A stretch of DNA of 64,000 nucleotides from a virus (IMGVR_UViG_3300033463_000001:147298-211297), one strand, 5' to 3'; positions 1 to 64,000 are shown, numbered from the stretch's first letter. Notes: a model not told the origin generated them from the sequence alone. Made by a program: numbers and translations.

Positions 1-1188
1 AGTAAAAAGATGCCGGTTTATATCGAGAAGTTCCTAGATAAGGCTATCGGATATCTCATTCACGGTAACGGAAAAGCCTTTATTGAGTACTACTACGAGT
101 ATCTCGGTAAGATATATAATTACCGTATTCCGCTTCGCGATATCGCTTCTCGCGGCCAAATCAAAACGACACTTGATGAATATCAGGCAAGTCGAAACGA
201 ACTGACTGCAAGTGGTACGAAGAAGTCCAGGCAGGCATGGTATGAGCTGGTTCTGCGCGATGGAATTCACGTTGATATTGGAGACACTGTATATTACATC
301 AATACAGGTACTAAGAAGGGTGATGGCGACGTAAAACGCGTTGTTCACTACTACTCCGGAAGTGGTGAGAGTAAGGAAGAGATTACCAAACCTCTCAACA
401 AGGCCTGGGAGAAGTACAAGAAGGAGTACAAGGCTAATCCTGCAGCGTTCAAGGAGAATAAGCAGTTTAGTCTCATGGAGTTCTCGAAAAGCCATTACGC
501 AACAGATGCAGGATTTACGGACATCCACGACGAAGATGAGTTGATTATGAACTGTCAGATGATTCCGACATCTGTTGTTGATGCGGACGACGATACGTTC
601 TGCGACGACAACACCGAATACAACGCTTCGAAGTATGTTGACCAGTTCAACAACCGCATCAAACCGCTTCTTGTATGCTTCTCGCGTAACATGCGTGATA
701 AGATTCTGGTAACAGACCCAAATAACCGCAGCTACTTCACAGATGAAGAATGTGTGCTTGTTAGTGGCGAACCGTTTAATCCGAGCGACCAGGATACATA
801 CGAAGAGTTGATGACAATGGATAAGCGCGAAGTTGATTTCTGGACTCGCGTTAATAAGCGCCCACCGTTCGTAGATGAAATTGGAATGGATTGGGATGCT
901 ATCGTTAAAGAGCACGAAGAAATCAAGAAGCGTGAGCAGGAGACGATATTTAAGACTCTCAACGAACAATACCTCATTGCACTTGAGAAACTCAAGTCAA
1001 AGGAGATTGAAGAGTTCTATCAGACTGCAATACTTCCGAAACGAATCGGTGATATAGTTCACATGGACGTTGATATGCACTTGCGCTTCAATGACCTTCC
1101 GGATATGGTTCCGAGTACCGGGGGATATGTATTCGACGATATAGTAGAACCTAGCGAAAACGACGAAGACGAAGAGTCTGATGAGTAG
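1..1188 (+). CDS. DNA polymerase family B, C-terminal part (5'-truncated by window edge)
   Basis: Frame is open from base 1 (SKKMPVYIEKFLDK...). KIYNYRIPLRDIASRGQIK, VDIGDTVYYINTG and EYNASKYVDQFNNRIKPLLVCF resemble the thumb region of large-phage PolB. The catalytic palm motifs lie outside the window. Confidence 0.7.
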   Translation, partial: SKKMPVYIEKFLDKAIGYLIHGNGKAFIEYYYEYLGKIYNYRIPLRDIASRGQIKTTLDEYQASRNELTASGTKKSRQAWYELVLRDGIHVDIGDTVYYINTGTKKGDGDVKRVVHYYSGSGESKEEITKPLNKAWEKYKKEYKANPAAFKENKQFSLMEFSKSHYATDAGFTDIHDEDELIMNCQMIPTSVVDADDDTFCDDNTEYNASKYVDQFNNRIKPLLVCFSRNMRDKILVTDPNNRSYFTDEECVLVSGEPFNPSDQDTYEELMTMDKREVDFWTRVNKRPPFVDEIGMDWDAIVKEHEEIKKREQETIFKTLNEQYLIALEKLKSKEIEEFYQTAILPKRIGDIVHMDVDMHLRFNDLPDMVPSTGGYVFDDIVEPSENDEDEESDE

Positions 1189-1195
1189 TAATCAA

Positions 1196-1225
1196 GTTGG
1201 TGCGGATAATTTAGTCCGCACCAGC
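1196..1225 (+). terminator. Hairpin / probable intrinsic terminator after polymerase
   Basis: GTTGGTGCGGA...TCCGCACCAGC stem followed by AAATTTTT. Confidence 0.6.
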
Positions 1226-1239
1226 AAATTTTTAAAAAT

Positions 1240-1290
1240 TCGTCTAAAGGATTTGCTTTTTTCAAAAATTTTACTTATCTTTGCATCGAA
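1240..1290 (+). promoter_or_regulatory. Bacteroidota primary-sigma (early) promoter
   Basis: TTTG (1252-1255), 20-nt spacer, TATCTTTG (1276-1283). Matches the TTTG-N19-21-TAnnTTTG consensus, 25 nt upstream of ATG 1309. Confidence 0.85.
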
Positions 1291-1308
1291 TTTTAAATCA
1301 CACGACGC

Positions 1309-1689
1309 ATGAAACAATTACAAAACAACTACACAACCCCTGAGCAATCTCAGAAATTGCTGGAGTTAGGAGTACCTGTATTAACCGCCGATTGCTATTT
1401 TTATATCAAAGAAGTTAACGGTAGAAACATTTGTGATACGCCAAATCTTGTGCCTTATGGTATGGGTGAATATGGTTTAAAACGTTGGTGGACTGAAAGG
1501 AACAACGCACGATACACACCTTGTTGGTCGATTGGCCGGTTACTTGAGCTGGTTAATATATGCATGTATGATATAGACAAACGTGATAAATTTTACACAA
1601 AATTATATTATCATCAAGATGATTTAATTTCGTTTATTCTGTTGACATTACAATATAATGAGGTTGACTTTTCAAAATTGGAGTATTAA
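1309..1689 (+). CDS. Family A paralog 1 (unknown function)
   Basis: NNYTTPEQSQKLLELGVP..ADC / PCWSIGRL / DFSKL. Confidence 0.85.
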   Translation: MKQLQNNYTTPEQSQKLLELGVPVLTADCYFYIKEVNGRNICDTPNLVPYGMGEYGLKRWWTERNNARYTPCWSIGRLLELVNICMYDIDKRDKFYTKLYYHQDDLISFILLTLQYNEVDFSKLEY

Positions 1690-1691
1690 AC

Positions 1692-1877
1692 ATGAATGAA
1701 CATTTAATGACAGTACAAGAATTGTACGACTTCGCTAAAAAGCATGGCTTTGAAGATGCAACGATTTGGATTCCTATTGACTCTAACAACCATTCGTCAG
1801 TTGAAGGGGCTAGATTAACAATCCAATCTAATGGAAATACAAACAAAGGTGTGTATCTATATAAACCACAACAATAA
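1692..1877 (+). CDS. Hypothetical protein
   Basis: 61-aa ORF tightly packed in operon. Confidence 0.65.
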   Translation: MNEHLMTVQELYDFAKKHGFEDATIWIPIDSNNHSSVEGARLTIQSNGNTNKGVYLYKPQQ

Positions 1878-1880
1878 AAT

Positions 1881-2237
1881 ATGAAAACGTTTCAAAACAA
1901 CTACACTACCCCGGAACAGAGCAAGCTTTTGCTGAAGTTAGGGTTACCTGAGGATAGTGCAGACTGTGCACTTTTTGCACCAACACCAAACTCGATGTAT
2001 GAAAAAGAGATTTTGCTGCACGAAGGAACATATTCCAAGATAATTAATCATTACAAAGAGGTTGGTAGTACAATGTCTTATCTTCCATGCTGGTCAGTAG
2101 GCCGGTTAATGGAGATAATCATCATGTGTGATAGTATTATCGTACTTCCGATTAGTGACAAAACGCAGCCGCAGATAGATTGGCTTATCCGTGTTCTGCA
2201 AAAGAATAAGTTTAACTTTTCAAAACTGAATGACTGA
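1881..2237 (+). CDS. Family A paralog 2
   Basis: NNYTTPEQSKLLLKLGLPEDSADC / PCWSVGRL / NFSKL. Confidence 0.85.
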   Translation: MKTFQNNYTTPEQSKLLLKLGLPEDSADCALFAPTPNSMYEKEILLHEGTYSKIINHYKEVGSTMSYLPCWSVGRLMEIIIMCDSIIVLPISDKTQPQIDWLIRVLQKNKFNFSKLND

Positions 2238-2680
2238 TGAAAGGCTTCATTGAGAATCATCCTAAGTTGTTATTCCTTGGCATTATTCAAGGGCTAGCGC
2301 TAGCTGGTATATTTTTCGCCATCGCGGCGCACTATCTCGCACAACCGTTTAGTTTGACTTGGTTCCTATGTCTTGATTGCCCATTGTACGCATTTGTTAT
2401 CTGGGTATGGTGTAAAGCAATCATTCCTTGGTCGCTGAAAATAATCGACACAGAAGGTAAGGCTTCAACCAAGAATGATAATGTATTAACAGCATTTAAT
2501 AAATGTTTGAAGACAATCGAGAGTGCAAAAACACTCCAGCAACTTACGACTGCTCATAAAATGCTGTGCAACTTCAACAAGATGTACATTTACGGAAAAC
2601 CGTACGGTACAGAAAACTGTGTGTACAGAGAGGAATTGTATAGCGCTTATTACAAACAACATTACGCTTTAAAGGCATGA
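2237..2680 (+). CDS. Hypothetical membrane protein
   Basis: Two N-terminal hydrophobic segments; TGATG translational coupling. Confidence 0.7.
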   Translation: MKGFIENHPKLLFLGIIQGLALAGIFFAIAAHYLAQPFSLTWFLCLDCPLYAFVIWVWCKAIIPWSLKIIDTEGKASTKNDNVLTAFNKCLKTIESAKTLQQLTTAHKMLCNFNKMYIYGKPYGTENCVYREELYSAYYKQHYALKA

Positions 2681-3048
2681 AACGGTTTGAAACAAATTAC
2701 ACCAATCCTACGGAGTCTAAAATGCTGATTGATTCCGGATTACCAATCGATACTGCTGATTGTGCTGTACATACCGCTAGTTACGACAATAGTATCACAG
2801 TTATGCACGGTGGCTACACCTACACCAAGTGGATAAACGAGGTGTACGGATGTCAAGAAGTTGCGCCATATCTTCCTTCCTGGTCGGTTGGTCGCTTAAT
2901 AGAAATATTGAAAATTTGTTTAACAGACAAAGAAGCGCTGTTTATTACCTTTGAACTAATAAAAGATAGCATCTTTATTACGAGGAATCTTTGCCAGGTA
3001 TTCAAAGAGTATAACGATGTTATTGACTTCTCAAAACTGAATGATTAA
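2677..3048 (+). CDS. Family A paralog 3
   Basis: TNYTNPTESKMLIDSGLPIDTADC / PSWSVGRL / DFSKL. Confidence 0.85.
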   Translation: MKRFETNYTNPTESKMLIDSGLPIDTADCAVHTASYDNSITVMHGGYTYTKWINEVYGCQEVAPYLPSWSVGRLIEILKICLTDKEALFITFELIKDSIFITRNLCQVFKEYNDVIDFSKLND

Positions 3049-3049
3049 T

Positions 3050-3478
3050 ATGAAAACCAACAAAGAAGAAGCATTCGACAAAATGCTTAATTACGCAGAG
3101 CAACTTGCTCACAACTACGGATTGTTTAACGTAGAAGAGAAAAAGAGTACATTCTGGGCAGATTTCGGTAGCCGGGAGTTAAAATGGACAGACGGTAAAA
3201 ATAAAGGCGTTCGTGTCGAGTTCCGGAGCCGTTTCAGAAACCCGCGAATCGATTTCCGCAACAACAATGACTTTGCTGCTGTTGAGCTTTCACAAGGACA
3301 TCGCGCGACCGGTGAGAAGGATGAGAAGGGTTATGATATGATTGAATATGATGGAATCTATCGTCCGTACGAAATACAAGCATGGGGTGAAGGTGGCCTT
3401 GCAATGGTAAACATCATGTGGCAGGAATTGTCTGCGCTTATTCACGAACCGACAAACGATTTCATCGAGGATGAGTAA
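3050..3478 (+). CDS. Hypothetical protein
   Basis: ORF in operon; alternative ATG at 3041. Confidence 0.7.
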   Translation: MKTNKEEAFDKMLNYAEQLAHNYGLFNVEEKKSTFWADFGSRELKWTDGKNKGVRVEFRSRFRNPRIDFRNNNDFAAVELSQGHRATGEKDEKGYDMIEYDGIYRPYEIQAWGEGGLAMVNIMWQELSALIHEPTNDFIEDE

Positions 3479-3481
3479 GTT

Positions 3482-3643
3482 ATGAATTACGACAGCTATA
3501 AAGAGCAGGCACTGTATGCTTGCGAAGACATCATCAATAATTGCGATAGGATGACAACCGGTAACTTTATGCATAACGTTGCGGCAATCAAACTATTTGC
3601 AAGGACAATCAAAAATTGTGTTGAACACTTAAAAGAGGAGTAA
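3482..3643 (+). CDS. Small hypothetical protein (53 aa, below ORF-track cutoff)
   Basis: Hand-translated MNYDSYKEQALYACEDIINN...LKEE*; exactly fills the gap between neighbours. Confidence 0.6.
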   Translation: MNYDSYKEQALYACEDIINNCDRMTTGNFMHNVAAIKLFARTIKNCVEHLKEE

Positions 3644-3645
3644 AT

Positions 3646-3981
3646 ATGTACTATTACGACGAATTAAAGTTCCACATATGGTCTCTTGTGGTGATATTAG
3701 GACTTTTCTTTGCGTTCTACTTGCCGCTTAATTTCGCTGACAAGCACTACGAAACAATCACTGTTAAGGAGAAGACAGTCGAACCCGGAAGGTATGGTTC
3801 CTATCTTATCATCAGCAAGTACCAAAGTTTTGAAGTGGACGACTCTGATGTATACAGTCAATTGAAAGTAGGAAAGACGTATAAGGTGTACGTTATGGGA
3901 AAACGGAACCATTTCTGGCAAACACACAAACGAATAGTTGGTATTGTAGAAACTTATCCACAAACACGCCAAAAGCAATGA
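3646..3981 (+). CDS. Membrane-anchored hypothetical protein
   Basis: N-terminal TM helix (IWSLVVILGLFFAFYLPL) followed by a beta-rich domain. Confidence 0.7.
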   Translation: MYYYDELKFHIWSLVVILGLFFAFYLPLNFADKHYETITVKEKTVEPGRYGSYLIISKYQSFEVDDSDVYSQLKVGKTYKVYVMGKRNHFWQTHKRIVGIVETYPQTRQKQ

Positions 3982-4082
3982 CAGACAATTCATATTTAGC
4001 ATACCTGAACGCTGCAGGATTTACACTTGTTGGTGGAATGGTTGTTCCTAAAAACTGGAGGAAGCATGAAAAAGTTGAATGA
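3978..4082 (+). CDS. Possible 34-aa peptide
   Basis: ATGA overlap with upstream stop; MTDNSYLAYLNAAGFTLVGGMVVPKNWRKHEKVE*. Confidence 0.35.
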   Translation: MTDNSYLAYLNAAGFTLVGGMVVPKNWRKHEKVE

Positions 4083-4419
4083 CAATTTCACTACACTAAG
4101 GAAGAGTGAAGTACTGCTTGAATTAGGCCTCCCGGAAGATACTGCAGATTGCTACTACGAAATGAGCTACCGTCCGATACGCGCGATTTTGCCTGACGGA
4201 ATCTCTTTTTCCAAACTACCGCAGTACATGGATGATGAGGATGGAGATTTGGATATACTTCCATGCTGGTCTGCCGGACGTCTGATTGACATCTACTGCA
4301 AGTGCATGGGTCATAGCGGCTTCCTTGTTGATAACGAGGATATGATGGGTTCACTTATATTAGGAATTTCATACGCAAAGAAAGCGGGTAGTTTACGGCT
4401 ATCAAAATTGGAGGATTAA
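4066..4419 (+). CDS. Family A paralog 4
   Basis: DNFTTLRKSEVLLELGLPEDTADC / PCWSAGRL / RLSKL; ATG 4066 chosen by alignment with the paralogs. Confidence 0.85.
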   Translation: MKKLNDNFTTLRKSEVLLELGLPEDTADCYYEMSYRPIRAILPDGISFSKLPQYMDDEDGDLDILPCWSAGRLIDIYCKCMGHSGFLVDNEDMMGSLILGISYAKKAGSLRLSKLED

Positions 4420-4421
4420 AT

Positions 4422-4844
4422 ATGGAAATGATAAATCACGAATGCTATGTATCTTTAGAAGTAGCAAAACTATTAAAACAAGCAGGATTTGATTGGCCGT
4501 GTAATCATGCTATTTGTTGTGATTGTACGCACTATCCTAATCTTAAAGAAGGTGATGTATTAGAGTATAACTATCTTGAATGTTCCGAACTAATGGAAGG
4601 AAAGAAACCTCATATGTTACTATGTCCGACACTTGATGTAGCACAAAGATGGTTGAGAGAAGTAAAAGAAATTGAAGTTAATACTCTTTGTGTTTATATA
4701 AATAATGTTAAAAAGTATAGTTATTCTGTATTTGAGGGAAAGTATAATAATGAACGCATTGAAGAAGGTTTTGATACTTTTGAAGAAGCACTTGAAGCAG
4801 GTATCAAGAAAGTACTTGAAATAATTTTAGAGGAAGAGGAATAA
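4422..4844 (+). CDS. Family B paralog 1 (unknown function)
   Basis: HECYVSLEVAKLLKQAGFDW / PTLDVAQRWLRE / DTFEEALEAGIKK; shared with 7706-8104. Confidence 0.8.
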   Translation: MEMINHECYVSLEVAKLLKQAGFDWPCNHAICCDCTHYPNLKEGDVLEYNYLECSELMEGKKPHMLLCPTLDVAQRWLREVKEIEVNTLCVYINNVKKYSYSVFEGKYNNERIEEGFDTFEEALEAGIKKVLEIILEEEE

Positions 4845-4848
4845 GATT

Positions 4849-5463
4849 ATGACAGAAGAAGAATACTTACCAAATACACACAAGAAGCGTTATGCAAAGG
4901 CAACAATCTATCTTGAAATTCCAGAAGATTTGGACGATGAATGCAAGGTAGAACGTGAAATTGAACGGTTACTTGATTATGGCCAATTATATTTCACAGG
5001 ACCTGCTGATGTCATGGTGTCTGGATGCGGTAGTGATGAACCAGAAAAGTTTATCAACCCGGTTGGTTATATTGCACCAGATGGTAAGTTTTATCTTATG
5101 GAGTCATCTGAATGCGGACTTGCTCATATCGAACTTGCTCCATTGATGCTCAAGATATATGGAGATAAATTAGACAGAATATTACTATATGGTGACGGGA
5201 TGAGCATTGACTACGGTTTGGAAAAGGCGGGTTTCGTTAAGGTACATAAGTTTGACATTCGTTATCTTGCACATTTTCAAGCAGGATTTGGTGACTATGA
5301 ACGATACACACCAGATATTACAAATGCACAGTTAGAGTCTATACTTCGTTATTGTAAGTTGTGGAATTATGATGGATGTATTTGCGTGAATGGAAAAAGA
5401 GTGAAGGTATCAACAATCAAGCAAGCAGATAAGTTTGCATTAAGAGAAATGTTTAGTTTATAA
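4849..5463 (+). CDS. Hypothetical phage protein
   Basis: GYIAPDGKFY...H...LEKAGFVKVH pattern seen in many phage proteins of unknown function. Confidence 0.7.
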   Translation: MTEEEYLPNTHKKRYAKATIYLEIPEDLDDECKVEREIERLLDYGQLYFTGPADVMVSGCGSDEPEKFINPVGYIAPDGKFYLMESSECGLAHIELAPLMLKIYGDKLDRILLYGDGMSIDYGLEKAGFVKVHKFDIRYLAHFQAGFGDYERYTPDITNAQLESILRYCKLWNYDGCICVNGKRVKVSTIKQADKFALREMFSL

Positions 5464-5469
5464 ATCATT

Positions 5470-5682
5470 ATGGAAAAGAAAATTACTGCTTGGGCAGCAA
5501 GAGATGAAGATGGGGAAATAACATTGTTTATGACTGATGCACCTTTCAAAGCAAGTGCTACATGGGTACCACAATCATACGATAATTCTTATTTAGAATT
5601 AGATAAAAATGATTTTCCTCAAGTAAAATGGGAAGATGATGAACCAACAGAAGTTGAATTAACAATTAAAATTGGTAAGTAA
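5470..5682 (+). CDS. Family C paralog 1
   Basis: MEKKITAWAARD...FPQVKWEDDEPTEVELTIK; shared with 6406-6627. Confidence 0.8.
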   Translation: MEKKITAWAARDEDGEITLFMTDAPFKASATWVPQSYDNSYLELDKNDFPQVKWEDDEPTEVELTIKIGK

Positions 5683-5683
5683 T

Positions 5684-6121
5684 ATGAGAGAAGATAACCG
5701 ATATGGTTATAAGAGATATATCTTGACAAAGCAGGAAGTGATAGACTCATTCAGTAATCCATATAAAGTTGTATGTCAAGCATCAGGATATGGGGAAAGT
5801 GCTATATTGACGTATGAGAATTTGATGTATTATTTGAAAAACTATCAGCATTATTCTTGGGGAATATGGGATATCAGGTGCTATGAAAGCGCAAAAGAAT
5901 TCATAGAATACGGTAAGAAATATAACTACGCCCTGAAATCATTGAAAGGATATAATCTATATAAATTTCCTGTTGAGGTGTATGACGGAGGAATTTATAT
6001 TAAAGGAATAGACGGATTTGAGTTCGTTTCGTTTGATAATCTACTGAAAGATTATAGATGGGAGGATGGTAGGAAATGTGGAATTATAAACTATGCGACG
6101 CAGTCGATTAGTATTGAATAA
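5684..6121 (+). CDS. Hypothetical protein
   Basis: ATG 5684 directly after upstream stop; 145 aa. Confidence 0.7.
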   Translation: MREDNRYGYKRYILTKQEVIDSFSNPYKVVCQASGYGESAILTYENLMYYLKNYQHYSWGIWDIRCYESAKEFIEYGKKYNYALKSLKGYNLYKFPVEVYDGGIYIKGIDGFEFVSFDNLLKDYRWEDGRKCGIINYATQSISIE

Positions 6122-6123
6122 CT

Positions 6124-6393
6124 ATGAATGATTTAAAAATGACTGGAGATTTCTATGAAGATGTGAAAATAGTCGGAGAGGCTGTTTGTCGTCTTCATGG
6201 AATGTTGGAGTTTCTTGAAAAAGAATGTATTGAAATGGATAAAGGACAGACTGCATCTGATAAATTTATCTATATAAACGATATGAAAAATGAAGTTAGT
6301 AAAGCAGTAGAACAAAGCAAACAATTAATACGCACTTCGGATATAGACCAATATGGCTCGTTGAGTAAATATATTAGGGGATATCTTGGATAA
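6124..6393 (+). CDS. Hypothetical helical protein
   Basis: 89-aa ORF in operon. Confidence 0.65.
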   Translation: MNDLKMTGDFYEDVKIVGEAVCRLHGMLEFLEKECIEMDKGQTASDKFIYINDMKNEVSKAVEQSKQLIRTSDIDQYGSLSKYIRGYLG

Positions 6394-6405
6394 TACAATA
6401 TAATT

Positions 6406-6627
6406 ATGGAAGAGAAAATTACCGCTTGGGCAGCAAGGGATAAATCCGGAATCCTATTTATATACACGCGAAAGCCTACAAAAGGAAAATCTTGCGATGC
6501 GTGGTATCTTAAAGGTGATGAAATCGGTGGTGTTGGGATAGAAATGGATATGAAGAAGTTTCCTGAAGTCAAATGGGAAGATGCCGAACCTACAAAAGTT
6601 GAATTAACAATTAAAATCTGTGAATAA
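6406..6627 (+). CDS. Family C paralog 2
   Basis: MEEKITAWAARD...FPEVKWEDAEPTKVELTIK. Confidence 0.8.
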   Translation: MEEKITAWAARDKSGILFIYTRKPTKGKSCDAWYLKGDEIGGVGIEMDMKKFPEVKWEDAEPTKVELTIKICE

Positions 6628-6628
6628 C

Positions 6629-7093
6629 ATGAAAACAAAGATTATTCCGTTCGACTTGGAGACAGCAAAGAAAATCCAAGCAGGATATATCACAGGTAGT
6701 ATTAAGACAAAGAACGGTCTAACGTGCAAAATAGTATCGTACTGTGACGGTACTGACTTCTTTGTTGAAAGAAAAACAGAAGCAAGTTATTTCCGTTGGT
6801 GCTACCCTTATACCAAAGACGGTAGGTACATAGACGGAAAGAATAACGGAGGTACTGATTACGACCTCGTTCTCGAAGTTGCCGACAATGAACCGCAGTT
6901 CAAGCCATTTGATAAGGTGCTGGTGAGGGACCTACCTACTAACAGATGGTTTATAAATTTATTTTCTCATTACGGGAGACAGGGTAATAAGGTTACTTAT
7001 TACTGTATGTATGGAGAAGATTGGATTTATTGTATCCCTTATGAGGGCAACGAACATCTTGTTGGTACGACCGGTAAACCAAAGGAGGACTGA
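6629..7093 (+). CDS. Conserved Bacteroidota-phage hypothetical protein
   Basis: PFDLETAKKI N-terminus and QFKPFDKVLVRD...CIPYEGNEHLVGTT C-terminal module. Confidence 0.75.
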   Translation: MKTKIIPFDLETAKKIQAGYITGSIKTKNGLTCKIVSYCDGTDFFVERKTEASYFRWCYPYTKDGRYIDGKNNGGTDYDLVLEVADNEPQFKPFDKVLVRDLPTNRWFINLFSHYGRQGNKVTYYCMYGEDWIYCIPYEGNEHLVGTTGKPKED

Positions 7094-7095
7094 TT

Positions 7096-7311
7096 ATGAA
7101 GTATAAAGCAAATTACATTTGGAACATTATATGCACTTTTGTTTTTGTCTTTGTCGCAGTATATGACATAGCGAACGGAAGGATGTGGCAATCTTTGATA
7201 TGGTTTTTTAACTCTTTCCTTACTGTTGCCAGCTGCTTCTTTTTTCAAAACAAAGAGAAGCTAGAAAAGCTGGACGAGATTAAGGAACTACTCAAAAATA
7301 AGGAGGAATGA
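7096..7311 (+). CDS. Small membrane protein
   Basis: Two hydrophobic segments and a charged tail. Confidence 0.7.
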   Translation: MKYKANYIWNIICTFVFVFVAVYDIANGRMWQSLIWFFNSFLTVASCFFFQNKEKLEKLDEIKELLKNKEE

Positions 7312-7709
7312 GTATGAAAAAGTTACAAAACAATTTTACAACTCCGGAGCAGTCAAAGAGACTGTTGGAGTTAGGAGTGCCTGCGGATAGCGCGGATTGT
7401 TACTATGATTGGTACGGTATGGAAATGGAACCACATCCATATAAATTTGTAGCAGTATTCAATGGAGATGATACTTTTACTATTCTAAAAGATAGATTTA
7501 AAAGAGAACTTCTCCCCTGTTGGTCTGTTGGCAGACTGATTGAGGTGTATCTTACATGTGCTTTAGAATATCATCCTTATGATGATTTTTACACAGAGAC
7601 ACCAAGTTTACATCTTATGGCTTTTGATAAAGATAGGCTTATCGAGGAGGTTATTGAGATAATGTCCGAGGACAAAATGGACTTTTCAAAATTGGAAAAT
7701 AAATTATGA
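7308..7709 (+). CDS. Family A paralog 5
   Basis: NNFTTPEQSKRLLELGVPADSADC / PCWSVGRL / DFSKL. Confidence 0.85.
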   Translation: MSMKKLQNNFTTPEQSKRLLELGVPADSADCYYDWYGMEMEPHPYKFVAVFNGDDTFTILKDRFKRELLPCWSVGRLIEVYLTCALEYHPYDDFYTETPSLHLMAFDKDRLIEEVIEIMSEDKMDFSKLENKL

Positions 7710-8104
7710 ACACACATGAATCTTATGTAAGTATAGAAACTGCTAAACTGTTAAAAGAAGCTGGGTTTGATTGGTATTGTGAAATGGTATACTGTAATGA
7801 CGACCCGGCGATTATCGACAACTCCCATTGCCCGTGTAATTGGAATAGCTGTGATAATAACTATTCAGCTCCGACACTTTCTGTTGCGCAGAAGTGGCTG
7901 AGAGATACGAAAACGCATGATGTGTATGTATTCCCAACTACCAATATCAAGCGCGAAAATGTATACCAATACGGTATCAAATGCCCGAAAGGCACTTTGT
8001 GGGTTCCAGGCCAGCCAAGTACGGCGATGTATGACACTTACGAAGAGTCTTTTGAAGAAGGTATAAAGAAATGTTTAACAATAATATTAAATGAAAAGAA
8101 ATGA
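7706..8104 (+). CDS. Family B paralog 2
   Basis: HESYVSIETAKLLKEAGFDW / APTLSVAQKWLRD / DTYEESFEEGIKK. Confidence 0.8.
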   Translation: MNTHESYVSIETAKLLKEAGFDWYCEMVYCNDDPAIIDNSHCPCNWNSCDNNYSAPTLSVAQKWLRDTKTHDVYVFPTTNIKRENVYQYGIKCPKGTLWVPGQPSTAMYDTYEESFEEGIKKCLTIILNEKK

Positions 8105-8283
8105 GAGCATTTGAAATCAGAACAAAACGAAGCGATTATCCATTCCTTATAATAGCATCAAGCTACAAGAACGCAATAGACATTCTTCGTAGTACAAAAG
8201 AAATATACGATATTGACATTATTATGATACATCAATTAGATGATTATAAAAATGGTCACATCTTCATCGAAGGTACGAAATGA
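8101..8283 (+). CDS. Hypothetical protein
   Basis: 60 aa, ATGA-coupled. Confidence 0.6.
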   Translation: MRAFEIRTKRSDYPFLIIASSYKNAIDILRSTKEIYDIDIIMIHQLDDYKNGHIFIEGTK

Positions 8284-8462
8284 AAGCAAAAGACTTAGCG
8301 GATATACTATTGAAGCATCCTGACTCTGATGTACGCGTTGGAATACAACGCTATATTCCAAGATGCCGAGAGTATAGTTATGAATATGTTTATTTAACCG
8401 ACGAGTTAATTGACATTAACGACGAATATAATGAAATTTTGCTAGGAAAGGAGTATGAGTGA
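8280..8462 (+). CDS. Hypothetical protein
   Basis: 60 aa, MKAKDLADILLKHPDSDV; ATGA-coupled. Confidence 0.6.
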   Translation: MKAKDLADILLKHPDSDVRVGIQRYIPRCREYSYEYVYLTDELIDINDEYNEILLGKEYE

Positions 8463-8845
8463 TGAAAAGACTACAAAACAACTTCACGACACAGGAGCAG
8501 TCGAAACGACTATTGGAGCTTGGAGTACCTGCTAATAGCGCTGATATGTATTATGGCTTATTCGTAGAAGCAGTAATATATACCGGATATGATGATGTGC
8601 CAAAAGGTAAAACATTTTACTGTCACGAACCAAGCGTAAGGCATATTGATTCAAACGGAACTGTATGTGAACTCAAAAGAACAGATATACCATGCTGGTC
8701 CGTCGGACGGTTGATAGAGATATTTAATATCTGTAATTGTTATAGTGCGGATTGTGATTTGACAGCAACTCCTCAAGGTATGGTAGATGAAATCGAAACT
8801 GCTATTATGGATGATATATGGGATTTTTCAAAATTGAAGGACTAA
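8462..8845 (+). CDS. Family A paralog 6
   Basis: NNFTTQEQSKRLLELGVPANSADM / PCWSVGRL / DFSKL. Confidence 0.85.
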   Translation: MKRLQNNFTTQEQSKRLLELGVPANSADMYYGLFVEAVIYTGYDDVPKGKTFYCHEPSVRHIDSNGTVCELKRTDIPCWSVGRLIEIFNICNCYSADCDLTATPQGMVDEIETAIMDDIWDFSKLKD

Positions 8846-8847
8846 TT

Positions 8848-9183
8848 ATGGATGCCATATACTTTTACACACTTGCAGGAGAGGAAGTGTTTGTGTATAT
8901 CGAACACGGAATTTGCAGACTTACTTTCGATAGAAAATGTCCAGATGTATGTTTCGTAAGCACACTCATCGTAAACGAATCAAGTCGCCAGCATGGAATA
9001 GGTAAGCAATTACTTCGCGCAGCGGAGTTGATAGCAAAAAGAAAATGTTGTAATCGCGTCTCTTTGCAAGTCGAAAATAACTCTTGGAAAAAAGAGTGGT
9101 ATGAGAGAGAAGGCTATGATGTAATTGCAGACGGATATGATGAGGGTATGATTATTATGTCAAAAGAATTAAATGAGGACTGA
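8848..9183 (+). CDS. GNAT-family acetyltransferase
   Basis: Acetyl-CoA motif A LIVNESSRQHGIGKQLL (R-x-x-G-x-G), then VSLQV...WYEREGY; 111 aa. Confidence 0.85.
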   Translation: MDAIYFYTLAGEEVFVYIEHGICRLTFDRKCPDVCFVSTLIVNESSRQHGIGKQLLRAAELIAKRKCCNRVSLQVENNSWKKEWYEREGYDVIADGYDEGMIIMSKELNED

Positions 9184-9184
9184 T

Positions 9185-9478
9185 ATGAACGAATCAATTA
9201 TAAACCAAGAACATGTTGCTTTACTAAAACATATGTTTATAGATAATGGCTCATTATGGTATATAATAGCAATTATTATTCTCTTATTCTCATTCAAACT
9301 CTTCTTCTTTTGGGAAGGACGAGCTAAATTATGGGTGAGACTGCCTATTATAAACATTTTAACGTTTATAGTATTGCTTTTACTTGGAGTGATTGAGGAG
9401 TTCTATCTTACTTGTCACCCAGAAGAAAGAACTCCATATTTTAGGACGAGTATATTTCAATTATTTTTTAACAAATAA
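9185..9478 (+). CDS. Membrane protein
   Basis: Two TM-like segments. Confidence 0.7.
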   Translation: MNESIINQEHVALLKHMFIDNGSLWYIIAIIILLFSFKLFFFWEGRAKLWVRLPIINILTFIVLLLLGVIEEFYLTCHPEERTPYFRTSIFQLFFNK

Positions 9479-9482
9479 TATT

Positions 9483-9854
9483 ATGAAAGAACTACAAAGG
9501 AATTACACAACACCGGAACAAAGTCAGATTCTGATTGAGTTAGGGATACCATTGGATAGTGCTGATATGTATTATGCACGCATGAAGCACGATGATTTCG
9601 AATTGCCTAAAGTCATATGGGAATGTTATTCAAAGAGTACAAACCTTCATCCGTACGTATTTACATATCTTCCGTGTTGGTCTGTAGGACGCCTGATGGA
9701 AATATACGATACGTGCTTCAAGTATCCGGAAAGTAGAAGCTCTTGGTGTGCTATCACAAAACTTTCAGGAGTTCCATATGTAAACTACGTACTAGATGCT
9801 TTCCAAAAAGCTGCTAGCGATAATTTGTTGGACTTTTCCAAAATAATGGATTGA
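9483..9854 (+). CDS. Family A paralog 7
   Basis: RNYTTPEQSQILIELGIPLDSADM / PCWSVGRL / DFSKI; start reassigned to 9483 by alignment. Confidence 0.85.
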   Translation: MKELQRNYTTPEQSQILIELGIPLDSADMYYARMKHDDFELPKVIWECYSKSTNLHPYVFTYLPCWSVGRLMEIYDTCFKYPESRSSWCAITKLSGVPYVNYVLDAFQKAASDNLLDFSKIMD

Positions 9855-9856
9855 TT

Positions 9857-10228
9857 ATGAATGTAACAGATTTAATGATTGGCGACATCGTTCTCGCAGG
9901 TGGAAAACCGATACACGTAACGCTTGCAACATTGAGTTGTGGTGTAGATGTAAAACCGATGCCGCTTACAGCGGAAATACTTGAAAAGAACTGGCATGGC
10001 TCCGGACTTGGATGGTATGACGTCTTTATGATGTGGGAAGGAGAATACGACGAGCACAACTTTGCTACTAAATTCTTCGCAGTCCGTGATGCATATCGTT
10101 ATCCTCACTTGCCGAGGTTTTCCATAATCAAAGACGATAAAGATAATGTCATCAAAGAGATTAAGTACGTACACGAGCTGCAACATTGGCTCAAGGTACT
10201 TGGTATTGAGAAGGAGATTGTAGTATGA
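9857..10228 (+). CDS. Conserved phage hypothetical protein
   Basis: DLMIGDIV...VKPMPLTAEILEKN...IKYVHELQHWL pattern common in Bacteroidota phages. Confidence 0.75.
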   Translation: MNVTDLMIGDIVLAGGKPIHVTLATLSCGVDVKPMPLTAEILEKNWHGSGLGWYDVFMMWEGEYDEHNFATKFFAVRDAYRYPHLPRFSIIKDDKDNVIKEIKYVHELQHWLKVLGIEKEIVV

Positions 10229-10386
10229 GTAAAAGTTTACGCAAACGCATCATTCGGCAGTTGGCCGGTGGCGATAAAGCAAAAGAGGATGAGTTGAGCA
10301 AATATTACGGTACAACTCAACTACAAGACTTAAAAGTTATTATTCAAAAACACAAAGAAGAACAATTATGTCAGAAGAAGAATTGA
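10225..10386 (+). CDS. Small hypothetical protein (53 aa, below cutoff)
   Basis: Hand-translated MSKSLRKRIIRQLAGGDKAKEDE...; ATGA overlap. Confidence 0.5.
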   Translation: MSKSLRKRIIRQLAGGDKAKEDELSKYYGTTQLQDLKVIIQKHKEEQLCQKKN

Positions 10387-10616
10387 AAGCCTTTGCTGCA
10401 GATACAAAGCGAATGATTGAGAACGGTGAGAAGTTTCTGAAAGAAGAAGCAGCGATGCAGCGCACCATCGATTTTCTCATCAATGAGTATCACACCAATA
10501 AACGCTGGTTCCGTGAGGAGCCCGGACATGTCACAATCGAAGATATTATCCGAATGACCGCAACACACACCTGGGCTAGCAAGCGCCAGTTTGACTACGA
10601 CCAGAGTAAAAAATGA
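10368..10616 (+). CDS. Hypothetical protein
   Basis: 82-aa ORF in operon. Confidence 0.65.
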   Translation: MSEEELKAFAADTKRMIENGEKFLKEEAAMQRTIDFLINEYHTNKRWFREEPGHVTIEDIIRMTATHTWASKRQFDYDQSKK

Positions 10617-10641
10617 ATTACCAACTCAATACTGTTAATCT

Positions 10642-11028
10642 ATGGGAACGTTACATTGTAATTTCACAAACAAAGGCCAAAGCAACCGCTTGATTGCTGT
10701 TGGCCTACCTGCATCTACAGCAGACTGCGCAATGTGGCAAGGTGGTGATATCAAGGTAAACCCGCACAATGTCGGATTCGACACATTCTTGAAAGAATAT
10801 GTTGATGAAATGGGTCACCAGTATTATACACCCGCTTGGTCTTTTGGAAGACTTATGGAAATTTTCGACCAGTGTTACGAAGGTGAAGATGGTTGGGATG
10901 AATGGCCAAAAACAGGCGAAATGCTTGAATATGCAGACAGTCTAGTCGAGTATATCGTTAAGATATATGAAAGAGGCTTTGAGCGAGGTGGTTTTGACTT
11001 TAGTAAATTAACCCATGAAAAAGCATGA
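10642..11028 (+). CDS. Family A paralog 8
   Basis: CNFTNKGQSNRLIAVGLPASTADC / PAWSFGRL / DFSKL. Confidence 0.85.
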   Translation: MGTLHCNFTNKGQSNRLIAVGLPASTADCAMWQGGDIKVNPHNVGFDTFLKEYVDEMGHQYYTPAWSFGRLMEIFDQCYEGEDGWDEWPKTGEMLEYADSLVEYIVKIYERGFERGGFDFSKLTHEKA

Positions 11029-11207
11029 CAGAAGAAACGAAACAGAAGGTAACCGAAATACTTAATATCGCCACAAAGGTGATTCTTGACAGGTTCCCGG
11101 AATACACTGACAAAGACGACGAGCTGAAGGCCTGTTTGAATGGTTTCATCTACGGAGCACAGTGGATACAAGAACAAATTTATCTTAAAAGCGATGCAAA
11201 AGATTAA
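11025..11207 (+). CDS. Hypothetical protein
   Basis: 60 aa, ends GFIYGAQWIQEQ. Confidence 0.6.
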   Translation: MTEETKQKVTEILNIATKVILDRFPEYTDKDDELKACLNGFIYGAQWIQEQIYLKSDAKD

Positions 11208-11337
11208 ATGCCATACATGCGGGCGCGACTCGAAGCTTGTTTCTGAATACGTTGACGATATACATGGTCTAACTTACAAGTTTCAATGCGGAAAAGGCCA
11301 TGTAAGCATATTGCGAGAATTAGAACGAACTGTATGA
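11194..11337 (+). CDS. Small zinc-ribbon-like protein
   Basis: MQKIKCHTCG...QCGKGH (CxxC...CxxxH). Confidence 0.55.
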   Translation: MQKIKCHTCGRDSKLVSEYVDDIHGLTYKFQCGKGHVSILRELERTV

Positions 11338-11489
11338 AAAAGGTAGGCGTAACAGCAAGTTTCGGCTATAAGCAACCATTTGAGACTCGCATAATTGAGA
11401 TAGACGACAGGCTTGTCAACCATCCTAATCTATCAGAGATATTGGACGATATGCTAAAAGCAGAAATAATTGAATATCACATTATATAA
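11334..11489 (+). CDS. Hypothetical protein
   Basis: ATGA-coupled start, 51 aa. Confidence 0.55.
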   Translation: MKKVGVTASFGYKQPFETRIIEIDDRLVNHPNLSEILDDMLKAEIIEYHII

Positions 11490-11499
11490 CTGAGTAAAC

Positions 11500-12054
11500 A
11501 TGGAACATTTAATATTGCGATGCAAACACTGTCACAAGGAGTATGTGTATTGCACGTACGGGAACGAGGACGGATGCAGCAGGGATTATTGTTCGGAATG
11601 CCAGAAAGCGATAGACGAAGCGCTTAAAGCGATTCCGGTAAAGTACGAAGCTAGATACACGGAAATTCATAACGATAAGATATTTGATGTACTTGCATCC
11701 ACAAAACGGAACTATCTTGAATCGTTAATCGGCACCGACTATCATGTTTCATATCATTTTGCTGTGCCATTTAGCCAGTATGACAATGTAGAGCTATACG
11801 AACACAACCGGCGGAGATATCTAGTAGAATGGAACGATGATGCACAAGACGAAAAACACGTGTATCTTTATAGTGAGTTTGATTTAATCAACCAAACTTT
11901 TACCGGTAAACCATGGACAGATGGAATAAACTGTCGTGATTACTATAGTAAACACAGACCAGTGCATGCCAAAGATATTTCTGTTCAAGGAATGACTCCT
12001 CCAATTGGAAAGATATCATTTATGATGCCTGTTACTCAAAACGCGAATAGTTAA
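11500..12054 (+). CDS. Hypothetical protein with N-terminal Zn-finger-like Cys cluster
   Basis: CKHC...YC...C...YCSEC. Confidence 0.7.
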   Translation: MEHLILRCKHCHKEYVYCTYGNEDGCSRDYCSECQKAIDEALKAIPVKYEARYTEIHNDKIFDVLASTKRNYLESLIGTDYHVSYHFAVPFSQYDNVELYEHNRRRYLVEWNDDAQDEKHVYLYSEFDLINQTFTGKPWTDGINCRDYYSKHRPVHAKDISVQGMTPPIGKISFMMPVTQNANS

Positions 12055-12056
12055 GT

Positions 12057-12302
12057 ATGGTATATTTAATTCTATCTCTTATATTCGGAATTGCTTGTAT
12101 ATTGTTCATTCGCTACGACAAACGTGAGCAGATGTGGCGTACGCTACGTGCCGGCCGCTCGATACAAGTTCAAAGAGGCGACAAATGGTGCTCAAAGCAA
12201 ATCATTGATGTTAGCGAGGACAGCATTAAGATACAACACCATAAGCGCATGACGAAAAGTGAGTTTCTGTCTAAGTTTGATGGCCAACGTTTAACACTAT
12301 AA
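12057..12302 (+). CDS. Membrane-anchored hypothetical protein
   Basis: N-terminal TM segment MVYLILSLIFGIACILFI. Confidence 0.65.
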   Translation: MVYLILSLIFGIACILFIRYDKREQMWRTLRAGRSIQVQRGDKWCSKQIIDVSEDSIKIQHHKRMTKSEFLSKFDGQRLTL

Positions 12303-12310
12303 AATTATAC

Positions 12311-12952
12311 ATGGAGAAAGTTTTAAGAATATGTGATGTACAAAAATACGGGTTGGACAAACTCGAAAGCATCACGCGCGATAAATTAGAAGGATATACG
12401 CGCATAGGCGTAGATGCCTTTTCTGGAAACCAGAATCTTGTTTATATAGATATTCCGGAGTCAGTTACAACAATTGACCAAGATGCATTTAGGGGATGTG
12501 CGCATCTTGTGTTTGTCAACCTACCAAGGCACAATCATTTGACAATTGGTAGCGGCGCGTTCAGGGATTGCCGCATGTTGACACGTGTTGAGTTTCCGGA
12601 ACATATCGAAAACGCAGGATATGGAGTCTTTCAGGGAACAGCGCTATTGCGTGTGAACCACGGAAAGTTGTGTGAGGGTGGTATTATTTTCCATGCTGCA
12701 GTTGCAACAGATGTCAAGCTTGCGCGAGGATGTGTGGTTACAGAAGGTTTATTTGCTAACAACCAGGCTATCCGAAGCTTATATATACCAAATACAATAG
12801 AGCGAATTGGTGATTACGCATTCAGTAGGTGCTCGAATTTAACAACAGTAAAGATTCAGAGACGCCATACAAACAAACCTCTAAAGCTTGGTGCTTTTGC
12901 GTTTCACAAGGCCGGTGGAATATATCCTATTAACGTAGAATTTGTTGACTAA
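12311..12952 (+). CDS. BspA-type (TpLRR / LRR_5) leucine-rich repeat protein
   Basis: Repeats IGVDAFSGNQNLVYIDIPESVTTIDQDAFRGCAHL, IGSGAFRDCRML, IGDYAFSRCSNL; no signal peptide. Confidence 0.9.
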   Translation: MEKVLRICDVQKYGLDKLESITRDKLEGYTRIGVDAFSGNQNLVYIDIPESVTTIDQDAFRGCAHLVFVNLPRHNHLTIGSGAFRDCRMLTRVEFPEHIENAGYGVFQGTALLRVNHGKLCEGGIIFHAAVATDVKLARGCVVTEGLFANNQAIRSLYIPNTIERIGDYAFSRCSNLTTVKIQRRHTNKPLKLGAFAFHKAGGIYPINVEFVD

Positions 12953-12953
12953 C

Positions 12954-13346
12954 ATGAATACATATTTCATTTCCGGGCATCGGAACATCACAGAGAAAGA
13001 GTTTCGAGACAACTATTGCGCATTAATCGACTATGTTCTTGAAAACGACAAAGGATGCCATTTCGTTATTGGTGACTACTACGGTGTAGACATCATGGCG
13101 CAAGACTACCTGATGGACGAACGTAAAATAAGTCCAAAGCGAGTTACAGTGTATCACATGTTTGACGCGCCACGCAATAAAAACAAAAAGATTACCAAGA
13201 CAGTAGGAGGCTTCAAAACGGATTCCGAGCGTGATACTGCTATGACAAATGCTTCAATTGCCGACATTGCATTTGTTCGTGACGAGCTTGTCATGTCAGG
13301 TACAGGCGAGAACATACTACGCAGGCATCTTTTGAAGAAAGACTGA
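12954..13346 (+). CDS. SLOG-superfamily (DprA/YspA-like) nucleotide-binding protein
   Basis: FISGHR, VIGDYYGVDIMA, ERDTAMTNAS, SGTGENI: the SLOG strand-G-x-R, G-x-x-x-G-x-D, R-D/N and GT motif series. Confidence 0.7.
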   Translation: MNTYFISGHRNITEKEFRDNYCALIDYVLENDKGCHFVIGDYYGVDIMAQDYLMDERKISPKRVTVYHMFDAPRNKNKKITKTVGGFKTDSERDTAMTNASIADIAFVRDELVMSGTGENILRRHLLKKD

Positions 13347-13349
13347 ATC

Positions 13350-13375
13350 GGTTGGTGGTTTCACCAACCTTTTTT
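13350..13375 (+). terminator. Intrinsic terminator ending the early accessory operon
   Basis: GGTTGGTG-GTTT-CACCAACC perfect 8-bp stem + T6. Confidence 0.85.
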
Positions 13376-13442
13376 GTTTTCAGTGGATATTGATTTTTCG
13401 ATTCTATGGATATATATTGGTATGAAATTAATACATAATAAC

Positions 13443-13631
13443 ATGGATAAGAAAAAACTTTGGATGTGGATTGTACTTGCAGTAGTCCTCATCGTCGCTG
13501 TAGTCTTGTATTTCACAGTTCCTCCGTTTGCATATGCAACAGGCGGCCTTGCAATTGGTTTTTGCATTGGCCATATCATTGGTGAAAAGGGCTACCTGAC
13601 GAAAAAAACGAAACAAGTTCTGAACGATTAA
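13443..13631 (+). CDS. Small two-TM membrane protein in its own transcription unit
   Basis: LWMWIVLAVVLIVAVVLYF and GGLAIGFCIGHII; bounded by terminators; TATATATTGG at 13411-13420 upstream. Confidence 0.75.
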   Translation: MDKKKLWMWIVLAVVLIVAVVLYFTVPPFAYATGGLAIGFCIGHIIGEKGYLTKKTKQVLND

Positions 13632-13647
13632 CAGGTAATGCAGATTG

Positions 13648-13673
13648 GAGGTGGCTTTTTGCCGCCTCTTTTT
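13648..13673 (+). terminator. Intrinsic terminator
   Basis: GAGGTGGC-TTTTT-GCCGCCTC + T5. Confidence 0.8.
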
Positions 13674-13684
13674 GTTTAAAAACG

Positions 13685-13693
13685 TATTTATAG
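13685..13693 (+). promoter_or_regulatory. Putative late promoter motif TATTTATWG (1/8)
   Basis: TATTTATAG ending 3 nt before ATG 13697. Confidence 0.55.
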
Positions 13694-13696
13694 TAG

Positions 13697-14755
13697 ATGG
13701 CGACTCTTGTAAAACATAACATAGCATGGAAGCGTAGGACTGGTGGTTTAAAACGGCGCCTTGAAAACGTCTATCGAATTCTTGACGGCGATTTGTCGTT
13801 ACCAAAGCCTGTTGAATATGAGGATATAGACAATTCTTTCAAGGATTGGACTAGCACTGTTCTGTCGATACAATTCGACGGCAAAGAGTTACCAACGTTT
13901 ACTCTTTACAGTAATCAGCGTATTAGTGAATACACGCAGAGCTGGCAATACCTGGACGAGACGAATAACTTCTTAATGAACTTCAAAACGGTTACACGCG
14001 AGAATAACCCGAAGTCCGGGACAATCTACGGAGAGAAGGCAAACATCCCTGGAAACCGGAAGTATCTCATCGGTATTAAAGAGGTTATGCAGGAGAATGG
14101 CCTTGTAGGGTACGACGCCTACAGCATGACGCAACCTTTCGCCGTTGACCTTCAATATAAGATTTCTATCATCACGAATAAGTATGAGCTGCTTAACCAG
14201 TTTAACATGATGGTTGTAGGAGAGTTTAAGGCTAAGCAGGCTTATATTTTCCCGAACGGCCACGCGATGTCCATGATACTTGGTGATATCACCGACGAGT
14301 CTGAATACAACATCAACAACCGTAAGTTCTATTCCCAGACATACTCCATAACGGTGCGCGCGTATATTATAAGGAAAGAGGACTTTACTATTACGCATTT
14401 GCCAAATCGCATGAATCTGTACACAACAACAAGTCAGGCAAAGCACCATAAACGCAAGAAAACCAATGTTATGTACATTGATACTGATGAAGGCAGGCGA
14501 GTAATTATAGATTGCACGAACGACGAACAGGTAACGACGCTTACGTACGAAGGCGCAAACAATCTGGATATTACGAATATAGAGCTTCAGAACGTTGATG
14601 ATATCGGCTGGATTCAGGTGAACGGTGAGATTGTAGAGAACCTAGAAGAAAAAGGCTTAGTTATCCAGCCCGGCGACAGGATAGCCATCCAATTTGCGAA
14701 GGACTTTAACGAATCACCAAACACAATAACCCTAACAGGTTCTATACAAAGATAG
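13697..14755 (+). CDS. Putative tail terminator / tail-completion protein (T4 gp15-like position)
   Basis: Directly upstream of sheath; QPFAVDLQYKISIITNKYELLNQFN pattern. Confidence 0.5.
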   Translation: MATLVKHNIAWKRRTGGLKRRLENVYRILDGDLSLPKPVEYEDIDNSFKDWTSTVLSIQFDGKELPTFTLYSNQRISEYTQSWQYLDETNNFLMNFKTVTRENNPKSGTIYGEKANIPGNRKYLIGIKEVMQENGLVGYDAYSMTQPFAVDLQYKISIITNKYELLNQFNMMVVGEFKAKQAYIFPNGHAMSMILGDITDESEYNINNRKFYSQTYSITVRAYIIRKEDFTITHLPNRMNLYTTTSQAKHHKRKKTNVMYIDTDEGRRVIIDCTNDEQVTTLTYEGANNLDITNIELQNVDDIGWIQVNGEIVENLEEKGLVIQPGDRIAIQFAKDFNESPNTITLTGSIQR

Positions 14756-14807
14756 TGAATGACTTCAAAAAATAGTCATCCTAACGCTTTTTGCGATTAG
14801 ACGTAGT

Positions 14808-14816
14808 ATTTATTGA
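14808..14816 (+). promoter_or_regulatory. Putative late promoter motif (2/8)
   Basis: TATTTATTG upstream of sheath. Confidence 0.6.
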
Positions 14817-14874
14817 TAGAACTGTACTATGTACGCAGAGATATTATTAAATTAGAATAATCAAATAACGAACA

Positions 14875-17800
14875 ATGGCTAATAACACTAAGACAAAGGC
14901 TCGTCAAACACACGTTTCTCCAGGTGTGTATAGTCGAGAGGTAGAAATTCCGTATGCAGTCAAGAGCCTTGGTCGCACCAAACTAGCACTGGTTGGTGAG
15001 ACTCAACGCGGACGTGCATTCGAACCGGTGTCTGTTCAAGACTGGACAGCATTCCAAAAGGAGTTCGGTGGCTTAGATGCTAGCAAGTTCAAAGGCAATC
15101 AGTATCCGAAGTACGAGTTGCCATACATTGCTAAGACATACTTGGAGGAATCGAATTCACTGAGTGTTTGCCGTGTGCTTGGTCTCAGCGGTTATAATGC
15201 TGGTCCTGCATGGCTCATTACTGCAAGTGGAACCGACACGGACGAAAAAGGAAATCTGAAGAAAAGAGTCGTTGCTGTTCTTCGTGCACGAGGCGACTAC
15301 AAGAAATCTGTTATGTTCAACAAAAACGCGAACACAGCAGAGACTTGTGCATGTCAATATACTGCATATGATACACTCATTTATCGCGTAGGTGAAAGAA
15401 TGGAGGGTGTTGAAGACTGCCACGGCGTAACGCACTATGACGGTACAGCAGTTTCCATCGAGGAGTACTTCTCTTTGGACAACTACGGTAACGAGTGTGA
15501 AGGATACAACATCAGTGGTGAAGGAAGCGGATTTAACATCAATGTCAACAACCTTGGTCAATTTACAATCAAGGGTCGTTTGTCAACCGGTGGTACTTTC
15601 AGCTATCCTGTATCTCTGAACGCAGCTGATAACAACCAATACATCCTGAACGTATTCGGAACAACTCCTGAAGAGGGCGATGCTCCGTTGTGGGTTGAGG
15701 CTCTGTATGACGTCAACCTTCTTGGTGACGTACAAAGCGGCCGCGTAACTCGTATTGATAGCGAACTGACGTTCATCGACGTTGAGTACACTCCGGAGTT
15801 CTGCGGTACTAAGCCGGTACATAGCCTGCTTAACCGTGGCGAGGAGATGCTGACGAAGGGTATGGTTGGTATGCGCTTCCTTGCAGACCCGACTACTATC
15901 GACGATGGTAATGTTGTAACTGTACATCCGTACGACTATAACACAAACAAACCGTTTGTATGTACTCAAATCAAGGGTACAGAGACAAGTGGTATCGCAG
16001 ATGACCTGTATGCAACCGAAATCGATGGTAACACACTGCTCTTCGACGAAAGCGGTACGGTAATCGACGCACTGGATTCTGGTAGTCCGTACTACGAGGA
16101 GTTCAAGGATTACACTTCTACTCCTGCATTGACATCTCTTGGTGTCTGCGGCAGCACATGCTGCACTGTTAAGGCAAAACTGAGTAACGGCCTTGTATTC
16201 ATTCAAGGTTGTGAGCTTGGTCAAATCTATACCGTTAAGATGTTTACCGATAAAGATGGTAAGCGTAATTATGTATACGCATACTATCCGGAGAACATCG
16301 TTCGTAGCGAATTGAGTCTTGGCGTCGGTCAAGGTTACAAGGTAGATATCGTTCCTATCATGGATAAGCTGATTGATACAGACCAACCTCGCGCTATTGA
16401 CTATCAGTTCAACGATAACGAGAACAAGCGTGCATTGGCATTGTTTGCTGACGGATACTACTATCGTATCAAGGATGGCAAGATTGCTCGTGTAACGATG
16501 GATATGAACAACTATAAGTCTCAGTATCGTCACGCTATCACTCCGTGGCTTGTTAGTCAGGTTAAGGGTGACACGAAGACTATCAACCTTGTTAAGTTGT
16601 TCCGCTTCCATACAATCAATGACGGTAAAGAGGCAAACAAGGACATCAAGGTGTCTATTGCAAACATTCTTCCTGACCAAGCATTGTTCGATGTATACAT
16701 TCGTGATATCAACGATAGTGATGGTTCTCCGAAGATTCTTGAGCGCTACACCAAGTGTTCATTGCTTCCTGGCGACCCGCGCTTCCTTGGTTACAAGATT
16801 GGTACATTCGACGGTGAGTTCGAGCAGAAGTCTGCATATGTAACTGTTGAAATTGCAGAAGGTGACGCTGTAACAACTGCAGTACCTTGCGGTTTCTTGG
16901 GTTACCCGACTAATATCTATTCTGGTATCATCGCAAGCGGTAAGACGAACAGCGAGGCTATTGTTTCTCCGGACATCGTTTACAACACAATGTACGACGA
17001 AGACCTCCGTGCAAGGAAACAGTACTTCGGTATCTCCGACTTGACTGGTTACGACATCGACTTATTTACCTTCAAGGGACGCAACGTTTATACAGAGGAT
17101 GCAACATATCTTGGTAACGGTTTCCACTTGGATTGCCGTCTTGGCAGCGACAGTTACATGACTGGCGTTGAGCCTGCTGAGATTCTTGTTGACGGTAAGG
17201 CTGGTTACGTATTCTCTACTGTAGGTGTAAGCGAGCATACAGAAGGCCACGAAGGCGCTCCTGTTCTCACTAACGAGACTACTATGGAGGACAACCTGTA
17301 CAGTGACGTTGCAATCCGTAAGTTCACATTGTTCTTCTACGGTGCATTCGATGGATGGGATGTATACCGCGACCAGCGTACCAATACTGACGATTTCAGT
17401 ATCAAGAAATACAAAGGTATCATCAGTACTACCAACGGTGAAGGCCGTACGTTCGAAGCAATTCAGGACGCAGAGGCTCTTGAACTTGAGAGTCCGGGTA
17501 TTACTTCTGACTACTACGCATATCTGTCCGGCTATCGTCAATACTGTAACCCGTCGGCTATCGACATCAACATCTTCGCAACACCTGGTATCGACTACGT
17601 TAACAACGGAGACTTGGTTAAAGAGGTTATTGACATGATTGAGGAAGAGCGTGCAGATTCCATCTACGTTATCACAACGCCGGATAAACCTGCAGGCGCA
17701 TCTGACGACAAAGCATCTATGTATACCGCACAAGAGGCTGCTGACAACTACGTAGATAGCGATATTAGTAGCAACTACTGCTGCACATCATATCCTTGGG

Positions 17801-18408
17801 TTAAGTTCGAGGATACTGAGAATAACCGCTACATCTACTTGCCGCAAACAAAGGATATCGTACGTGACATGGCTTACACCGACAACGTTGCACAACCTTG
17901 GTTTGCTCCTGTAGGTTACAAGCGTGGTAGACTGGACGCTATCAAGCCGCGTAAGACTCTGAAGTTGAGTGAGGAAGACATCCTGTATGCTAACTCTATT
18001 AACTTCGTTAAGTCGTTCAGCGGTGAAGGTCATAGAATCTGGGGTCAAAAGACTATGGTTCGTCAAGAGCCGGGCGCAGACGACACAATGCTGTCACGTA
18101 TCGCAGTTCGTAGGATGCTGCTTTATGTACGCAAACTCGTTGCGATTGCATGTAACCAGCTTATCTTCGACCCGAACGACCCGACTATGGTTAACCAGGT
18201 TTACAGTGCCGTAGATTCTATCCTGTCACAGGTTAAAGAGAATCGTGGTATATCGGATAAGAAGGTTAAGATTCTCTCCGATGCGAAGAGTGTTGCAGAT
18301 ATGATGGAGTTGAACGGTGTTATCTACATCAAACCGTACATGGCACTTGAGTACATCAACTTCGACTTCGTACTGACACCGGAAGGCGTATCGTTCTCAG
18401 ACATCTAA
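14875..18408 (+). CDS. Tail sheath protein (contractile tail)
   Basis: HVSPGVYSREV N-terminus; DINIFATPGID, YPWVKF, PWFAPVGYKRG, GHRIWGQKT, RIAVRRML, IKPYMALEYINFDFVLTP. Confidence 0.95.
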   Translation: MANNTKTKARQTHVSPGVYSREVEIPYAVKSLGRTKLALVGETQRGRAFEPVSVQDWTAFQKEFGGLDASKFKGNQYPKYELPYIAKTYLEESNSLSVCRVLGLSGYNAGPAWLITASGTDTDEKGNLKKRVVAVLRARGDYKKSVMFNKNANTAETCACQYTAYDTLIYRVGERMEGVEDCHGVTHYDGTAVSIEEYFSLDNYGNECEGYNISGEGSGFNINVNNLGQFTIKGRLSTGGTFSYPVSLNAADNNQYILNVFGTTPEEGDAPLWVEALYDVNLLGDVQSGRVTRIDSELTFIDVEYTPEFCGTKPVHSLLNRGEEMLTKGMVGMRFLADPTTIDDGNVVTVHPYDYNTNKPFVCTQIKGTETSGIADDLYATEIDGNTLLFDESGTVIDALDSGSPYYEEFKDYTSTPALTSLGVCGSTCCTVKAKLSNGLVFIQGCELGQIYTVKMFTDKDGKRNYVYAYYPENIVRSELSLGVGQGYKVDIVPIMDKLIDTDQPRAIDYQFNDNENKRALALFADGYYYRIKDGKIARVTMDMNNYKSQYRHAITPWLVSQVKGDTKTINLVKLFRFHTINDGKEANKDIKVSIANILPDQALFDVYIRDINDSDGSPKILERYTKCSLLPGDPRFLGYKIGTFDGEFEQKSAYVTVEIAEGDAVTTAVPCGFLGYPTNIYSGIIASGKTNSEAIVSPDIVYNTMYDEDLRARKQYFGISDLTGYDIDLFTFKGRNVYTEDATYLGNGFHLDCRLGSDSYMTGVEPAEILVDGKAGYVFSTVGVSEHTEGHEGAPVLTNETTMEDNLYSDVAIRKFTLFFYGAFDGWDVYRDQRTNTDDFSIKKYKGIISTTNGEGRTFEAIQDAEALELESPGITSDYYAYLSGYRQYCNPSAIDINIFATPGIDYVNNGDLVKEVIDMIEEERADSIYVITTPDKPAGASDDKASMYTAQEAADNYVDSDISSNYCCTSYPWVKFEDTENNRYIYLPQTKDIVRDMAYTDNVAQPWFAPVGYKRGRLDAIKPRKTLKLSEEDILYANSINFVKSFSGEGHRIWGQKTMVRQEPGADDTMLSRIAVRRMLLYVRKLVAIACNQLIFDPNDPTMVNQVYSAVDSILSQVKENRGISDKKVKILSDAKSVADMMELNGVIYIKPYMALEYINFDFVLTPEGVSFSDI

Positions 18409-18416
18409 AAAGTTAC

Positions 18417-18448
18417 AGATGGTGGGTAGAAATTTCTACTCACCGTCT
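18417..18448 (+). terminator. Long hairpin after sheath
   Basis: AGATGGTGGGTAGAA / TTCTACTCACCGTCT, 15-bp stem with two G-U pairs. Confidence 0.65.
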
Positions 18449-18466
18449 AAAAACTTTATTTAACTA

Positions 18467-18475
18467 TATTTATAG
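18467..18475 (+). promoter_or_regulatory. Putative late promoter motif (3/8)
   Basis: TATTTATAG upstream of ATG 18491. Confidence 0.6.
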
Positions 18476-18490
18476 TAAAAACATAGTAAG

Positions 18491-18850
18491 ATGAGCAAGA
18501 AATTAAATAACCTAGATTATCAGGCATACAAGGCCGAGAAACAAATCAACGAAGGCCTGCGTATCCTGCGCGAGGGATATGTGTTTCATGAGGACGAGGC
18601 GCCTGCACAAGAACCGGTAGCTCAGGAACCTGAAAATCCAGTTGACAACAGTGTAGATTTCATTGACAAGGGTGAGTTTAGTAGCGCAGACGCTGATGTT
18701 ACTGCAATTCGTAAACTTGTCTTCAAAACAATGGAGCAATGCTGCGACGATGTAACTTCAACGAAGTACAACGTAATGAAAAAGATTTGGAACCTCCTGG
18801 ACTCAATCGCAAAACCAGCGGATGAAGGCACAGCGGGAAATAAAGAATAA
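18491..18850 (+). CDS. Acidic hypothetical late protein
   Basis: 119 aa between sheath and tube. Confidence 0.75.
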   Translation: MSKKLNNLDYQAYKAEKQINEGLRILREGYVFHEDEAPAQEPVAQEPENPVDNSVDFIDKGEFSSADADVTAIRKLVFKTMEQCCDDVTSTKYNVMKKIWNLLDSIAKPADEGTAGNKE

Positions 18851-18862
18851 AAACACACGAAC

Positions 18863-19348
18863 ATGAGCCTACTTATTAAAATTCCTCTTGATTACGAGCC
18901 TAAGAAAAAGAACAGATGGCTTCTCCGATTCCCTGCAGACCTCGGAATCCAGGAGTGGTGGTTGCAGTCATGTCAACGTCCTCACCTGAAGATTAACGAT
19001 GTGGAAGTTCCATTCCTCAACACGTCTACCTGGGTAGCCGGCCGTTATAGTTGGGAGCCTGTCAATTTCACACTGAATGACCCGATTGGTCCTTCTGCTG
19101 CACAAGCAATCATGGAATGGAACCGTCTCTGTGCGGAGTCCGTATCCGGCCGTATGGGTTATGCAAGTGGTTATAAGCGTGATGCCGAGCTTGAACTTCT
19201 TGACCCGACCGGTGTTGGTGTAGAGAAGTGGATTCTGAAGAATGCATGGTTGACAAGTAGTAACTTTGGCGACCTGGATTACAAACAGGATGAGCTTGCT
19301 GGTATTACCTGTGACCTCAGGATTGACTACGCTATCCTTGTATATTAA
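18863..19348 (+). CDS. Tail tube protein (T4 gp19-like)
   Basis: YEPKKKNRW, TWVAGRYSWEPVNFTLNDPIGPS, LELLDPTGVGVEKWILKNAW, LRIDYAIL. Confidence 0.92.
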   Translation: MSLLIKIPLDYEPKKKNRWLLRFPADLGIQEWWLQSCQRPHLKINDVEVPFLNTSTWVAGRYSWEPVNFTLNDPIGPSAAQAIMEWNRLCAESVSGRMGYASGYKRDAELELLDPTGVGVEKWILKNAWLTSSNFGDLDYKQDELAGITCDLRIDYAILVY

Positions 19349-19426
19349 TCAACTGATATACATTTAGTTATTCGAATTGAATCAAGTATGAGTTATGCTT
19401 GTACTTGATTCTTTTTGCACCTGTCA

Positions 19427-19948
19427 ATGCAGCAAGGAACCAAACATACAGATAGAGGTAAGACAAAACCGAAGAAACATAGCGCGTCCCGCAGGCGCGG
19501 TATCTACTCATCGCGTCCGCACAGACAAAAATTCGGTACATCGAAACTGGAGGAGAAGTTCGCACATCAGTTCCTTGATAAACTAGGAGTAAAGTATGTT
19601 TATCAATACGAGGCCACAAACATCGGACGGTACTTCGACTTCCGGATATACCATGAGTATGAAGGCGGCGCCAAACACATGGGACCTATTATAGAGATTC
19701 AAGGCACGTACTGGCATGCTGACCCGCGTGTGTATGATGTAGAAGACCTAAATAGGACGCAGAAGCGAGATATCATCATTGATGAAGTAAAGAGGAAGTG
19801 GTGTAGCAAAAATGGTATTCGCGTCATCTATGTGTGGGAAAAGGATATCAACGAACGACCAAGCGAGGTTATGTCGATGCTAAAAGAGGAATTAAAGGCC
19901 TACAGAAGTGAAATTGAATTGTTTGACGATAAGCGGAAACGGCACTAA
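19427..19948 (+). CDS. Vsr/DUF559-like PD-(D/E)xK endonuclease
   Basis: SKLEEKF...RYFDF...IIEIQGTYWH...D..KRKWCSKNGIRVIYVWEKD. Confidence 0.75.
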   Translation: MQQGTKHTDRGKTKPKKHSASRRRGIYSSRPHRQKFGTSKLEEKFAHQFLDKLGVKYVYQYEATNIGRYFDFRIYHEYEGGAKHMGPIIEIQGTYWHADPRVYDVEDLNRTQKRDIIIDEVKRKWCSKNGIRVIYVWEKDINERPSEVMSMLKEELKAYRSEIELFDDKRKRH

Positions 19949-19953
19949 TTGAG

Positions 19954-19962
19954 TATTTATTG
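19954..19962 (+). promoter_or_regulatory. Putative late promoter motif (4/8)
   Basis: TATTTATTG upstream of ATG 19981. Confidence 0.6.
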
Positions 19963-19980
19963 TTAGACATTCATCTAAAC

Positions 19981-20352
19981 ATGGAAGATAAGATTTTATA
20001 CATCACAGAAAACGATATTAAGGCAATCGTTGTCGAAGCCACAACAGAACTTCTAAAACGCGCTGCACTCGATGAAGATAGGGATGCCGTCAGCGATATA
20101 GACCTTGGTGGAGAGATTGCCGGCGGAATGGCAGAACAGGTTTCCAATTTCCCCGTGTGGGCAATTCACTATGCTGCATATGGAGAAGCGGACGGCCTTG
20201 AAGACGAGGATGCCAAGCTAGTTGACCGGTGGATGGACGAAAATGGATTCAGCCATTTGGTTGACGCTAGTGACGAGACGAATTTTAGCTCACATCCGGT
20301 ATTCGGGTTAGCGTGTGACTGTGTAGAGTGGGCTACGTTCGAAAAGAAATAA
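19981..20352 (+). CDS. Acidic hypothetical late protein (candidate internal virion protein)
   Basis: N-terminal ITENDIKAIVVEA..LL...LDE leader. Confidence 0.7.
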   Translation: MEDKILYITENDIKAIVVEATTELLKRAALDEDRDAVSDIDLGGEIAGGMAEQVSNFPVWAIHYAAYGEADGLEDEDAKLVDRWMDENGFSHLVDASDETNFSSHPVFGLACDCVEWATFEKK

Positions 20353-20470
20353 GGTGCACTTTTTAGTGCATGTTGTTGTTGTTTGCGAAGGTGGGAGACC
20401 GTGAGGCCTCCCCTTTTTGTTGAAAAAAATATTTTGATTGTATATATTGGAGAAAGAATATTCTACAACA

Positions 20471-21745
20471 ATGGCAAACGATACAGAAAAGAAAGAGAAA
20501 GAGCGCCAACGGCTAATTAAGCAGTGTATTAACGAACTCGACATGCACGAGCACACGCTAGCGACATTGCATGACACGACAAAGCATAAGAGGCCGAAAG
20601 ATGACGCCGAGGAGAAAATTAAAGAGGCTATCAGCGACACACGCGCAAAGTTAGCCAAACTTGGTGTTGATGATAACGAGTTACAGAGATTGCGTTCTGC
20701 TACGACACGTTCAGTGACAGAGAAGCAAATGACTCGCATTGATGAAGCAGCAAGCATTCAACCGCTTGTTGCGACTCCTGTAACTGTTTCAGATATGGTT
20801 GCTCCGGATTTCGACGTTACGATACCGAAGATTGCCAATCCTGTTGACTTTGATGTTCAATACGATGTGATTGACCTTCCTAGTCACGGTGAACCGTATA
20901 AGGGCAAGAAGAAAAGCATAGCAGTGGCATTTATGACAGCCGCTGATGAGAACCTTATTACGTCTCCGAATCTTTATAAGGACGGATTGCTGATTGATTA
21001 CCTTCTGAAGAATAAGATTGTTGAGGAAGGATTTGATGCAGATGACCTGTGTGCCGGCGATGCTGATGCAATCACGTTGTGGCTGCGTGTCACTGCTTAT
21101 GGTAACGAATTCCCTGTAACCATTAAAGACCCGAAGAGCGGTGAGGAGTTTGACTGCACAATCGACTTAATGAACGTTAAGGAGAAACCGTTCAACCTCA
21201 AGGCAGACGAGAATGGTTACTTCGATTACCAAATAACCAAAGAAGATGGTACGCCTGGTGACCTTATCAAGTTCAGGTTCTTGACTAGGCGCGACGAGCG
21301 CAAGCTTCGTAAGATGGATGACTATGAGAATGAGAGTACACGTAAGATTGTCATTGTGCGCAACCTCAACGAAATCCTTAGTCTTCTGCAGGATGGTGAA
21401 TCCATTGATGGTATGACCAACACGGAGCGTAGTGAAATCGTTAGTAAGGTCACCGACTGGGCAACTAAGGCATCAAAGGGTATTACGACTGGTATCTCGA
21501 AGGTTATCACCAACAGGATGGAGATGCAGATTGTCTCTGTTAACGGTGAGACTGATAGGGAGTTCATCCGCAAGTACGTTGCAAATATGCCGACGCGCCA
21601 AGCGCTTGACTTTAGGCGTTACGTTCTTATGAATGAGCCTTCTATGGATTTCGAGATTGAAGTAGAACGCCCTGAGAGTCTGGGAGGTGGCTCCTTTAAA
21701 ACCTTTCTTCCGTGGGACGACACTATTTTCTACCATATCTCCTGA
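20471..21745 (+). CDS. Baseplate-hub / tail assembly chaperone (T4 gp26-like)
   Basis: DVIDLPSHGEPY, VAFMTAADENLITSPNL, GDADAITLWLRVTAYG, IKFRFLT, ALDFRRYV...P.MDF; upstream of tape measure. Confidence 0.8.
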   Translation: MANDTEKKEKERQRLIKQCINELDMHEHTLATLHDTTKHKRPKDDAEEKIKEAISDTRAKLAKLGVDDNELQRLRSATTRSVTEKQMTRIDEAASIQPLVATPVTVSDMVAPDFDVTIPKIANPVDFDVQYDVIDLPSHGEPYKGKKKSIAVAFMTAADENLITSPNLYKDGLLIDYLLKNKIVEEGFDADDLCAGDADAITLWLRVTAYGNEFPVTIKDPKSGEEFDCTIDLMNVKEKPFNLKADENGYFDYQITKEDGTPGDLIKFRFLTRRDERKLRKMDDYENESTRKIVIVRNLNEILSLLQDGESIDGMTNTERSEIVSKVTDWATKASKGITTGISKVITNRMEMQIVSVNGETDREFIRKYVANMPTRQALDFRRYVLMNEPSMDFEIEVERPESLGGGSFKTFLPWDDTIFYHIS

Positions 21746-21950
21746 GTACGAGCGTGAGTTAAAGACGGAATTATTTGCATGCGCAACACACCTACATATT
21801 CCAATAACAACTCTCTATAAGATGCCAATCCGTGACCGGAAGTACTACATCAAACTACACAACGAGGAAATGGAGAAACGCAACGGTAACGCCGGCTCCC
21901 ATAGTCGTACGATAACAGGAGAGGAAGTTAATAAATATGCTGGAGTATAA
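21722..21950 (+). CDS. Overlapping C-terminal chaperone extension (probable frameshift product)
   Basis: SPEYERELKTELF...LYKMPIRDRKYYIK in the +1 frame overlapping the end of 20471-21745; only a GTG (21687) inside the upstream gene as an independent start. Confidence 0.6.
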
Positions 21951-21958
21951 CGACAACG

Positions 21959-21988
21959 AGAGGTGGCCATTGAGTGCTACCTCTTTTG
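21959..21988 (+). terminator. Intrinsic terminator between convergent genes
   Basis: AGAGGTGGC...GCTACCTCT + TTTG. Confidence 0.7.
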
Positions 21989-21990
21989 CG

Positions 21991-22155
21991 TTAAAATAGT
22001 TTATCCCAGGGGATAAATATTAACAGTGGAGACAGAGCGAGGATAGCCAATAAAATTGGTACCCATACAGAATCACTTGTTTTTGTTTCGATACTGTCTA
22101 AGTCAACCATATAGCCCTTTGCGGCTAACGAATCATATCCAAAAAATAGTTTCAT
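21991..22155 (-). CDS. Small antisense membrane protein (54 aa; not in ORF track)
   Basis: Hand-translated MKLFFGYDSLAAKGYMVDLDSIETKTSDSVWVPILLAILALSPLLIFIPWDKLF*; has its own consensus promoter. Confidence 0.75.
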   Translation of the reverse strand: MKLFFGYDSLAAKGYMVDLDSIETKTSDSVWVPILLAILALSPLLIFIPWDKLF

Positions 22156-22169
22156 ACGCGTGTTGTTTT

Positions 22170-22226
22170 TAATTTTCGATACAAAGATAAGTGAAATTTT
22201 TCAAATTTACAAATCCTTTGGACGAT
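22170..22226 (-). promoter_or_regulatory. Bacteroidota primary-sigma (early) promoter, minus strand
   Basis: TTTG (22213-22210), 20-nt spacer, TATCTTTG (22189-22182); near copy of 1240-1290. Confidence 0.85.
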
Positions 22227-22250
22227 TTCCTTAAAATAACACAAAAAAGG

Positions 22251-22259
22251 TATTTATTG
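22251..22259 (+). promoter_or_regulatory. Putative late promoter motif (5/8)
   Basis: TATTTATTG upstream of tape measure ATG 22276. Confidence 0.6.
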
Positions 22260-22275
22260 TTTAGTAATAGTCACC

Positions 22276-25101
22276 ATGGCGAAGAACGAGTTAAATAATG
22301 TCGACAGAGAGCTCCTGAAGAAGGGTATAGAGACGTATAATGACTTGATGAATTTCAGTCAAAACCATACGATTCTCTCACAGGACGAATTGCAACGTAT
22401 GGAGCAATACGCTTCGTATTGGCAGGACTGTGTTGATAGGGGAAAAGAGTTGACACAGACTGAGGAACGAATTCTACGCCAGCAAATTGCTCTTGCAGAA
22501 CAGCAGAAGCAATATCAACTTGACTCACTGAAATTCATTCAAGAGTTCGGTGCGCAAGACGGCGAAATTATCGCAAAGAATGCCGCTCTCATCAAAAAGG
22601 CCATAGAGTACAACAAGGCTGGACTTACAATGGATATGTCCGGCGTTAGTAGTGAAACTGAGGTTGTAATTAAGAAATTCACGGATTTAAACGGGGAATA
22701 TAATAAGTTTACAAAACCAGGTAAGCTTGACCCGATGTCTGCTAGGATGCGCTCACAGCTCGACCTTCTTGCAAAGCACCAGGATGCGCTTAACCAAATC
22801 AATGCGCAGGTTCAAGATATTAGCGACTCAAGCGTTCAAGCACAGATTTCTGCTGAGAAATCGTTAACTAGTCTGAATAACACGAGAACTGTTTTAGGAT
22901 ATATCAGACAGGTTCTTGGCGGTGTTAAGAATAGTATTAACGAAGCAACTAAAGCTTGGAGGAATTTTAATGATGCTGCATTCAAGGCTGGGCGTGAAAT
23001 GGGTATGTCGTTCGAGCAATTGCGCGGCTACCAAATTACAACAATAAAGAATACTCGTGAGTTAGCAATGGCATACGGCCTTGCTCAGGACTCATTAGCT
23101 AAATTCCAAAAACAATATACATCTTTAACACAAAGGAATGTGCTTCTTAATACAACAGACCAGGAAACTGTTGCTGGAATGAGCACATTGATGGGTGAAG
23201 AGTCAGCCATGAAGCTTGTTGACGAGTTTGATAAACTTGGTGGTTCCATGTCTGCTGCTAGTGCATGGGGGATGCAGATGCAGAATATGGCAATGAAATT
23301 TGGCTTGAGTAGCAAGCAATCGGCTGAAGCTCTGGCTAAATCATTCCAAATGGCTAACCGGTATAGCTTCAAGAACGGTATAAGTGGGCTTCAACGTATG
23401 GTATTGCAGTCACAAGCTCTTCGTTTTAATATTGAGGCAGCAAGTGCGGCTATTGATAAAGCATCAAGCTGGGAAGGTGCAATTGATATGGCTTCTCGCA
23501 TGCAGATGCTTGGAGGTACATATGCTTTGCAGTTTAGTAACCCAGGACAGGTGTTATACGAAGCATTGAATGATGCAGAGGCATTTACTAACCGCATTAT
23601 CAATACAGTTGCTGGCAAAGCTAATTTTAACCGAAAAACAGGCAACGCAGATATAAATCCAGTTGATTTGGCATTTATGCGAGAAATGGCAAACGCAACA
23701 GGTGTAAGCTTTGATGAATTGTCTCGTATGGCAAGGCGTAGCGCTACTAACAGAGCTGCTGTTTCTGAAATACAAGATTTAACTATCGACAAAGAGACTC
23801 GCGAAGCTCTAGCTAATATGTCTCAATATAACGCTAAGACTGGGCAGTTTGAGATTAGTTATATGACAGCAGAAGGAGAGGTTACTTCTGCATTAGCAAA
23901 TGTTACTAAGGATATGGTAGACGCGATTCAAAGTAATGTCATATCCGACAAAATGGAAGATAACGTTGCCAATATATATCGATTATTGCGTGAAGAATAC
24001 CTAAAGCGTGCTCGTGAGAGCCAATCGTTCAATGAGAACTATGAAGGTATGAAAACTGGTATTCAAGCGACAATTGCACAGGGTGCAAATGGTGCTATGA
24101 ATTTAGCGCATGATGGTGTTCGCGCGTGGGGTGATAGTGATTTAGTACAATGGGGTGGTGGATTATATAATGTATTAAAACCAACTCTAATAGGACTCGG
24201 AAGTGCATATGCGGCATGGAAAGTTAAGAAATACACTGATAGGATAAGGAAAGCTCCAGGTGGTGTCGGAGGCGGTGGTGGCGTAGCTCATGCTGGTGGA
24301 TATGGAGGAGGTGGTGGTAGTATGCCTGTAGCAATGCCAAACAATCGTGCTGGAGCGGCTCCACATTATAACGGTTATAGTAATGGCGTGCGTCAGCTAC
24401 GTAGTGGTGGTTACCAATATAAGGGACGTACATATATGCCTGGTGACGCTGGATTTAATAACGTCCGCAGCCTACATTCTAGGGGTCTCCGTAGTATGGG
24501 TGGTACTGGTGTTACAGGTGTTCGTGGCGCAGCATCGGCAAACCGTGCAATGTCCGTTGCTAAATTAGGCGGTAGAATGCCTAAGGGTGTTGGATTGGGC
24601 ATGGCCGCTGGTTTGTTAGGTACTGGTATCGATATAGCAAGCGATAAACTCGTTGAAAGCGGAAAAATAGAACGTGGAGGCGGAGCAGATATCGCAATGG
24701 GCGCTGCAGGAGGTGCATTGAGCGGTGCAGCAACTGGTGCTATGATTGGTAGTATTATACCTGGTATTGGTACCGGTATTGGTGCAGCTATTGGCGCGAT
24801 TGCGGGTGGATTGTTTGGAGCCAAAAACAAATCACAGCAAGCTGCAGAGATTCGTGCACAAGCATTGAATAACGAAAGTGCAGGTGCGGGTATTAACGGT
24901 AGCATCAACCTTGTTGTTAGTGGTTCTGTTAAACTTATTGCACCAAACGGAGCAAGCAGCGATATGATGCGTGCAATCAACGACCCGGCTGTACGTAGTC
25001 AGATTACAGATATTGTGCAGCGTGAACTTAGAAAGAGAACTGCATCCGGAACATCTGTTAACATGGGTAATCCAGATATGCAGTTGCAACAAGGAATATA
25101 G
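22276..25101 (+). CDS. Tape measure protein
   Basis: Long helical Ala/Gln/Lys-rich body, Gly-rich hydrophobic segments (GAATGAMIGSIIPGIGTGIGAAIGAIAGGLFG); follows the chaperone. Confidence 0.85.
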   Translation: MAKNELNNVDRELLKKGIETYNDLMNFSQNHTILSQDELQRMEQYASYWQDCVDRGKELTQTEERILRQQIALAEQQKQYQLDSLKFIQEFGAQDGEIIAKNAALIKKAIEYNKAGLTMDMSGVSSETEVVIKKFTDLNGEYNKFTKPGKLDPMSARMRSQLDLLAKHQDALNQINAQVQDISDSSVQAQISAEKSLTSLNNTRTVLGYIRQVLGGVKNSINEATKAWRNFNDAAFKAGREMGMSFEQLRGYQITTIKNTRELAMAYGLAQDSLAKFQKQYTSLTQRNVLLNTTDQETVAGMSTLMGEESAMKLVDEFDKLGGSMSAASAWGMQMQNMAMKFGLSSKQSAEALAKSFQMANRYSFKNGISGLQRMVLQSQALRFNIEAASAAIDKASSWEGAIDMASRMQMLGGTYALQFSNPGQVLYEALNDAEAFTNRIINTVAGKANFNRKTGNADINPVDLAFMREMANATGVSFDELSRMARRSATNRAAVSEIQDLTIDKETREALANMSQYNAKTGQFEISYMTAEGEVTSALANVTKDMVDAIQSNVISDKMEDNVANIYRLLREEYLKRARESQSFNENYEGMKTGIQATIAQGANGAMNLAHDGVRAWGDSDLVQWGGGLYNVLKPTLIGLGSAYAAWKVKKYTDRIRKAPGGVGGGGGVAHAGGYGGGGGSMPVAMPNNRAGAAPHYNGYSNGVRQLRSGGYQYKGRTYMPGDAGFNNVRSLHSRGLRSMGGTGVTGVRGAASANRAMSVAKLGGRMPKGVGLGMAAGLLGTGIDIASDKLVESGKIERGGGADIAMGAAGGALSGAATGAMIGSIIPGIGTGIGAAIGAIAGGLFGAKNKSQQAAEIRAQALNNESAGAGINGSINLVVSGSVKLIAPNGASSDMMRAINDPAVRSQITDIVQRELRKRTASGTSVNMGNPDMQLQQGI

Positions 25102-25113
25102 TGAACATAGATT

Positions 25114-28100
25114 ATGAGCGTTCAGACAGGAGGAGTATACAAATATAATTTACCGACCATTGAACAAGTGCTTAGTAAGAAGATAGGCCACTCCCTATCA
25201 CAAAACAGGTACTCGGTTAATGGTCTTGGTGCTATTGATGATAATTTAGGGTGGTTCTATAACGATGCTGTACGTAGTAAGTATAGCAATTATCTTAACT
25301 ATGTAAACGACACGTATTTCAAATATGAGCCGTCTCCTAGCGTCGTTCATCCTTTCAGCGAACCGATTCATCAATTAGATTACTACTTCGGTTCAGTAAC
25401 TCCGGACACTCAAACCGGTCTGTATGGGCGTGAGAAAGGTAAAGACACACTCTACAATACCTACAACACGACTAAGATGCTTCGGCAAATCTATCGTGGT
25501 AAAGGTATTTCTTACGGTGTAAACGATTTGCTTGGCCTTGTTGGGCATCTCAATGGATTCGATATGACCATTGACCCACATACTGGACGTGCTGCATCGT
25601 TCGATTATCTATATGAGGTTTACAGGGGTTCTGAATACACATCCGGAAACCGTTCCGACTATGAGGATATTTCTGCCTATTTCAATATAGACCAAGGATA
25701 TAGTACGTACACGTTGACTGTTGGTGACGAACTCGCTCAGAATACAGTTGATGCGTTGCGTTCTAACTTGCACTATGGTGAAAACGTACTTGCTGACAGT
25801 GGCATTGGTAATAAGTACCTTGCCGATAGGCGCTATGACTATGCTTTTACACAGAGTTTATACCTTGAGAATGTTACAATCAACCCAATTGTAACAACAT
25901 ACGTTTACAAAGAGGCTGATGGTGCAGATAGAGAAAGGGATGATTCTGAGTCAGAAGTACATTTGGGTCGTACCGGCTCATATGTAGGCTTAACTGAGGA
26001 GTTTACCGGAAATGATAATATTGTTTCCAAAACGAATAAACTTTTCAACACGATTGATAAGGGTACAATGACGAGTCAGTATCGCACAATGATATCTCGT
26101 TTCTACAATAAAGACACAGAGTCTACAGAGATACAAACTGCAGGTACTGAACAGTATGGTCTTTCGCATGGCCGCAATCTGTTGGCAGCGAAACCAGCAA
26201 TATACAATGGTTACGAAGACCCGTATTGTCGTGTTTGGACTCACCACCATCAATACAGTAGTTATGATAAAGCAATTCGTCCATTTACAGATGACGGTGA
26301 CGTTGTGACTGCAGAGATGCTGGAAACAACTTATCGATGGGATAGTTTCCGCGTAAAGGGCTCCGGTAAAATCCTTGATGAAAATACCGTATTACACAGG
26401 GAGAGTAATACGTTACGTATTGCTCCTATGTACAATGATTCTGGTGAGATGGTAAAAGACGCTGTGAAGCGTTGTATGTTCTCTATTGAGAATTTGGCCT
26501 GGAAGGATAACACAACATATCTACATAAAGAACAGCGCGGTCCTTTAGGTGGGCGTATCATGTGGTTCCCTCCGTATGGCCTGTCGTTTAACGAAAACAC
26601 ACAGGTTCAATGGAATCCGAATGAGTTCATTGGGCGTGGAGAGAAGATATACACATATGTCAACTCTGAACGTGGTGGAAATATAGACTTTACGTTATTG
26701 ATTGACCACCCGACTATTGTTGACCACTGGAGTGAGGAAGCTGCTAAAATTCAGCAAGGACCGCTCGACAATGTCGATAGCGACCAACCGATACTGCGTT
26801 ACTACGCCGGCTGTTTTGTACCGAGTACGGATATTCCAAAACCGAAAAAACGCAAGTATAAACTTAAACTCAAAAAAGAGAAGATACGCGAGCTTCTTAA
26901 ACCGACAAAGAAGGTTGTTTTCTTTGCGTTCTATCCGAATAACTATAGCGGCCAGGAGAGCAAGAATGTTACCAACCTATTAACATATGTTGATGGTAGT
27001 TATGTTACATCACAGGTAGACCTCTCGAAGGATGTTGATTTCCCAATCAATTACCTATTGTTCGGCGCAGGGACACAAGACGTATACGTTACATCAAAAG
27101 ATGATGATACTTTGTATACCTTAAATCCAATGGCTCAAACAAGTGGTGCAACAGTTCCACTTACATATTTTATTACCAAGAATGTAACTTCTCCAGATAG
27201 GGATTTATATGAAACTGCGGATTTTAGCGAGATTTTTGACAACGGAAACTGGGATTATTCCGGTTATGAAACCTGTATGATTCTTGAACAGAGCTCTGAT
27301 ACTAAGGGTTTAAGTAGGATTAAACAACCTAGTTCAGCAAAAATCCAAGGTGATGCTGGGACATATGGGCGGAAAAAAGGTGAGCAAAAAAATAAAGATT
27401 GTAAAATATCCACTCTATATGTTAACGGCGAACCAATTAATGATAAAAAACCATTAGGTTATTGCACCGGTATGCTCCTTGTTGACACCGACTCAGGTGA
27501 TACCATGGATGCACCATTTATATTTGCATCAATGCAAGAAGAGAAAGGCGGGACAAAACGTAATGTATTCCACCGTGTAGATAATTACTATCGTGTATCA
27601 GGTGAAAATAAAGGTGAACGCGTAAAGTGGGAAAATTATTGCGATAGCAACTCGTTTGGTTTTAATACAACAGATGGCCTTAATGCTGTTAGTTCCGTAT
27701 ACAAAACACGTATAGCAGAAGCAAAAGCTGATGGTGTTGACACTATTGTTTGTTCGCTTGCTGATATTGCCAGTGTGGTAAATACAGACCAGCAATGGAT
27801 GAAAACAACTACATCGCGATATACAAACCAATCAACGTGCGAATTGCTTGATGCAGTGCTGAATAATACAACCGATAAAAAATACATCATCAGTGCAATC
27901 AACGTAGTCGGACACGCAAGTAGACATGGTCATAACGAAGCCGGTAATGACAGAAATAGTAGTTTGTCAGGTAGACGTGCTGGTACTGTGCTGAATTGGC
28001 TAAAAACAAAGTTAGCAGATAAAATATCTTTTGCTAAAGAATGTGACGCTGTAAACTTTAATGTTGTGACCGGAGGATACACTCTAACAGAAAATTCTCC

Positions 28101-28881
28101 TGATGTAAATCTAGCGAATGCAAAAATACAACGTAGTGCAGAGAGTACGATTTCGTTCATTAGCGAAGAGAATGCTCAGATATATCATGATTTAATATCA
28201 GTTGATGGGAATGAACAAGAGTTTGAAGGTAGTGATGAAGAGTGGGAAGAGTTCAAACGTCAAAAAGAATCTCAGGGATATACAGTTATATTGTTAACTG
28301 ACCCGAACAACCTTGTTGAAAGTACTGACGCTGGTGGATATGGTGATGAGTATACGTTTTTCAAAGAACTAAAGCACGAAGACCCGTTTGTGTTTAAAAA
28401 GCTTATTGATAAGATAAAGCATTTTGACCCAGCATACCACAGCATATCACCCGAAGGTTTCACAGAACGTTTAACATTCTTGCAACAGTGCTGTCGTCAG
28501 AGTGCCACACGACATGGCGGAAGGAAAGCAGATAACCTTGCATTCGGCCGGCCTCCGGTATGTGTACTTCGATTGGGTGACTTCTACTACACAAAGATAA
28601 TCATCGAGAACATCCAGTTGAACTTTGATGATACAACGTGGGATATGAACCCAGAAGGAAATGGTGTACAACCAATGTACGTTAAGGTGTCAATCGCATT
28701 TAAGTTCCTCGGTGGTTCCGACATTCAAGGACCTATTGCACGTCTGCAGGATGCACTTTCATATAACTACTATGCGAATATGGGTATGGTTAGTGAATAT
28801 GCGGAGAGTCAGGTATATGATGAGAATGGTAAACCGACTTCGTTTAAGGCGAATAGGATATTAACAGCAAAACAATCGTAA
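25114..28881 (+). CDS. Tail-tube-initiator / baseplate protein with inserted OmpA-like domain
   Basis: IMWFPPYGLSFNENTQVQWNPNEFIGRGEKIYTY and PPVCVLRLGDFY...IIENIQLNF tube-like halves; VGHASR...N.SLSGRRAGTVLNWL in between. Confidence 0.7.
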   Translation: MSVQTGGVYKYNLPTIEQVLSKKIGHSLSQNRYSVNGLGAIDDNLGWFYNDAVRSKYSNYLNYVNDTYFKYEPSPSVVHPFSEPIHQLDYYFGSVTPDTQTGLYGREKGKDTLYNTYNTTKMLRQIYRGKGISYGVNDLLGLVGHLNGFDMTIDPHTGRAASFDYLYEVYRGSEYTSGNRSDYEDISAYFNIDQGYSTYTLTVGDELAQNTVDALRSNLHYGENVLADSGIGNKYLADRRYDYAFTQSLYLENVTINPIVTTYVYKEADGADRERDDSESEVHLGRTGSYVGLTEEFTGNDNIVSKTNKLFNTIDKGTMTSQYRTMISRFYNKDTESTEIQTAGTEQYGLSHGRNLLAAKPAIYNGYEDPYCRVWTHHHQYSSYDKAIRPFTDDGDVVTAEMLETTYRWDSFRVKGSGKILDENTVLHRESNTLRIAPMYNDSGEMVKDAVKRCMFSIENLAWKDNTTYLHKEQRGPLGGRIMWFPPYGLSFNENTQVQWNPNEFIGRGEKIYTYVNSERGGNIDFTLLIDHPTIVDHWSEEAAKIQQGPLDNVDSDQPILRYYAGCFVPSTDIPKPKKRKYKLKLKKEKIRELLKPTKKVVFFAFYPNNYSGQESKNVTNLLTYVDGSYVTSQVDLSKDVDFPINYLLFGAGTQDVYVTSKDDDTLYTLNPMAQTSGATVPLTYFITKNVTSPDRDLYETADFSEIFDNGNWDYSGYETCMILEQSSDTKGLSRIKQPSSAKIQGDAGTYGRKKGEQKNKDCKISTLYVNGEPINDKKPLGYCTGMLLVDTDSGDTMDAPFIFASMQEEKGGTKRNVFHRVDNYYRVSGENKGERVKWENYCDSNSFGFNTTDGLNAVSSVYKTRIAEAKADGVDTIVCSLADIASVVNTDQQWMKTTTSRYTNQSTCELLDAVLNNTTDKKYIISAINVVGHASRHGHNEAGNDRNSSLSGRRAGTVLNWLKTKLADKISFAKECDAVNFNVVTGGYTLTENSPDVNLANAKIQRSAESTISFISEENAQIYHDLISVDGNEQEFEGSDEEWEEFKRQKESQGYTVILLTDPNNLVESTDAGGYGDEYTFFKELKHEDPFVFKKLIDKIKHFDPAYHSISPEGFTERLTFLQQCCRQSATRHGGRKADNLAFGRPPVCVLRLGDFYYTKIIIENIQLNFDDTTWDMNPEGNGVQPMYVKVSIAFKFLGGSDIQGPIARLQDALSYNYYANMGMVSEYAESQVYDENGKPTSFKANRILTAKQS

Positions 28882-28882
28882 T

Positions 28883-29200
28883 ATGTCATATAACAGATAT
28901 AGTAAGTTTATCAGTGGAAATAATGTGGAAATCGTGCCGTTTATTCCTATTCGACACAGAGCCACTGATATGTACACTGAGTATGAACATAACAGGACAC
29001 GCCTCGATGTTCTCTCTAATGAGTTCTATGGAGACGCGTCCTACGGTTGGCTTATTCTACAGGCAAACCCGGAATTACGCAGTTGCGAATTTGAGATAGA
29101 CGGTTCCGTTGAGGTGAGGATTCCGTTCCCGCTTGAAGAGGTCATTGCTGGATACGAGAAAGATATCGACAAACACAAATTATACTACGGTAGTAATTAA
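28883..29200 (+). CDS. LysM-like / baseplate wedge small protein (gp53/P2 gpX-like)
   Basis: RTRLDVLSNEFYGDASYGWLILQANP. Confidence 0.75.
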   Translation: MSYNRYSKFISGNNVEIVPFIPIRHRATDMYTEYEHNRTRLDVLSNEFYGDASYGWLILQANPELRSCEFEIDGSVEVRIPFPLEEVIAGYEKDIDKHKLYYGSN

Positions 29201-32200
29201 TGGCAGAATACAGTACATACATTGACCCGGCTCAACTTTACACAGCACAGTCAGACAGAGGATTGGTTGCTGTTACTCCAGCGTTGGAGGACATGAGTGT
29301 TGCGGTCGACCTGGAAGTGGAATGCCCTAGGCGTAACAACAAGGCAATCACTGATAATGGTAAGTTCATCTTGCAGTTCTACACAACTGAAAAGGTGGAC
29401 GGTCAGAGTACTGTGTCGTTTTTGGGCGGTAGCCAGTTTACGGACGCTAAAACAAGCACTAAGCTGCGTTACCTTACAAACAATGGCATTGAGTACGTGT
29501 ACGGAGACGAAAAGAACGATGAGATGTTTGGTATCAAGTCAATCTTTATCGACTACTCTACATTTTTCGTGCCGAACATCACAATCGAGTTTGCCGATGT
29601 GCGCGGCGCATCGCTATTTAGTATAGAGGAGGCAGCACACCAGGGGCAAGGCAGTTCTATTGGTAATGAGAATGGAAGTACAGACGTTGTTCGCTCATTC
29701 TTTGAGTGTTTCTTCCGCTTCCCGTATCCGACATTCAGGCTAAAGGTAAAAGGCATCTACGGCAAACCTGTTTCATATGAGTTGATGTGCTTGAAGTGTA
29801 CAAGTGACTTCGATTCATCTACCGGCAACTATAACGTAACAGCCAACATGGTTGGTTACGCTTACTCTCTGCTTAATGATATCACGCTTAACGCGCTGAT
29901 TGCGGCTCCGAACGAGAAACACGATACTGGTTCGTGGGGTGCAGACTATTGGAATGCGACTTTTGAAGGTCGCCCGCTTCCTTATGGTCATGGTAACTTC
30001 AAAAAGTTTAGCGACATCCTTGTTAACATTACACTAGCTCAGAACGAGATTGAACATGTCCGCACTGAGATAGATGAAGACCGCTCCAAGGTTTCTCAAC
30101 TGATGGAGACTTTGGCAATGATGCAAACGCATCTTCGCAAGATTAAAGGTTATTTACAGTCATTTTTTGAAACCAGGAAGTGGCAAGTAAACCCATATAT
30201 TGACAAAGACGAAAGCGTTACGTTTTTCGGTGCGGATGTTGCTAGTGTTGTTGACAATGGCAGTCCGACACTAAAAGCTCTTGAAACGTATATTAACGAA
30301 AACAGAGTTCTACCTGGCTATGATAATGCTGATTTTCGTTCTGCTGGTGATGAAATAAAACAACTACGTGCAATTGTACAAGAGTATCAGACATTGGCAG
30401 CATCTAACGGAGATGGAACTGCATTACCTGAAGATATCATCGAACAACTAACAACACCGTCTAAATATGTAAAATATACAGGTAAGTTAACATATACGAT
30501 AACTGGCGGTGGCTTATATCACACCACTAAAAATACATTTGAGAAATTACAATCTTGGAATATAATTAGCAATGGTACCGAAGGGGAACACATGTTTAAT
30601 GTTAACCAGGTGAGTGATGATGTTGTAGAAACCAGTAACGAAGATATTCCGCTTGTTGTATCTTCTGCTGCAACACCATATGATGCTTCTATTTTACAAT
30701 TCCCTAGTGCAACACCAATGTCTAGTTGGAACTATGCAGATGGTACTGATTATTATGTTTATGTTATCGATACAACTGAAGCATATAACACTATAGGTGA
30801 TATATATGCTCACTATACAGACTATCAAAGAGATACAACTCGTGCACACGAGCGGCTTGCTAATCTATATGAGACAAAATTAGGGTTTAAACCTAGTATT
30901 GGTAATATAGCAGCAATCATATGCGCACACATAGAGACATTTTTGCATTGTATTAAGGCGTGTGAAGATTCTATTTATTCTGATGAAATTTGGACGAAAC
31001 GTGTGATGTCATTGTTAAATAACATGACAGACATTGCAAATGCATCCAAACATTTGCCTCCATTCCCGATGGTAACAGAGAATAAAGATGGACGACTTGT
31101 TAGGAGTTGGCCTGGAAGTCTTCCGGAAAATAGTCGTGCGTACATGCCGGAAATCCACCTTATTAATGGATTTTTGAATGGTATATCAGAACTAAGCGAT
31201 GCTTTTTCTAACGCTCAAGACCAATTAATTACAGAAATTGAGCAGGAAAAAACCCCGGCGTTGTTTAGCAATGATATAGACATTCCGTGTCCGCTGTTTC
31301 CAAATGATTTTATTTGTACTATCGATGATAGGAAAAATGACGAAGTTTTAACACCATTTGGTGTTGACCCGTATGATTATACTAAACAAACAGACCCAAA
31401 TCAAGCGATTAATGGGCTTATGTGTCGTTACTATAGTAATTTTAGCGTTGGTCTTTCAGAAAAACAAAAGGGTATTATTGATGGTGTAAATTACGCATAT
31501 TATTATGGCAATAATATTGGTAATATCGCAAATGATTCGTTCCTATCAAAACTATCTTCTGCAGAACCATCATATAAAATTTCATCTGAAAGCGAGACAA
31601 AGCGCAAAGCAATGCCTTTTATGAATTATAAGCTAGACGATACATCAAAAGAAAAAGCTTATAAGTCACTTAATTCGTATAGTTCTAACTATCCGCAATA
31701 TTACGTGCGCTATAATCTTCAGAACGATTTAAAATTTGCAGTTGCGAATAAACAATTATTCAAAGCTTATAATTATAACGAGTTTAAAACAATGTTAACT
31801 GCGAAACTTGGGGCAATGCCACCTGAAGCTCGCGAGATATTGTCAGGCAATCATGCACTTTATAATAATCAATTAGATGGGTACCAAGCACATACAGACA
31901 ATGTGGAAGGCATGCATGGTATTTACCATTACTACTATGACGAGGATAGTTTTTGCTCAAATACGCTAGGAACTCATATATATAAGGGAAGATTTGCACG
32001 ATTTGTTAATGTTGGCGATGTGACAAAAATACCGTTTTACGAGTCAAATTGGTGGACAGGCGGTGATTTAAAAAATATAGACACGACAACAGGACAGGTG
32101 ACTGATGGTGTTCAAGGTCCATACGAAGAGGATATTTTACCATTTGATGATGCGATGCTTGATAAAATGAGCATAATGTATTTTGAAACAACATTTTCAA

Positions 32201-34482
32201 AACCATCATATTATGGATTAACGAGTATTCATGAGAAAGCTGTTAGGTTTTTGTCATCTATTTTCATTGGTAGGGAAACGAAATTTTATGGTGGCAATCC
32301 GAGCCAAAACATAATTCTAAATGATGGTAGCACACTTGGTGCTTGTTATATTCAAAACACGGCAGGCTTTTTATTGCAAGGTGCACAACTTGCTCTTAAA
32401 GCAGAAAGAGAGAATACGCCAGTTGCTAATTATAAAAATTATAGCCAAAAACAGAAATATCTACTAGAAAAATATGAAGAGTGGTTAGATATGCCAGAAG
32501 TTGGCTTTAAATACATTATGAACCGGTACGAGTTGAAAGACGAAACTGGGCAAGTTTACACAGAGGAAATGGCGAAAAAATTATTTGACTACATCAGTAG
32601 CGCTCAAAAAACTAACGATTTTTTGGTCAATGTAGAAAGCATTGTTGCATCCAGACCGGATAATATTACAATTTCAAATAATTTATTTGGCCTTGGTGAT
32701 AAAACATACACGTCCTACGTTGAATACTCTACTGCTGGTGATAATAATTGTATTATTTTTTACAATAACCCAAATCCTGCCCATCAAAAGATAAGTAAAT
32801 TCTTCCTTACGCCTTGTATTATTTTTGACCTACATGGATGCTATTCTAATTTTAATGATATCAACAACAGCAAACCGTCAAAAGACTATCTAGATAATAT
32901 CCAGGATGGGTATAAAAAAACTTTTAGCCAAATTACGGCAACTCAACACGAGCTCGAACGTGAAGCGGCTAGTGAGCAAGTTAGCATGGATATTAACCGC
33001 AACATCTTCGCAAATGACGATGTTCATGTCGGTTTGTATACGTACATAAAAACATTATACGACAGATGGCTTTGTGGAAATACCGGCCGCGATGGTGGCG
33101 GAAGTTTAATGTCGTATGATAAGTTGTACGGCTATGATAATTTCTACACGAAGCACTTCAAATTTATTGATACCTACTATAACAAGGTAGGTGATTTGCT
33201 TGTTGTTAATATTGGGCACATTATGGAACAGATAGAGTATAGCCTAAGCAACGATACAATGTCTTTGCTTGAGTTTATTACTGGAATTTGTACCAAAAAC
33301 AATGTCCAATTCCTGTGTGTTCAAAATTTCTCAGACTTCGGAAGTACAGATGCAAAGCATAATCCAATTGTTGACGCGTTTAAGGCGATACCGTATTCGC
33401 AGGCCGGGATGGACACATTGACGACTATACCTGATTTTGTCTTCTTATATGCAAACCAACCGTCGCAGAATCTAGATATCAGTGGTGATGGTGATTACGA
33501 ATACTCAGACGACAGTTTTGATGTATCAGATGATGCTATAATGAGCAACCTATGTATTCCGAACCGTCGAGAATGTAAAATACCAGCATTCGCTGTTAAC
33601 TATGGTTCGATGTATCAACATTTCTTCAAGGACATCCATGTTGGTATGGACAGCTCAATGGCAACGGAACAATCAATCAAGGCGACGTTCCTGATAGCAA
33701 ACGCTAACGCGAACACTGATACGAACGAAATAGTTAGCCCGATTGGTCAGGACTTATATAGTATTTACTCAGTGAACTCTTATAAGTGTGAGTTAACAAT
33801 GCTTGGTAGTGCATGGATACAACCATTGATGTACTTCCAGTTAAATAACATACCAATGTATCATGGCTCGTACCAAATCAAGAAGGTTACGCATCAGATA
33901 ACTCCTGGTAATATGACCACACATATTATTGGTGTGCGCCAGGCGAAGATAGGTAACCGGTTTATCACTGATTACTTTATGGATGCGACTAACATGACCG
34001 GCATGGCAGGTTCTCTTGATTATTCAGCCAAATCATCAGTCGCAAATTACAATAATGATTGTGGTTATGAGTATTGCAATGTGAATACAAACACAAATGA
34101 AGACGACTCGCTAAATCACTCTGTTGTTATAGACGTACTCAAAGCACACAAAGTTCCGTCCGGAACCACCAATGATGACACAATGAGTATGTACGATGCT
34201 ATTTTATCTGGTGTTATCAACACGGCCAAGGACAACAACTGCCATAACAATGAGACAGCCGTTAAGTTGATAGCGTCTGTTGTGTACTGCCGTATTAAGA
34301 GTAATGACCTCGAAATTGGTGGTATTGATAAACTTTTCGCCTCGAACGAACCAATCAACTGGAAACGCAACAAGATTAATGAGACAACGTACAAGAACCA
34401 AGTGAAATGGGTTAAAGAAATATTTACATCGTCACCTCTTTCACTAAAGGGTAAGGAATACGATTCAGATTATAGTAGTTAA
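29200..34482 (+). CDS. Large baseplate hub protein
   Basis: FGIKSIFI..F.PNITIEFADVRGASLF, YPTFRLKVKGIYGKPV; C-terminal CELTMLGSAWIQPLMYFQLNNIPMYHGSYQIKKVTH...MTTHIIGVR hub-like fold. Confidence 0.7.
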   Translation: MAEYSTYIDPAQLYTAQSDRGLVAVTPALEDMSVAVDLEVECPRRNNKAITDNGKFILQFYTTEKVDGQSTVSFLGGSQFTDAKTSTKLRYLTNNGIEYVYGDEKNDEMFGIKSIFIDYSTFFVPNITIEFADVRGASLFSIEEAAHQGQGSSIGNENGSTDVVRSFFECFFRFPYPTFRLKVKGIYGKPVSYELMCLKCTSDFDSSTGNYNVTANMVGYAYSLLNDITLNALIAAPNEKHDTGSWGADYWNATFEGRPLPYGHGNFKKFSDILVNITLAQNEIEHVRTEIDEDRSKVSQLMETLAMMQTHLRKIKGYLQSFFETRKWQVNPYIDKDESVTFFGADVASVVDNGSPTLKALETYINENRVLPGYDNADFRSAGDEIKQLRAIVQEYQTLAASNGDGTALPEDIIEQLTTPSKYVKYTGKLTYTITGGGLYHTTKNTFEKLQSWNIISNGTEGEHMFNVNQVSDDVVETSNEDIPLVVSSAATPYDASILQFPSATPMSSWNYADGTDYYVYVIDTTEAYNTIGDIYAHYTDYQRDTTRAHERLANLYETKLGFKPSIGNIAAIICAHIETFLHCIKACEDSIYSDEIWTKRVMSLLNNMTDIANASKHLPPFPMVTENKDGRLVRSWPGSLPENSRAYMPEIHLINGFLNGISELSDAFSNAQDQLITEIEQEKTPALFSNDIDIPCPLFPNDFICTIDDRKNDEVLTPFGVDPYDYTKQTDPNQAINGLMCRYYSNFSVGLSEKQKGIIDGVNYAYYYGNNIGNIANDSFLSKLSSAEPSYKISSESETKRKAMPFMNYKLDDTSKEKAYKSLNSYSSNYPQYYVRYNLQNDLKFAVANKQLFKAYNYNEFKTMLTAKLGAMPPEAREILSGNHALYNNQLDGYQAHTDNVEGMHGIYHYYYDEDSFCSNTLGTHIYKGRFARFVNVGDVTKIPFYESNWWTGGDLKNIDTTTGQVTDGVQGPYEEDILPFDDAMLDKMSIMYFETTFSKPSYYGLTSIHEKAVRFLSSIFIGRETKFYGGNPSQNIILNDGSTLGACYIQNTAGFLLQGAQLALKAERENTPVANYKNYSQKQKYLLEKYEEWLDMPEVGFKYIMNRYELKDETGQVYTEEMAKKLFDYISSAQKTNDFLVNVESIVASRPDNITISNNLFGLGDKTYTSYVEYSTAGDNNCIIFYNNPNPAHQKISKFFLTPCIIFDLHGCYSNFNDINNSKPSKDYLDNIQDGYKKTFSQITATQHELEREAASEQVSMDINRNIFANDDVHVGLYTYIKTLYDRWLCGNTGRDGGGSLMSYDKLYGYDNFYTKHFKFIDTYYNKVGDLLVVNIGHIMEQIEYSLSNDTMSLLEFITGICTKNNVQFLCVQNFSDFGSTDAKHNPIVDAFKAIPYSQAGMDTLTTIPDFVFLYANQPSQNLDISGDGDYEYSDDSFDVSDDAIMSNLCIPNRRECKIPAFAVNYGSMYQHFFKDIHVGMDSSMATEQSIKATFLIANANANTDTNEIVSPIGQDLYSIYSVNSYKCELTMLGSAWIQPLMYFQLNNIPMYHGSYQIKKVTHQITPGNMTTHIIGVRQAKIGNRFITDYFMDATNMTGMAGSLDYSAKSSVANYNNDCGYEYCNVNTNTNEDDSLNHSVVIDVLKAHKVPSGTTNDDTMSMYDAILSGVINTAKDNNCHNNETAVKLIASVVYCRIKSNDLEIGGIDKLFASNEPINWKRNKINETTYKNQVKWVKEIFTSSPLSLKGKEYDSDYSS

Positions 34483-34489
34483 CAGCGCT

Positions 34490-36442
34490 ATGCCGAATAA
34501 GTTAAAAGAATCACAACTAACAAAAATACGCAATTTCCGATTCAATGGAGAGTATGGTAGGTCTGGCATTAAAGTCGGGTCTTTATATGTCGAGGTTGGA
34601 ACTGAATCGATGTTCACTAAAACAACACAGACACAGCAAGAAAATCCGAACGGTCTTACCGATTTGGCTGTTCAGTTGTTCAATGCTATTGACGGAACAA
34701 AAAATATTACAGGCGTAATCAAAGACTGCAAACTTACGATAGGTGTCCTAGATGCAAACAGTACAAATAAGAACCAGTTCACGATTACATCAGACAAAAC
34801 TGATGCGTACAAAACCCTATTTGATATAATTTTAAGTACATACTATGATTATTTTTCAGCACTGATTTGGATGTACGGCGGTGAGTCTAATCAACGTCTT
34901 GTTGTCACAGCATGCGACCAGAAAGGTAATAATCGAGAGGCTAGGAAAGTATATTGCATGAATGCAAACCGACAGATGCTTGGTTTCGATTCAACATATC
35001 CAGAAGGATTCATTGCTGCTCTAAAGAAGAAATATATGTTGGATAAGTTTGCCACACCATACGATTACTTCAAAAAGAATGGTAAAAATGTGTATTTCAC
35101 AGACTGTTCCAATTTTATAACCGTTGTAACAGGAGAGTTAGGGGACGATAAGAAGGCCGCATTCAATAAGTTGTTTAATGACGTTCATATCAGCGACTGT
35201 GCAGAGGTTCTTCCAAGTACGATGCCGGAAGGTAATAACAGTGGGTGGATGGCTGCGGTTAAACGTGTATGGATGGGTTATACAAAAGACTCAAGCGCTG
35301 GTGGACTATTCAATGGTGGTAATACGTGGGGAGCAACTGCAGTGCAGGACATAACTCGTATTAGAGCTGCAGGTATCCAGGCTGCTACATACTGCCGTGC
35401 GGATTGCTCAGGCTTTGTCGGTGCTTGTCTACAGGAATATTTAGGTCCTGGAACAGCAAGAAAACAAATTGGTGGCCTTGCTCTAACAACTGCTTCATAT
35501 CACGCAAGTAAACCAAACATACCAAATTTCAAAAAATACACATCCGGATTGTCTTCGATGACATTCCCGCAGGGAACAATCATCATTATGCATGGTGGTG
35601 GGGAACATCATGCCACTATCGTTGCAGACTACGAAAAAGACAGGTTCTACGATTATGGAAATCCGAGAAACGAAACACGATTTGCAAAATACTGCAAGAA
35701 CGGTGTAAAACCAAACAGGAAAGCCGGTGACCCTGTTTGTATGGGCAATGGTGTCCATAAAGCTAAAAATACTTTTGTTGTAGCATATGTTCCTTTAACT
35801 GACGGCTCAAACCAATATGTCACAAAATCAACAGAAGGCCAAAATGTCACACTTCAGGCAGACACACAATCACGCGCTGCAAAATGTGTGAAATATCTAT
35901 ACGATAATGTGTTTAATGAAGGTGATACTACTATGCGTAGATATGCAACTTGCGCACTTGTCGGAAACCTTATGCAAGAGAGTGGTATTAAACCCGATAT
36001 CAAAAACAGTCTTGGCGCGTTCGGTATAGCACAATGGCTTTCTGCCAGTTATCAAGAAAAACTATACAAGCATCTTACCGGGCAAACCAAAACAGCAAGC
36101 AAAGACGGTGCACTTGGTAATGATTTAAAGGCTGCAGTTACACCGCTGGCAGATAAAGGTCTTAGTAAAGAGCTGACATTCCTTGGGGATATGCTGCGAG
36201 GGTCTAATAATGCACTACGCAGATATATGCTTGGTTTGCAAACAAAAAGTGGAGTTGCTCCAGCATCTATATTGTCACATCTTGAAAATCAACTGTCGTT
36301 ATCTACGCAATCACTGTTAATGAAAGAAGTTGAATCATTCTGTCGCGTATACGAACGTCCGGGTGAACACGAGATGAAACTACAGACTCGTTTGAACTAC
36401 GCAACAACTTTCTTTAACAATTGGAGTACCTATTATTCTTAA
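34490..36442 (+). CDS. Virion-associated peptidoglycan hydrolase: NlpC/P60-like Cys peptidase + tail-lysozyme domain
   Basis: ADCSGFVGACL and HHATIV; ALVGNLMQESG, GAFGIAQW, YERPG. Confidence 0.75.
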   Translation: MPNKLKESQLTKIRNFRFNGEYGRSGIKVGSLYVEVGTESMFTKTTQTQQENPNGLTDLAVQLFNAIDGTKNITGVIKDCKLTIGVLDANSTNKNQFTITSDKTDAYKTLFDIILSTYYDYFSALIWMYGGESNQRLVVTACDQKGNNREARKVYCMNANRQMLGFDSTYPEGFIAALKKKYMLDKFATPYDYFKKNGKNVYFTDCSNFITVVTGELGDDKKAAFNKLFNDVHISDCAEVLPSTMPEGNNSGWMAAVKRVWMGYTKDSSAGGLFNGGNTWGATAVQDITRIRAAGIQAATYCRADCSGFVGACLQEYLGPGTARKQIGGLALTTASYHASKPNIPNFKKYTSGLSSMTFPQGTIIIMHGGGEHHATIVADYEKDRFYDYGNPRNETRFAKYCKNGVKPNRKAGDPVCMGNGVHKAKNTFVVAYVPLTDGSNQYVTKSTEGQNVTLQADTQSRAAKCVKYLYDNVFNEGDTTMRRYATCALVGNLMQESGIKPDIKNSLGAFGIAQWLSASYQEKLYKHLTGQTKTASKDGALGNDLKAAVTPLADKGLSKELTFLGDMLRGSNNALRRYMLGLQTKSGVAPASILSHLENQLSLSTQSLLMKEVESFCRVYERPGEHEMKLQTRLNYATTFFNNWSTYYS

Positions 36443-36446
36443 AATG

Positions 36447-36458
36447 GGACTATATTAG
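36447..36458 (+). promoter_or_regulatory. Putative middle promoter motif GGACTATATTAG (1/4)
   Basis: Exact 12-mer upstream of ATG 36477. Confidence 0.6.
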
Positions 36459-36476
36459 CGCTAGAGAACGTACGAT

Positions 36477-37082
36477 ATGGTAACATTAGGATACATACTA
36501 GCAACATCGAAGGTACGGGACGTACCTGGATACATAGAGGTAATAAATGACGTGTCACTGGCTGATGCGTCATTGCCTTTACTTATAGTCGGGTACGAAA
36601 ACGCAAAGAGTAACATCAGTGGATTCACGCCTCTTGAACGTGTATACGAAAACGGGCGCGTCAGGTGGATTCTCAGCAAGACTGAACACCGTGGTGAGTA
36701 TGAGAAAGGATTGAAAGAGTTCTACGAATATGTTGTGTCGTCTATTACAGAGAAGTGTAAATATGCTTATGTCAATGTAACGAAGATGCATCAAAAGGAG
36801 ATAGACTCACTCAAGGCCAAGTTACAAGCTAGCAAGCCTGATTTGACAGTGTGGGATTCCTGGAACATGGACTATGTGTTGTCCGGAGATACTGTATATG
36901 GTGTTTCGAAGGAAATCGTCGACTACTGCGGCCTCAAGGAGACAATGGGAGATGTCATGCGGTGTGCTAAAAGCGTGTCGTATGTGAACAAAGAATCCAA
37001 AAGCGCTGTCAACGAGATAGCAAACGGCCTCATAAAGGAGCGTTTCAAGTGCTTTTTCTATTCAAAAACCATGCGTAAATAA
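36477..37082 (+). CDS. Conserved hypothetical protein
   Basis: 201 aa, LPLLIVGY; no motif recognised with confidence. Confidence 0.75.
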   Translation: MVTLGYILATSKVRDVPGYIEVINDVSLADASLPLLIVGYENAKSNISGFTPLERVYENGRVRWILSKTEHRGEYEKGLKEFYEYVVSSITEKCKYAYVNVTKMHQKEIDSLKAKLQASKPDLTVWDSWNMDYVLSGDTVYGVSKEIVDYCGLKETMGDVMRCAKSVSYVNKESKSAVNEIANGLIKERFKCFFYSKTMRK

Positions 37083-37102
37083 CATTTTTCCAGGTATTCT
37101 TG

Positions 37103-37111
37103 TATTTATAG
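37103..37111 (+). promoter_or_regulatory. Putative late promoter motif (6/8)
   Basis: TATTTATAG upstream of ATG 37131. Confidence 0.6.
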
Positions 37112-37130
37112 TTAGATAAAACTCCATACT

Positions 37131-37286
37131 ATGGACAATACTTTATTAGAAACAATGGAAGAGACGTTGAATATCAACGGCGAGGCTCCCGTTAGACGTT
37201 TGAAGATGGACAGAGGTTTGATTGAACGTACTGAATCTTCTGTTACCGTGCTTACGGAGGACAACAAACAACTATTAGTAGACTAA
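37131..37286 (+). CDS. Small late protein (51 aa, below cutoff)
   Basis: Hand-translated MDNTLLETMEETLNING...GLIERTESSVTVLTEDNKQLLVD*. Confidence 0.7.
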   Translation: MDNTLLETMEETLNINGEAPVRRLKMDRGLIERTESSVTVLTEDNKQLLVD

Positions 37287-37296
37287 TATTTACGAA

Positions 37297-38412
37297 ATGG
37301 CTATATTGACTGAACAAGATAGGATGGCTGCCGAACTTGCACAGTTTAGGCATCTCTGTGAGTATGGCTATCCTGTTTCCTATAAGAAAGAATCAGCACC
37401 TGCAGTGATTGGTGAAGCTGGAGAGGACGAGAACCAACCGGTTAATCCAGCAGACAATCAAGGTAAGAATGACACATTGCCCGCTCCGGGTGATGCTGCC
37501 GCTACACAAGGTGATGAGGCTACACCTGCACCTCCGCAACCAGGTGATGATATGGGACAGGGTGCAATGGAGCAACCGGTAGAGGAACCAGTGGATGCCA
37601 ATGGTATTCCTGAGCTCAATGCAGAGGATGTTCCGTCATTGGATGACGATACTACAACCGAGCAGCCTGGTGATACAGTTATTGATGTTGATGACCTGAC
37701 AAAGGCTCAAGAGAAAATCAATAATAAGGCGAACGCCATCGGCACGGATGTTGTTGATGTAAGTGACAAGATTAACAAATTGGCCACTGCTATTGACGAC
37801 GTTCTTAATAAGCTCGAATCTAACAATAGTGACATTGAGAACCTTCGCAGTGAGTTCGAGAAACGCAACCCGACAGAAACAGAGAAACTGCAGCTGCGTT
37901 ACAAAGACTCTTATCCATTCAATGTGAATCCGGATACGTACTTTGACAACAAAGACAACGGAAAGGACGAACAGGAAGAGGAGAAACAACAATACGAGAT
38001 ACATCAATCTGATATCGAAGACGCCGTCGACGACCCGACAATTGCAAAGTCTTTCGACGAGGAGTTTGATGAAGCATACCACTATGACATGGCAAGGATT
38101 CTTGAATGGAATAGTAACGGTGACCCTGAGAGTCCTGCACAAAAGGAAGAGTATCTCCAAGCGAAGAGCGCTATTGGTAAAATGATTGTTTATCACTTCT
38201 CAAACGGAAGTGGAACGACCGGCATCCGTGTTGACTCTGTTAGCCGGATTAGCTCAGGAAACTTCATCTTTGTCGATGTAGACGGTAGTCGTGGTGTTGA
38301 GATTGCTGACGTTCACTCACTTATACATCATGCACCTCGCGCACCGAAGGCTAGCCTGTACTTGACAAATGGTGAGACACTGGACAGTAACGGCTTTGCT
38401 GTTCTGGCCTAA
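37297..38412 (+). CDS. Acidic, Pro-rich late protein (scaffold/prohead-core-like?)
   Basis: Disordered acidic/Pro region, coiled coil, RNPTETEKLQLRYKDSYPFN. Confidence 0.7.
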   Translation: MAILTEQDRMAAELAQFRHLCEYGYPVSYKKESAPAVIGEAGEDENQPVNPADNQGKNDTLPAPGDAAATQGDEATPAPPQPGDDMGQGAMEQPVEEPVDANGIPELNAEDVPSLDDDTTTEQPGDTVIDVDDLTKAQEKINNKANAIGTDVVDVSDKINKLATAIDDVLNKLESNNSDIENLRSEFEKRNPTETEKLQLRYKDSYPFNVNPDTYFDNKDNGKDEQEEEKQQYEIHQSDIEDAVDDPTIAKSFDEEFDEAYHYDMARILEWNSNGDPESPAQKEEYLQAKSAIGKMIVYHFSNGSGTTGIRVDSVSRISSGNFIFVDVDGSRGVEIADVHSLIHHAPRAPKASLYLTNGETLDSNGFAVLA

Positions 38413-38429
38413 AAACACTTGTGACAATG

Positions 38430-38459
38430 AATAGGGGGAGCAAAAAATCCTCCTATTTT
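38430..38459 (+). terminator. Intrinsic terminator
   Basis: AATAGGGGGA...TCCTCCTATT + TTT. Confidence 0.65.
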
Positions 38460-38490
38460 GTCTGTAATTAGTTTAAAGTTTCGTCTAAAA

Positions 38491-38502
38491 GGACTATATT
38501 AG
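38491..38502 (+). promoter_or_regulatory. Putative middle promoter motif (2/4)
   Basis: GGACTATATTAG upstream of SSB. Confidence 0.6.
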
Positions 38503-38559
38503 TAGTGAAAAACAATGGCTATAGAGCCGCTTTGATTTTTATATTTATTTTTACATTTA

Positions 38560-39576
38560 ATGGAAGAAACAATGAATTATGGGACTGAGATTTCCCCGGC
38601 AGCTGTGCAAGCACAAATCACAGAGTCGAAACCTCAACAAGAGAAAGTAGAGAAAACTAAGGTAGAATTCGACCCCAAGCATTACCTTCAAACAAATTTG
38701 GAAGATGGGCAGACGGAGCGCACCATGCAAATTCGTCTTCTCCCGATTACCAAAGACGCGCAGACACCTTTCCTTCTTGTACATGCGCATTACCTAAAAG
38801 TACCTAAAACAGTTTCTAAAAACGGTTGGAAACGTTTCATCTGTCCGGTCAAGAATGGCTTCGAGGACAGTATCGACAAGTGCCCGTTCTGTGTTATAGA
38901 GCGCGACACGCTTGCTGCCATGAAGAAAGAGGTAAAGGACAGTGAAGCCTACAAGAACCTCAACAGCCTTGCCTTCCAGTATAAGGCTAAACCGATGTGG
39001 CTTTGCCGTTGTATTGACCGCGACCACGAGGACGAGGGTGTTAAGTGGTGGATGTTCCCGCACCAGGAGCGCAAGAATGATGGTATCATCGATAAGCTTG
39101 ATTCAATCGAGAAGATTGCACGCAAGCAAGACCCGAACTACACCATCTACAGCCTCCGCAACGGTAAGGACTTATTCCTTACTATCAAGGGTACAATGAC
39201 CAACGGTAAGATGCAGAAGTCAATCACCATTGTGGCCGGCGACCAACGTACGCCTATCTCTACTAACTATGAGCAGGCTATGAAATGGATTAATGACCCT
39301 GTTCTGTGGACTGATGTCTATAAGGTTAAACCTTACGACTATATGTCAATCATTGCAGAGGGTGGTGTGCCTGAGTTCGATAAGAACTTGAAAAAGTTCG
39401 TGAACATTGCAGCTCCTGGCGTAAACGACGAAGCTGTAAAGGAAGGTATAAACACTCCGGAAGAGAAGGCTGCTGAGCAAGAGATTACCAATGCAATTCC
39501 TGTAAACGAACCTAAAGAGCCTGTTACGAAATTTGACCCTGAACTCAATAAGGCTGTACAAGACCTACCGTTCTAA
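38560..39576 (+). CDS. Single-stranded DNA-binding protein (T4 gp32-like)
   Basis: IRLLP...PFLLVHAHY, ICP...CPFC Zn site, GVKWW, GKDLFLTI; acidic tail ending DLPF. Confidence 0.8.
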   Translation: MEETMNYGTEISPAAVQAQITESKPQQEKVEKTKVEFDPKHYLQTNLEDGQTERTMQIRLLPITKDAQTPFLLVHAHYLKVPKTVSKNGWKRFICPVKNGFEDSIDKCPFCVIERDTLAAMKKEVKDSEAYKNLNSLAFQYKAKPMWLCRCIDRDHEDEGVKWWMFPHQERKNDGIIDKLDSIEKIARKQDPNYTIYSLRNGKDLFLTIKGTMTNGKMQKSITIVAGDQRTPISTNYEQAMKWINDPVLWTDVYKVKPYDYMSIIAEGGVPEFDKNLKKFVNIAAPGVNDEAVKEGINTPEEKAAEQEITNAIPVNEPKEPVTKFDPELNKAVQDLPF

Positions 39577-39577
39577 T

Positions 39578-40174
39578 ATGGAAGGAAAACTTTACTACAC
39601 ATACGGAACGATGTCGTCAGCAAAAACGTTAGAGCTACTCTCTTTGGCTTATACGCTTGAGAAAAATGGTGACGCCGTTCTGAGTTTGAAATCTTCAATC
39701 GACACGCGTGAGGGTGATAATGCTATCATCAAATCGCGTGCCGGTTTGCAAAGAGACTGTATCATCATTAACGATGACCAAGATATATACGAGCCTATTA
39801 AGCAGTATGTTGAGGAGATACGTAAGCAAACCAACAAGAGAGTGTGGGTGTTTGTTGATGAATGTCAATTCTTAACGCCACGGCAGGTTGATGAACTGGC
39901 CGCTATCGTAGATGATTTTGATGTCAACGTATTCTGCTTTGGACTTCGTACTGATTTCCAATCACATCTTTTTCCAGGCGCAGCAAGGCTTTTCGAACTT
40001 GCAGATACCATCACTGAGAAGAAAACATATTGCAAGTGTGGCGGAAAGGCAATTATCAACGCCCGTGTTGACGGAGATGGGAATGTATTGAATGACGGTG
40101 AACAAGTTCTAATCGGCGGTGACGAATGCTACGTTCCTATGTGTCGTAAGTGTTGGAAAGAACGTTCTCACTAA
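39578..40174 (+). CDS. tdk: Thymidine kinase
   Basis: YGTMSSAKT, VFVDECQFL, FGLRTDF..LFPGA, CKCG, IGGDECYVPMCRKCW. Confidence 0.95.
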   Translation: MEGKLYYTYGTMSSAKTLELLSLAYTLEKNGDAVLSLKSSIDTREGDNAIIKSRAGLQRDCIIINDDQDIYEPIKQYVEEIRKQTNKRVWVFVDECQFLTPRQVDELAAIVDDFDVNVFCFGLRTDFQSHLFPGAARLFELADTITEKKTYCKCGGKAIINARVDGDGNVLNDGEQVLIGGDECYVPMCRKCWKERSH

Positions 40175-40195
40175 AAAACAAACAACAACAATTAT

Positions 40196-41317
40196 ATGGC
40201 AACACAAGCAGTAAAGAAAAAAAGTAATCCGCTAGGTGGGTTGGCTAGCTTCAAAAAATCGCACGCTTTCTCGTATAACAACGCAGATAAGCCGCTCGAA
40301 TGGATTCAAATGCCACCTGCGTTCCAGGAAGCAACGCGTTTGGTTGGTATCCCGATGGGTTACGTAACAGCAATCCTCGGACACTCCAACACTGGAAAGA
40401 CGACACTCATCTGTCACATTATTGCGCAGGCACAAAAGCAAGGATGTATCCCTGTTATTATCGACACTGAGAATGCATTTGATTTCAACTACGCAATATC
40501 GATGGGGTTTGTAGCAACTCCAGTGCGCGACGATGATGGAAAGATTGTAATGTATGATGGAGATTTCCTTTATTACAATAATGCAATCCTCGCCGCACAA
40601 TACGGTGACATTGATTACAGTACCGGAAAAAAAGTCGCTACTCCACGTACATGTGCTGTGATTGAAGACGTTGCACAGTGTATTAACGATGTCCTTGATG
40701 CACAGGAATCTGGACAGCTTGATGCACCACTCCTGTTCGTATGGGATTCAATTGGTTCCATCGGTTCGTGGCAAGAGTATGCGTCCGGTAAGAAGGCGAA
40801 TAACATGTGGCAAGCTGCGGCTATCGCAACATCTATGCGTGATATTCTGGATAATCGTATTCCTGGCAGTAAAAAGGCTATGTCTACTTACAGTAATACA
40901 TTTGTGATGATTCAGAAGTTAAGCGTCGAGACAACTCCTACCGGACTCAAGTCTGCAAAGGGTAAAGGCGGTTTGCAATTGCATTACAGCGCTCGTCTTG
41001 AGTTGTTCCTTGGTGGTGTAGGTGGAGCCGGAACAAAGGTTCTGTCTGCTGTTAGCAAGGGTGCACAAATTGATTACGCTACCGAGACGAAGATTAAAAT
41101 CACAAAGTCTCACCTGCCTTCGCCGTTCAACGTAACCGGAGAGGGAAAATTCGTATGTACTTCGAAGGGTATCATCAAGTGCAGTGAGCTGGAAAGCTAT
41201 AAGAAAGAGCACTTGAAGGAAATCATCGATGGACTTAACCAACAACTAAGTGCTTACGGAGAGGGTACAGTCGACAGTGATAACATTGACTTCGCTGAGC
41301 GTGAGGTTGAAGAGTAA
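40196..41317 (+). CDS. uvsX: RecA/UvsX-like recombinase
   Basis: Walker A GHSNTGKT, IIDTEN, FVWDSIGS, KGG..L.Y.A.L. Confidence 0.88.
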   Translation: MATQAVKKKSNPLGGLASFKKSHAFSYNNADKPLEWIQMPPAFQEATRLVGIPMGYVTAILGHSNTGKTTLICHIIAQAQKQGCIPVIIDTENAFDFNYAISMGFVATPVRDDDGKIVMYDGDFLYYNNAILAAQYGDIDYSTGKKVATPRTCAVIEDVAQCINDVLDAQESGQLDAPLLFVWDSIGSIGSWQEYASGKKANNMWQAAAIATSMRDILDNRIPGSKKAMSTYSNTFVMIQKLSVETTPTGLKSAKGKGGLQLHYSARLELFLGGVGGAGTKVLSAVSKGAQIDYATETKIKITKSHLPSPFNVTGEGKFVCTSKGIIKCSELESYKKEHLKEIIDGLNQQLSAYGEGTVDSDNIDFAEREVEE

Positions 41318-41325
41318 ACTGATAG

Positions 41326-41357
41326 ATGGTGTGGCTTCGGTTGCACCATTTATTTTT
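41326..41357 (+). terminator. Intrinsic terminator with cUUCGg tetraloop
   Basis: ATGGTGTGGC-TTCG-GTTGCACCAT + TTATTTTT. Confidence 0.85.
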
Positions 41358-41364
41358 GTTTTTG

Positions 41365-41373
41365 TATTTATTG
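41365..41373 (+). promoter_or_regulatory. Putative late promoter motif (7/8)
   Basis: TATTTATTG upstream of ATG 41393. Confidence 0.6.
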
Positions 41374-41392
41374 GTAGTTAAGATTTTAAGCG

Positions 41393-42521
41393 ATGATTGT
41401 TACAACCAAATGGATGAAGGAGAAATACGATGAGTTCAACGCTCGCTATTTCGAAGGAAAACTACCAAATATACAATTTAAAGTCAATAACACCAATAGT
41501 CGATGGGGGTACTGCTTCGTATCACTACAGTCTGTCGCGCGGTACTATTACACCTACAGAGATTAAAATGTCTAACTATCATGACTCTCCGGAGAAGGTG
41601 AAGATTAACACGCTTCTTCACGAGATGATTCATATAGCAGACTACACATTCCACCCGGAACACTTCCTAGTACGTGACAGGTGGACTGGAAAATACAAGC
41701 GCCGCAGGTACGACGCACACGGACCTATTTTCTTTTTGCCTGAGGCTGCTCGTCTTAATAAGGACGGGTGGGGAATTGACGCACATGTGACGCAGGACGA
41801 AATTGAGTCAAGCACGCTTAGTGCCGACAATCAAATGAAACTAGATAAAAAGAAACGTACAGGTGTAACTTTCTTCATCATCCACTACGCGCATCCATAC
41901 ATTCTCACTAGGACGGGTAATGTCATGTACCACTACGGTTATTGTAAGGTTGGAACTCGCCGGGATGACTACCTTGTAAAATTTAAAGATTGCGTTGCAC
42001 GTGGTGAAGTCAAATACGTTGACGAGTATGTGTCTCATACAGAAGAAGGTGTCAAGGCACCAACCAGTAAGGAGCGCCGGTGGTATTTAACCAATGACCC
42101 AGAGGGCATCATTGAGAAATATAGTCTTGAATACGTAGGAACTGTGGCCGGCCGCACTCACTCCGTTATTAAACAAGACAAGCAGGACGACAACAACGAA
42201 ATAACAACAGGAACAATGGAACCAAAAGAGAAAAAGATTCCTGTATTCACAATGAGACTGAATAACGGCCGCGTATTCACTATCGAAAACGTCACAGAAG
42301 ACGAGTTGCGCGCTGCAATAAAAAAGCAGTTTCCGAACTGGTCTGAGGATGCTATTAACAAACTAATAGCAAACCAGTCATTCTTTCCTAAAGGCAAAGG
42401 ATTGGAAGAAAATTGTGAACATGGACTCATCGACGAGGATACAGAAGGAGGAGATGCAACAGACGCGTTTACACGTGTTATTCCAATCACAAAAGATAGT
42501 GGAATTGTAGAAATGGAATAA
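41393..42521 (+). pseudogene. SprT-like zinc metalloprotease split by a 1-nt frameshift
   Basis: Frame 1 from ATG 41393: MIVTTKWMKEKYDEFNARYFEGKLP...SRWG, stop at 41566. The +1 frame continues TASYHY...LLHEMIH...HGPIF. Junction at the G5 run 41505-41509. Confidence 0.75.
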
Positions 42522-42546
42522 AAAAGTAACCTATTTTCGAAAAAAC

Positions 42547-42558
42547 GGACTATATTAG
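42547..42558 (+). promoter_or_regulatory. Putative middle promoter motif (3/4)
   Basis: GGACTATATTAG upstream of ATG 42587. Confidence 0.6.
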
Positions 42559-42586
42559 TGTTGAAATCAAACGAAAGTAGGAATAT

Positions 42587-43201
42587 ATGATTCACAGTGA
42601 ACTTCGAAAAGAAGATGTGCGTCGTTCTAATGTTATATCGGATTTCCTGGATAAACATTTCTACGCCGTGCACACAACACAGTTCGAACGTGTAAATGAC
42701 ACCGAGCGCCAGGTTCAAGGTATCGATACCATTTTCACATTTCAAGGACACGAATATACATGCGACGAGAAGGCTTCAGTTAGGTATATCAACAAGAACC
42801 TGCGAACCTTCTCGTTTGAGTTAAGCTTTTTGCGCAAAAGCGGAGAGACAACAGATGGGTGGTTACTGTCAGAAAAAGACATTAACAACTCTTTCTTGCT
42901 ATGCTGGATAGACAGGGCAAAGAGCGATACGCCACAGGATGAAAGTGATATTCTGGAGATGGAGATTGCACTTGTACGGCGCGAAGCAATTCTTGCCTAC
43001 CTACAGCATTTCGGATGGGATAAACGAAAGCTACTGCGTAAGGCAAGGCGCATACGTGAGCAGTATCACGAGAATCTCGGCTCGATAGAAACAAATGGCT
43101 GCAAGTTTGTGTTTTCCGATAAGCTTGTTGAGAAGCCTGTGAATGTTCTCATTTCGCGTGATACATTATTAGAGATAAGCGATTTTCACAAGATTTTGTG
43201 A
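42587..43201 (+). CDS. Hypothetical protein, possible PD-(D/E)xK nuclease fold
   Basis: QVQGIDTIF...CDEKAS...FSFELS. Confidence 0.6.
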   Translation: MIHSELRKEDVRRSNVISDFLDKHFYAVHTTQFERVNDTERQVQGIDTIFTFQGHEYTCDEKASVRYINKNLRTFSFELSFLRKSGETTDGWLLSEKDINNSFLLCWIDRAKSDTPQDESDILEMEIALVRREAILAYLQHFGWDKRKLLRKARRIREQYHENLGSIETNGCKFVFSDKLVEKPVNVLISRDTLLEISDFHKIL

Positions 43202-43267
43202 TTTTTCGCTATTTTTGTATGGCTATTATGTGATTTTGGTATCAAATTCACACTATTTTGTGATTTT
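43191..43267 (+). repeat. Three phased direct repeats ATT(T/A)TGTGATTTT
   Basis: Copies at 43193-43205, 43225-43237 and 43255-43267 (spacing 32 and 30 nt). Confidence 0.6.
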
Positions 43268-43279
43268 CAAGGAACAGTT

Positions 43280-43555
43280 ATGTATATGGAAGAAACAAAG
43301 GGATGGACGATGACGTCTACTATTGGCTCCATCCAAACAGAAAATGGCGGCCAAAAAGAAGCTAATGCTCCAGTAGGTAAAATCGGCACGATTGAGCCAA
43401 TCTGGGACGACGATGATGACAACACGTTATCTGAAGAAGCTGCAGAACAAAAGGCTTTTGTACGCGGTGTGCTTGTAAAATACACCACCGGCACGAAGTA
43501 CAATATAGATATTGAAGAGATAGTGGATTATATTGCAGGACTTTACAGGCAGTAA
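43280..43555 (+). CDS. Hypothetical acidic protein
   Basis: 91-aa ORF. Confidence 0.65.
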   Translation: MYMEETKGWTMTSTIGSIQTENGGQKEANAPVGKIGTIEPIWDDDDDNTLSEEAAEQKAFVRGVLVKYTTGTKYNIDIEEIVDYIAGLYRQ

Positions 43556-43558
43556 TTT

Positions 43559-44740
43559 ATGCAACAAGGTATACGCCCGAACATATCACAACGCAAACCG
43601 GCAGAGAAGCCTGAAACACACCTGGTAATTGACGGCAACAGTCTCCTGAAGCGATGCATCAGTATAGATAAGCGTGTCAGCCAAAAAGGTTGGGAGTGGG
43701 GAGGAATATTCCAATTCCTGATGCAGGTAAAGGCTGTTTTGCGGAAGTATAACTTCGACTATGTGTATGCTTTTTTCGACGGAGACCAGAGTGGGTATTT
43801 GAGATACAAACTCTACCATGCCTACAAGGCAAACCGTGATAAACACTACGACACATTCTCGGAGAATCAGTCAGCGCACGATAAAGCGTTCAATGCATAT
43901 TGCAAACGTACTCTAGATTATCACGCACAGAAAGCAGCCCTAACGGAGCGTGCGAGTGCTGAAGACGACGCAGACGAGAATTTCCGGAGGCAGCGTGGCA
44001 TCCTCGGTATGATTATGGAAGAGTTATTCATCCACAGTGCCATGTTTGACATGGTTGAGGGCGATGACCTTATTGCGTATTACGTAAAGAACAAGAAGCC
44101 GCAGGATAGAGTTGTAATCATGAGCGGTGACATGGACTTAGCTCAGCTTATCTCTGACACAGTTATTATGTACTGTCTCAACTCAGATGAGCATAAGCCG
44201 AAGTTCTTCATAAACTCAACAAACTCTATCGAAAAGCTTGGATTCACACACAAGAACGCCGCGCTCATTAAAACTATATGTGGTGATAAATCTGATAACA
44301 TCTTCGGCATAACTGGTTTTGGTGGAATTGGACATAAGACATTGTTCAAGTTTTTCCCTGAACTCATTACAGAAGAACACGACTACGCCTATATAGAACA
44401 TCGTGCGCGAGAGTTACATGCAAAGAAACCAAGTAAGTTCTTAGAGAACCTTATCAATCACAGAACGACCGGTGAGTACGATGGTGATGTTATTGATATC
44501 AACAATAAACTTGTTAGTCTCAAAGAGCCAATGCTCACCGAAGAGGCAAAACAGTATTTTGTAGATACAATGTACAAGCCTATAGACCCGGAAGATAGAG
44601 ACTTAAAGAACATCAAACAGTTGACCTATGAGTATCGTTTTACAGACTGGCTCAACGACGAAACATTCGGTAGATTTTTCTCTGATTTCACAAAAACGAT
44701 GGATTTAGAAAAAAAACGTTACAAAATGTCACTAAATTAA
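43559..44740 (+). CDS. 5'-3' exonuclease / flap endonuclease (T4 RNase H / PolA N-terminal-like)
   Basis: LVIDGNSL, AFFDG, YKANR, VEGDDLIA, MSGDMDLAQL, CGDKSDNIFGI. Confidence 0.92.
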   Translation: MQQGIRPNISQRKPAEKPETHLVIDGNSLLKRCISIDKRVSQKGWEWGGIFQFLMQVKAVLRKYNFDYVYAFFDGDQSGYLRYKLYHAYKANRDKHYDTFSENQSAHDKAFNAYCKRTLDYHAQKAALTERASAEDDADENFRRQRGILGMIMEELFIHSAMFDMVEGDDLIAYYVKNKKPQDRVVIMSGDMDLAQLISDTVIMYCLNSDEHKPKFFINSTNSIEKLGFTHKNAALIKTICGDKSDNIFGITGFGGIGHKTLFKFFPELITEEHDYAYIEHRARELHAKKPSKFLENLINHRTTGEYDGDVIDINNKLVSLKEPMLTEEAKQYFVDTMYKPIDPEDRDLKNIKQLTYEYRFTDWLNDETFGRFFSDFTKTMDLEKKRYKMSLN

Positions 44741-44748
44741 AAAACTTC

Positions 44749-44760
44749 GGACTATATTAG
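44749..44760 (+). promoter_or_regulatory. Putative middle promoter motif (4/4)
   Basis: GGACTATATTAG upstream of the 44829/helicase operon. Confidence 0.6.
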
Positions 44761-44828
44761 TATTGGAGTTTGAAAAACCACATAATTTATAATTTAATTG
44801 TTTAATCCTTTAACCCAAAGAAAGAAGA

Positions 44829-45698
44829 ATGGAAGAAAAGAAGTATCCATTTGACATTGAACTGCAAGTGAATGACACTGTAGTTCTTGCAAACAACTTT
44901 AACATCAGCTTCTTCAATTGGGAGAGTATGAACTCTAGAGACTTCCTGGTAGTTGCTCGCAAATGCGTGAAACTTATTAAGGATGACCTCGCTTCAAAGA
45001 GCCGTGTCGCATCTTGGTTCTACAACTCGCCCGATTACAAAGAAGGTGAACTCCTGAAACTGCGCCAGGACTATCTGGACGCACACAAAGACGAACTCGT
45101 TGAGTGGCCTGTCAAAGTCAACGAGAATGAGTACGCTACGCAAGCGCTTAACTACATCTCGAAAGAGCACACTTACCCGGCTCAAAGTGACTATGAGACA
45201 CCGGTAGAGCCCATGTCGTACATCTTCAAGTTTGTTATCAAACATGAAGGACGAGAGATGTTCTCGGAAATCTGGGACGGTTCCTACTACCAACCCATTG
45301 TACGCGAGCACATCGACCTCATTAATGACCCGCGTCGCTACGAGAGCGATGACCCGACGGAGTCTATCTCTCTGAAATTCAGCATGTATCGTGCCATGTC
45401 GCTTGGCAAGACCAATGTGCTTTCGGAGATTATCCGTAAAATCTGCGACGTATGCCGCCCGGAGAAGCTTATCCGTGACGAGAAAGGCCGTGTAGTTGAG
45501 AAACAAGGTCGCTATGCAACCACTCTTGACTACGACCTGGGAGAAGACTTCACCAATGACAGCGACAATACCGTTCGTCGCTACGAGTATGGACGCATCA
45601 CGCGCCAGAAACAACTTACAAGTGAGTTGCTGAAAACGAAGGGTGTGTCGGAGAAAAATCGTAAGTGGAGAAAACAATTTTACGGTAACAAGAAATAG
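44829..45698 (+). CDS. Conserved hypothetical protein upstream of helicase
   Basis: 289 aa; no recognised motif. Confidence 0.75.
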   Translation: MEEKKYPFDIELQVNDTVVLANNFNISFFNWESMNSRDFLVVARKCVKLIKDDLASKSRVASWFYNSPDYKEGELLKLRQDYLDAHKDELVEWPVKVNENEYATQALNYISKEHTYPAQSDYETPVEPMSYIFKFVIKHEGREMFSEIWDGSYYQPIVREHIDLINDPRRYESDDPTESISLKFSMYRAMSLGKTNVLSEIIRKICDVCRPEKLIRDEKGRVVEKQGRYATTLDYDLGEDFTNDSDNTVRRYEYGRITRQKQLTSELLKTKGVSEKNRKWRKQFYGNKK

Positions 45699-45706
45699 TT
45701 GGTAGA

Positions 45707-48196
45707 ATGGCTGTTCAGGATGATAAAAGCTGCCTCGGATATCTTGGGGCGCATTATCAATATAACCTTGTGAAGGAATTGATTGAAGATAAGGAATATT
45801 TCAAAGACCTGTCATCAATCCTTGACCAAAATTCCTTTACGGAGCCTATTCTTAAGAGTGTTGTCACCATTATGCGTGACCACTATGCGAAACACGGTTC
45901 CGTCCCTGGTTATGATACAATCAAAATCTACCTGGCCGACCAAGCTCACACCACTTACGAACGCGAGAGTAACCTCGCAGCAGTCGATAAGCTGAGGAAT
46001 ATGTCTGTGGAATCTCCTGACATGATTAAGGAGAAAGCAGATGTATTCTTCAAGCAACAGAATATCGTCAAGGCTGCGAATATGATTTTGAAGATTGCCG
46101 CAGACGGTGATACTTCTAAATATAGCCAAATTGAAGACATTCTCCATAAGGCCTTGAACGCCGGTAAACATGATAACCACTTGTTCCGGTTGTTTGATGA
46201 CTATGAGGAGACTCTGTCTAAAGACTACCGCTGCCCAATCCCAACAGGTATCGGTAAGCTGGATGAAGCTCTCGAAGGTGGTCTTGGAAAGGGTGAGCTC
46301 GCTACTATTGTGGGTGCATCAGGCTATGGTAAGGCTCTCTCTGTCAACGAACTCGTAGCAACACCAAACGGATGGGTGCGAATGGGAGATATACATAATG
46401 GAGACTATGTACTGGGACGTAACGGTAAACCATGCAAAGTCGTTGGTGTATATCCTCAAGGAATCAGACCTATTTACAAAGTAACATTCACAGACGGTTC
46501 CAGTTGCGAATGTGACCTTGAACACCTCTGGAGTGTATGCAATGTAGGCAATCGCCGCGCCAAGTCTTTCACATATAAGGCAATGACGCTGCGAGAGGTT
46601 ATTGAAAGCGGGCTGTACTTTGGCCAACAGAAGAAAGTATGCAAATACATGATTCCGACGGCCGATAAGGTACAGTATAACGCAAAGAAGGTTCTTTGCA
46701 CCCCATACCTGTTTGGTTACTTCCTTGGTAATGGAGACATGGCAACAAACACCATCTCCGTACCAAGAGAAGACTCTGACGAAGTTGTAAATATCTTGCG
46801 TAAGTCCAATTTTGACTTTACCAAGATTGACAACGGAAAACGCAACATTACACTCCGATTTGGGGATGGATTCCGGATGATGTTCCAATCCTATTTCCAG
46901 GAATGGTTTACAAAGCTGAATTCGTTCATTCCGAACGACTATAAAGTCAACAGTGAGCGCGTTCGTGTTGATTTGCTTTGTGGCCTTATGGACAGCTCCG
47001 GCTCATTCGGCAAAGAAGGCGTGTTTAAGACCCGTTCTTCTAGAATGGCTCAAGACGTGTATGAACTAGCATTGTCACTTGGATGTAAAGCATCTATTAA
47101 GACAGGCTCTGCACGTTCTTATGAGAAAAAGAATGGAGAAGTCACGGATTACGATACCACATACTACGTACACATCACACTGTACGATAAGAGTATCCGT
47201 TTATTCGGCCAAGACAGTAAGCAGAATGGCGTGACCTATCGCACCGGAGAAACGTATCATCGACTCATTGAGTCTGTGAACTATCTTCGCGATGACCACG
47301 CACAATGTATTACCGTTGATGCCGAGGACGCACTCTACCTGACACGTGACTTTATTGTAACACACAACACTTCTATGACAACAGCGCTTGCTTCATACGC
47401 TGCAACATACAAGTGCGACTACAACAACAACAGAGGATTTAAAGTCCTTCAGATTGTATTTGAGGATACAGTTAAGCAGCTGAGACGTAAGCACTTTAGT
47501 AGGCTCAGTGAAGTCGAGGCGCGCAAACTTTCTTATGATGAGGAAATCTTCAAAGTAAGGGAAGCGACCGACATCAAGAATGAGAGGTGCCAGATGTTGC
47601 AGGAGAACCTGTTAATCGGAAGTTACCCAAGTGGTGAGTTGTCTCCGGTTGACATCCGAAACATCCTCAAAGAGTGTGAAAACAACGGTTTCAAGGTAGA
47701 CCTACTGATTATCGACTACTTCGAATGTCTTAAACTCCTCAGGGGTATGGACGGAGATAAGTGGGATGCAGAAGGTGTTACTATGCGTAAACTGGAAACC
47801 GTAACGAAAGAATTTAATGTCGCGACCTGGGTTCCGATTCAAGGAACGAAGGATTCATTGAATGCTGATATCGTTACAATGGATAAAGGTGGTGGTTCCT
47901 TCAAGAAACTGCAAATCGCCCACATTGATATTTCGATTACGCGTTCGATGGAAGACGTGGCAAACAATCGCGCCAAGATATCCATCTTGAAAAACCGTGC
48001 TGGCCAGGCCGGTGCAACATTGGATAATGTCTATTTCGACAACGGAACGTGTACAATCAACACGGACAACGCTCAAACATTCAGTGATATACTGAAGTAC
48101 AACGCAAAACGCGAAGAAGACCAGTCCGAACTTGCGAAGGCTATCTTTATGGCACACAAGGAAAGGCGCAAAATGAACATCGACGAACCATTCTAG
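45707..48196 (+). CDS. dnaB: Replicative DnaB-like helicase containing an intein
   Basis: IPTGIGKLDEALEGGLGKGEL, Walker A GASGYGK|T, IVFED, LLIIDYFECL, WVPIQG, KISILKNRAG. Confidence 0.9.
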   Translation: MAVQDDKSCLGYLGAHYQYNLVKELIEDKEYFKDLSSILDQNSFTEPILKSVVTIMRDHYAKHGSVPGYDTIKIYLADQAHTTYERESNLAAVDKLRNMSVESPDMIKEKADVFFKQQNIVKAANMILKIAADGDTSKYSQIEDILHKALNAGKHDNHLFRLFDDYEETLSKDYRCPIPTGIGKLDEALEGGLGKGELATIVGASGYGKALSVNELVATPNGWVRMGDIHNGDYVLGRNGKPCKVVGVYPQGIRPIYKVTFTDGSSCECDLEHLWSVCNVGNRRAKSFTYKAMTLREVIESGLYFGQQKKVCKYMIPTADKVQYNAKKVLCTPYLFGYFLGNGDMATNTISVPREDSDEVVNILRKSNFDFTKIDNGKRNITLRFGDGFRMMFQSYFQEWFTKLNSFIPNDYKVNSERVRVDLLCGLMDSSGSFGKEGVFKTRSSRMAQDVYELALSLGCKASIKTGSARSYEKKNGEVTDYDTTYYVHITLYDKSIRLFGQDSKQNGVTYRTGETYHRLIESVNYLRDDHAQCITVDAEDALYLTRDFIVTHNTSMTTALASYAATYKCDYNNNRGFKVLQIVFEDTVKQLRRKHFSRLSEVEARKLSYDEEIFKVREATDIKNERCQMLQENLLIGSYPSGELSPVDIRNILKECENNGFKVDLLIIDYFECLKLLRGMDGDKWDAEGVTMRKLETVTKEFNVATWVPIQGTKDSLNADIVTMDKGGGSFKKLQIAHIDISITRSMEDVANNRAKISILKNRAGQAGATLDNVYFDNGTCTINTDNAQTFSDILKYNAKREEDQSELAKAIFMAHKERRKMNIDEPF
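46334..47368 (+). mobile_element. Intein (345 aa, Ala1, class-3 WCT signature) with LAGLIDADG-type domain
   Basis: Starts ALSVNELVATPNGW after GYGK and ends IVTHN before T. Block B HLW, block F AQCITV, block G THN; endonuclease blocks FGYFLGNG and LCGLMDSSG. Confidence 0.92.
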
Positions 48197-48213
48197 ATTC
48201 GTGAACGTTAGTC

Positions 48214-48248
48214 AACGGCCGATTGGGTAATTCCAGTCGGTCGTTTTT
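48214..48248 (+). terminator. Intrinsic terminator after helicase
   Basis: AACGGCCGATTGGG-TAAT-TCCAGTCGGTCGTT + TTTG. Confidence 0.8.
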
Positions 48249-48304
48249 GTTGTTGATTTTATGGTTGATAATTTGTAAATTATCCTTGAAACCTATTTAC
48301 GACC

Positions 48305-48313
48305 TATTTATTG
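48305..48313 (+). promoter_or_regulatory. Putative late promoter motif (8/8)
   Basis: TATTTATTG upstream of ATG 48331; partial copy ACCTATTTAC directly before. Confidence 0.6.
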
Positions 48314-48330
48314 GTGATATAGCATAACAA

Positions 48331-48726
48331 ATGAGCGCTACACGTAAACAATTTTATAACGTAAAATATCCATTCGTAGATGAAAGCACCAATGGGTATA
48401 TGTTCGACCTTGCGACCAATCCAATCGAGAGGGCGAAAAGCGAAGTCATGCACCTCATTCTTACACCAAAGGGTCAACGTATCAGAAAACCTGATTTCGG
48501 TACCAATCTCATTAAGTTTATTTTCGATATGAATGACGAATTGTCATGGGAAGATGTTAAGGCTGAGATACGTGACGCAGCAAAAAAGTGGCTAAATGGT
48601 ATTACAATCAAGAATATCTCTGTTAGGCGTGGAGAAGACAACCCAACTGATGTTTTTGTAGTTACCACATTCGAAGTTGACCTTGGATACAAAACGGTTT
48701 CTGATACCGCGATTTATAAAGTATAA
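48331..48726 (+). CDS. Baseplate wedge protein (gp25-like)
   Basis: LILTPKGQRIRKPDFGTNL. Confidence 0.9.
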   Translation: MSATRKQFYNVKYPFVDESTNGYMFDLATNPIERAKSEVMHLILTPKGQRIRKPDFGTNLIKFIFDMNDELSWEDVKAEIRDAAKKWLNGITIKNISVRRGEDNPTDVFVVTTFEVDLGYKTVSDTAIYKV

Positions 48727-48733
48727 TTAGAAG

Positions 48734-50695
48734 ATGAGCACAAAACATATAAATTACCTCACAAGGTCTTACGATGACTTTGTACAACAACTGTTAGAGT
48801 TTACCAAACAGTATTATCCGGAACTAAGCGACAGTTTCAACGATGCCAGCGTAGGCAAGTGGCTGATGGAGCTTTATGCTGCCGTCGGTGACGATTTGTC
48901 ATATCACATTGATAGGGTATATCAGAACACAAACCTGGATAGCACCAACTCAATGAACGCTGTGATGAACATGGCGCGCGCTGCAGGACTGAAAGTACCA
49001 GGCAAAAAGGCCGGTATGTGTGAAGTTGAGTTTACGTGTACACTCCCTGTGCTTATAACGAACGGTAGTGCAGGTCCGAACTGGAAATACGCTCCGCTCA
49101 TCAAGCGTGGCACGCAGGTGTCTTCCGGTAATTATGTGTTTGAGACTCTTGATAACGTTGACTTTGCAGAGCAGTTCAATAACCTTGGCTACAGCAATAG
49201 GAAATATAAACCAATCATCGGTAATAACGGAAACCTGAGTGGCTACGAAGTGTCCAAGACTGCGCTCGTAAGCAATATCGAGTCACATATCTACAAGAAA
49301 ACGCTCGTATCAGGTGAGGTTTATCCGTTCATGGAGATTATCTTGCCTGACCAGAACGTATGTGGAATCGAGTCTATCATTTTCAAGGAGTCATCTTCTT
49401 ATTCCGGCGAGCCGTCTCGTGAAGAATTCTACTACAATAGTGAAGTATTCAAGCTTCCTAACGAATCAATCCACACGCGCCGTTTCTTTGAGGTCGACGC
49501 ATTGGTTGACCAATATGTATTTGGTTCTGTTGATGGCACAGACGGTGAGATGTACACAGACTACTATGAGGATGGCGAACCGGTACAGCGCGTGTATAAA
49601 GGTGCATGGAAGGGTGTTCAACAGAAGTTCATCACGGAATATACTGACAACGGATATCTAAAGATTACATTCGGCGCCGGTAGTAACTATGACGAACTTC
49701 CGGATACAAGTACTCCTGGTGAGAAGATTATGAATCGCATCGTCAATAACGACATGCTTGGTATACTACCGAAAGCCGGGTGGACGATGTTTATTCTCTA
49801 CAACACAACCAACGGTCAGGTAGCAAACCTCGGTAAAGGCGCCATCAACGCTATTAACAATCTAGCTGTTAGCCTACCAGAGACTGCTACGCTTCAACAG
49901 AATAGAAGTGCTGTTGTTTCGTCTATTAAGGTGTCTAACACATCTGATATCATCGGTGGTCGTGATTTCCCAAGCGTAGAGGAGATTAAGAACCTGATTC
50001 GCTACAGTGTTGGCGCCATGCGTCGCGCTACGGTTATTGACGACTACAAGTATATCATCTCACAAATGCCGGCTAAGTACGGTTGCCCGTTCAGGACTTC
50101 AGTTAAGGAGGAAAACAACAAAGTTATTGTTAGTCTGTTGAATGTTCACGCTGACGGTACTCTTGATTCATCACTTCCGAGCACAATGCTTGAGAATATC
50201 GTTAACTTTACTAGCCTGTATAAGCACCTTGGCGACTACGTTGCTGTACGCTCAGGTAAGATTTACAACCTTGGAATCAACGTTGAGTTGTTCATTGGTA
50301 AGGCCTATAACGCACCTACTGTATTGCGCAATGTAAAAGACGTGATTAAGGACTACATGGATGTTAAGAACCACAAAATGGGTGAGGATATCTTCGTTGG
50401 AGACTTGACGCGCGCTATTATGGATGTTGACGGTGTAATCAGCGTGATAGACTTATCTGTTTACAACCTGTACGACGGTGAGTATAGCGAGGATATCTGT
50501 CCGCTGGAGCGTGAGATTGTACAGAAGACATGTGAGAATCCGGAGGAGCTTCCGTTTACATCAACAAAGAACGGTTCGAAATCATTCAAAATTGACCTTT
50601 CAAAGACAGACCAGGTTCTATTCGCTGATGACGACAGCATGTTTGAGATTAAGTTCCCGGATAATGACATTACTATGAAACCAATACTGAAGTAA
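48734..50695 (+). CDS. Baseplate wedge protein (gp6 / baseplate J-like)
   Basis: INYLTRSYDDF, LMELYAAVGDDLSYHID, ITFGAG, IGG...SVEEIK...RATVIDDY. Confidence 0.85.
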   Translation: MSTKHINYLTRSYDDFVQQLLEFTKQYYPELSDSFNDASVGKWLMELYAAVGDDLSYHIDRVYQNTNLDSTNSMNAVMNMARAAGLKVPGKKAGMCEVEFTCTLPVLITNGSAGPNWKYAPLIKRGTQVSSGNYVFETLDNVDFAEQFNNLGYSNRKYKPIIGNNGNLSGYEVSKTALVSNIESHIYKKTLVSGEVYPFMEIILPDQNVCGIESIIFKESSSYSGEPSREEFYYNSEVFKLPNESIHTRRFFEVDALVDQYVFGSVDGTDGEMYTDYYEDGEPVQRVYKGAWKGVQQKFITEYTDNGYLKITFGAGSNYDELPDTSTPGEKIMNRIVNNDMLGILPKAGWTMFILYNTTNGQVANLGKGAINAINNLAVSLPETATLQQNRSAVVSSIKVSNTSDIIGGRDFPSVEEIKNLIRYSVGAMRRATVIDDYKYIISQMPAKYGCPFRTSVKEENNKVIVSLLNVHADGTLDSSLPSTMLENIVNFTSLYKHLGDYVAVRSGKIYNLGINVELFIGKAYNAPTVLRNVKDVIKDYMDVKNHKMGEDIFVGDLTRAIMDVDGVISVIDLSVYNLYDGEYSEDICPLEREIVQKTCENPEELPFTSTKNGSKSFKIDLSKTDQVLFADDDSMFEIKFPDNDITMKPILK

Positions 50696-51063
50696 TGCGG
50701 AAAGCACAACAACACAACATACATAAAAAGGACGACTGTAACTGCAAGGCAACCAAAGACGCAAAGCGCATCAAGGCATTTTTGAATCCGGAGATGCGTG
50801 GCCGCGAGGACGATGAAAGTATATTACATTTTGCATTCAGTAGCGTAATCAATTTCATTGGTGTAGCACTGCTTTGGATAATGGCTGTATTTGCTATCCC
50901 AATTGTCTTGTTGAACGTATATCACAACTACAAGAGAACAGGTAGGCCATATGCAAGCGTGCCGCGTGTATTCAAGAAGCACGAGAAGCAGCTTGTTAAC
51001 CTCCTGAAAGAAGATAAAAAAGAAGAGACCAAAGAAGAAGATGGACACGAACCGCAGCATTAG
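50695..51063 (+). CDS. Small membrane protein
   Basis: CNC N-terminus and long hydrophobic segment VINFIGVALLWIMAVFAIPIVLL. Confidence 0.7.
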   Translation: MRKAQQHNIHKKDDCNCKATKDAKRIKAFLNPEMRGREDDESILHFAFSSVINFIGVALLWIMAVFAIPIVLLNVYHNYKRTGRPYASVPRVFKKHEKQLVNLLKEDKKEETKEEDGHEPQH

Positions 51064-54000
51064 GATAAAAACAAACGTCGGTACCGATACAGTGCTTGAC
51101 GTGAAAGCTACGAATGATGTGGATTTCCTTGAGATATTATCGTTCAAACTAAGAAGCGACCACAACTACAATACGATGGCATCCGATACAGGTGTCATCG
51201 TTGGTCGTGTTATAGCGAACGGTGGTTTCGGTATTCCAAATGCAAAGGTTTCTATCTTCATCGAGGCCGACATGTCTGACGACGTTGATAGTCGAATCAG
51301 GTCATTCTACAGCTATCGTGACGCAATTAGCAAAGATACAACGCAGAGACGTTATAACCTGCTTCCGGAGAAGAACAACACCAATAAAGACTGTTTCCAA
51401 CCGGTTGGTGATTTCCCGTCAAAGCGATTGATTCTTGATGATGATGTTATGCTTGAGGTATACGAACGTTATTTCAAACTAACGACAGTAACCAACCAAT
51501 CCGGAGACTACATGCTCTATGGTGTTCCGACTGGCCAGCAGATTCTGCACGTTGATATCGACCTTTCGGATATCGGCATCCTTTCACAGCGTCCGTCAGA
51601 CCTTATCTACAAAGGTTATAACATCAACCAGTTCAACAACGGTAGCCAGTTTAAAACTAGCGATAACCTCGATGAGCTGGCTCAGATATATACACAAAAC
51701 CACAGTGTAACTGTTTATCCGTTCTGGGGAGACCAGACCAAGAACAACATTGCTATTACTCGTTGCGACATCAATATCTCATATCGTTTCGAGCCTACAT
51801 GTGTGTTTATGGGAAGTACCTTTACAGATGATAAGACGAGATTCATTAGTAAGTGGTGTGGCTTCTCTAACGGTATGGGTAACAACGGAGACCTCATTAC
51901 GAATTCCGGTATTATCGAGATGATTCGTAAGACACCGGACGGCTACACAGAGGAATTCCCGATACAAGGTAATCAGCTTATCAACGGTGATGGTGTGTTC
52001 TGTTATCAGATTCCGATGAACTTGGATTACATGATGACGAACGAGGAAGGTGAGATGGTTCCAACTGACGAACCAAATAAGGGTATAGCAACGAGGACGC
52101 GTGTACGTTTCCGTTTCTCTTTGGAGGAGAATGACGGTGAGTATAACACAAGCCACTGCGCGAAGTATCTTGTTCCTAACAATCCCACGCTGGTTGAGGG
52201 TAATAACACGCATGATATTACGCTTGATAGTGGCCGTACGCTTGAATCTTATTACAAGTTCGGTTCTGCATCTAATGATGACGATTTCAAGGACTTGTAT
52301 ATGAACAAGGTGTATTCTGTTAAGAACTACATTCCTCGTATACAGAAGAGTTTGCTTCCGAATACAAAGCACTACCTGTCTATTAAGACAGTGAATAGAC
52401 CAGGAAACAACTCTCCGTTACCGTATAACACAATCCGAGTGGATATCAGTATGATGTTCGTGCTGTTGTGTATTATCTCAAAGGTGGTACTGTACGCAAT
52501 TACATTGATTAACTGGATTGCTTGTATTTTTAAAGCACGTGAGAATTCGGATGATGAGTCAACGAGCGTTAAGACGTGTATCCCATTCCAGTTAGGCGAT
52601 GAAAGCGATACTGTGTATGTTCCTGGGTGTCGTCCTAGGCGTAGCTGGGATAAAACAAACAATTCATCTCGTTGGGTAGCAACTCTGAAAACGTTCCGTA
52701 ACGATAGTGGTATTGGTACTGACTCGTTCGGTATCAAGGATAATAAGTATACCTACATGTATGTCAAAGACGATAAGTATGCAGCAGCGTCAGGACTATT
52801 TGATGGTATGGAGGTGTTCTCAGGATGGTGGGCTGCGCGTATATGTAATAGGGCAATGACGAAAGACGGTGAACTTGACCCGAATGATGATGCAGATGCA
52901 GCAATACTTCCTAATATCGCCTACTCGGAAGACGATGACGTTTCGTTTATTGATGGTGTAGACGGTGATTTGTGGTATAACGACTCCATCTATATTGATG
53001 AAGTTATCATCCTTGCATTCTTTAACCGTTTTAAAGCTAAATATGAGAACGACACAAGTGTTTCAAAAAGCTCTGTTCGTCGATTCTTCAAGTGGGAAAA
53101 AATTAGTAAGGCGCTTACAAGCAGTCAATATAACTCACACATTACAGACTACGGTATCCGTACTAACCCAAGCTGGGCTAAAATATTTGATGATGTATAT
53201 GGCATTGATTTCAACACGCTATGGGATAGTTATTTATCACCTTTAGCAGAGTTATTGCCTGCTATATCATTTGTAGCAGAAACTGAAGGTAAATCTTCTA
53301 ATCCGTATTCATATACTTTCACCATCAAAATGCAGGTTAATGAAGATGCGGATATCATGTCATTCGATAGAATCACTCACTACTGGGCTGGTGAGTTGAT
53401 GACGAGTAAAAAGTGGCGTCGCTACGCATGGTCTCAGCGTAACAGTAATGTGTTCAAACTTGACTCACTTCTCGACAAAATAGAGTCGTCTGTTGCAGAG
53501 GACAATGAGGTTATCAAGTTGAATTTCGCAAACGACTGGTTAAACGGTGGGTTATATTTCCCTGTATGGGAGATGCGTAGGTTAAGAAAACGTAATTTTC
53601 TTGGTTTATTTACAATTGCCGGGCGTGACATATTCTGCAGTTGCACAAGAAACACATCTCGTGTGAAGGTGTTTAGTACATGTGCGACACATATGAACGC
53701 TGTAAATGGAAACGCGACAACAGAACCAAACCTTTCGTATGAATCGTCACTCAACGACGCCAAATCTGCACTGTATCGGCGTATAACTAAATATATCAAG
53801 ATTAAAGGTGGTGTAATTTACAACACAAAGAACAACGATGGCTACAACCTCTATTACTATTCGTTAGGAAACGATATTAGTTCTGGTGGCGGTCAGAGTA
53901 AACTTGCACCTTTGTTTGCGACGGATATAATTTTGCTTGGTAGTCTTGACGAGAATGACATGCATGGTATTCCTCAGTTATTCCCAAGGTTGGAACCTAC

Positions 54001-57000
54001 ATCATGTAACGTTCCTCCTATTACTACCGTGTATTACGAAGATGATTCTGAGGCAAGTGGTGGTACGTCAATGTTCAAAAAACCTGTCGTAGATGCGTCC
54101 GGTATGGACTTTTCAAACAAGTCTCCGTATGACGGTGCTGGTATGTTTGGTGGAAAAACATACTACGCGAAGTATGGTAATGGCTTGTTTGCAAATGTGA
54201 CATGTTTCAATGCCTACACAGTATCTAAGACTTGTTCAAATACACGTAGGCTCTGCGAGCTTGGTGTTGGTAATGACAGCACAACAACTAAAGATACTGT
54301 TAAGGAGACATATTCCGATGAGGTACCAAAACCAACCGATAGTGGACAAGAAAGCATACGTTATTCTGATGGATTTGTATCACAGTTTGATATCCTCGAC
54401 CATGAGGCTCGCCGTATGTTCGCAACCATGAACTATGGTAACCTTACCAAGAAGACATTCGACGTTAAAACTGGATATTACAATCCACAATACACATATA
54501 TAGCACCGTATGCTTTCAATGGAACCGACGTTGCAGCAAAAGATAAGCAGACAACCACTCCTGGTACGCTTAGTGAGCTATATAACAATACTGCTTTGTA
54601 TCACGACATTGATTTCTATGATACAGAGTATATGGCATTCCGTAATGGACAATACGGTGGAACCCGATTCTACGACTTTAGCTCTAGTGCGCCACAATTG
54701 CCGTTCTACGCTAACTCGTACTACTTCTACTTCGGATTAAAGCCTGGTAAAACAGCACTTGACGATTTCAATAATACATATTTCGCCGAGTGCCCTCATG
54801 TTGTGCGCGAAGCTATCGAATTTGATGCTACTGTAACGTATGTAAAGCCAGGTGCCGGCATGTACTATGTGTCAGGTGGAAAAACGTTGTTTAACACGGC
54901 AACTATCCGAGTAGAGATGAAACATGTTGATGAACCATATACTGTTATCATCAAGAGTCAGCTCACAAAAGAGGTTGTCTTTGAATGTGAAATGACACGC
55001 AGTCACACAAAAGTCCTGACATTTAACGGATATTTTTCCGGAAATAGAGGAAACTTTGACGTAACAACTCCGGCAGAGGATAGTTTAGCAGCAAAAATTC
55101 TGGATGGTACATATATTGTTACTGTGATTGACACAAACGGTAACTCCGGAAAACGTTTTGTTGTTGTTGCTCGTGGCGATGCAGATACCACAGGTGATGG
55201 CGGTGGTGGTATTGTCCCTGATGAGCCGCCAACAGCACGCAGTGGTGTGGATTACACATTCGCAACTACAGACCTTTTAGAGAAATATATTACACCTAAA
55301 GATGGGGAGGCTGATGTTATTAAGGAAAATATCATTGCTAACGATTTGTATGGTACGATACGCTTCAATTACATCACCATTGGTTACGACAGGTACACAA
55401 TTAAGAGTGTAAAGAAAGCAACCGGAACCGAGCGTTCATTCATAATCAAAACCAACCCGCTTACCGAGGACGAAACTGATGGTGTAACAGTTAAGATGAC
55501 AATTACCAAAATCAACGGTAACGCATCTTTCAATATGTCTGACGTCTTCATTGACCAGGGTTCAGCGAAGTATTATAATGTTGTTGATAACGTTCTTATT
55601 TTCTACGTATATAAGCCGTGCCGAGTTAGCGTTGATATGGAGTTGTATACTGATGAAGAAGAGAATCCTATCGACAGCTATTTGTTAACTGTGAACAACG
55701 GAGAAACCATAGAGGCGTACATCAATAGTATTCCTGCATATTGTTTGCTTGGTAAAAATTATCAACTTGCTGTATATTATTCTGGTAAGGGAAATATAGG
55801 TAATTTCTATAATGCACAACATCAACATCATACAATGGACGGTTTGAAATACTATTTCAACGTTCATAAAGAGATGTTTAATGATACTGGCAAGGTTTAC
55901 TTGTTCAATGGTCTAGGTGACGTTGATGCGCGCGAGTATTGGTCTGGTATGATTGGTAATAATGCTGCTAACATTGGTGATATTTTACAGTATGGTAGTG
56001 CATTGCTTGATGGAGAGAAGTATACTGCTATGATGCAGAAACTCTATTACATACTTAACATGTCGAAGAGTACATACTATCCGTCTAGTGACACTGCAAA
56101 TATCGCACTATACAGTACCAATCCTCGTTACAATGCAACAAATGGATTACTATATGCCTGGGCAAGGCCATCAGACAACCCAGATGTGCCTGACTTTGAA
56201 TACGATTCTAAAGACGGTGGCTATGGTGAACTTGAATGCGAGGAGAATAAGCCATATATCGTAGGTAGCAACTTTACGTCGAATAAGGTTTACTCAGAAG
56301 GAACTGTGACATATTCGCTCCCCGAACATTACAGAGCGTCAGCGACAACTCCGTTCTTCAGCCCACTGTTTGCTGATAACGTCGATGACAGTGATAAGGG
56401 TGGCTATATGGCAATATCAGGAAGGTTTGAAGACTCTACACAGACGGCTGGCGGAACTTCCGTTAAACGTACTGTGGTGTTTACTCCTAAAGCAACGATA
56501 TACTCCGATGGTGGACAGTTTGTTGAGGATGAAGAAAATGACACAACCACTGCAGACTATTCGTTCTTGTATAAAGGCTCTGAGAAAGTGACTCCGTACT
56601 TCAAGTATATGTTTATCGATAGGCGTATAGACTACGACTTGGAGTTATGCCTTCCTGGTTCAAATCTGTTGAATGATACAGATACTGGAAAGACGATGAT
56701 GTATCGTGGATATGTGGCAGGTACGTTTATTAACGGTATCGAGATGAACTATGACTCAAATCATAACATTATCGGCACAACAAAATACACGAGCACCACA
56801 AGTACTGAAACAGAGACACTTAATATCACAATAGATTTCAACGCGAAGTTTATTGACGACTTTATCAATAGCTGGAACACACCTTATAAGTATATTATAT
56901 ACACACGAGGCGATAAGACATATACAGCATTGTGGACTGAGAGTGTTACACCGGCCACCATAGCAGCTGTTGCTGGCAACACTGTTGTTGGAACCACGCA

Positions 57001-58615
57001 AAGTGTCTATGACTACTTGCAACGCCACATTGTAATCTACACATCTGAGAGTCAGAGTGAGCCTGCAATCGAGGCTGGCATCTACATGCTCTATGTTGGC
57101 ACTACCGGAAGTGTATTCAAGCACAACACGTTCTACCTTGCTGTGAGCGACTCTTGCGGTGACCTGCATTGGGTTGCTATTGATAAGAGTGATGTCTATG
57201 TAGACTTCGAACAAAGTTTCTTGTGTCGTGTCACATCAAGTAGCAGCAACGAAACCGGTATCTATTATGAGTACGAAGTTGCGCGCGATGGTGAAGATAT
57301 GGTATGGCTAGACAACGAACAGAATCCGCACAAACGGCTTTACACGCTTGATTTTACCAACGGTGCTACATCATACGACCTGCGTGAGTGCTTGTTCAAG
57401 AATGACCTTACACCGTCTCTAACAAGGAATTATTTGATTCCTACTACTGCGTTGCATACAGCTATGGGTACAGAGACGACAACGAACTACAAATATGATG
57501 GTGTAAATAGTGTATATCCGGTTAAACGCGGTATTGCTTGTACGAATCTGCCTGCAACGGATAAATCCTATACCATTAACATGGCAAGCTGTTCATACGA
57601 TACCTATGAACTTAGTAAGGACAACTCTAACGTGATGAAGGCTATTATCAAGCCGTGTGATGAGCAGAGTTTCACCGTGGACTATTTGTCTTATTTCGAT
57701 TACAGCCAGCTGTCTGACAATATTGAGAACGACGAAATGTTCTACGTAAACAACCTCAGCCGGTTTATTGTGGAGATGAACCAGGTTAGCACAAGCGGTT
57801 CTGGTACTACATTTACTCCGAAAGCGGTACGCGAAATCATTTATCGCGATAAGGTGAACACGTTGAATAGGAGTGCACATAGCATACATATCAAGGAACC
57901 GTTGCTTATCCAGATGAATGCTACTGCAATGCGTAAGACAGGTTCGTATGATGAATGGTTAAGCGAAGTTAGCTCTTCCGTCACAGTTAACTCTCTTGGT
58001 ATCAGGTACAATAACGGAGGCAAGGCGATGAGTGAAACAATGATTGCTACAGCACCGTCTGATACAACCTATAACATTGTAGGATTCACTGCGTGTGATG
58101 AGGCTAAGACATCCGGAGACCTCATTGGTAACGTGGCCGCAGGCAGTAATTTCACTACACCTACTTGCTCGCCTATAAGGCTAACGCCGTCGACTAAACC
58201 GTACGTTATGATTGCTGACGAGAGACTATATGTCAACGCAAAAGACAATCACTTGCTACAAAGAGCAAGAGTAATTCGTTTAAGCGATATTTATAGGTTA
58301 GAGAACGCAACGCTAAGTAATATAAGTAGAGCTGTCGATAGCAATGTTGGTTCGTTGTCATTTATCCTCAAAACAAACAACACGGATACATACAATGTGC
58401 TTCTAGATGTTGATTTGAAGAGCTTCAGGATATATGATAAACTTAAAAAGGCATATTTGCCGCTTGACTTTGGACAATCATCCTACGACAGTGACGACTC
58501 CGGTACGGATAGGGTTTACGATGTATCCTTGATGTGGGATAATACATCATCTTCTAACCAACACGAGTTACATATCATAACTAAAAGCGGTATAACATAT
58601 GCGTTCGGCTTATAG
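51041..58615 (+). CDS. Very large virion structural protein (2524 aa)
   Basis: N-terminal beta-sandwich (GVIVGRVIANGGFGIPNAKVSIF, TNQSGDYMLYGVPTG), internal hydrophobic helix, Thr/Ser/Tyr-rich beta domains; follows baseplate genes. Confidence 0.75.
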   Translation: MDTNRSIRIKTNVGTDTVLDVKATNDVDFLEILSFKLRSDHNYNTMASDTGVIVGRVIANGGFGIPNAKVSIFIEADMSDDVDSRIRSFYSYRDAISKDTTQRRYNLLPEKNNTNKDCFQPVGDFPSKRLILDDDVMLEVYERYFKLTTVTNQSGDYMLYGVPTGQQILHVDIDLSDIGILSQRPSDLIYKGYNINQFNNGSQFKTSDNLDELAQIYTQNHSVTVYPFWGDQTKNNIAITRCDINISYRFEPTCVFMGSTFTDDKTRFISKWCGFSNGMGNNGDLITNSGIIEMIRKTPDGYTEEFPIQGNQLINGDGVFCYQIPMNLDYMMTNEEGEMVPTDEPNKGIATRTRVRFRFSLEENDGEYNTSHCAKYLVPNNPTLVEGNNTHDITLDSGRTLESYYKFGSASNDDDFKDLYMNKVYSVKNYIPRIQKSLLPNTKHYLSIKTVNRPGNNSPLPYNTIRVDISMMFVLLCIISKVVLYAITLINWIACIFKARENSDDESTSVKTCIPFQLGDESDTVYVPGCRPRRSWDKTNNSSRWVATLKTFRNDSGIGTDSFGIKDNKYTYMYVKDDKYAAASGLFDGMEVFSGWWAARICNRAMTKDGELDPNDDADAAILPNIAYSEDDDVSFIDGVDGDLWYNDSIYIDEVIILAFFNRFKAKYENDTSVSKSSVRRFFKWEKISKALTSSQYNSHITDYGIRTNPSWAKIFDDVYGIDFNTLWDSYLSPLAELLPAISFVAETEGKSSNPYSYTFTIKMQVNEDADIMSFDRITHYWAGELMTSKKWRRYAWSQRNSNVFKLDSLLDKIESSVAEDNEVIKLNFANDWLNGGLYFPVWEMRRLRKRNFLGLFTIAGRDIFCSCTRNTSRVKVFSTCATHMNAVNGNATTEPNLSYESSLNDAKSALYRRITKYIKIKGGVIYNTKNNDGYNLYYYSLGNDISSGGGQSKLAPLFATDIILLGSLDENDMHGIPQLFPRLEPTSCNVPPITTVYYEDDSEASGGTSMFKKPVVDASGMDFSNKSPYDGAGMFGGKTYYAKYGNGLFANVTCFNAYTVSKTCSNTRRLCELGVGNDSTTTKDTVKETYSDEVPKPTDSGQESIRYSDGFVSQFDILDHEARRMFATMNYGNLTKKTFDVKTGYYNPQYTYIAPYAFNGTDVAAKDKQTTTPGTLSELYNNTALYHDIDFYDTEYMAFRNGQYGGTRFYDFSSSAPQLPFYANSYYFYFGLKPGKTALDDFNNTYFAECPHVVREAIEFDATVTYVKPGAGMYYVSGGKTLFNTATIRVEMKHVDEPYTVIIKSQLTKEVVFECEMTRSHTKVLTFNGYFSGNRGNFDVTTPAEDSLAAKILDGTYIVTVIDTNGNSGKRFVVVARGDADTTGDGGGGIVPDEPPTARSGVDYTFATTDLLEKYITPKDGEADVIKENIIANDLYGTIRFNYITIGYDRYTIKSVKKATGTERSFIIKTNPLTEDETDGVTVKMTITKINGNASFNMSDVFIDQGSAKYYNVVDNVLIFYVYKPCRVSVDMELYTDEEENPIDSYLLTVNNGETIEAYINSIPAYCLLGKNYQLAVYYSGKGNIGNFYNAQHQHHTMDGLKYYFNVHKEMFNDTGKVYLFNGLGDVDAREYWSGMIGNNAANIGDILQYGSALLDGEKYTAMMQKLYYILNMSKSTYYPSSDTANIALYSTNPRYNATNGLLYAWARPSDNPDVPDFEYDSKDGGYGELECEENKPYIVGSNFTSNKVYSEGTVTYSLPEHYRASATTPFFSPLFADNVDDSDKGGYMAISGRFEDSTQTAGGTSVKRTVVFTPKATIYSDGGQFVEDEENDTTTADYSFLYKGSEKVTPYFKYMFIDRRIDYDLELCLPGSNLLNDTDTGKTMMYRGYVAGTFINGIEMNYDSNHNIIGTTKYTSTTSTETETLNITIDFNAKFIDDFINSWNTPYKYIIYTRGDKTYTALWTESVTPATIAAVAGNTVVGTTQSVYDYLQRHIVIYTSESQSEPAIEAGIYMLYVGTTGSVFKHNTFYLAVSDSCGDLHWVAIDKSDVYVDFEQSFLCRVTSSSSNETGIYYEYEVARDGEDMVWLDNEQNPHKRLYTLDFTNGATSYDLRECLFKNDLTPSLTRNYLIPTTALHTAMGTETTTNYKYDGVNSVYPVKRGIACTNLPATDKSYTINMASCSYDTYELSKDNSNVMKAIIKPCDEQSFTVDYLSYFDYSQLSDNIENDEMFYVNNLSRFIVEMNQVSTSGSGTTFTPKAVREIIYRDKVNTLNRSAHSIHIKEPLLIQMNATAMRKTGSYDEWLSEVSSSVTVNSLGIRYNNGGKAMSETMIATAPSDTTYNIVGFTACDEAKTSGDLIGNVAAGSNFTTPTCSPIRLTPSTKPYVMIADERLYVNAKDNHLLQRARVIRLSDIYRLENATLSNISRAVDSNVGSLSFILKTNNTDTYNVLLDVDLKSFRIYDKLKKAYLPLDFGQSSYDSDDSGTDRVYDVSLMWDNTSSSNQHELHIITKSGITYAFGL

Positions 58616-58617
58616 TG

Positions 58618-61476
58618 ATGGATATTACGCTTAATAGTGCTAGAAGTAAGAGTCAAATAAACAAAGATATGGAACTACGTGTTCCGTGTGAGAGACACAG
58701 CAAACTGTTTCCTGCAACCACACTGGACACAACGTTGAATCTGAGTGAGTTGTATAGTAAGGAGCGCGAGGCATCAGACCTTGTGCGCCTTACTTGCGTT
58801 ATCACACCGATGTGCTCCAACCCGATTTTCAACAGATGCACTGAGATTGTCAAACAAGAGGGTAGTAACAGCTGTAAAGTTCTCAACTATAACCCTGCGA
58901 GTGGATACAATCACATCCAAAGCATACCTGGAACATACGGAAAACCTAGCAATTTTAAGTGGGATGCCTACGAAGGCGTACGTGACACACAGCTCAGTAA
59001 TGAGAAGTGTGGGTTTACGTATCACTGCGGGTACGATATATTCAATAATCACATCTTGCGTTCGAAATATTTCTGCAGTGTAAACAAAATGCCAACGTAT
59101 GGCACTACAACGCACAAAGATTTCAACACCATTGACGACACCGGTCGCGATGGTAAAGGAAATGCTATTATCAATGTCTATGACAATGACCCGAACGCTC
59201 CAGGATTTGTGAATAAGCTCACACCGGCAACTGGTTCAACACGTCTTTACACATCTGATGACGTATTTACGTTTCCTTCCAGTATAGCAAATAACCTGTC
59301 AGAACATAACGGGTGGTTTGGTTTCTATAACAAGAACCACATCATGGTCAACGAACTATACGACCAGGGATATGTCTTGCACCGAGTGATAAATAACCGT
59401 AGTGCAAATGATTTTATTGAGATGTACCCGGATTCAAGCCTGTACTCATTCGTTCCAAAGTATAACTACGCACGAAACAGAGCTGAAAAAAACTGGAAGT
59501 ACTATATAACCTATCCGAGAACGTCGACACAAGACGTATATTTCATTGACAAAACCACAAAAGGCCTTCTTGCAACGGCTTACGATGACCTTGCCAGGAC
59601 GAGTTCAACACTTGTCTATTCAATTGCGAAACACGGTTTAAAAGTTGGCGACACTGTCAACGTGTATGTCAATGGAGACTTGGAATATCCGTTCGCAAAG
59701 GTTCTTGCGCTTGGTAATGGTACAGAAGGTAGTGATGATTTCGTATTTGCTTTTGCTAATAACGGAATTCGTGTTACTGAGGATTGGGGAATTATCTCAG
59801 ATTCGACAGAAAACACAGATTCTGTTAGTACATACTATGAATACGACAGCACTCGATATAGAATTCACACCAACCGCACACGAGTGTCGTTTATCAATCC
59901 GAAAACTGGCAAAGAGCCGTTCGGCGATGATAGTTTCGTAATAGATGGTGACAGGTTCCCAATCAATATTGATGACACGACAGGAGAACCTCTTACGAAT
60001 ACGATTTCATTCAAAAAGGTTTCCGACGGTGCCGAGTGTGAATACTATGTACGTATTTTCACAAAACTTCCAAACTTCAAATTCGCGAAAGAAGCTATTA
60101 CTGACGAGACTGCTAATGATTTCAACGTTATTAAAAAATACGTAGGCGGAAACTCAAAGTATAATATTGAGCAATTCAGTAGTGAAAATACGAAACTTGC
60201 GTTTTCAAGAAATATTTTTAATGACCTGAAAGCCCAAATTGTATTCCTGGAGGATATCGACCTTGCTCATCTTAAAGATAATCTCGGCCGGCCGCTAACA
60301 GACCTATACTTGACAATAGTAAAGGCGAATAAAGGTCACGATGAATGGTACGAAAACTATAATTTCACCAGTAGTGAGATTGAATTCTCACACTGTTTCG
60401 GCCGTGTTACAGGTGGGTTTATCAATTCGAGGCTTTCATTACAAGAGGATTCCATTCCGAATGTGTTAAAGAACTCCTACGATATTCCAGGTATCCTAAC
60501 AAGTGATATAAACGGTGGCGAAGAAACAGATGAGGTTCTGGACGAGACACAGTGTAATTTCTATGGAGATTTATGTTGTTTCGATAAGGCAAAATTCACA
60601 GAAGAGGTGTTACTTGACTACTACATGCGTTTCAACACCGCACAACGTGAGGCAGTAGACCGTAGTAACGTGTTTATGACATACTTCGATGAGATTGAAG
60701 AATATCCAAGCGCTGCAAGTGATGGCCATAGTATGAAATATAACGGTTACACGCTCAAAGACGATTCTATTACACCCAGCGCAGACGATTTAAACATTCT
60801 TGCAAACAAGAGGGATAAGACGCGCGAAGGTTACATCTACAAGGCACATATGAGAATTCCTATTCATGGAATGTCAGAGGAACTTGAAGAGCAACAACCG
60901 AAGATTTTCAACACTGTTAACGTCATCTACACAACAAAGGTTAAGCAGTGTACAACAACGGAACTGAACTATCTCCAGGTTGGTGACAAATTCATGTTCT
61001 ACAACCTTGACAATATGAGATATGCCACTGCTCGCGTCGAATCATTGCTTGGTACGTCATACACGAGTTTCACCTATTCTGTTATAGATGGTGACATGAG
61101 TGAAGTGATGAGTACAAGTAATATTGCCGTATTAAAGCCGGATGTAACTATACCGTCTTATGCTGCATTTGTAAACGACGGTTCTTATCGGTTTGTCTGG
61201 AGGCACTTCGTTAAGAATGGAACAGGTGAATCACAGAATACGAACGTTATCAAGTTCGCCAATGGGCGATTCTACGCAACTCCTGAGTTTACATTCTACC
61301 TTCGCAGGCAAGACCCGTACGGTATTGTTGAAGAATACACACCGAACTCAATTGTTATCAATAGTGCATCATTTGAGACTGTATATACAATTCCTAATGC
61401 AGAAACCTGGTCATTCAACCTTGATTGGTTCGCAGATGGAGACCTAGTAAGTTGTGCAACAGAAAATGGAGATTAA
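58618..61476 (+). CDS. Virion structural protein (953 aa)
   Basis: Long ORF in baseplate/fibre operon; DNLGRPLTDLYLTIVK, FYGDLCCF, YMRFNTAQRE. Confidence 0.75.
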   Translation: MDITLNSARSKSQINKDMELRVPCERHSKLFPATTLDTTLNLSELYSKEREASDLVRLTCVITPMCSNPIFNRCTEIVKQEGSNSCKVLNYNPASGYNHIQSIPGTYGKPSNFKWDAYEGVRDTQLSNEKCGFTYHCGYDIFNNHILRSKYFCSVNKMPTYGTTTHKDFNTIDDTGRDGKGNAIINVYDNDPNAPGFVNKLTPATGSTRLYTSDDVFTFPSSIANNLSEHNGWFGFYNKNHIMVNELYDQGYVLHRVINNRSANDFIEMYPDSSLYSFVPKYNYARNRAEKNWKYYITYPRTSTQDVYFIDKTTKGLLATAYDDLARTSSTLVYSIAKHGLKVGDTVNVYVNGDLEYPFAKVLALGNGTEGSDDFVFAFANNGIRVTEDWGIISDSTENTDSVSTYYEYDSTRYRIHTNRTRVSFINPKTGKEPFGDDSFVIDGDRFPINIDDTTGEPLTNTISFKKVSDGAECEYYVRIFTKLPNFKFAKEAITDETANDFNVIKKYVGGNSKYNIEQFSSENTKLAFSRNIFNDLKAQIVFLEDIDLAHLKDNLGRPLTDLYLTIVKANKGHDEWYENYNFTSSEIEFSHCFGRVTGGFINSRLSLQEDSIPNVLKNSYDIPGILTSDINGGEETDEVLDETQCNFYGDLCCFDKAKFTEEVLLDYYMRFNTAQREAVDRSNVFMTYFDEIEEYPSAASDGHSMKYNGYTLKDDSITPSADDLNILANKRDKTREGYIYKAHMRIPIHGMSEELEEQQPKIFNTVNVIYTTKVKQCTTTELNYLQVGDKFMFYNLDNMRYATARVESLLGTSYTSFTYSVIDGDMSEVMSTSNIAVLKPDVTIPSYAAFVNDGSYRFVWRHFVKNGTGESQNTNVIKFANGRFYATPEFTFYLRRQDPYGIVEEYTPNSIVINSASFETVYTIPNAETWSFNLDWFADGDLVSCATENGD

Positions 61477-64000
61477 CACAATAGAAATAAAGCAGGCACC
61501 GGCCGTAACAACCACCGAAGAGCTTTCAGTGGCTAACGGCTGTATTGCTGCAGGTTCATGTAGAGTATACGACAACTATACAACTGTCAGTGGTGTTTGT
61601 ACCAATGCACAGTCTTTTTATAATGGAGAACCTGTAGAGGTGCGCTGTATGGGGTTATCAACCAATTGCCAGCTCTATCTCAGGGGTGGTGGGTTCATTG
61701 TCAATGTAGGAAAAATACATTCCGAACAGACATTAGATGTTGCTGCGTATCGCGATGTTGCATATGTCGCCTATAACGAAGGTAAACTATATGAAATCAT
61801 TGATAGTGGTTCAACAAGGTTTGATGTACGTGAGCTTGATATTGACACAAGGCCTTATATTGAGGTAGATGATGAGATAATCCATTTTGATATCCAAGTA
61901 GACGCAGAAGCTGGCTCGTATGTTACTATCAACAACTATAACTACGACGTAGTGATACGCCACGAGAGTGGTTTATTCGGAGACACGCTTCACGTAACAA
62001 GCCGAGGCGGTATGCTTGGTTATAACGAGGGAGATGTCATATATGCGTATATCTACGGACAGCATAAGGTTCCGGTTGAGATAGAAATGGGTGGCGCAGC
62101 AGTCAATGTGCTTGGTCGCACATACAATGTTATTGAGGATATTAGTCATTTTGTCGTTCGCAACAACGAAGAAATTGAAATCTTCCACGACCATGATGAC
62201 ATTTGGTCTGTGCGCGGTGACGATTCTATAACATACCATCTCAACGACGACCTTTCAGAAGCGAAAGAGTATGTTGTTGACAACGCCGGCGTTATATCAG
62301 TTAACACGTATCCTGTAAGCGGATATTCTGGGTTTGAGATTGGTGGAATGACCTATCTAATCAAGGATGATGCTGTAGAAATGTACAACAGACTCGTTGG
62401 TGCGTTCATTGTTTTGAATCGAGAGAGTGACTATTCTGCAGAACTTGCGTTATTCATTGATGAAAACCACTACGAAGAATACACACACGGTGACAAAAAG
62501 GATGTTGCGCGTGCTTTGTGTTCATTCATCGTCACCAACCAGGATATAATTGTGTTTAAGAAGAGTGAACGTATCTTTGGTAACGAGGATATGTTTGATA
62601 ATGTGACGGCTGCCGTGGAGGCAACTCTGTCTATTCGTCACACACTCGGTGGATATAGTATTCCAGTGTTGTTTAACCAACATCCGGAGCACAACTTGTG
62701 CCAGGCAGACTTCATAAAGCATCAATATGAAGACCTTGCTATTGAGGAGGAATTGAATAAGCCGGCGAACCGTATTATTGATATGGAGCGCGATTTCTAC
62801 ATTCCTGCATATAAGCCGTCAGGTCAGGCGTACGGAGAGCACTCAGACAGTGGATTTTCTCCTGTGACTGAGATTCGTTTCAACCTCCACTTCAGAACAA
62901 GGACATTGGATGACTGGCGTGTAATCGTTGATGATAAAACACCTGGTACAATCGGTAACTGTAACTGGTTCGTTACTGACTACTACGACGCACAGAAAAT
63001 GATAATGCTCAAGGATAATGGTAGCCAGCATACAAATTTATACAACAGTCTTGACGAAAAACTGTATAAGTCTTCCGACCTATTGGGGTTCCTTGGCTTC
63101 GAGACTGGTGATGTGAAGAACAGGCGTAAAAAGCTGTCTAAATCATTCATCCGTCTCATGTTCTACGATTCCGCAAACCCTGCGAATCAGACGTTGATGT
63201 ATAGTACAACTATCTTTGTGAACATCAATAAGTTAAACGGTGCGTTCATGCGGAATAATGAGGGCAAAAATATGTTTACCGACGCCGAGGAAGGTGGCGA
63301 AGGCTACATAGCATATCGCAATAACAAGACATATTTTTACGATAAACGGATAACTGCTTCTGTTGTTAGCTGTACATCTTCGTATATTACAGTCAAGTAT
63401 AATTCAAAAACAATCCCTCTATACACAGCAGGTGATTCAATCTATATCCGCACAGCATCAAGTAGTAGTGCTATTAATGGATATGGATTCACACTCAATT
63501 CAGAGTCTGATATCGACTATGGCGAGCGCACAATCAAGTTTACCGGCCATGCAGAAACTATTGCTGCGGGAACCACTGTGTACGTATATAGGGAAACGGA
63601 CGTTACTGACCCGAATAATGACTACCTGTACAACAACAGCTGCGGTGTATTCTCAGAGCCGTGTGAGTATATCACTGAAAGTGGAAAGCGTTACTACTAT
63701 CCAACACTCGATAAAGAAAACCGCCTAAGTAGTCAATTCTTAACAACACACAACTCGGTTATCGACCAATCGTCTGACGGTTTCTATATGTACCTATTCA
63801 AAGACTATGGTGAAAAGCTGCATGTTAAGGATTTATTTATGAAGGTTGAGTTTAACCACGCTGGGTACGGTGAGACAATTCCATTTATGATACTTACAGA
63901 CCCGACAACAGGTAATGAACTCACAAAGATGTCTCAGATAACGGATGACATCAAGTCCGGCTACGAGATATACGACAGTTATAAGAACATGTACATACCG
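61466..64000 (+). CDS. Virion structural protein, 3'-truncated (not in ORF track because it has no stop in the window)
   Basis: ATG 61466 (MEINTIEIKQ...). Read open by hand through IRFNLHFRTR, LLGFLGFETGDV and KSFIRLMFYDS, and the same frame reaches the end of the window (YKNMYIP). Confidence 0.8.
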   Translation, partial: MEINTIEIKQAPAVTTTEELSVANGCIAAGSCRVYDNYTTVSGVCTNAQSFYNGEPVEVRCMGLSTNCQLYLRGGGFIVNVGKIHSEQTLDVAAYRDVAYVAYNEGKLYEIIDSGSTRFDVRELDIDTRPYIEVDDEIIHFDIQVDAEAGSYVTINNYNYDVVIRHESGLFGDTLHVTSRGGMLGYNEGDVIYAYIYGQHKVPVEIEMGGAAVNVLGRTYNVIEDISHFVVRNNEEIEIFHDHDDIWSVRGDDSITYHLNDDLSEAKEYVVDNAGVISVNTYPVSGYSGFEIGGMTYLIKDDAVEMYNRLVGAFIVLNRESDYSAELALFIDENHYEEYTHGDKKDVARALCSFIVTNQDIIVFKKSERIFGNEDMFDNVTAAVEATLSIRHTLGGYSIPVLFNQHPEHNLCQADFIKHQYEDLAIEEELNKPANRIIDMERDFYIPAYKPSGQAYGEHSDSGFSPVTEIRFNLHFRTRTLDDWRVIVDDKTPGTIGNCNWFVTDYYDAQKMIMLKDNGSQHTNLYNSLDEKLYKSSDLLGFLGFETGDVKNRRKKLSKSFIRLMFYDSANPANQTLMYSTTIFVNINKLNGAFMRNNEGKNMFTDAEEGGEGYIAYRNNKTYFYDKRITASVVSCTSSYITVKYNSKTIPLYTAGDSIYIRTASSSSAINGYGFTLNSESDIDYGERTIKFTGHAETIAAGTTVYVYRETDVTDPNNDYLYNNSCGVFSEPCEYITESGKRYYYPTLDKENRLSSQFLTTHNSVIDQSSDGFYMYLFKDYGEKLHVKDLFMKVEFNHAGYGETIPFMILTDPTTGNELTKMSQITDDIKSGYEIYDSYKNMYIP

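Follow-up and report, generated by a model that had tools for sequence, protein, structure and literature searches.

The window analysed here, a 64,000-nucleotide stretch of phage DNA, carries between positions 1309 and 11028 an array of eight related genes. They are eight of 13 ancient paralogues in this genome. The family to which they belong, here called family A, is large and unannotated, and its members are acidic proteins of about 120 aa that stand alone. Each protein holds two variable segments, V1 and V2, and for either segment well over a hundred sequence types exist that are unrelated to each other. Phages swap V1 and V2 independently, recombining within the conserved blocks and at the gene ends. 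Taken as a whole, we read family A as a cassette-swapping family of early, cytoplasmic host-targeting modules, an explanation to which we assign a probability of about 0.45.

The genome is that of a 327-kb, T4-like rumen/gut myovirus, whose accessory regions are full of small ORFans. The array lies in an accessory unit after the DNA polymerase gene, 13 kb upstream of the tail sheath gene. All eight ORFs (117-133 aa) reported by a first-pass annotation were present with their starts, on the plus strand: copy 1 at 1309..1689 (126 aa), copy 2 at 1881..2237 (118 aa), copy 3 at 2677..3048 (123 aa), copy 4 at 4066..4419 (117 aa), copy 5 at 7308..7709 (133 aa, or 131 aa from ATG 7314), copy 6 at 8462..8845 (127 aa), copy 7 at 9483..9854 (123 aa) and copy 8 at 10642..11028 (128 aa), which is the most divergent of the eight. 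The first position is in each case the best ATG, with 7308 or 7314 for copy 5. Five copies are located outside the array, and the 13 are spread over three of the four accessory islands, which also house further paralogue families. The 13 proteins (111-133 aa, pI 4.3-6.1) were all matched by the family A profile (E values from 1e-22 to 1e-47); copies scored at 1e-37 to 1e-47, far above chance. Across the family the net charge averages -6.5 and is negative in 95% of members; a signal or membrane segment is not evident.

Just past the DNA polymerase stop codon at 1188, a terminator-like hairpin with a 12-bp stem and a T run is found (1196..1225, plus strand). The head of the array's unit is marked by a Bacteroidota-type promoter motif (1252..1283, plus strand; TTTG, 20 nt, TAnnTTTG), sitting in an extended consensus with about 30 occurrences genome-wide. 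From this motif the unit runs over 35 genes with a median gap of 2 nt (30 of 35 gaps are ≤10 nt), and it probably ends at the first plus-strand terminator-like hairpin downstream (13350..13369), beyond which a second one lies at 13647-13669. The suggestion that one promoter serves the region was borne out: a single motif was found in the unit, at the head of the tightly packed genes. A sigma-70 consensus scan gave no enrichment (48 sites, 46 expected), the Bacteroidota-type motif being informative instead. Family A proteins would be made early, a timing read from the promoter motif alone, in the cytoplasm and by the host RNA polymerase.

Cargo genes lie between the family A copies. They had been described as unrelated between units, which does not hold for two genes of a second family, family B, for a pair of 70-aa genes at 5470 and 6406, or for the paralogous genes at 6629-7093. 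The description is better worded as cargo drawn from a gene pool common to small Bacteroidales phages, with up to 93% identity. A GNAT acetyltransferase gene (8818..9183, plus strand) is 93% identical to a gene of a Bacteroidales MAG (L137), where the homologue directly follows a family A gene. Family B has 12 copies in the genome, among them 4422..4844 (plus strand, 140 aa), which starts 2 nt after copy 4 and matches phrog_12005 (unknown function), and 7706..8104 (plus strand, 132 aa), which overlaps the stop codon of copy 5 by 4 nt. Both families occur in the islands of the same genome and alternate with cargo, and their motif layout looks analogous. The similarity of their profiles is nevertheless not significant, and the two are taken as different families: hhalign of A against B gave a probability of 2.7% (E 0.017), over the N-terminal 30 columns only.

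The conserved part of family A consists of three blocks: 31 aa at the N-terminus (the N block), the core block P-C-W-S-V-G-R-L-I-E-I-x-x-x-C, and D-F-S-K-L at the C-terminus. In an alignment of the eight array copies 18 columns are invariant, and G-x-P, A-D, W-S-x-G-R-L and S-K are among them, as previously noted. The residues of the first-block motif were also right, but its spacing was not, the actual pattern being N-[YF]-T-x4-S. The five copies outside the array vary at some of these residues (S to T, R to Q, S to L), and genome copies also accept A to V at a motif position. Scaffold identity among the 13 copies is 58%. Recounting the first 29 codons of copies 5 and 6 gave 12 identical codons, 13 synonymous and 4 non-synonymous changes, exactly as counted before, and the accompanying view that the scaffold is under purifying selection and the copies are not fresh is upheld by a scaffold dN/dS of ∼0.14 and by saturation of synonymous sites in 46 of 78 pairs. 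About 15 polar positions in the frame of ∼55 residues are conserved at ≥90%. Strict invariance is confined to L17 in an alignment of 142 sequences, and to L, P, W and R in a second alignment.

AlphaFold2 models of copies 5 and 6 (pLDDT 80 and 69, respectively) agree on a helix at 11-19, a strand at 29-34, another strand ahead of the W-S-x-G-R-L helix, and a late helix; the termini are paired in both, and V1 is unlike between the two. The three blocks are thus predicted to form one compact alpha/beta frame. Prediction of a copy 5 homodimer yielded a median score of 0.40 (mark 0.42), which counts neither for nor against a dimer. The alpha-beta-beta-beta-alpha order of the frame suggested a dsRBD-like fold, which was returned by no fold search and was discarded for that reason.

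V1 and V2, ∼33 aa each and 19-59 aa long in the genome copies, make up half of the protein. Among the 13 copies their mean identity is 16.5% for V1 and 14.4% for V2, compared to 16.8% and 14.8% after shuffling, in line with the earlier statement that the intervening segments differ completely. They are, however, not the hypervariable loops that had been proposed; they are discrete cassettes, each conserved in itself and reshuffled by recombination. The 13 copies carry 13 distinct V1 types and 13 distinct V2 types. Across 267 family members, the two cassettes assort independently: the correlation between V1 and V2 identity is 0.05, and 1,021 pairs are ≥70% identical in V1 and <30% in V2, with 170 pairs showing the reverse and 55 being high in both. 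One V1 type occurs together with 29 different V2 types and, conversely, one V2 type has 10 V1 partners. V1 type 0 keeps a mean within-type identity of 86.6% across backgrounds. Recombinant relatives exist for five of the phage's own copies. The V2 of copy 5 is 100% identical to that of protein P0004, whose V1 is unrelated, and the V1 type of copy 7 is shared by six other proteins, the seven carriers having seven V2 types. Most combinations come from metagenome assemblies, in which the conserved blocks could make some contigs chimeric; for one recombinant protein (P0166), two samples yielded independent assemblies. A single tree of 265 members had too few columns and was dropped; it is not meaningful because the cassettes recombine. 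DGRs were considered as an origin of the variability and rejected, since blastn of the 26 V1 and V2 DNA segments against the genome returned only self-matches and one chance 22-nt match, and the segments also differ in length.

DNA breakpoints were mapped in three pairs, one of them involving copy 2, and placed the crossovers in conserved blocks and at gene ends. Copy 2 is 88% identical in DNA to an otherwise unrelated metagenome contig (L134) over 1880 to 2116, a stretch that opens 1 nt ahead of the ATG and closes midway through the core block. Homology between contigs starts or ends exactly at the start codon, block borders and stop codon. The idea that the blocks mediate shuffling therefore stands for the family, but not as a recent process within this genome. 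Here the blocks are 60-79% identical in DNA with exact runs of not more than about 17 nt, which makes them a poor substrate for homologous exchange. Strains at 98-100% identity (including L133 and L229) have an unchanged order, no cassette change and evenly spread SNPs, and therefore give no sign of ongoing diversification. Beyond such strains synteny is not constant: each phage examined has its own arrangement of genes around family A. In one MAG, a remnant consists of the N block alone fused to foreign sequence.

Family A comprises at least 2,662 clusters at 90% identity and 1,731 representatives at 50% identity, none named beyond 'hypothetical protein'. Its carriers are phages and prophages of Bacteroidales from rumen and gut. 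Relatives were found in MAGs of Paludibacteraceae and other Bacteroidales, and distantly in Parabacteroides phages. That no function is recognisable was confirmed by single scans of the eight copies and 142 members, without a significant or recurrent family in Pfam-A, PHROGs v4, NCBIfam 20 or PADLOC 2.0. A Foldseek search of the family A model against the PDB gave a best E of 0.87, a wide VIA-align search a best Z of 3.7 over 52 residues, and BFVD only an uncharacterised phage protein (E 0.15). A sequence-profile search of the PDB reached E 0.14, and likewise nothing usable for family B or the related group described below. No match was obtained among 50,697 GenBank phage records by megablast of the region or tblastn of copy 5. 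A search for fused forms among longer proteins found one weak 255-aa match; it covered just 8,000 scored candidates and is a weak test. Around family A in the phages examined, no neighbouring gene is conserved that could point to a partner. With the DNA polymerase as query, only relatives at ≤42% identity were found, and these lacked family A nearby. The closest homologue found (42%) lies on a 360-kb contig without any family A copy; the family is therefore dispensable. Exact-protein look-ups returned the same genome (L132), the strains L133 and L229 at 98-99.5% identity, and contigs of ∼2 kb or less.

A fixed frame with two recombining, exchangeable inserts makes family A a good candidate set of host-targeting proteins. 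Its members probably act early in the cytoplasm as binders or inhibitors whose two specificity modules can be exchanged. The jumbo phage has gathered 13 such genes, which lie in long, tightly packed units of small accessory genes. In the proposed mechanism, the frame with its some 15 nearly invariant polar residues would serve a function that stays constant, be it just folding or the contact to an unchanging partner, and V1 and V2 would be two autonomous modules binding variable proteins of the host or of rival phages, for example defence components. If the modules bind such proteins, the 13 copies would be a repertoire that widens the range of strains the phage can overcome. In a more specific form, which we hold only tentatively and consider on the unlikely side, the protein would be a combinatorial two-site adaptor: the invariant polar face of the frame would dock on a constant partner, either a host hub or a phage component, and V1 and V2 would each independently recognise different variable host proteins, for example sensors or effectors of defence.

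The cassettes might instead track phage proteins, with family A serving phage-phage competition or phage-internal regulation, for instance by excluding or disarming related co-infecting phages or resident prophages. Prophage-like regions of Bacteroidales MAGs commonly carry the family, with one or two copies in each genome, and IMG/VR classifies one carrier as a provirus. In small phages it is found among replication-proximal accessory genes. Moreover, the neighbour gene pool shared at up to 93% identity indicates that small phages and the jumbo phage evidently meet in the same cells. However, no toxin, nuclease or repressor-like gene was linked to family A at the examined loci, none of the defence-like families of PADLOC was matched, and nothing separates this explanation from the host-target one; we consider it doubtful, and less probable than the adaptor.

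Lower still in our estimate stands the view that the blocks are recombination linkers, a portable homology for inserting, deleting and exchanging cargo, with the protein being of little consequence. The exact borders of contig homology, the variable gene order and the N-block remnant are consistent with it, and there is a precedent in the promoter/stem-loop cassettes of T4 (PMC2839356). Yet the blocks are conserved as protein and not as DNA, as the 13 synonymous against 4 non-synonymous changes, the saturated dS and the dN/dS show; their DNA similarity within the genome is low, and the array is stable in near-identical strains. Conservation of cassette types across backgrounds, as for V1 type 0, further indicates that the protein is under selection. 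Least probable of all is a small enzyme or ligand-binding domain whose site is formed by the polar residues T, E, Q, S, D, S, R, E, D, S and K and whose target is tuned by the cassettes: polar conservation does exceed the usual need of packing, but strict invariance is limited to the few residues given above, genome copies tolerate substitutions at conserved positions, a conserved His or metal-binding pattern is lacking, and neither Foldseek against the PDB nor VIA-align matched an enzyme fold.

The only relatives found in cultivated phages are a gut phage group of 132-147-aa proteins with the motif P-A-F-T-V-A-D-L-L and WAX16940.1 of Parabacteroides phage PD691P3, which are likewise unannotated. 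They share the N and core blocks with family A (hhalign probability 99% over 68 columns for the group; tblastn identity of 38% over residues 9-81 for the Parabacteroides phage relative), but have another C-terminal half, lack the D-F-S-K-L end and occur as single copies. The MGF360/505 families of ASFV and the host-range families of poxviruses are also arrays of divergent, old paralogues in variable genome regions of large viruses, and modulate host immunity and host range; unlike family A, they belong to eukaryotic viruses, have unrelated folds and are not known to show such sub-gene cassette exchange. With phage anti-defence proteins, a functional class and not a homology family, family A shares small size and acidity.

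Among T4-type phages, the gp38 adhesins offer a parallel. Their short conserved motifs bound hypervariable segments that are exchanged modularly, giving combinatorial specificity (PMC3157838). Family A resembles them in that conserved motifs delimit exchangeable variable modules. However, gp38 sits on the virion as an adhesin for outer-membrane receptors and has glycine-rich linkers (PMC3157838), whereas family A has two independently assorting cassettes, blocks that are not glycine-rich, a location in an accessory unit, and neither sequence nor fold similarity to gp38. PeSL cassettes of T4-type hyperplastic regions are non-coding, intergenic promoter/stem-loop elements (PMC2839356, PMC4122927). 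As in family A, the modules exchanged in an accessory region of a T4-like myovirus are bordered by a conserved element that recurs; in family A this element is a protein-coding gene under purifying selection, and the unit has a single promoter motif, at its head.

That the two cassettes assort independently points with unusual clarity to selection for specificity, here in a small protein with no evident signal or membrane segment. The family counts thousands of genes from rumen and gut phages, yet it is without an entry in any family library, and the structure searches matched no related structure. The jumbo phage builds its accessory islands by amassing genes from a pool shared with small temperate phages. 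If the adaptor form is true, phages would re-arm themselves with ready-made cassettes from a pool of hundreds, the 13 genes and 26 cassettes of this phage would amount to a broad-spectrum counter-defence, and family A would represent a widespread, previously undescribed class of anti-defence proteins, modular in build, in phages of Bacteroidales. Counter-defence in these phages is little known, and family A provides a concrete candidate for a new host-targeting or anti-defence class.

Family A comprises small acidic proteins, of which this phage has several. Each of the eight ORFs of the window array was found on the + strand at the start assigned in the first-pass annotation (1309, 1881, 2677, 4066, 7308 or 7314, 8462, 9483 and 10642; copies 1-8). 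The three shared blocks described there were recovered in an alignment of the eight copies with 18 invariant columns: an N block, N-[YF]-T ... S-x-x-L-x-x-x-G-x-P-x-x-[ST]-A-D-[CM], a core block, P-x-W-S-x-G-R-L ... C, and a C-terminal block, [FL]-S-K-[LI]. A profile built from the eight copies retrieved 13 copies in the genome record (327,393 bp; CheckV completeness 93%), of which the window spans 147,298-211,297. The phage is a myovirus and encodes a tail sheath and baseplate proteins. The five copies outside the window are located at ~25, 28, 257, 259.6 and 260.5 kb of the genome on the - strand. All 13 proteins are acidic (pI 4.3-6.1) and share 25-58% pairwise identity. The borders of N, V1, core (K), V2 and C were set in every copy by alignment to the family profile. 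Among the genome's copies, the scaffold of conserved blocks has a mean identity of 58%, and the variable segments V1 (16.5%) and V2 (14.4%) are at the level of shuffled segments (16.8% and 14.8%); the two intervening segments thus differ fully, as had been stated. An earlier hand count of codons between copies 5 and 6 proved exact (12 identical, 13 synonymous, 4 non-synonymous). Synonymous sites of the scaffold are saturated in 46 of 78 copy pairs, and dN/dS is ~0.14 in pairs with estimable dS, so the copies are old paralogues under purifying selection and not fresh duplicates.

In separate comparisons of V1 and V2 over the 35,511 pairs formed by 267 family members, V1 identity was correlated with V2 identity at 0.05. 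V1 was at least 70% identical and V2 below 30% in 1,021 pairs, the converse applied to 170 pairs, and both segments reached at least 70% in 55. Clustering at 60% identity sorted the V1 segments into 165 types and the V2 segments into 178. The 48 proteins with the commonest V1 type carry 29 different V2 types, and the 12 with the commonest V2 type carry 10 different V1 types. The initial description of V1 and V2 as hypervariable loops was not borne out. In proteins of the commonest V1 type, conservation of V1 matches that of the scaffold (86.6% and 86.1% identity, respectively) and V2 is at background (19%); V1 and V2 are therefore conserved units that get reshuffled rather than fast-drifting loops.

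Mapping of crossovers in relatives, which the first-pass annotation had proposed, was successful in three DNA comparisons. Loci L146 and L147 are 91-95% identical from the ATG into the G-R-L-I-E-I codons, have no similarity in V2 and regain identity over the F-S-K-L-E-E codons and stop. Loci L150 and L230 share ~75% identity in the N block, have an unrelated V1 and are 85-97% identical over core, V2 and C, ending 6 nt past the stop. The match of locus L134 to the window (88%) is confined to 1880-2116, starting 1 nt ahead of the copy 2 ATG and stopping in mid core block, and the flanks are unrelated. For five copies of this phage, recombinant relatives were identified: copy 5 with P0004 (V1 17%, V2 100%), copy 2 with P0005 (94%, 17%), copy 4 with P0144 (79%, 23%), copy 7 with P0152 (77%, 16%) and copy 13 with P0250 (14%, 55%). 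Recombinant protein P0166 is present in independent assemblies from two samples, and several others are on record from 4-8 contigs each, which argues against a purely chimeric origin of the recombinants, although some may be chimeras. A diversity-generating retroelement was rejected as the cause: the genome contains no further, template-like copy of any V segment, and V segment lengths range from 19 to 59 residues. The two closest known styles, to neither of which family A belongs, are gp38 adhesins, where conserved motifs bound swappable hypervariable segments (PMC3157838), and PeSL-mediated shuffling in T4-type hyperplastic regions (PMC2839356, PMC4122927). The evolutionary mode of family A is a variant of a known one.

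Searching with the profile of the eight copies, as had also been proposed, revealed a large family whose copy number varies between carriers. With sequences clustered at 50% identity, 1,731 cluster representatives matched, 487 of them with E below 1e-10; clustering at 90% identity gave 2,662 matching clusters. Nearly all members have 105-140 aa and no name beyond 'hypothetical protein'; among 8,000 candidates scored for longer proteins there was one weak 255-aa match only. The eight copies and 142 members gave no Pfam, PHROG, NCBIfam or PADLOC family match, in line with the earlier failure to recognise a function for the family, and family A is new to these four libraries. No paper describing it was found, without a literature search aimed at the family. 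Copy 5 had no tblastn match in 50,697 GenBank phage records, and for a typical member the sole match was a hypothetical protein in Parabacteroides phages PD691P3 and PD691P6 (38% over residues 9-81). A related group of 132-147-aa proteins has the N and core blocks in common (hhalign probability 99%) and a different C-terminal half.

Among species genomes, rumen and gut MAGs of Paludibacteraceae and other Bacteroidales carry the family, with 1-2 copies each. Two MAGs labelled Caryophanon and Scatosoma are also carriers, and the gene context of the Caryophanon locus (L141) almost matches that of metagenome contig L049. Ordinary phage contigs have a single family A gene amid small accessory genes, near a replication-type HTH protein, a DUF551 gene or a DNA methylase; other metagenome contigs have tandem sets of 2-4 copies. 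The 13 copies of this phage are the largest set among the genomes and contigs examined. Family A is absent from the 360-kb contig with the closest DNA-polymerase homologue found (42% identity). A remnant of a family A gene in a Paludibacteraceae MAG (L144:2041-2124), whose N block is 96% identical to residues 1-28 of copy 5, ends right after S-A-D-C and is joined there to an unrelated 308-aa gene in another frame.

An all-against-all protein comparison of the genome showed that its four accessory islands also hold other paralogue families, namely B (12 copies genome-wide, matching phrog_12005 of unknown function), C (9 copies, DUF551-like) and D (4 copies), and several pairs. Family B genes 4422-4844 and 7706-8104 directly follow family A copies 4 and 5 (2-nt gap and 4-nt overlap, respectively). 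Their layout is analogous to that of family A, with an N-terminal helix motif, an S-A-P-T-L-x-V-A-Q-x-W-L-R-E motif and a C-terminal helix; relatedness of the two families was not significant (hhalign E 0.017).

The cargo between the copies had been described as unrelated. It recurs as homologues in small Bacteroidales phages, where members of families B, C and D stand beside family A and the family A neighbours are homologues of the island's own genes; its order is different in every locus. The island has thus been gathered from a mobile accessory-gene pool shared among phages. Pfam matches among the cargo were limited to a GNAT acetyltransferase (8818-9183) and a BspA-type leucine-rich-repeat protein (12311-12952; PF13306, E 2e-28), the latter near the end of the array's unit. 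The GNAT protein is 93% identical to L137:3581-3916 of an uncultured Bacteroidales MAG, where the gene likewise directly follows a family A gene; identity and position point to a recent exchange between jumbo phage and small prophage. The product of a 204-aa gene of unknown function (4849-5463) is 88% identical to L051:1226-1843, on a 166-kb metagenome contig with members of families A, B and C. The suggestion that the conserved blocks mediate shuffling applies to family history, with no visible current process in the array: DNA identity of the blocks inside the genome is 60-79% with exact runs of at most ~17 nt, a 98% identical strain has unchanged order over the 2.1 kb compared and evenly spread SNPs, and nothing differs in an identical genome of the same sample set (L132) or a 99.5% identical strain (L133). 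At both ends, paralogues 5470-5682 and 6406-6627 (70-73 aa) contain repeats (D5 and D8) that are 81-89% identical in DNA. No two family A copies come near this similarity, which suggests that the pair was recently duplicated or homogenised by gene conversion.

The array begins directly 3' of the DNA polymerase gene. A strong terminator-like hairpin (1196-1225, +) separates this gene from a Bacteroidota-type promoter motif (1252-1283, +; TTTG, 20 nt, TAnnTTTG), after which copy 1 follows. The motif belongs to an extended consensus, approximately ATTTGCATAT-N-AAAAATTTTACTTATCTTTG with Bacteroidota -33 and -7 elements, which has ~30 sites genome-wide (at most 4 mismatches), probably marks units read by host RNA polymerase and has its sole + strand site in the window's first 13 kb here. 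A second window site is located at 22182-22213 (-), and many copies are spaced by 1-2 kb at 45-73 kb of the genome (- strand). The hairpin, the promoter motif, the 35 genes of 1309-13346 with a median gap of 2 nt and the terminator-like hairpins downstream (13350 and 13647) make it plausible that host RNA polymerase transcribes the region as a single unit; the promoter type would place it early. The middle of the array (4001-10000) has a G+C content of 0.36-0.37, compared to 0.41-0.46 in the downstream structural genes, and a high GC skew. The gene call for DNA polymerase B (1,251 aa; L132:6125-9880) is divided into two ORFs of 745 and 506 aa in L133:4875-8629; a frameshift, a misassembly or a genuine split of the gene could account for this. 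Just upstream of the polymerase gene, ~4 kb before the window start, lies a gene for S-adenosylmethionine lyase (PF23780; L132:5114-5830), a known type of anti-restriction function.

Structures were predicted for copy 5 (142-sequence alignment; pLDDT 80, pTM 0.74) and copy 6 (121 sequences; pLDDT 69, pTM 0.58). Both models have in common a terminal beta bridge at residue 8, a helix at 11-19, a strand at 29-34, the P-C-W strand, the G-R-L-I-E-I helix, a late helix within V2 and a short C-terminal helix. A second bridge at residue 122 of the copy 5 model indicates that the C-terminal block would pack against the N terminus. V1 is unlike in the two models: copy 5 has a hairpin and a helix there, and copy 6 shows nothing but low-confidence strands. 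No convincing fold match was obtained with Foldseek against PDB (best E 0.87), VIA-align against 48,161 chains (best Z 3.7 over 52 residues) or in BFVD (an uncharacterised phage protein, E 0.15).

What the analysis shows is the conserved frame, the two independently assorting cassettes, the acidity (net charge averages -6.5 across the family and is negative in 95% of members), the stand-alone architecture, the accessory units behind a host-type promoter motif and the non-redundant set of 13. Independent assortment implies that V1 and V2 need no match to each other, so each cassette would have to pack on the frame and act alone. The ~15 polar frame residues that are at least 90% conserved suggest that the frame makes a constant contact besides folding. 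Phage-phage competition or regulation as the role of family A is unlikely. A recombination linker is less probable again, and an enzyme or ligand binder is the least credible of the three. What probability remains belongs to something else. The most economical reading, to which we give a probability of about 45%, is that family A is an early cytoplasmic binder or inhibitor, in which V1 and V2 would serve as exchangeable specificity modules against variable host (or rival-phage) proteins.
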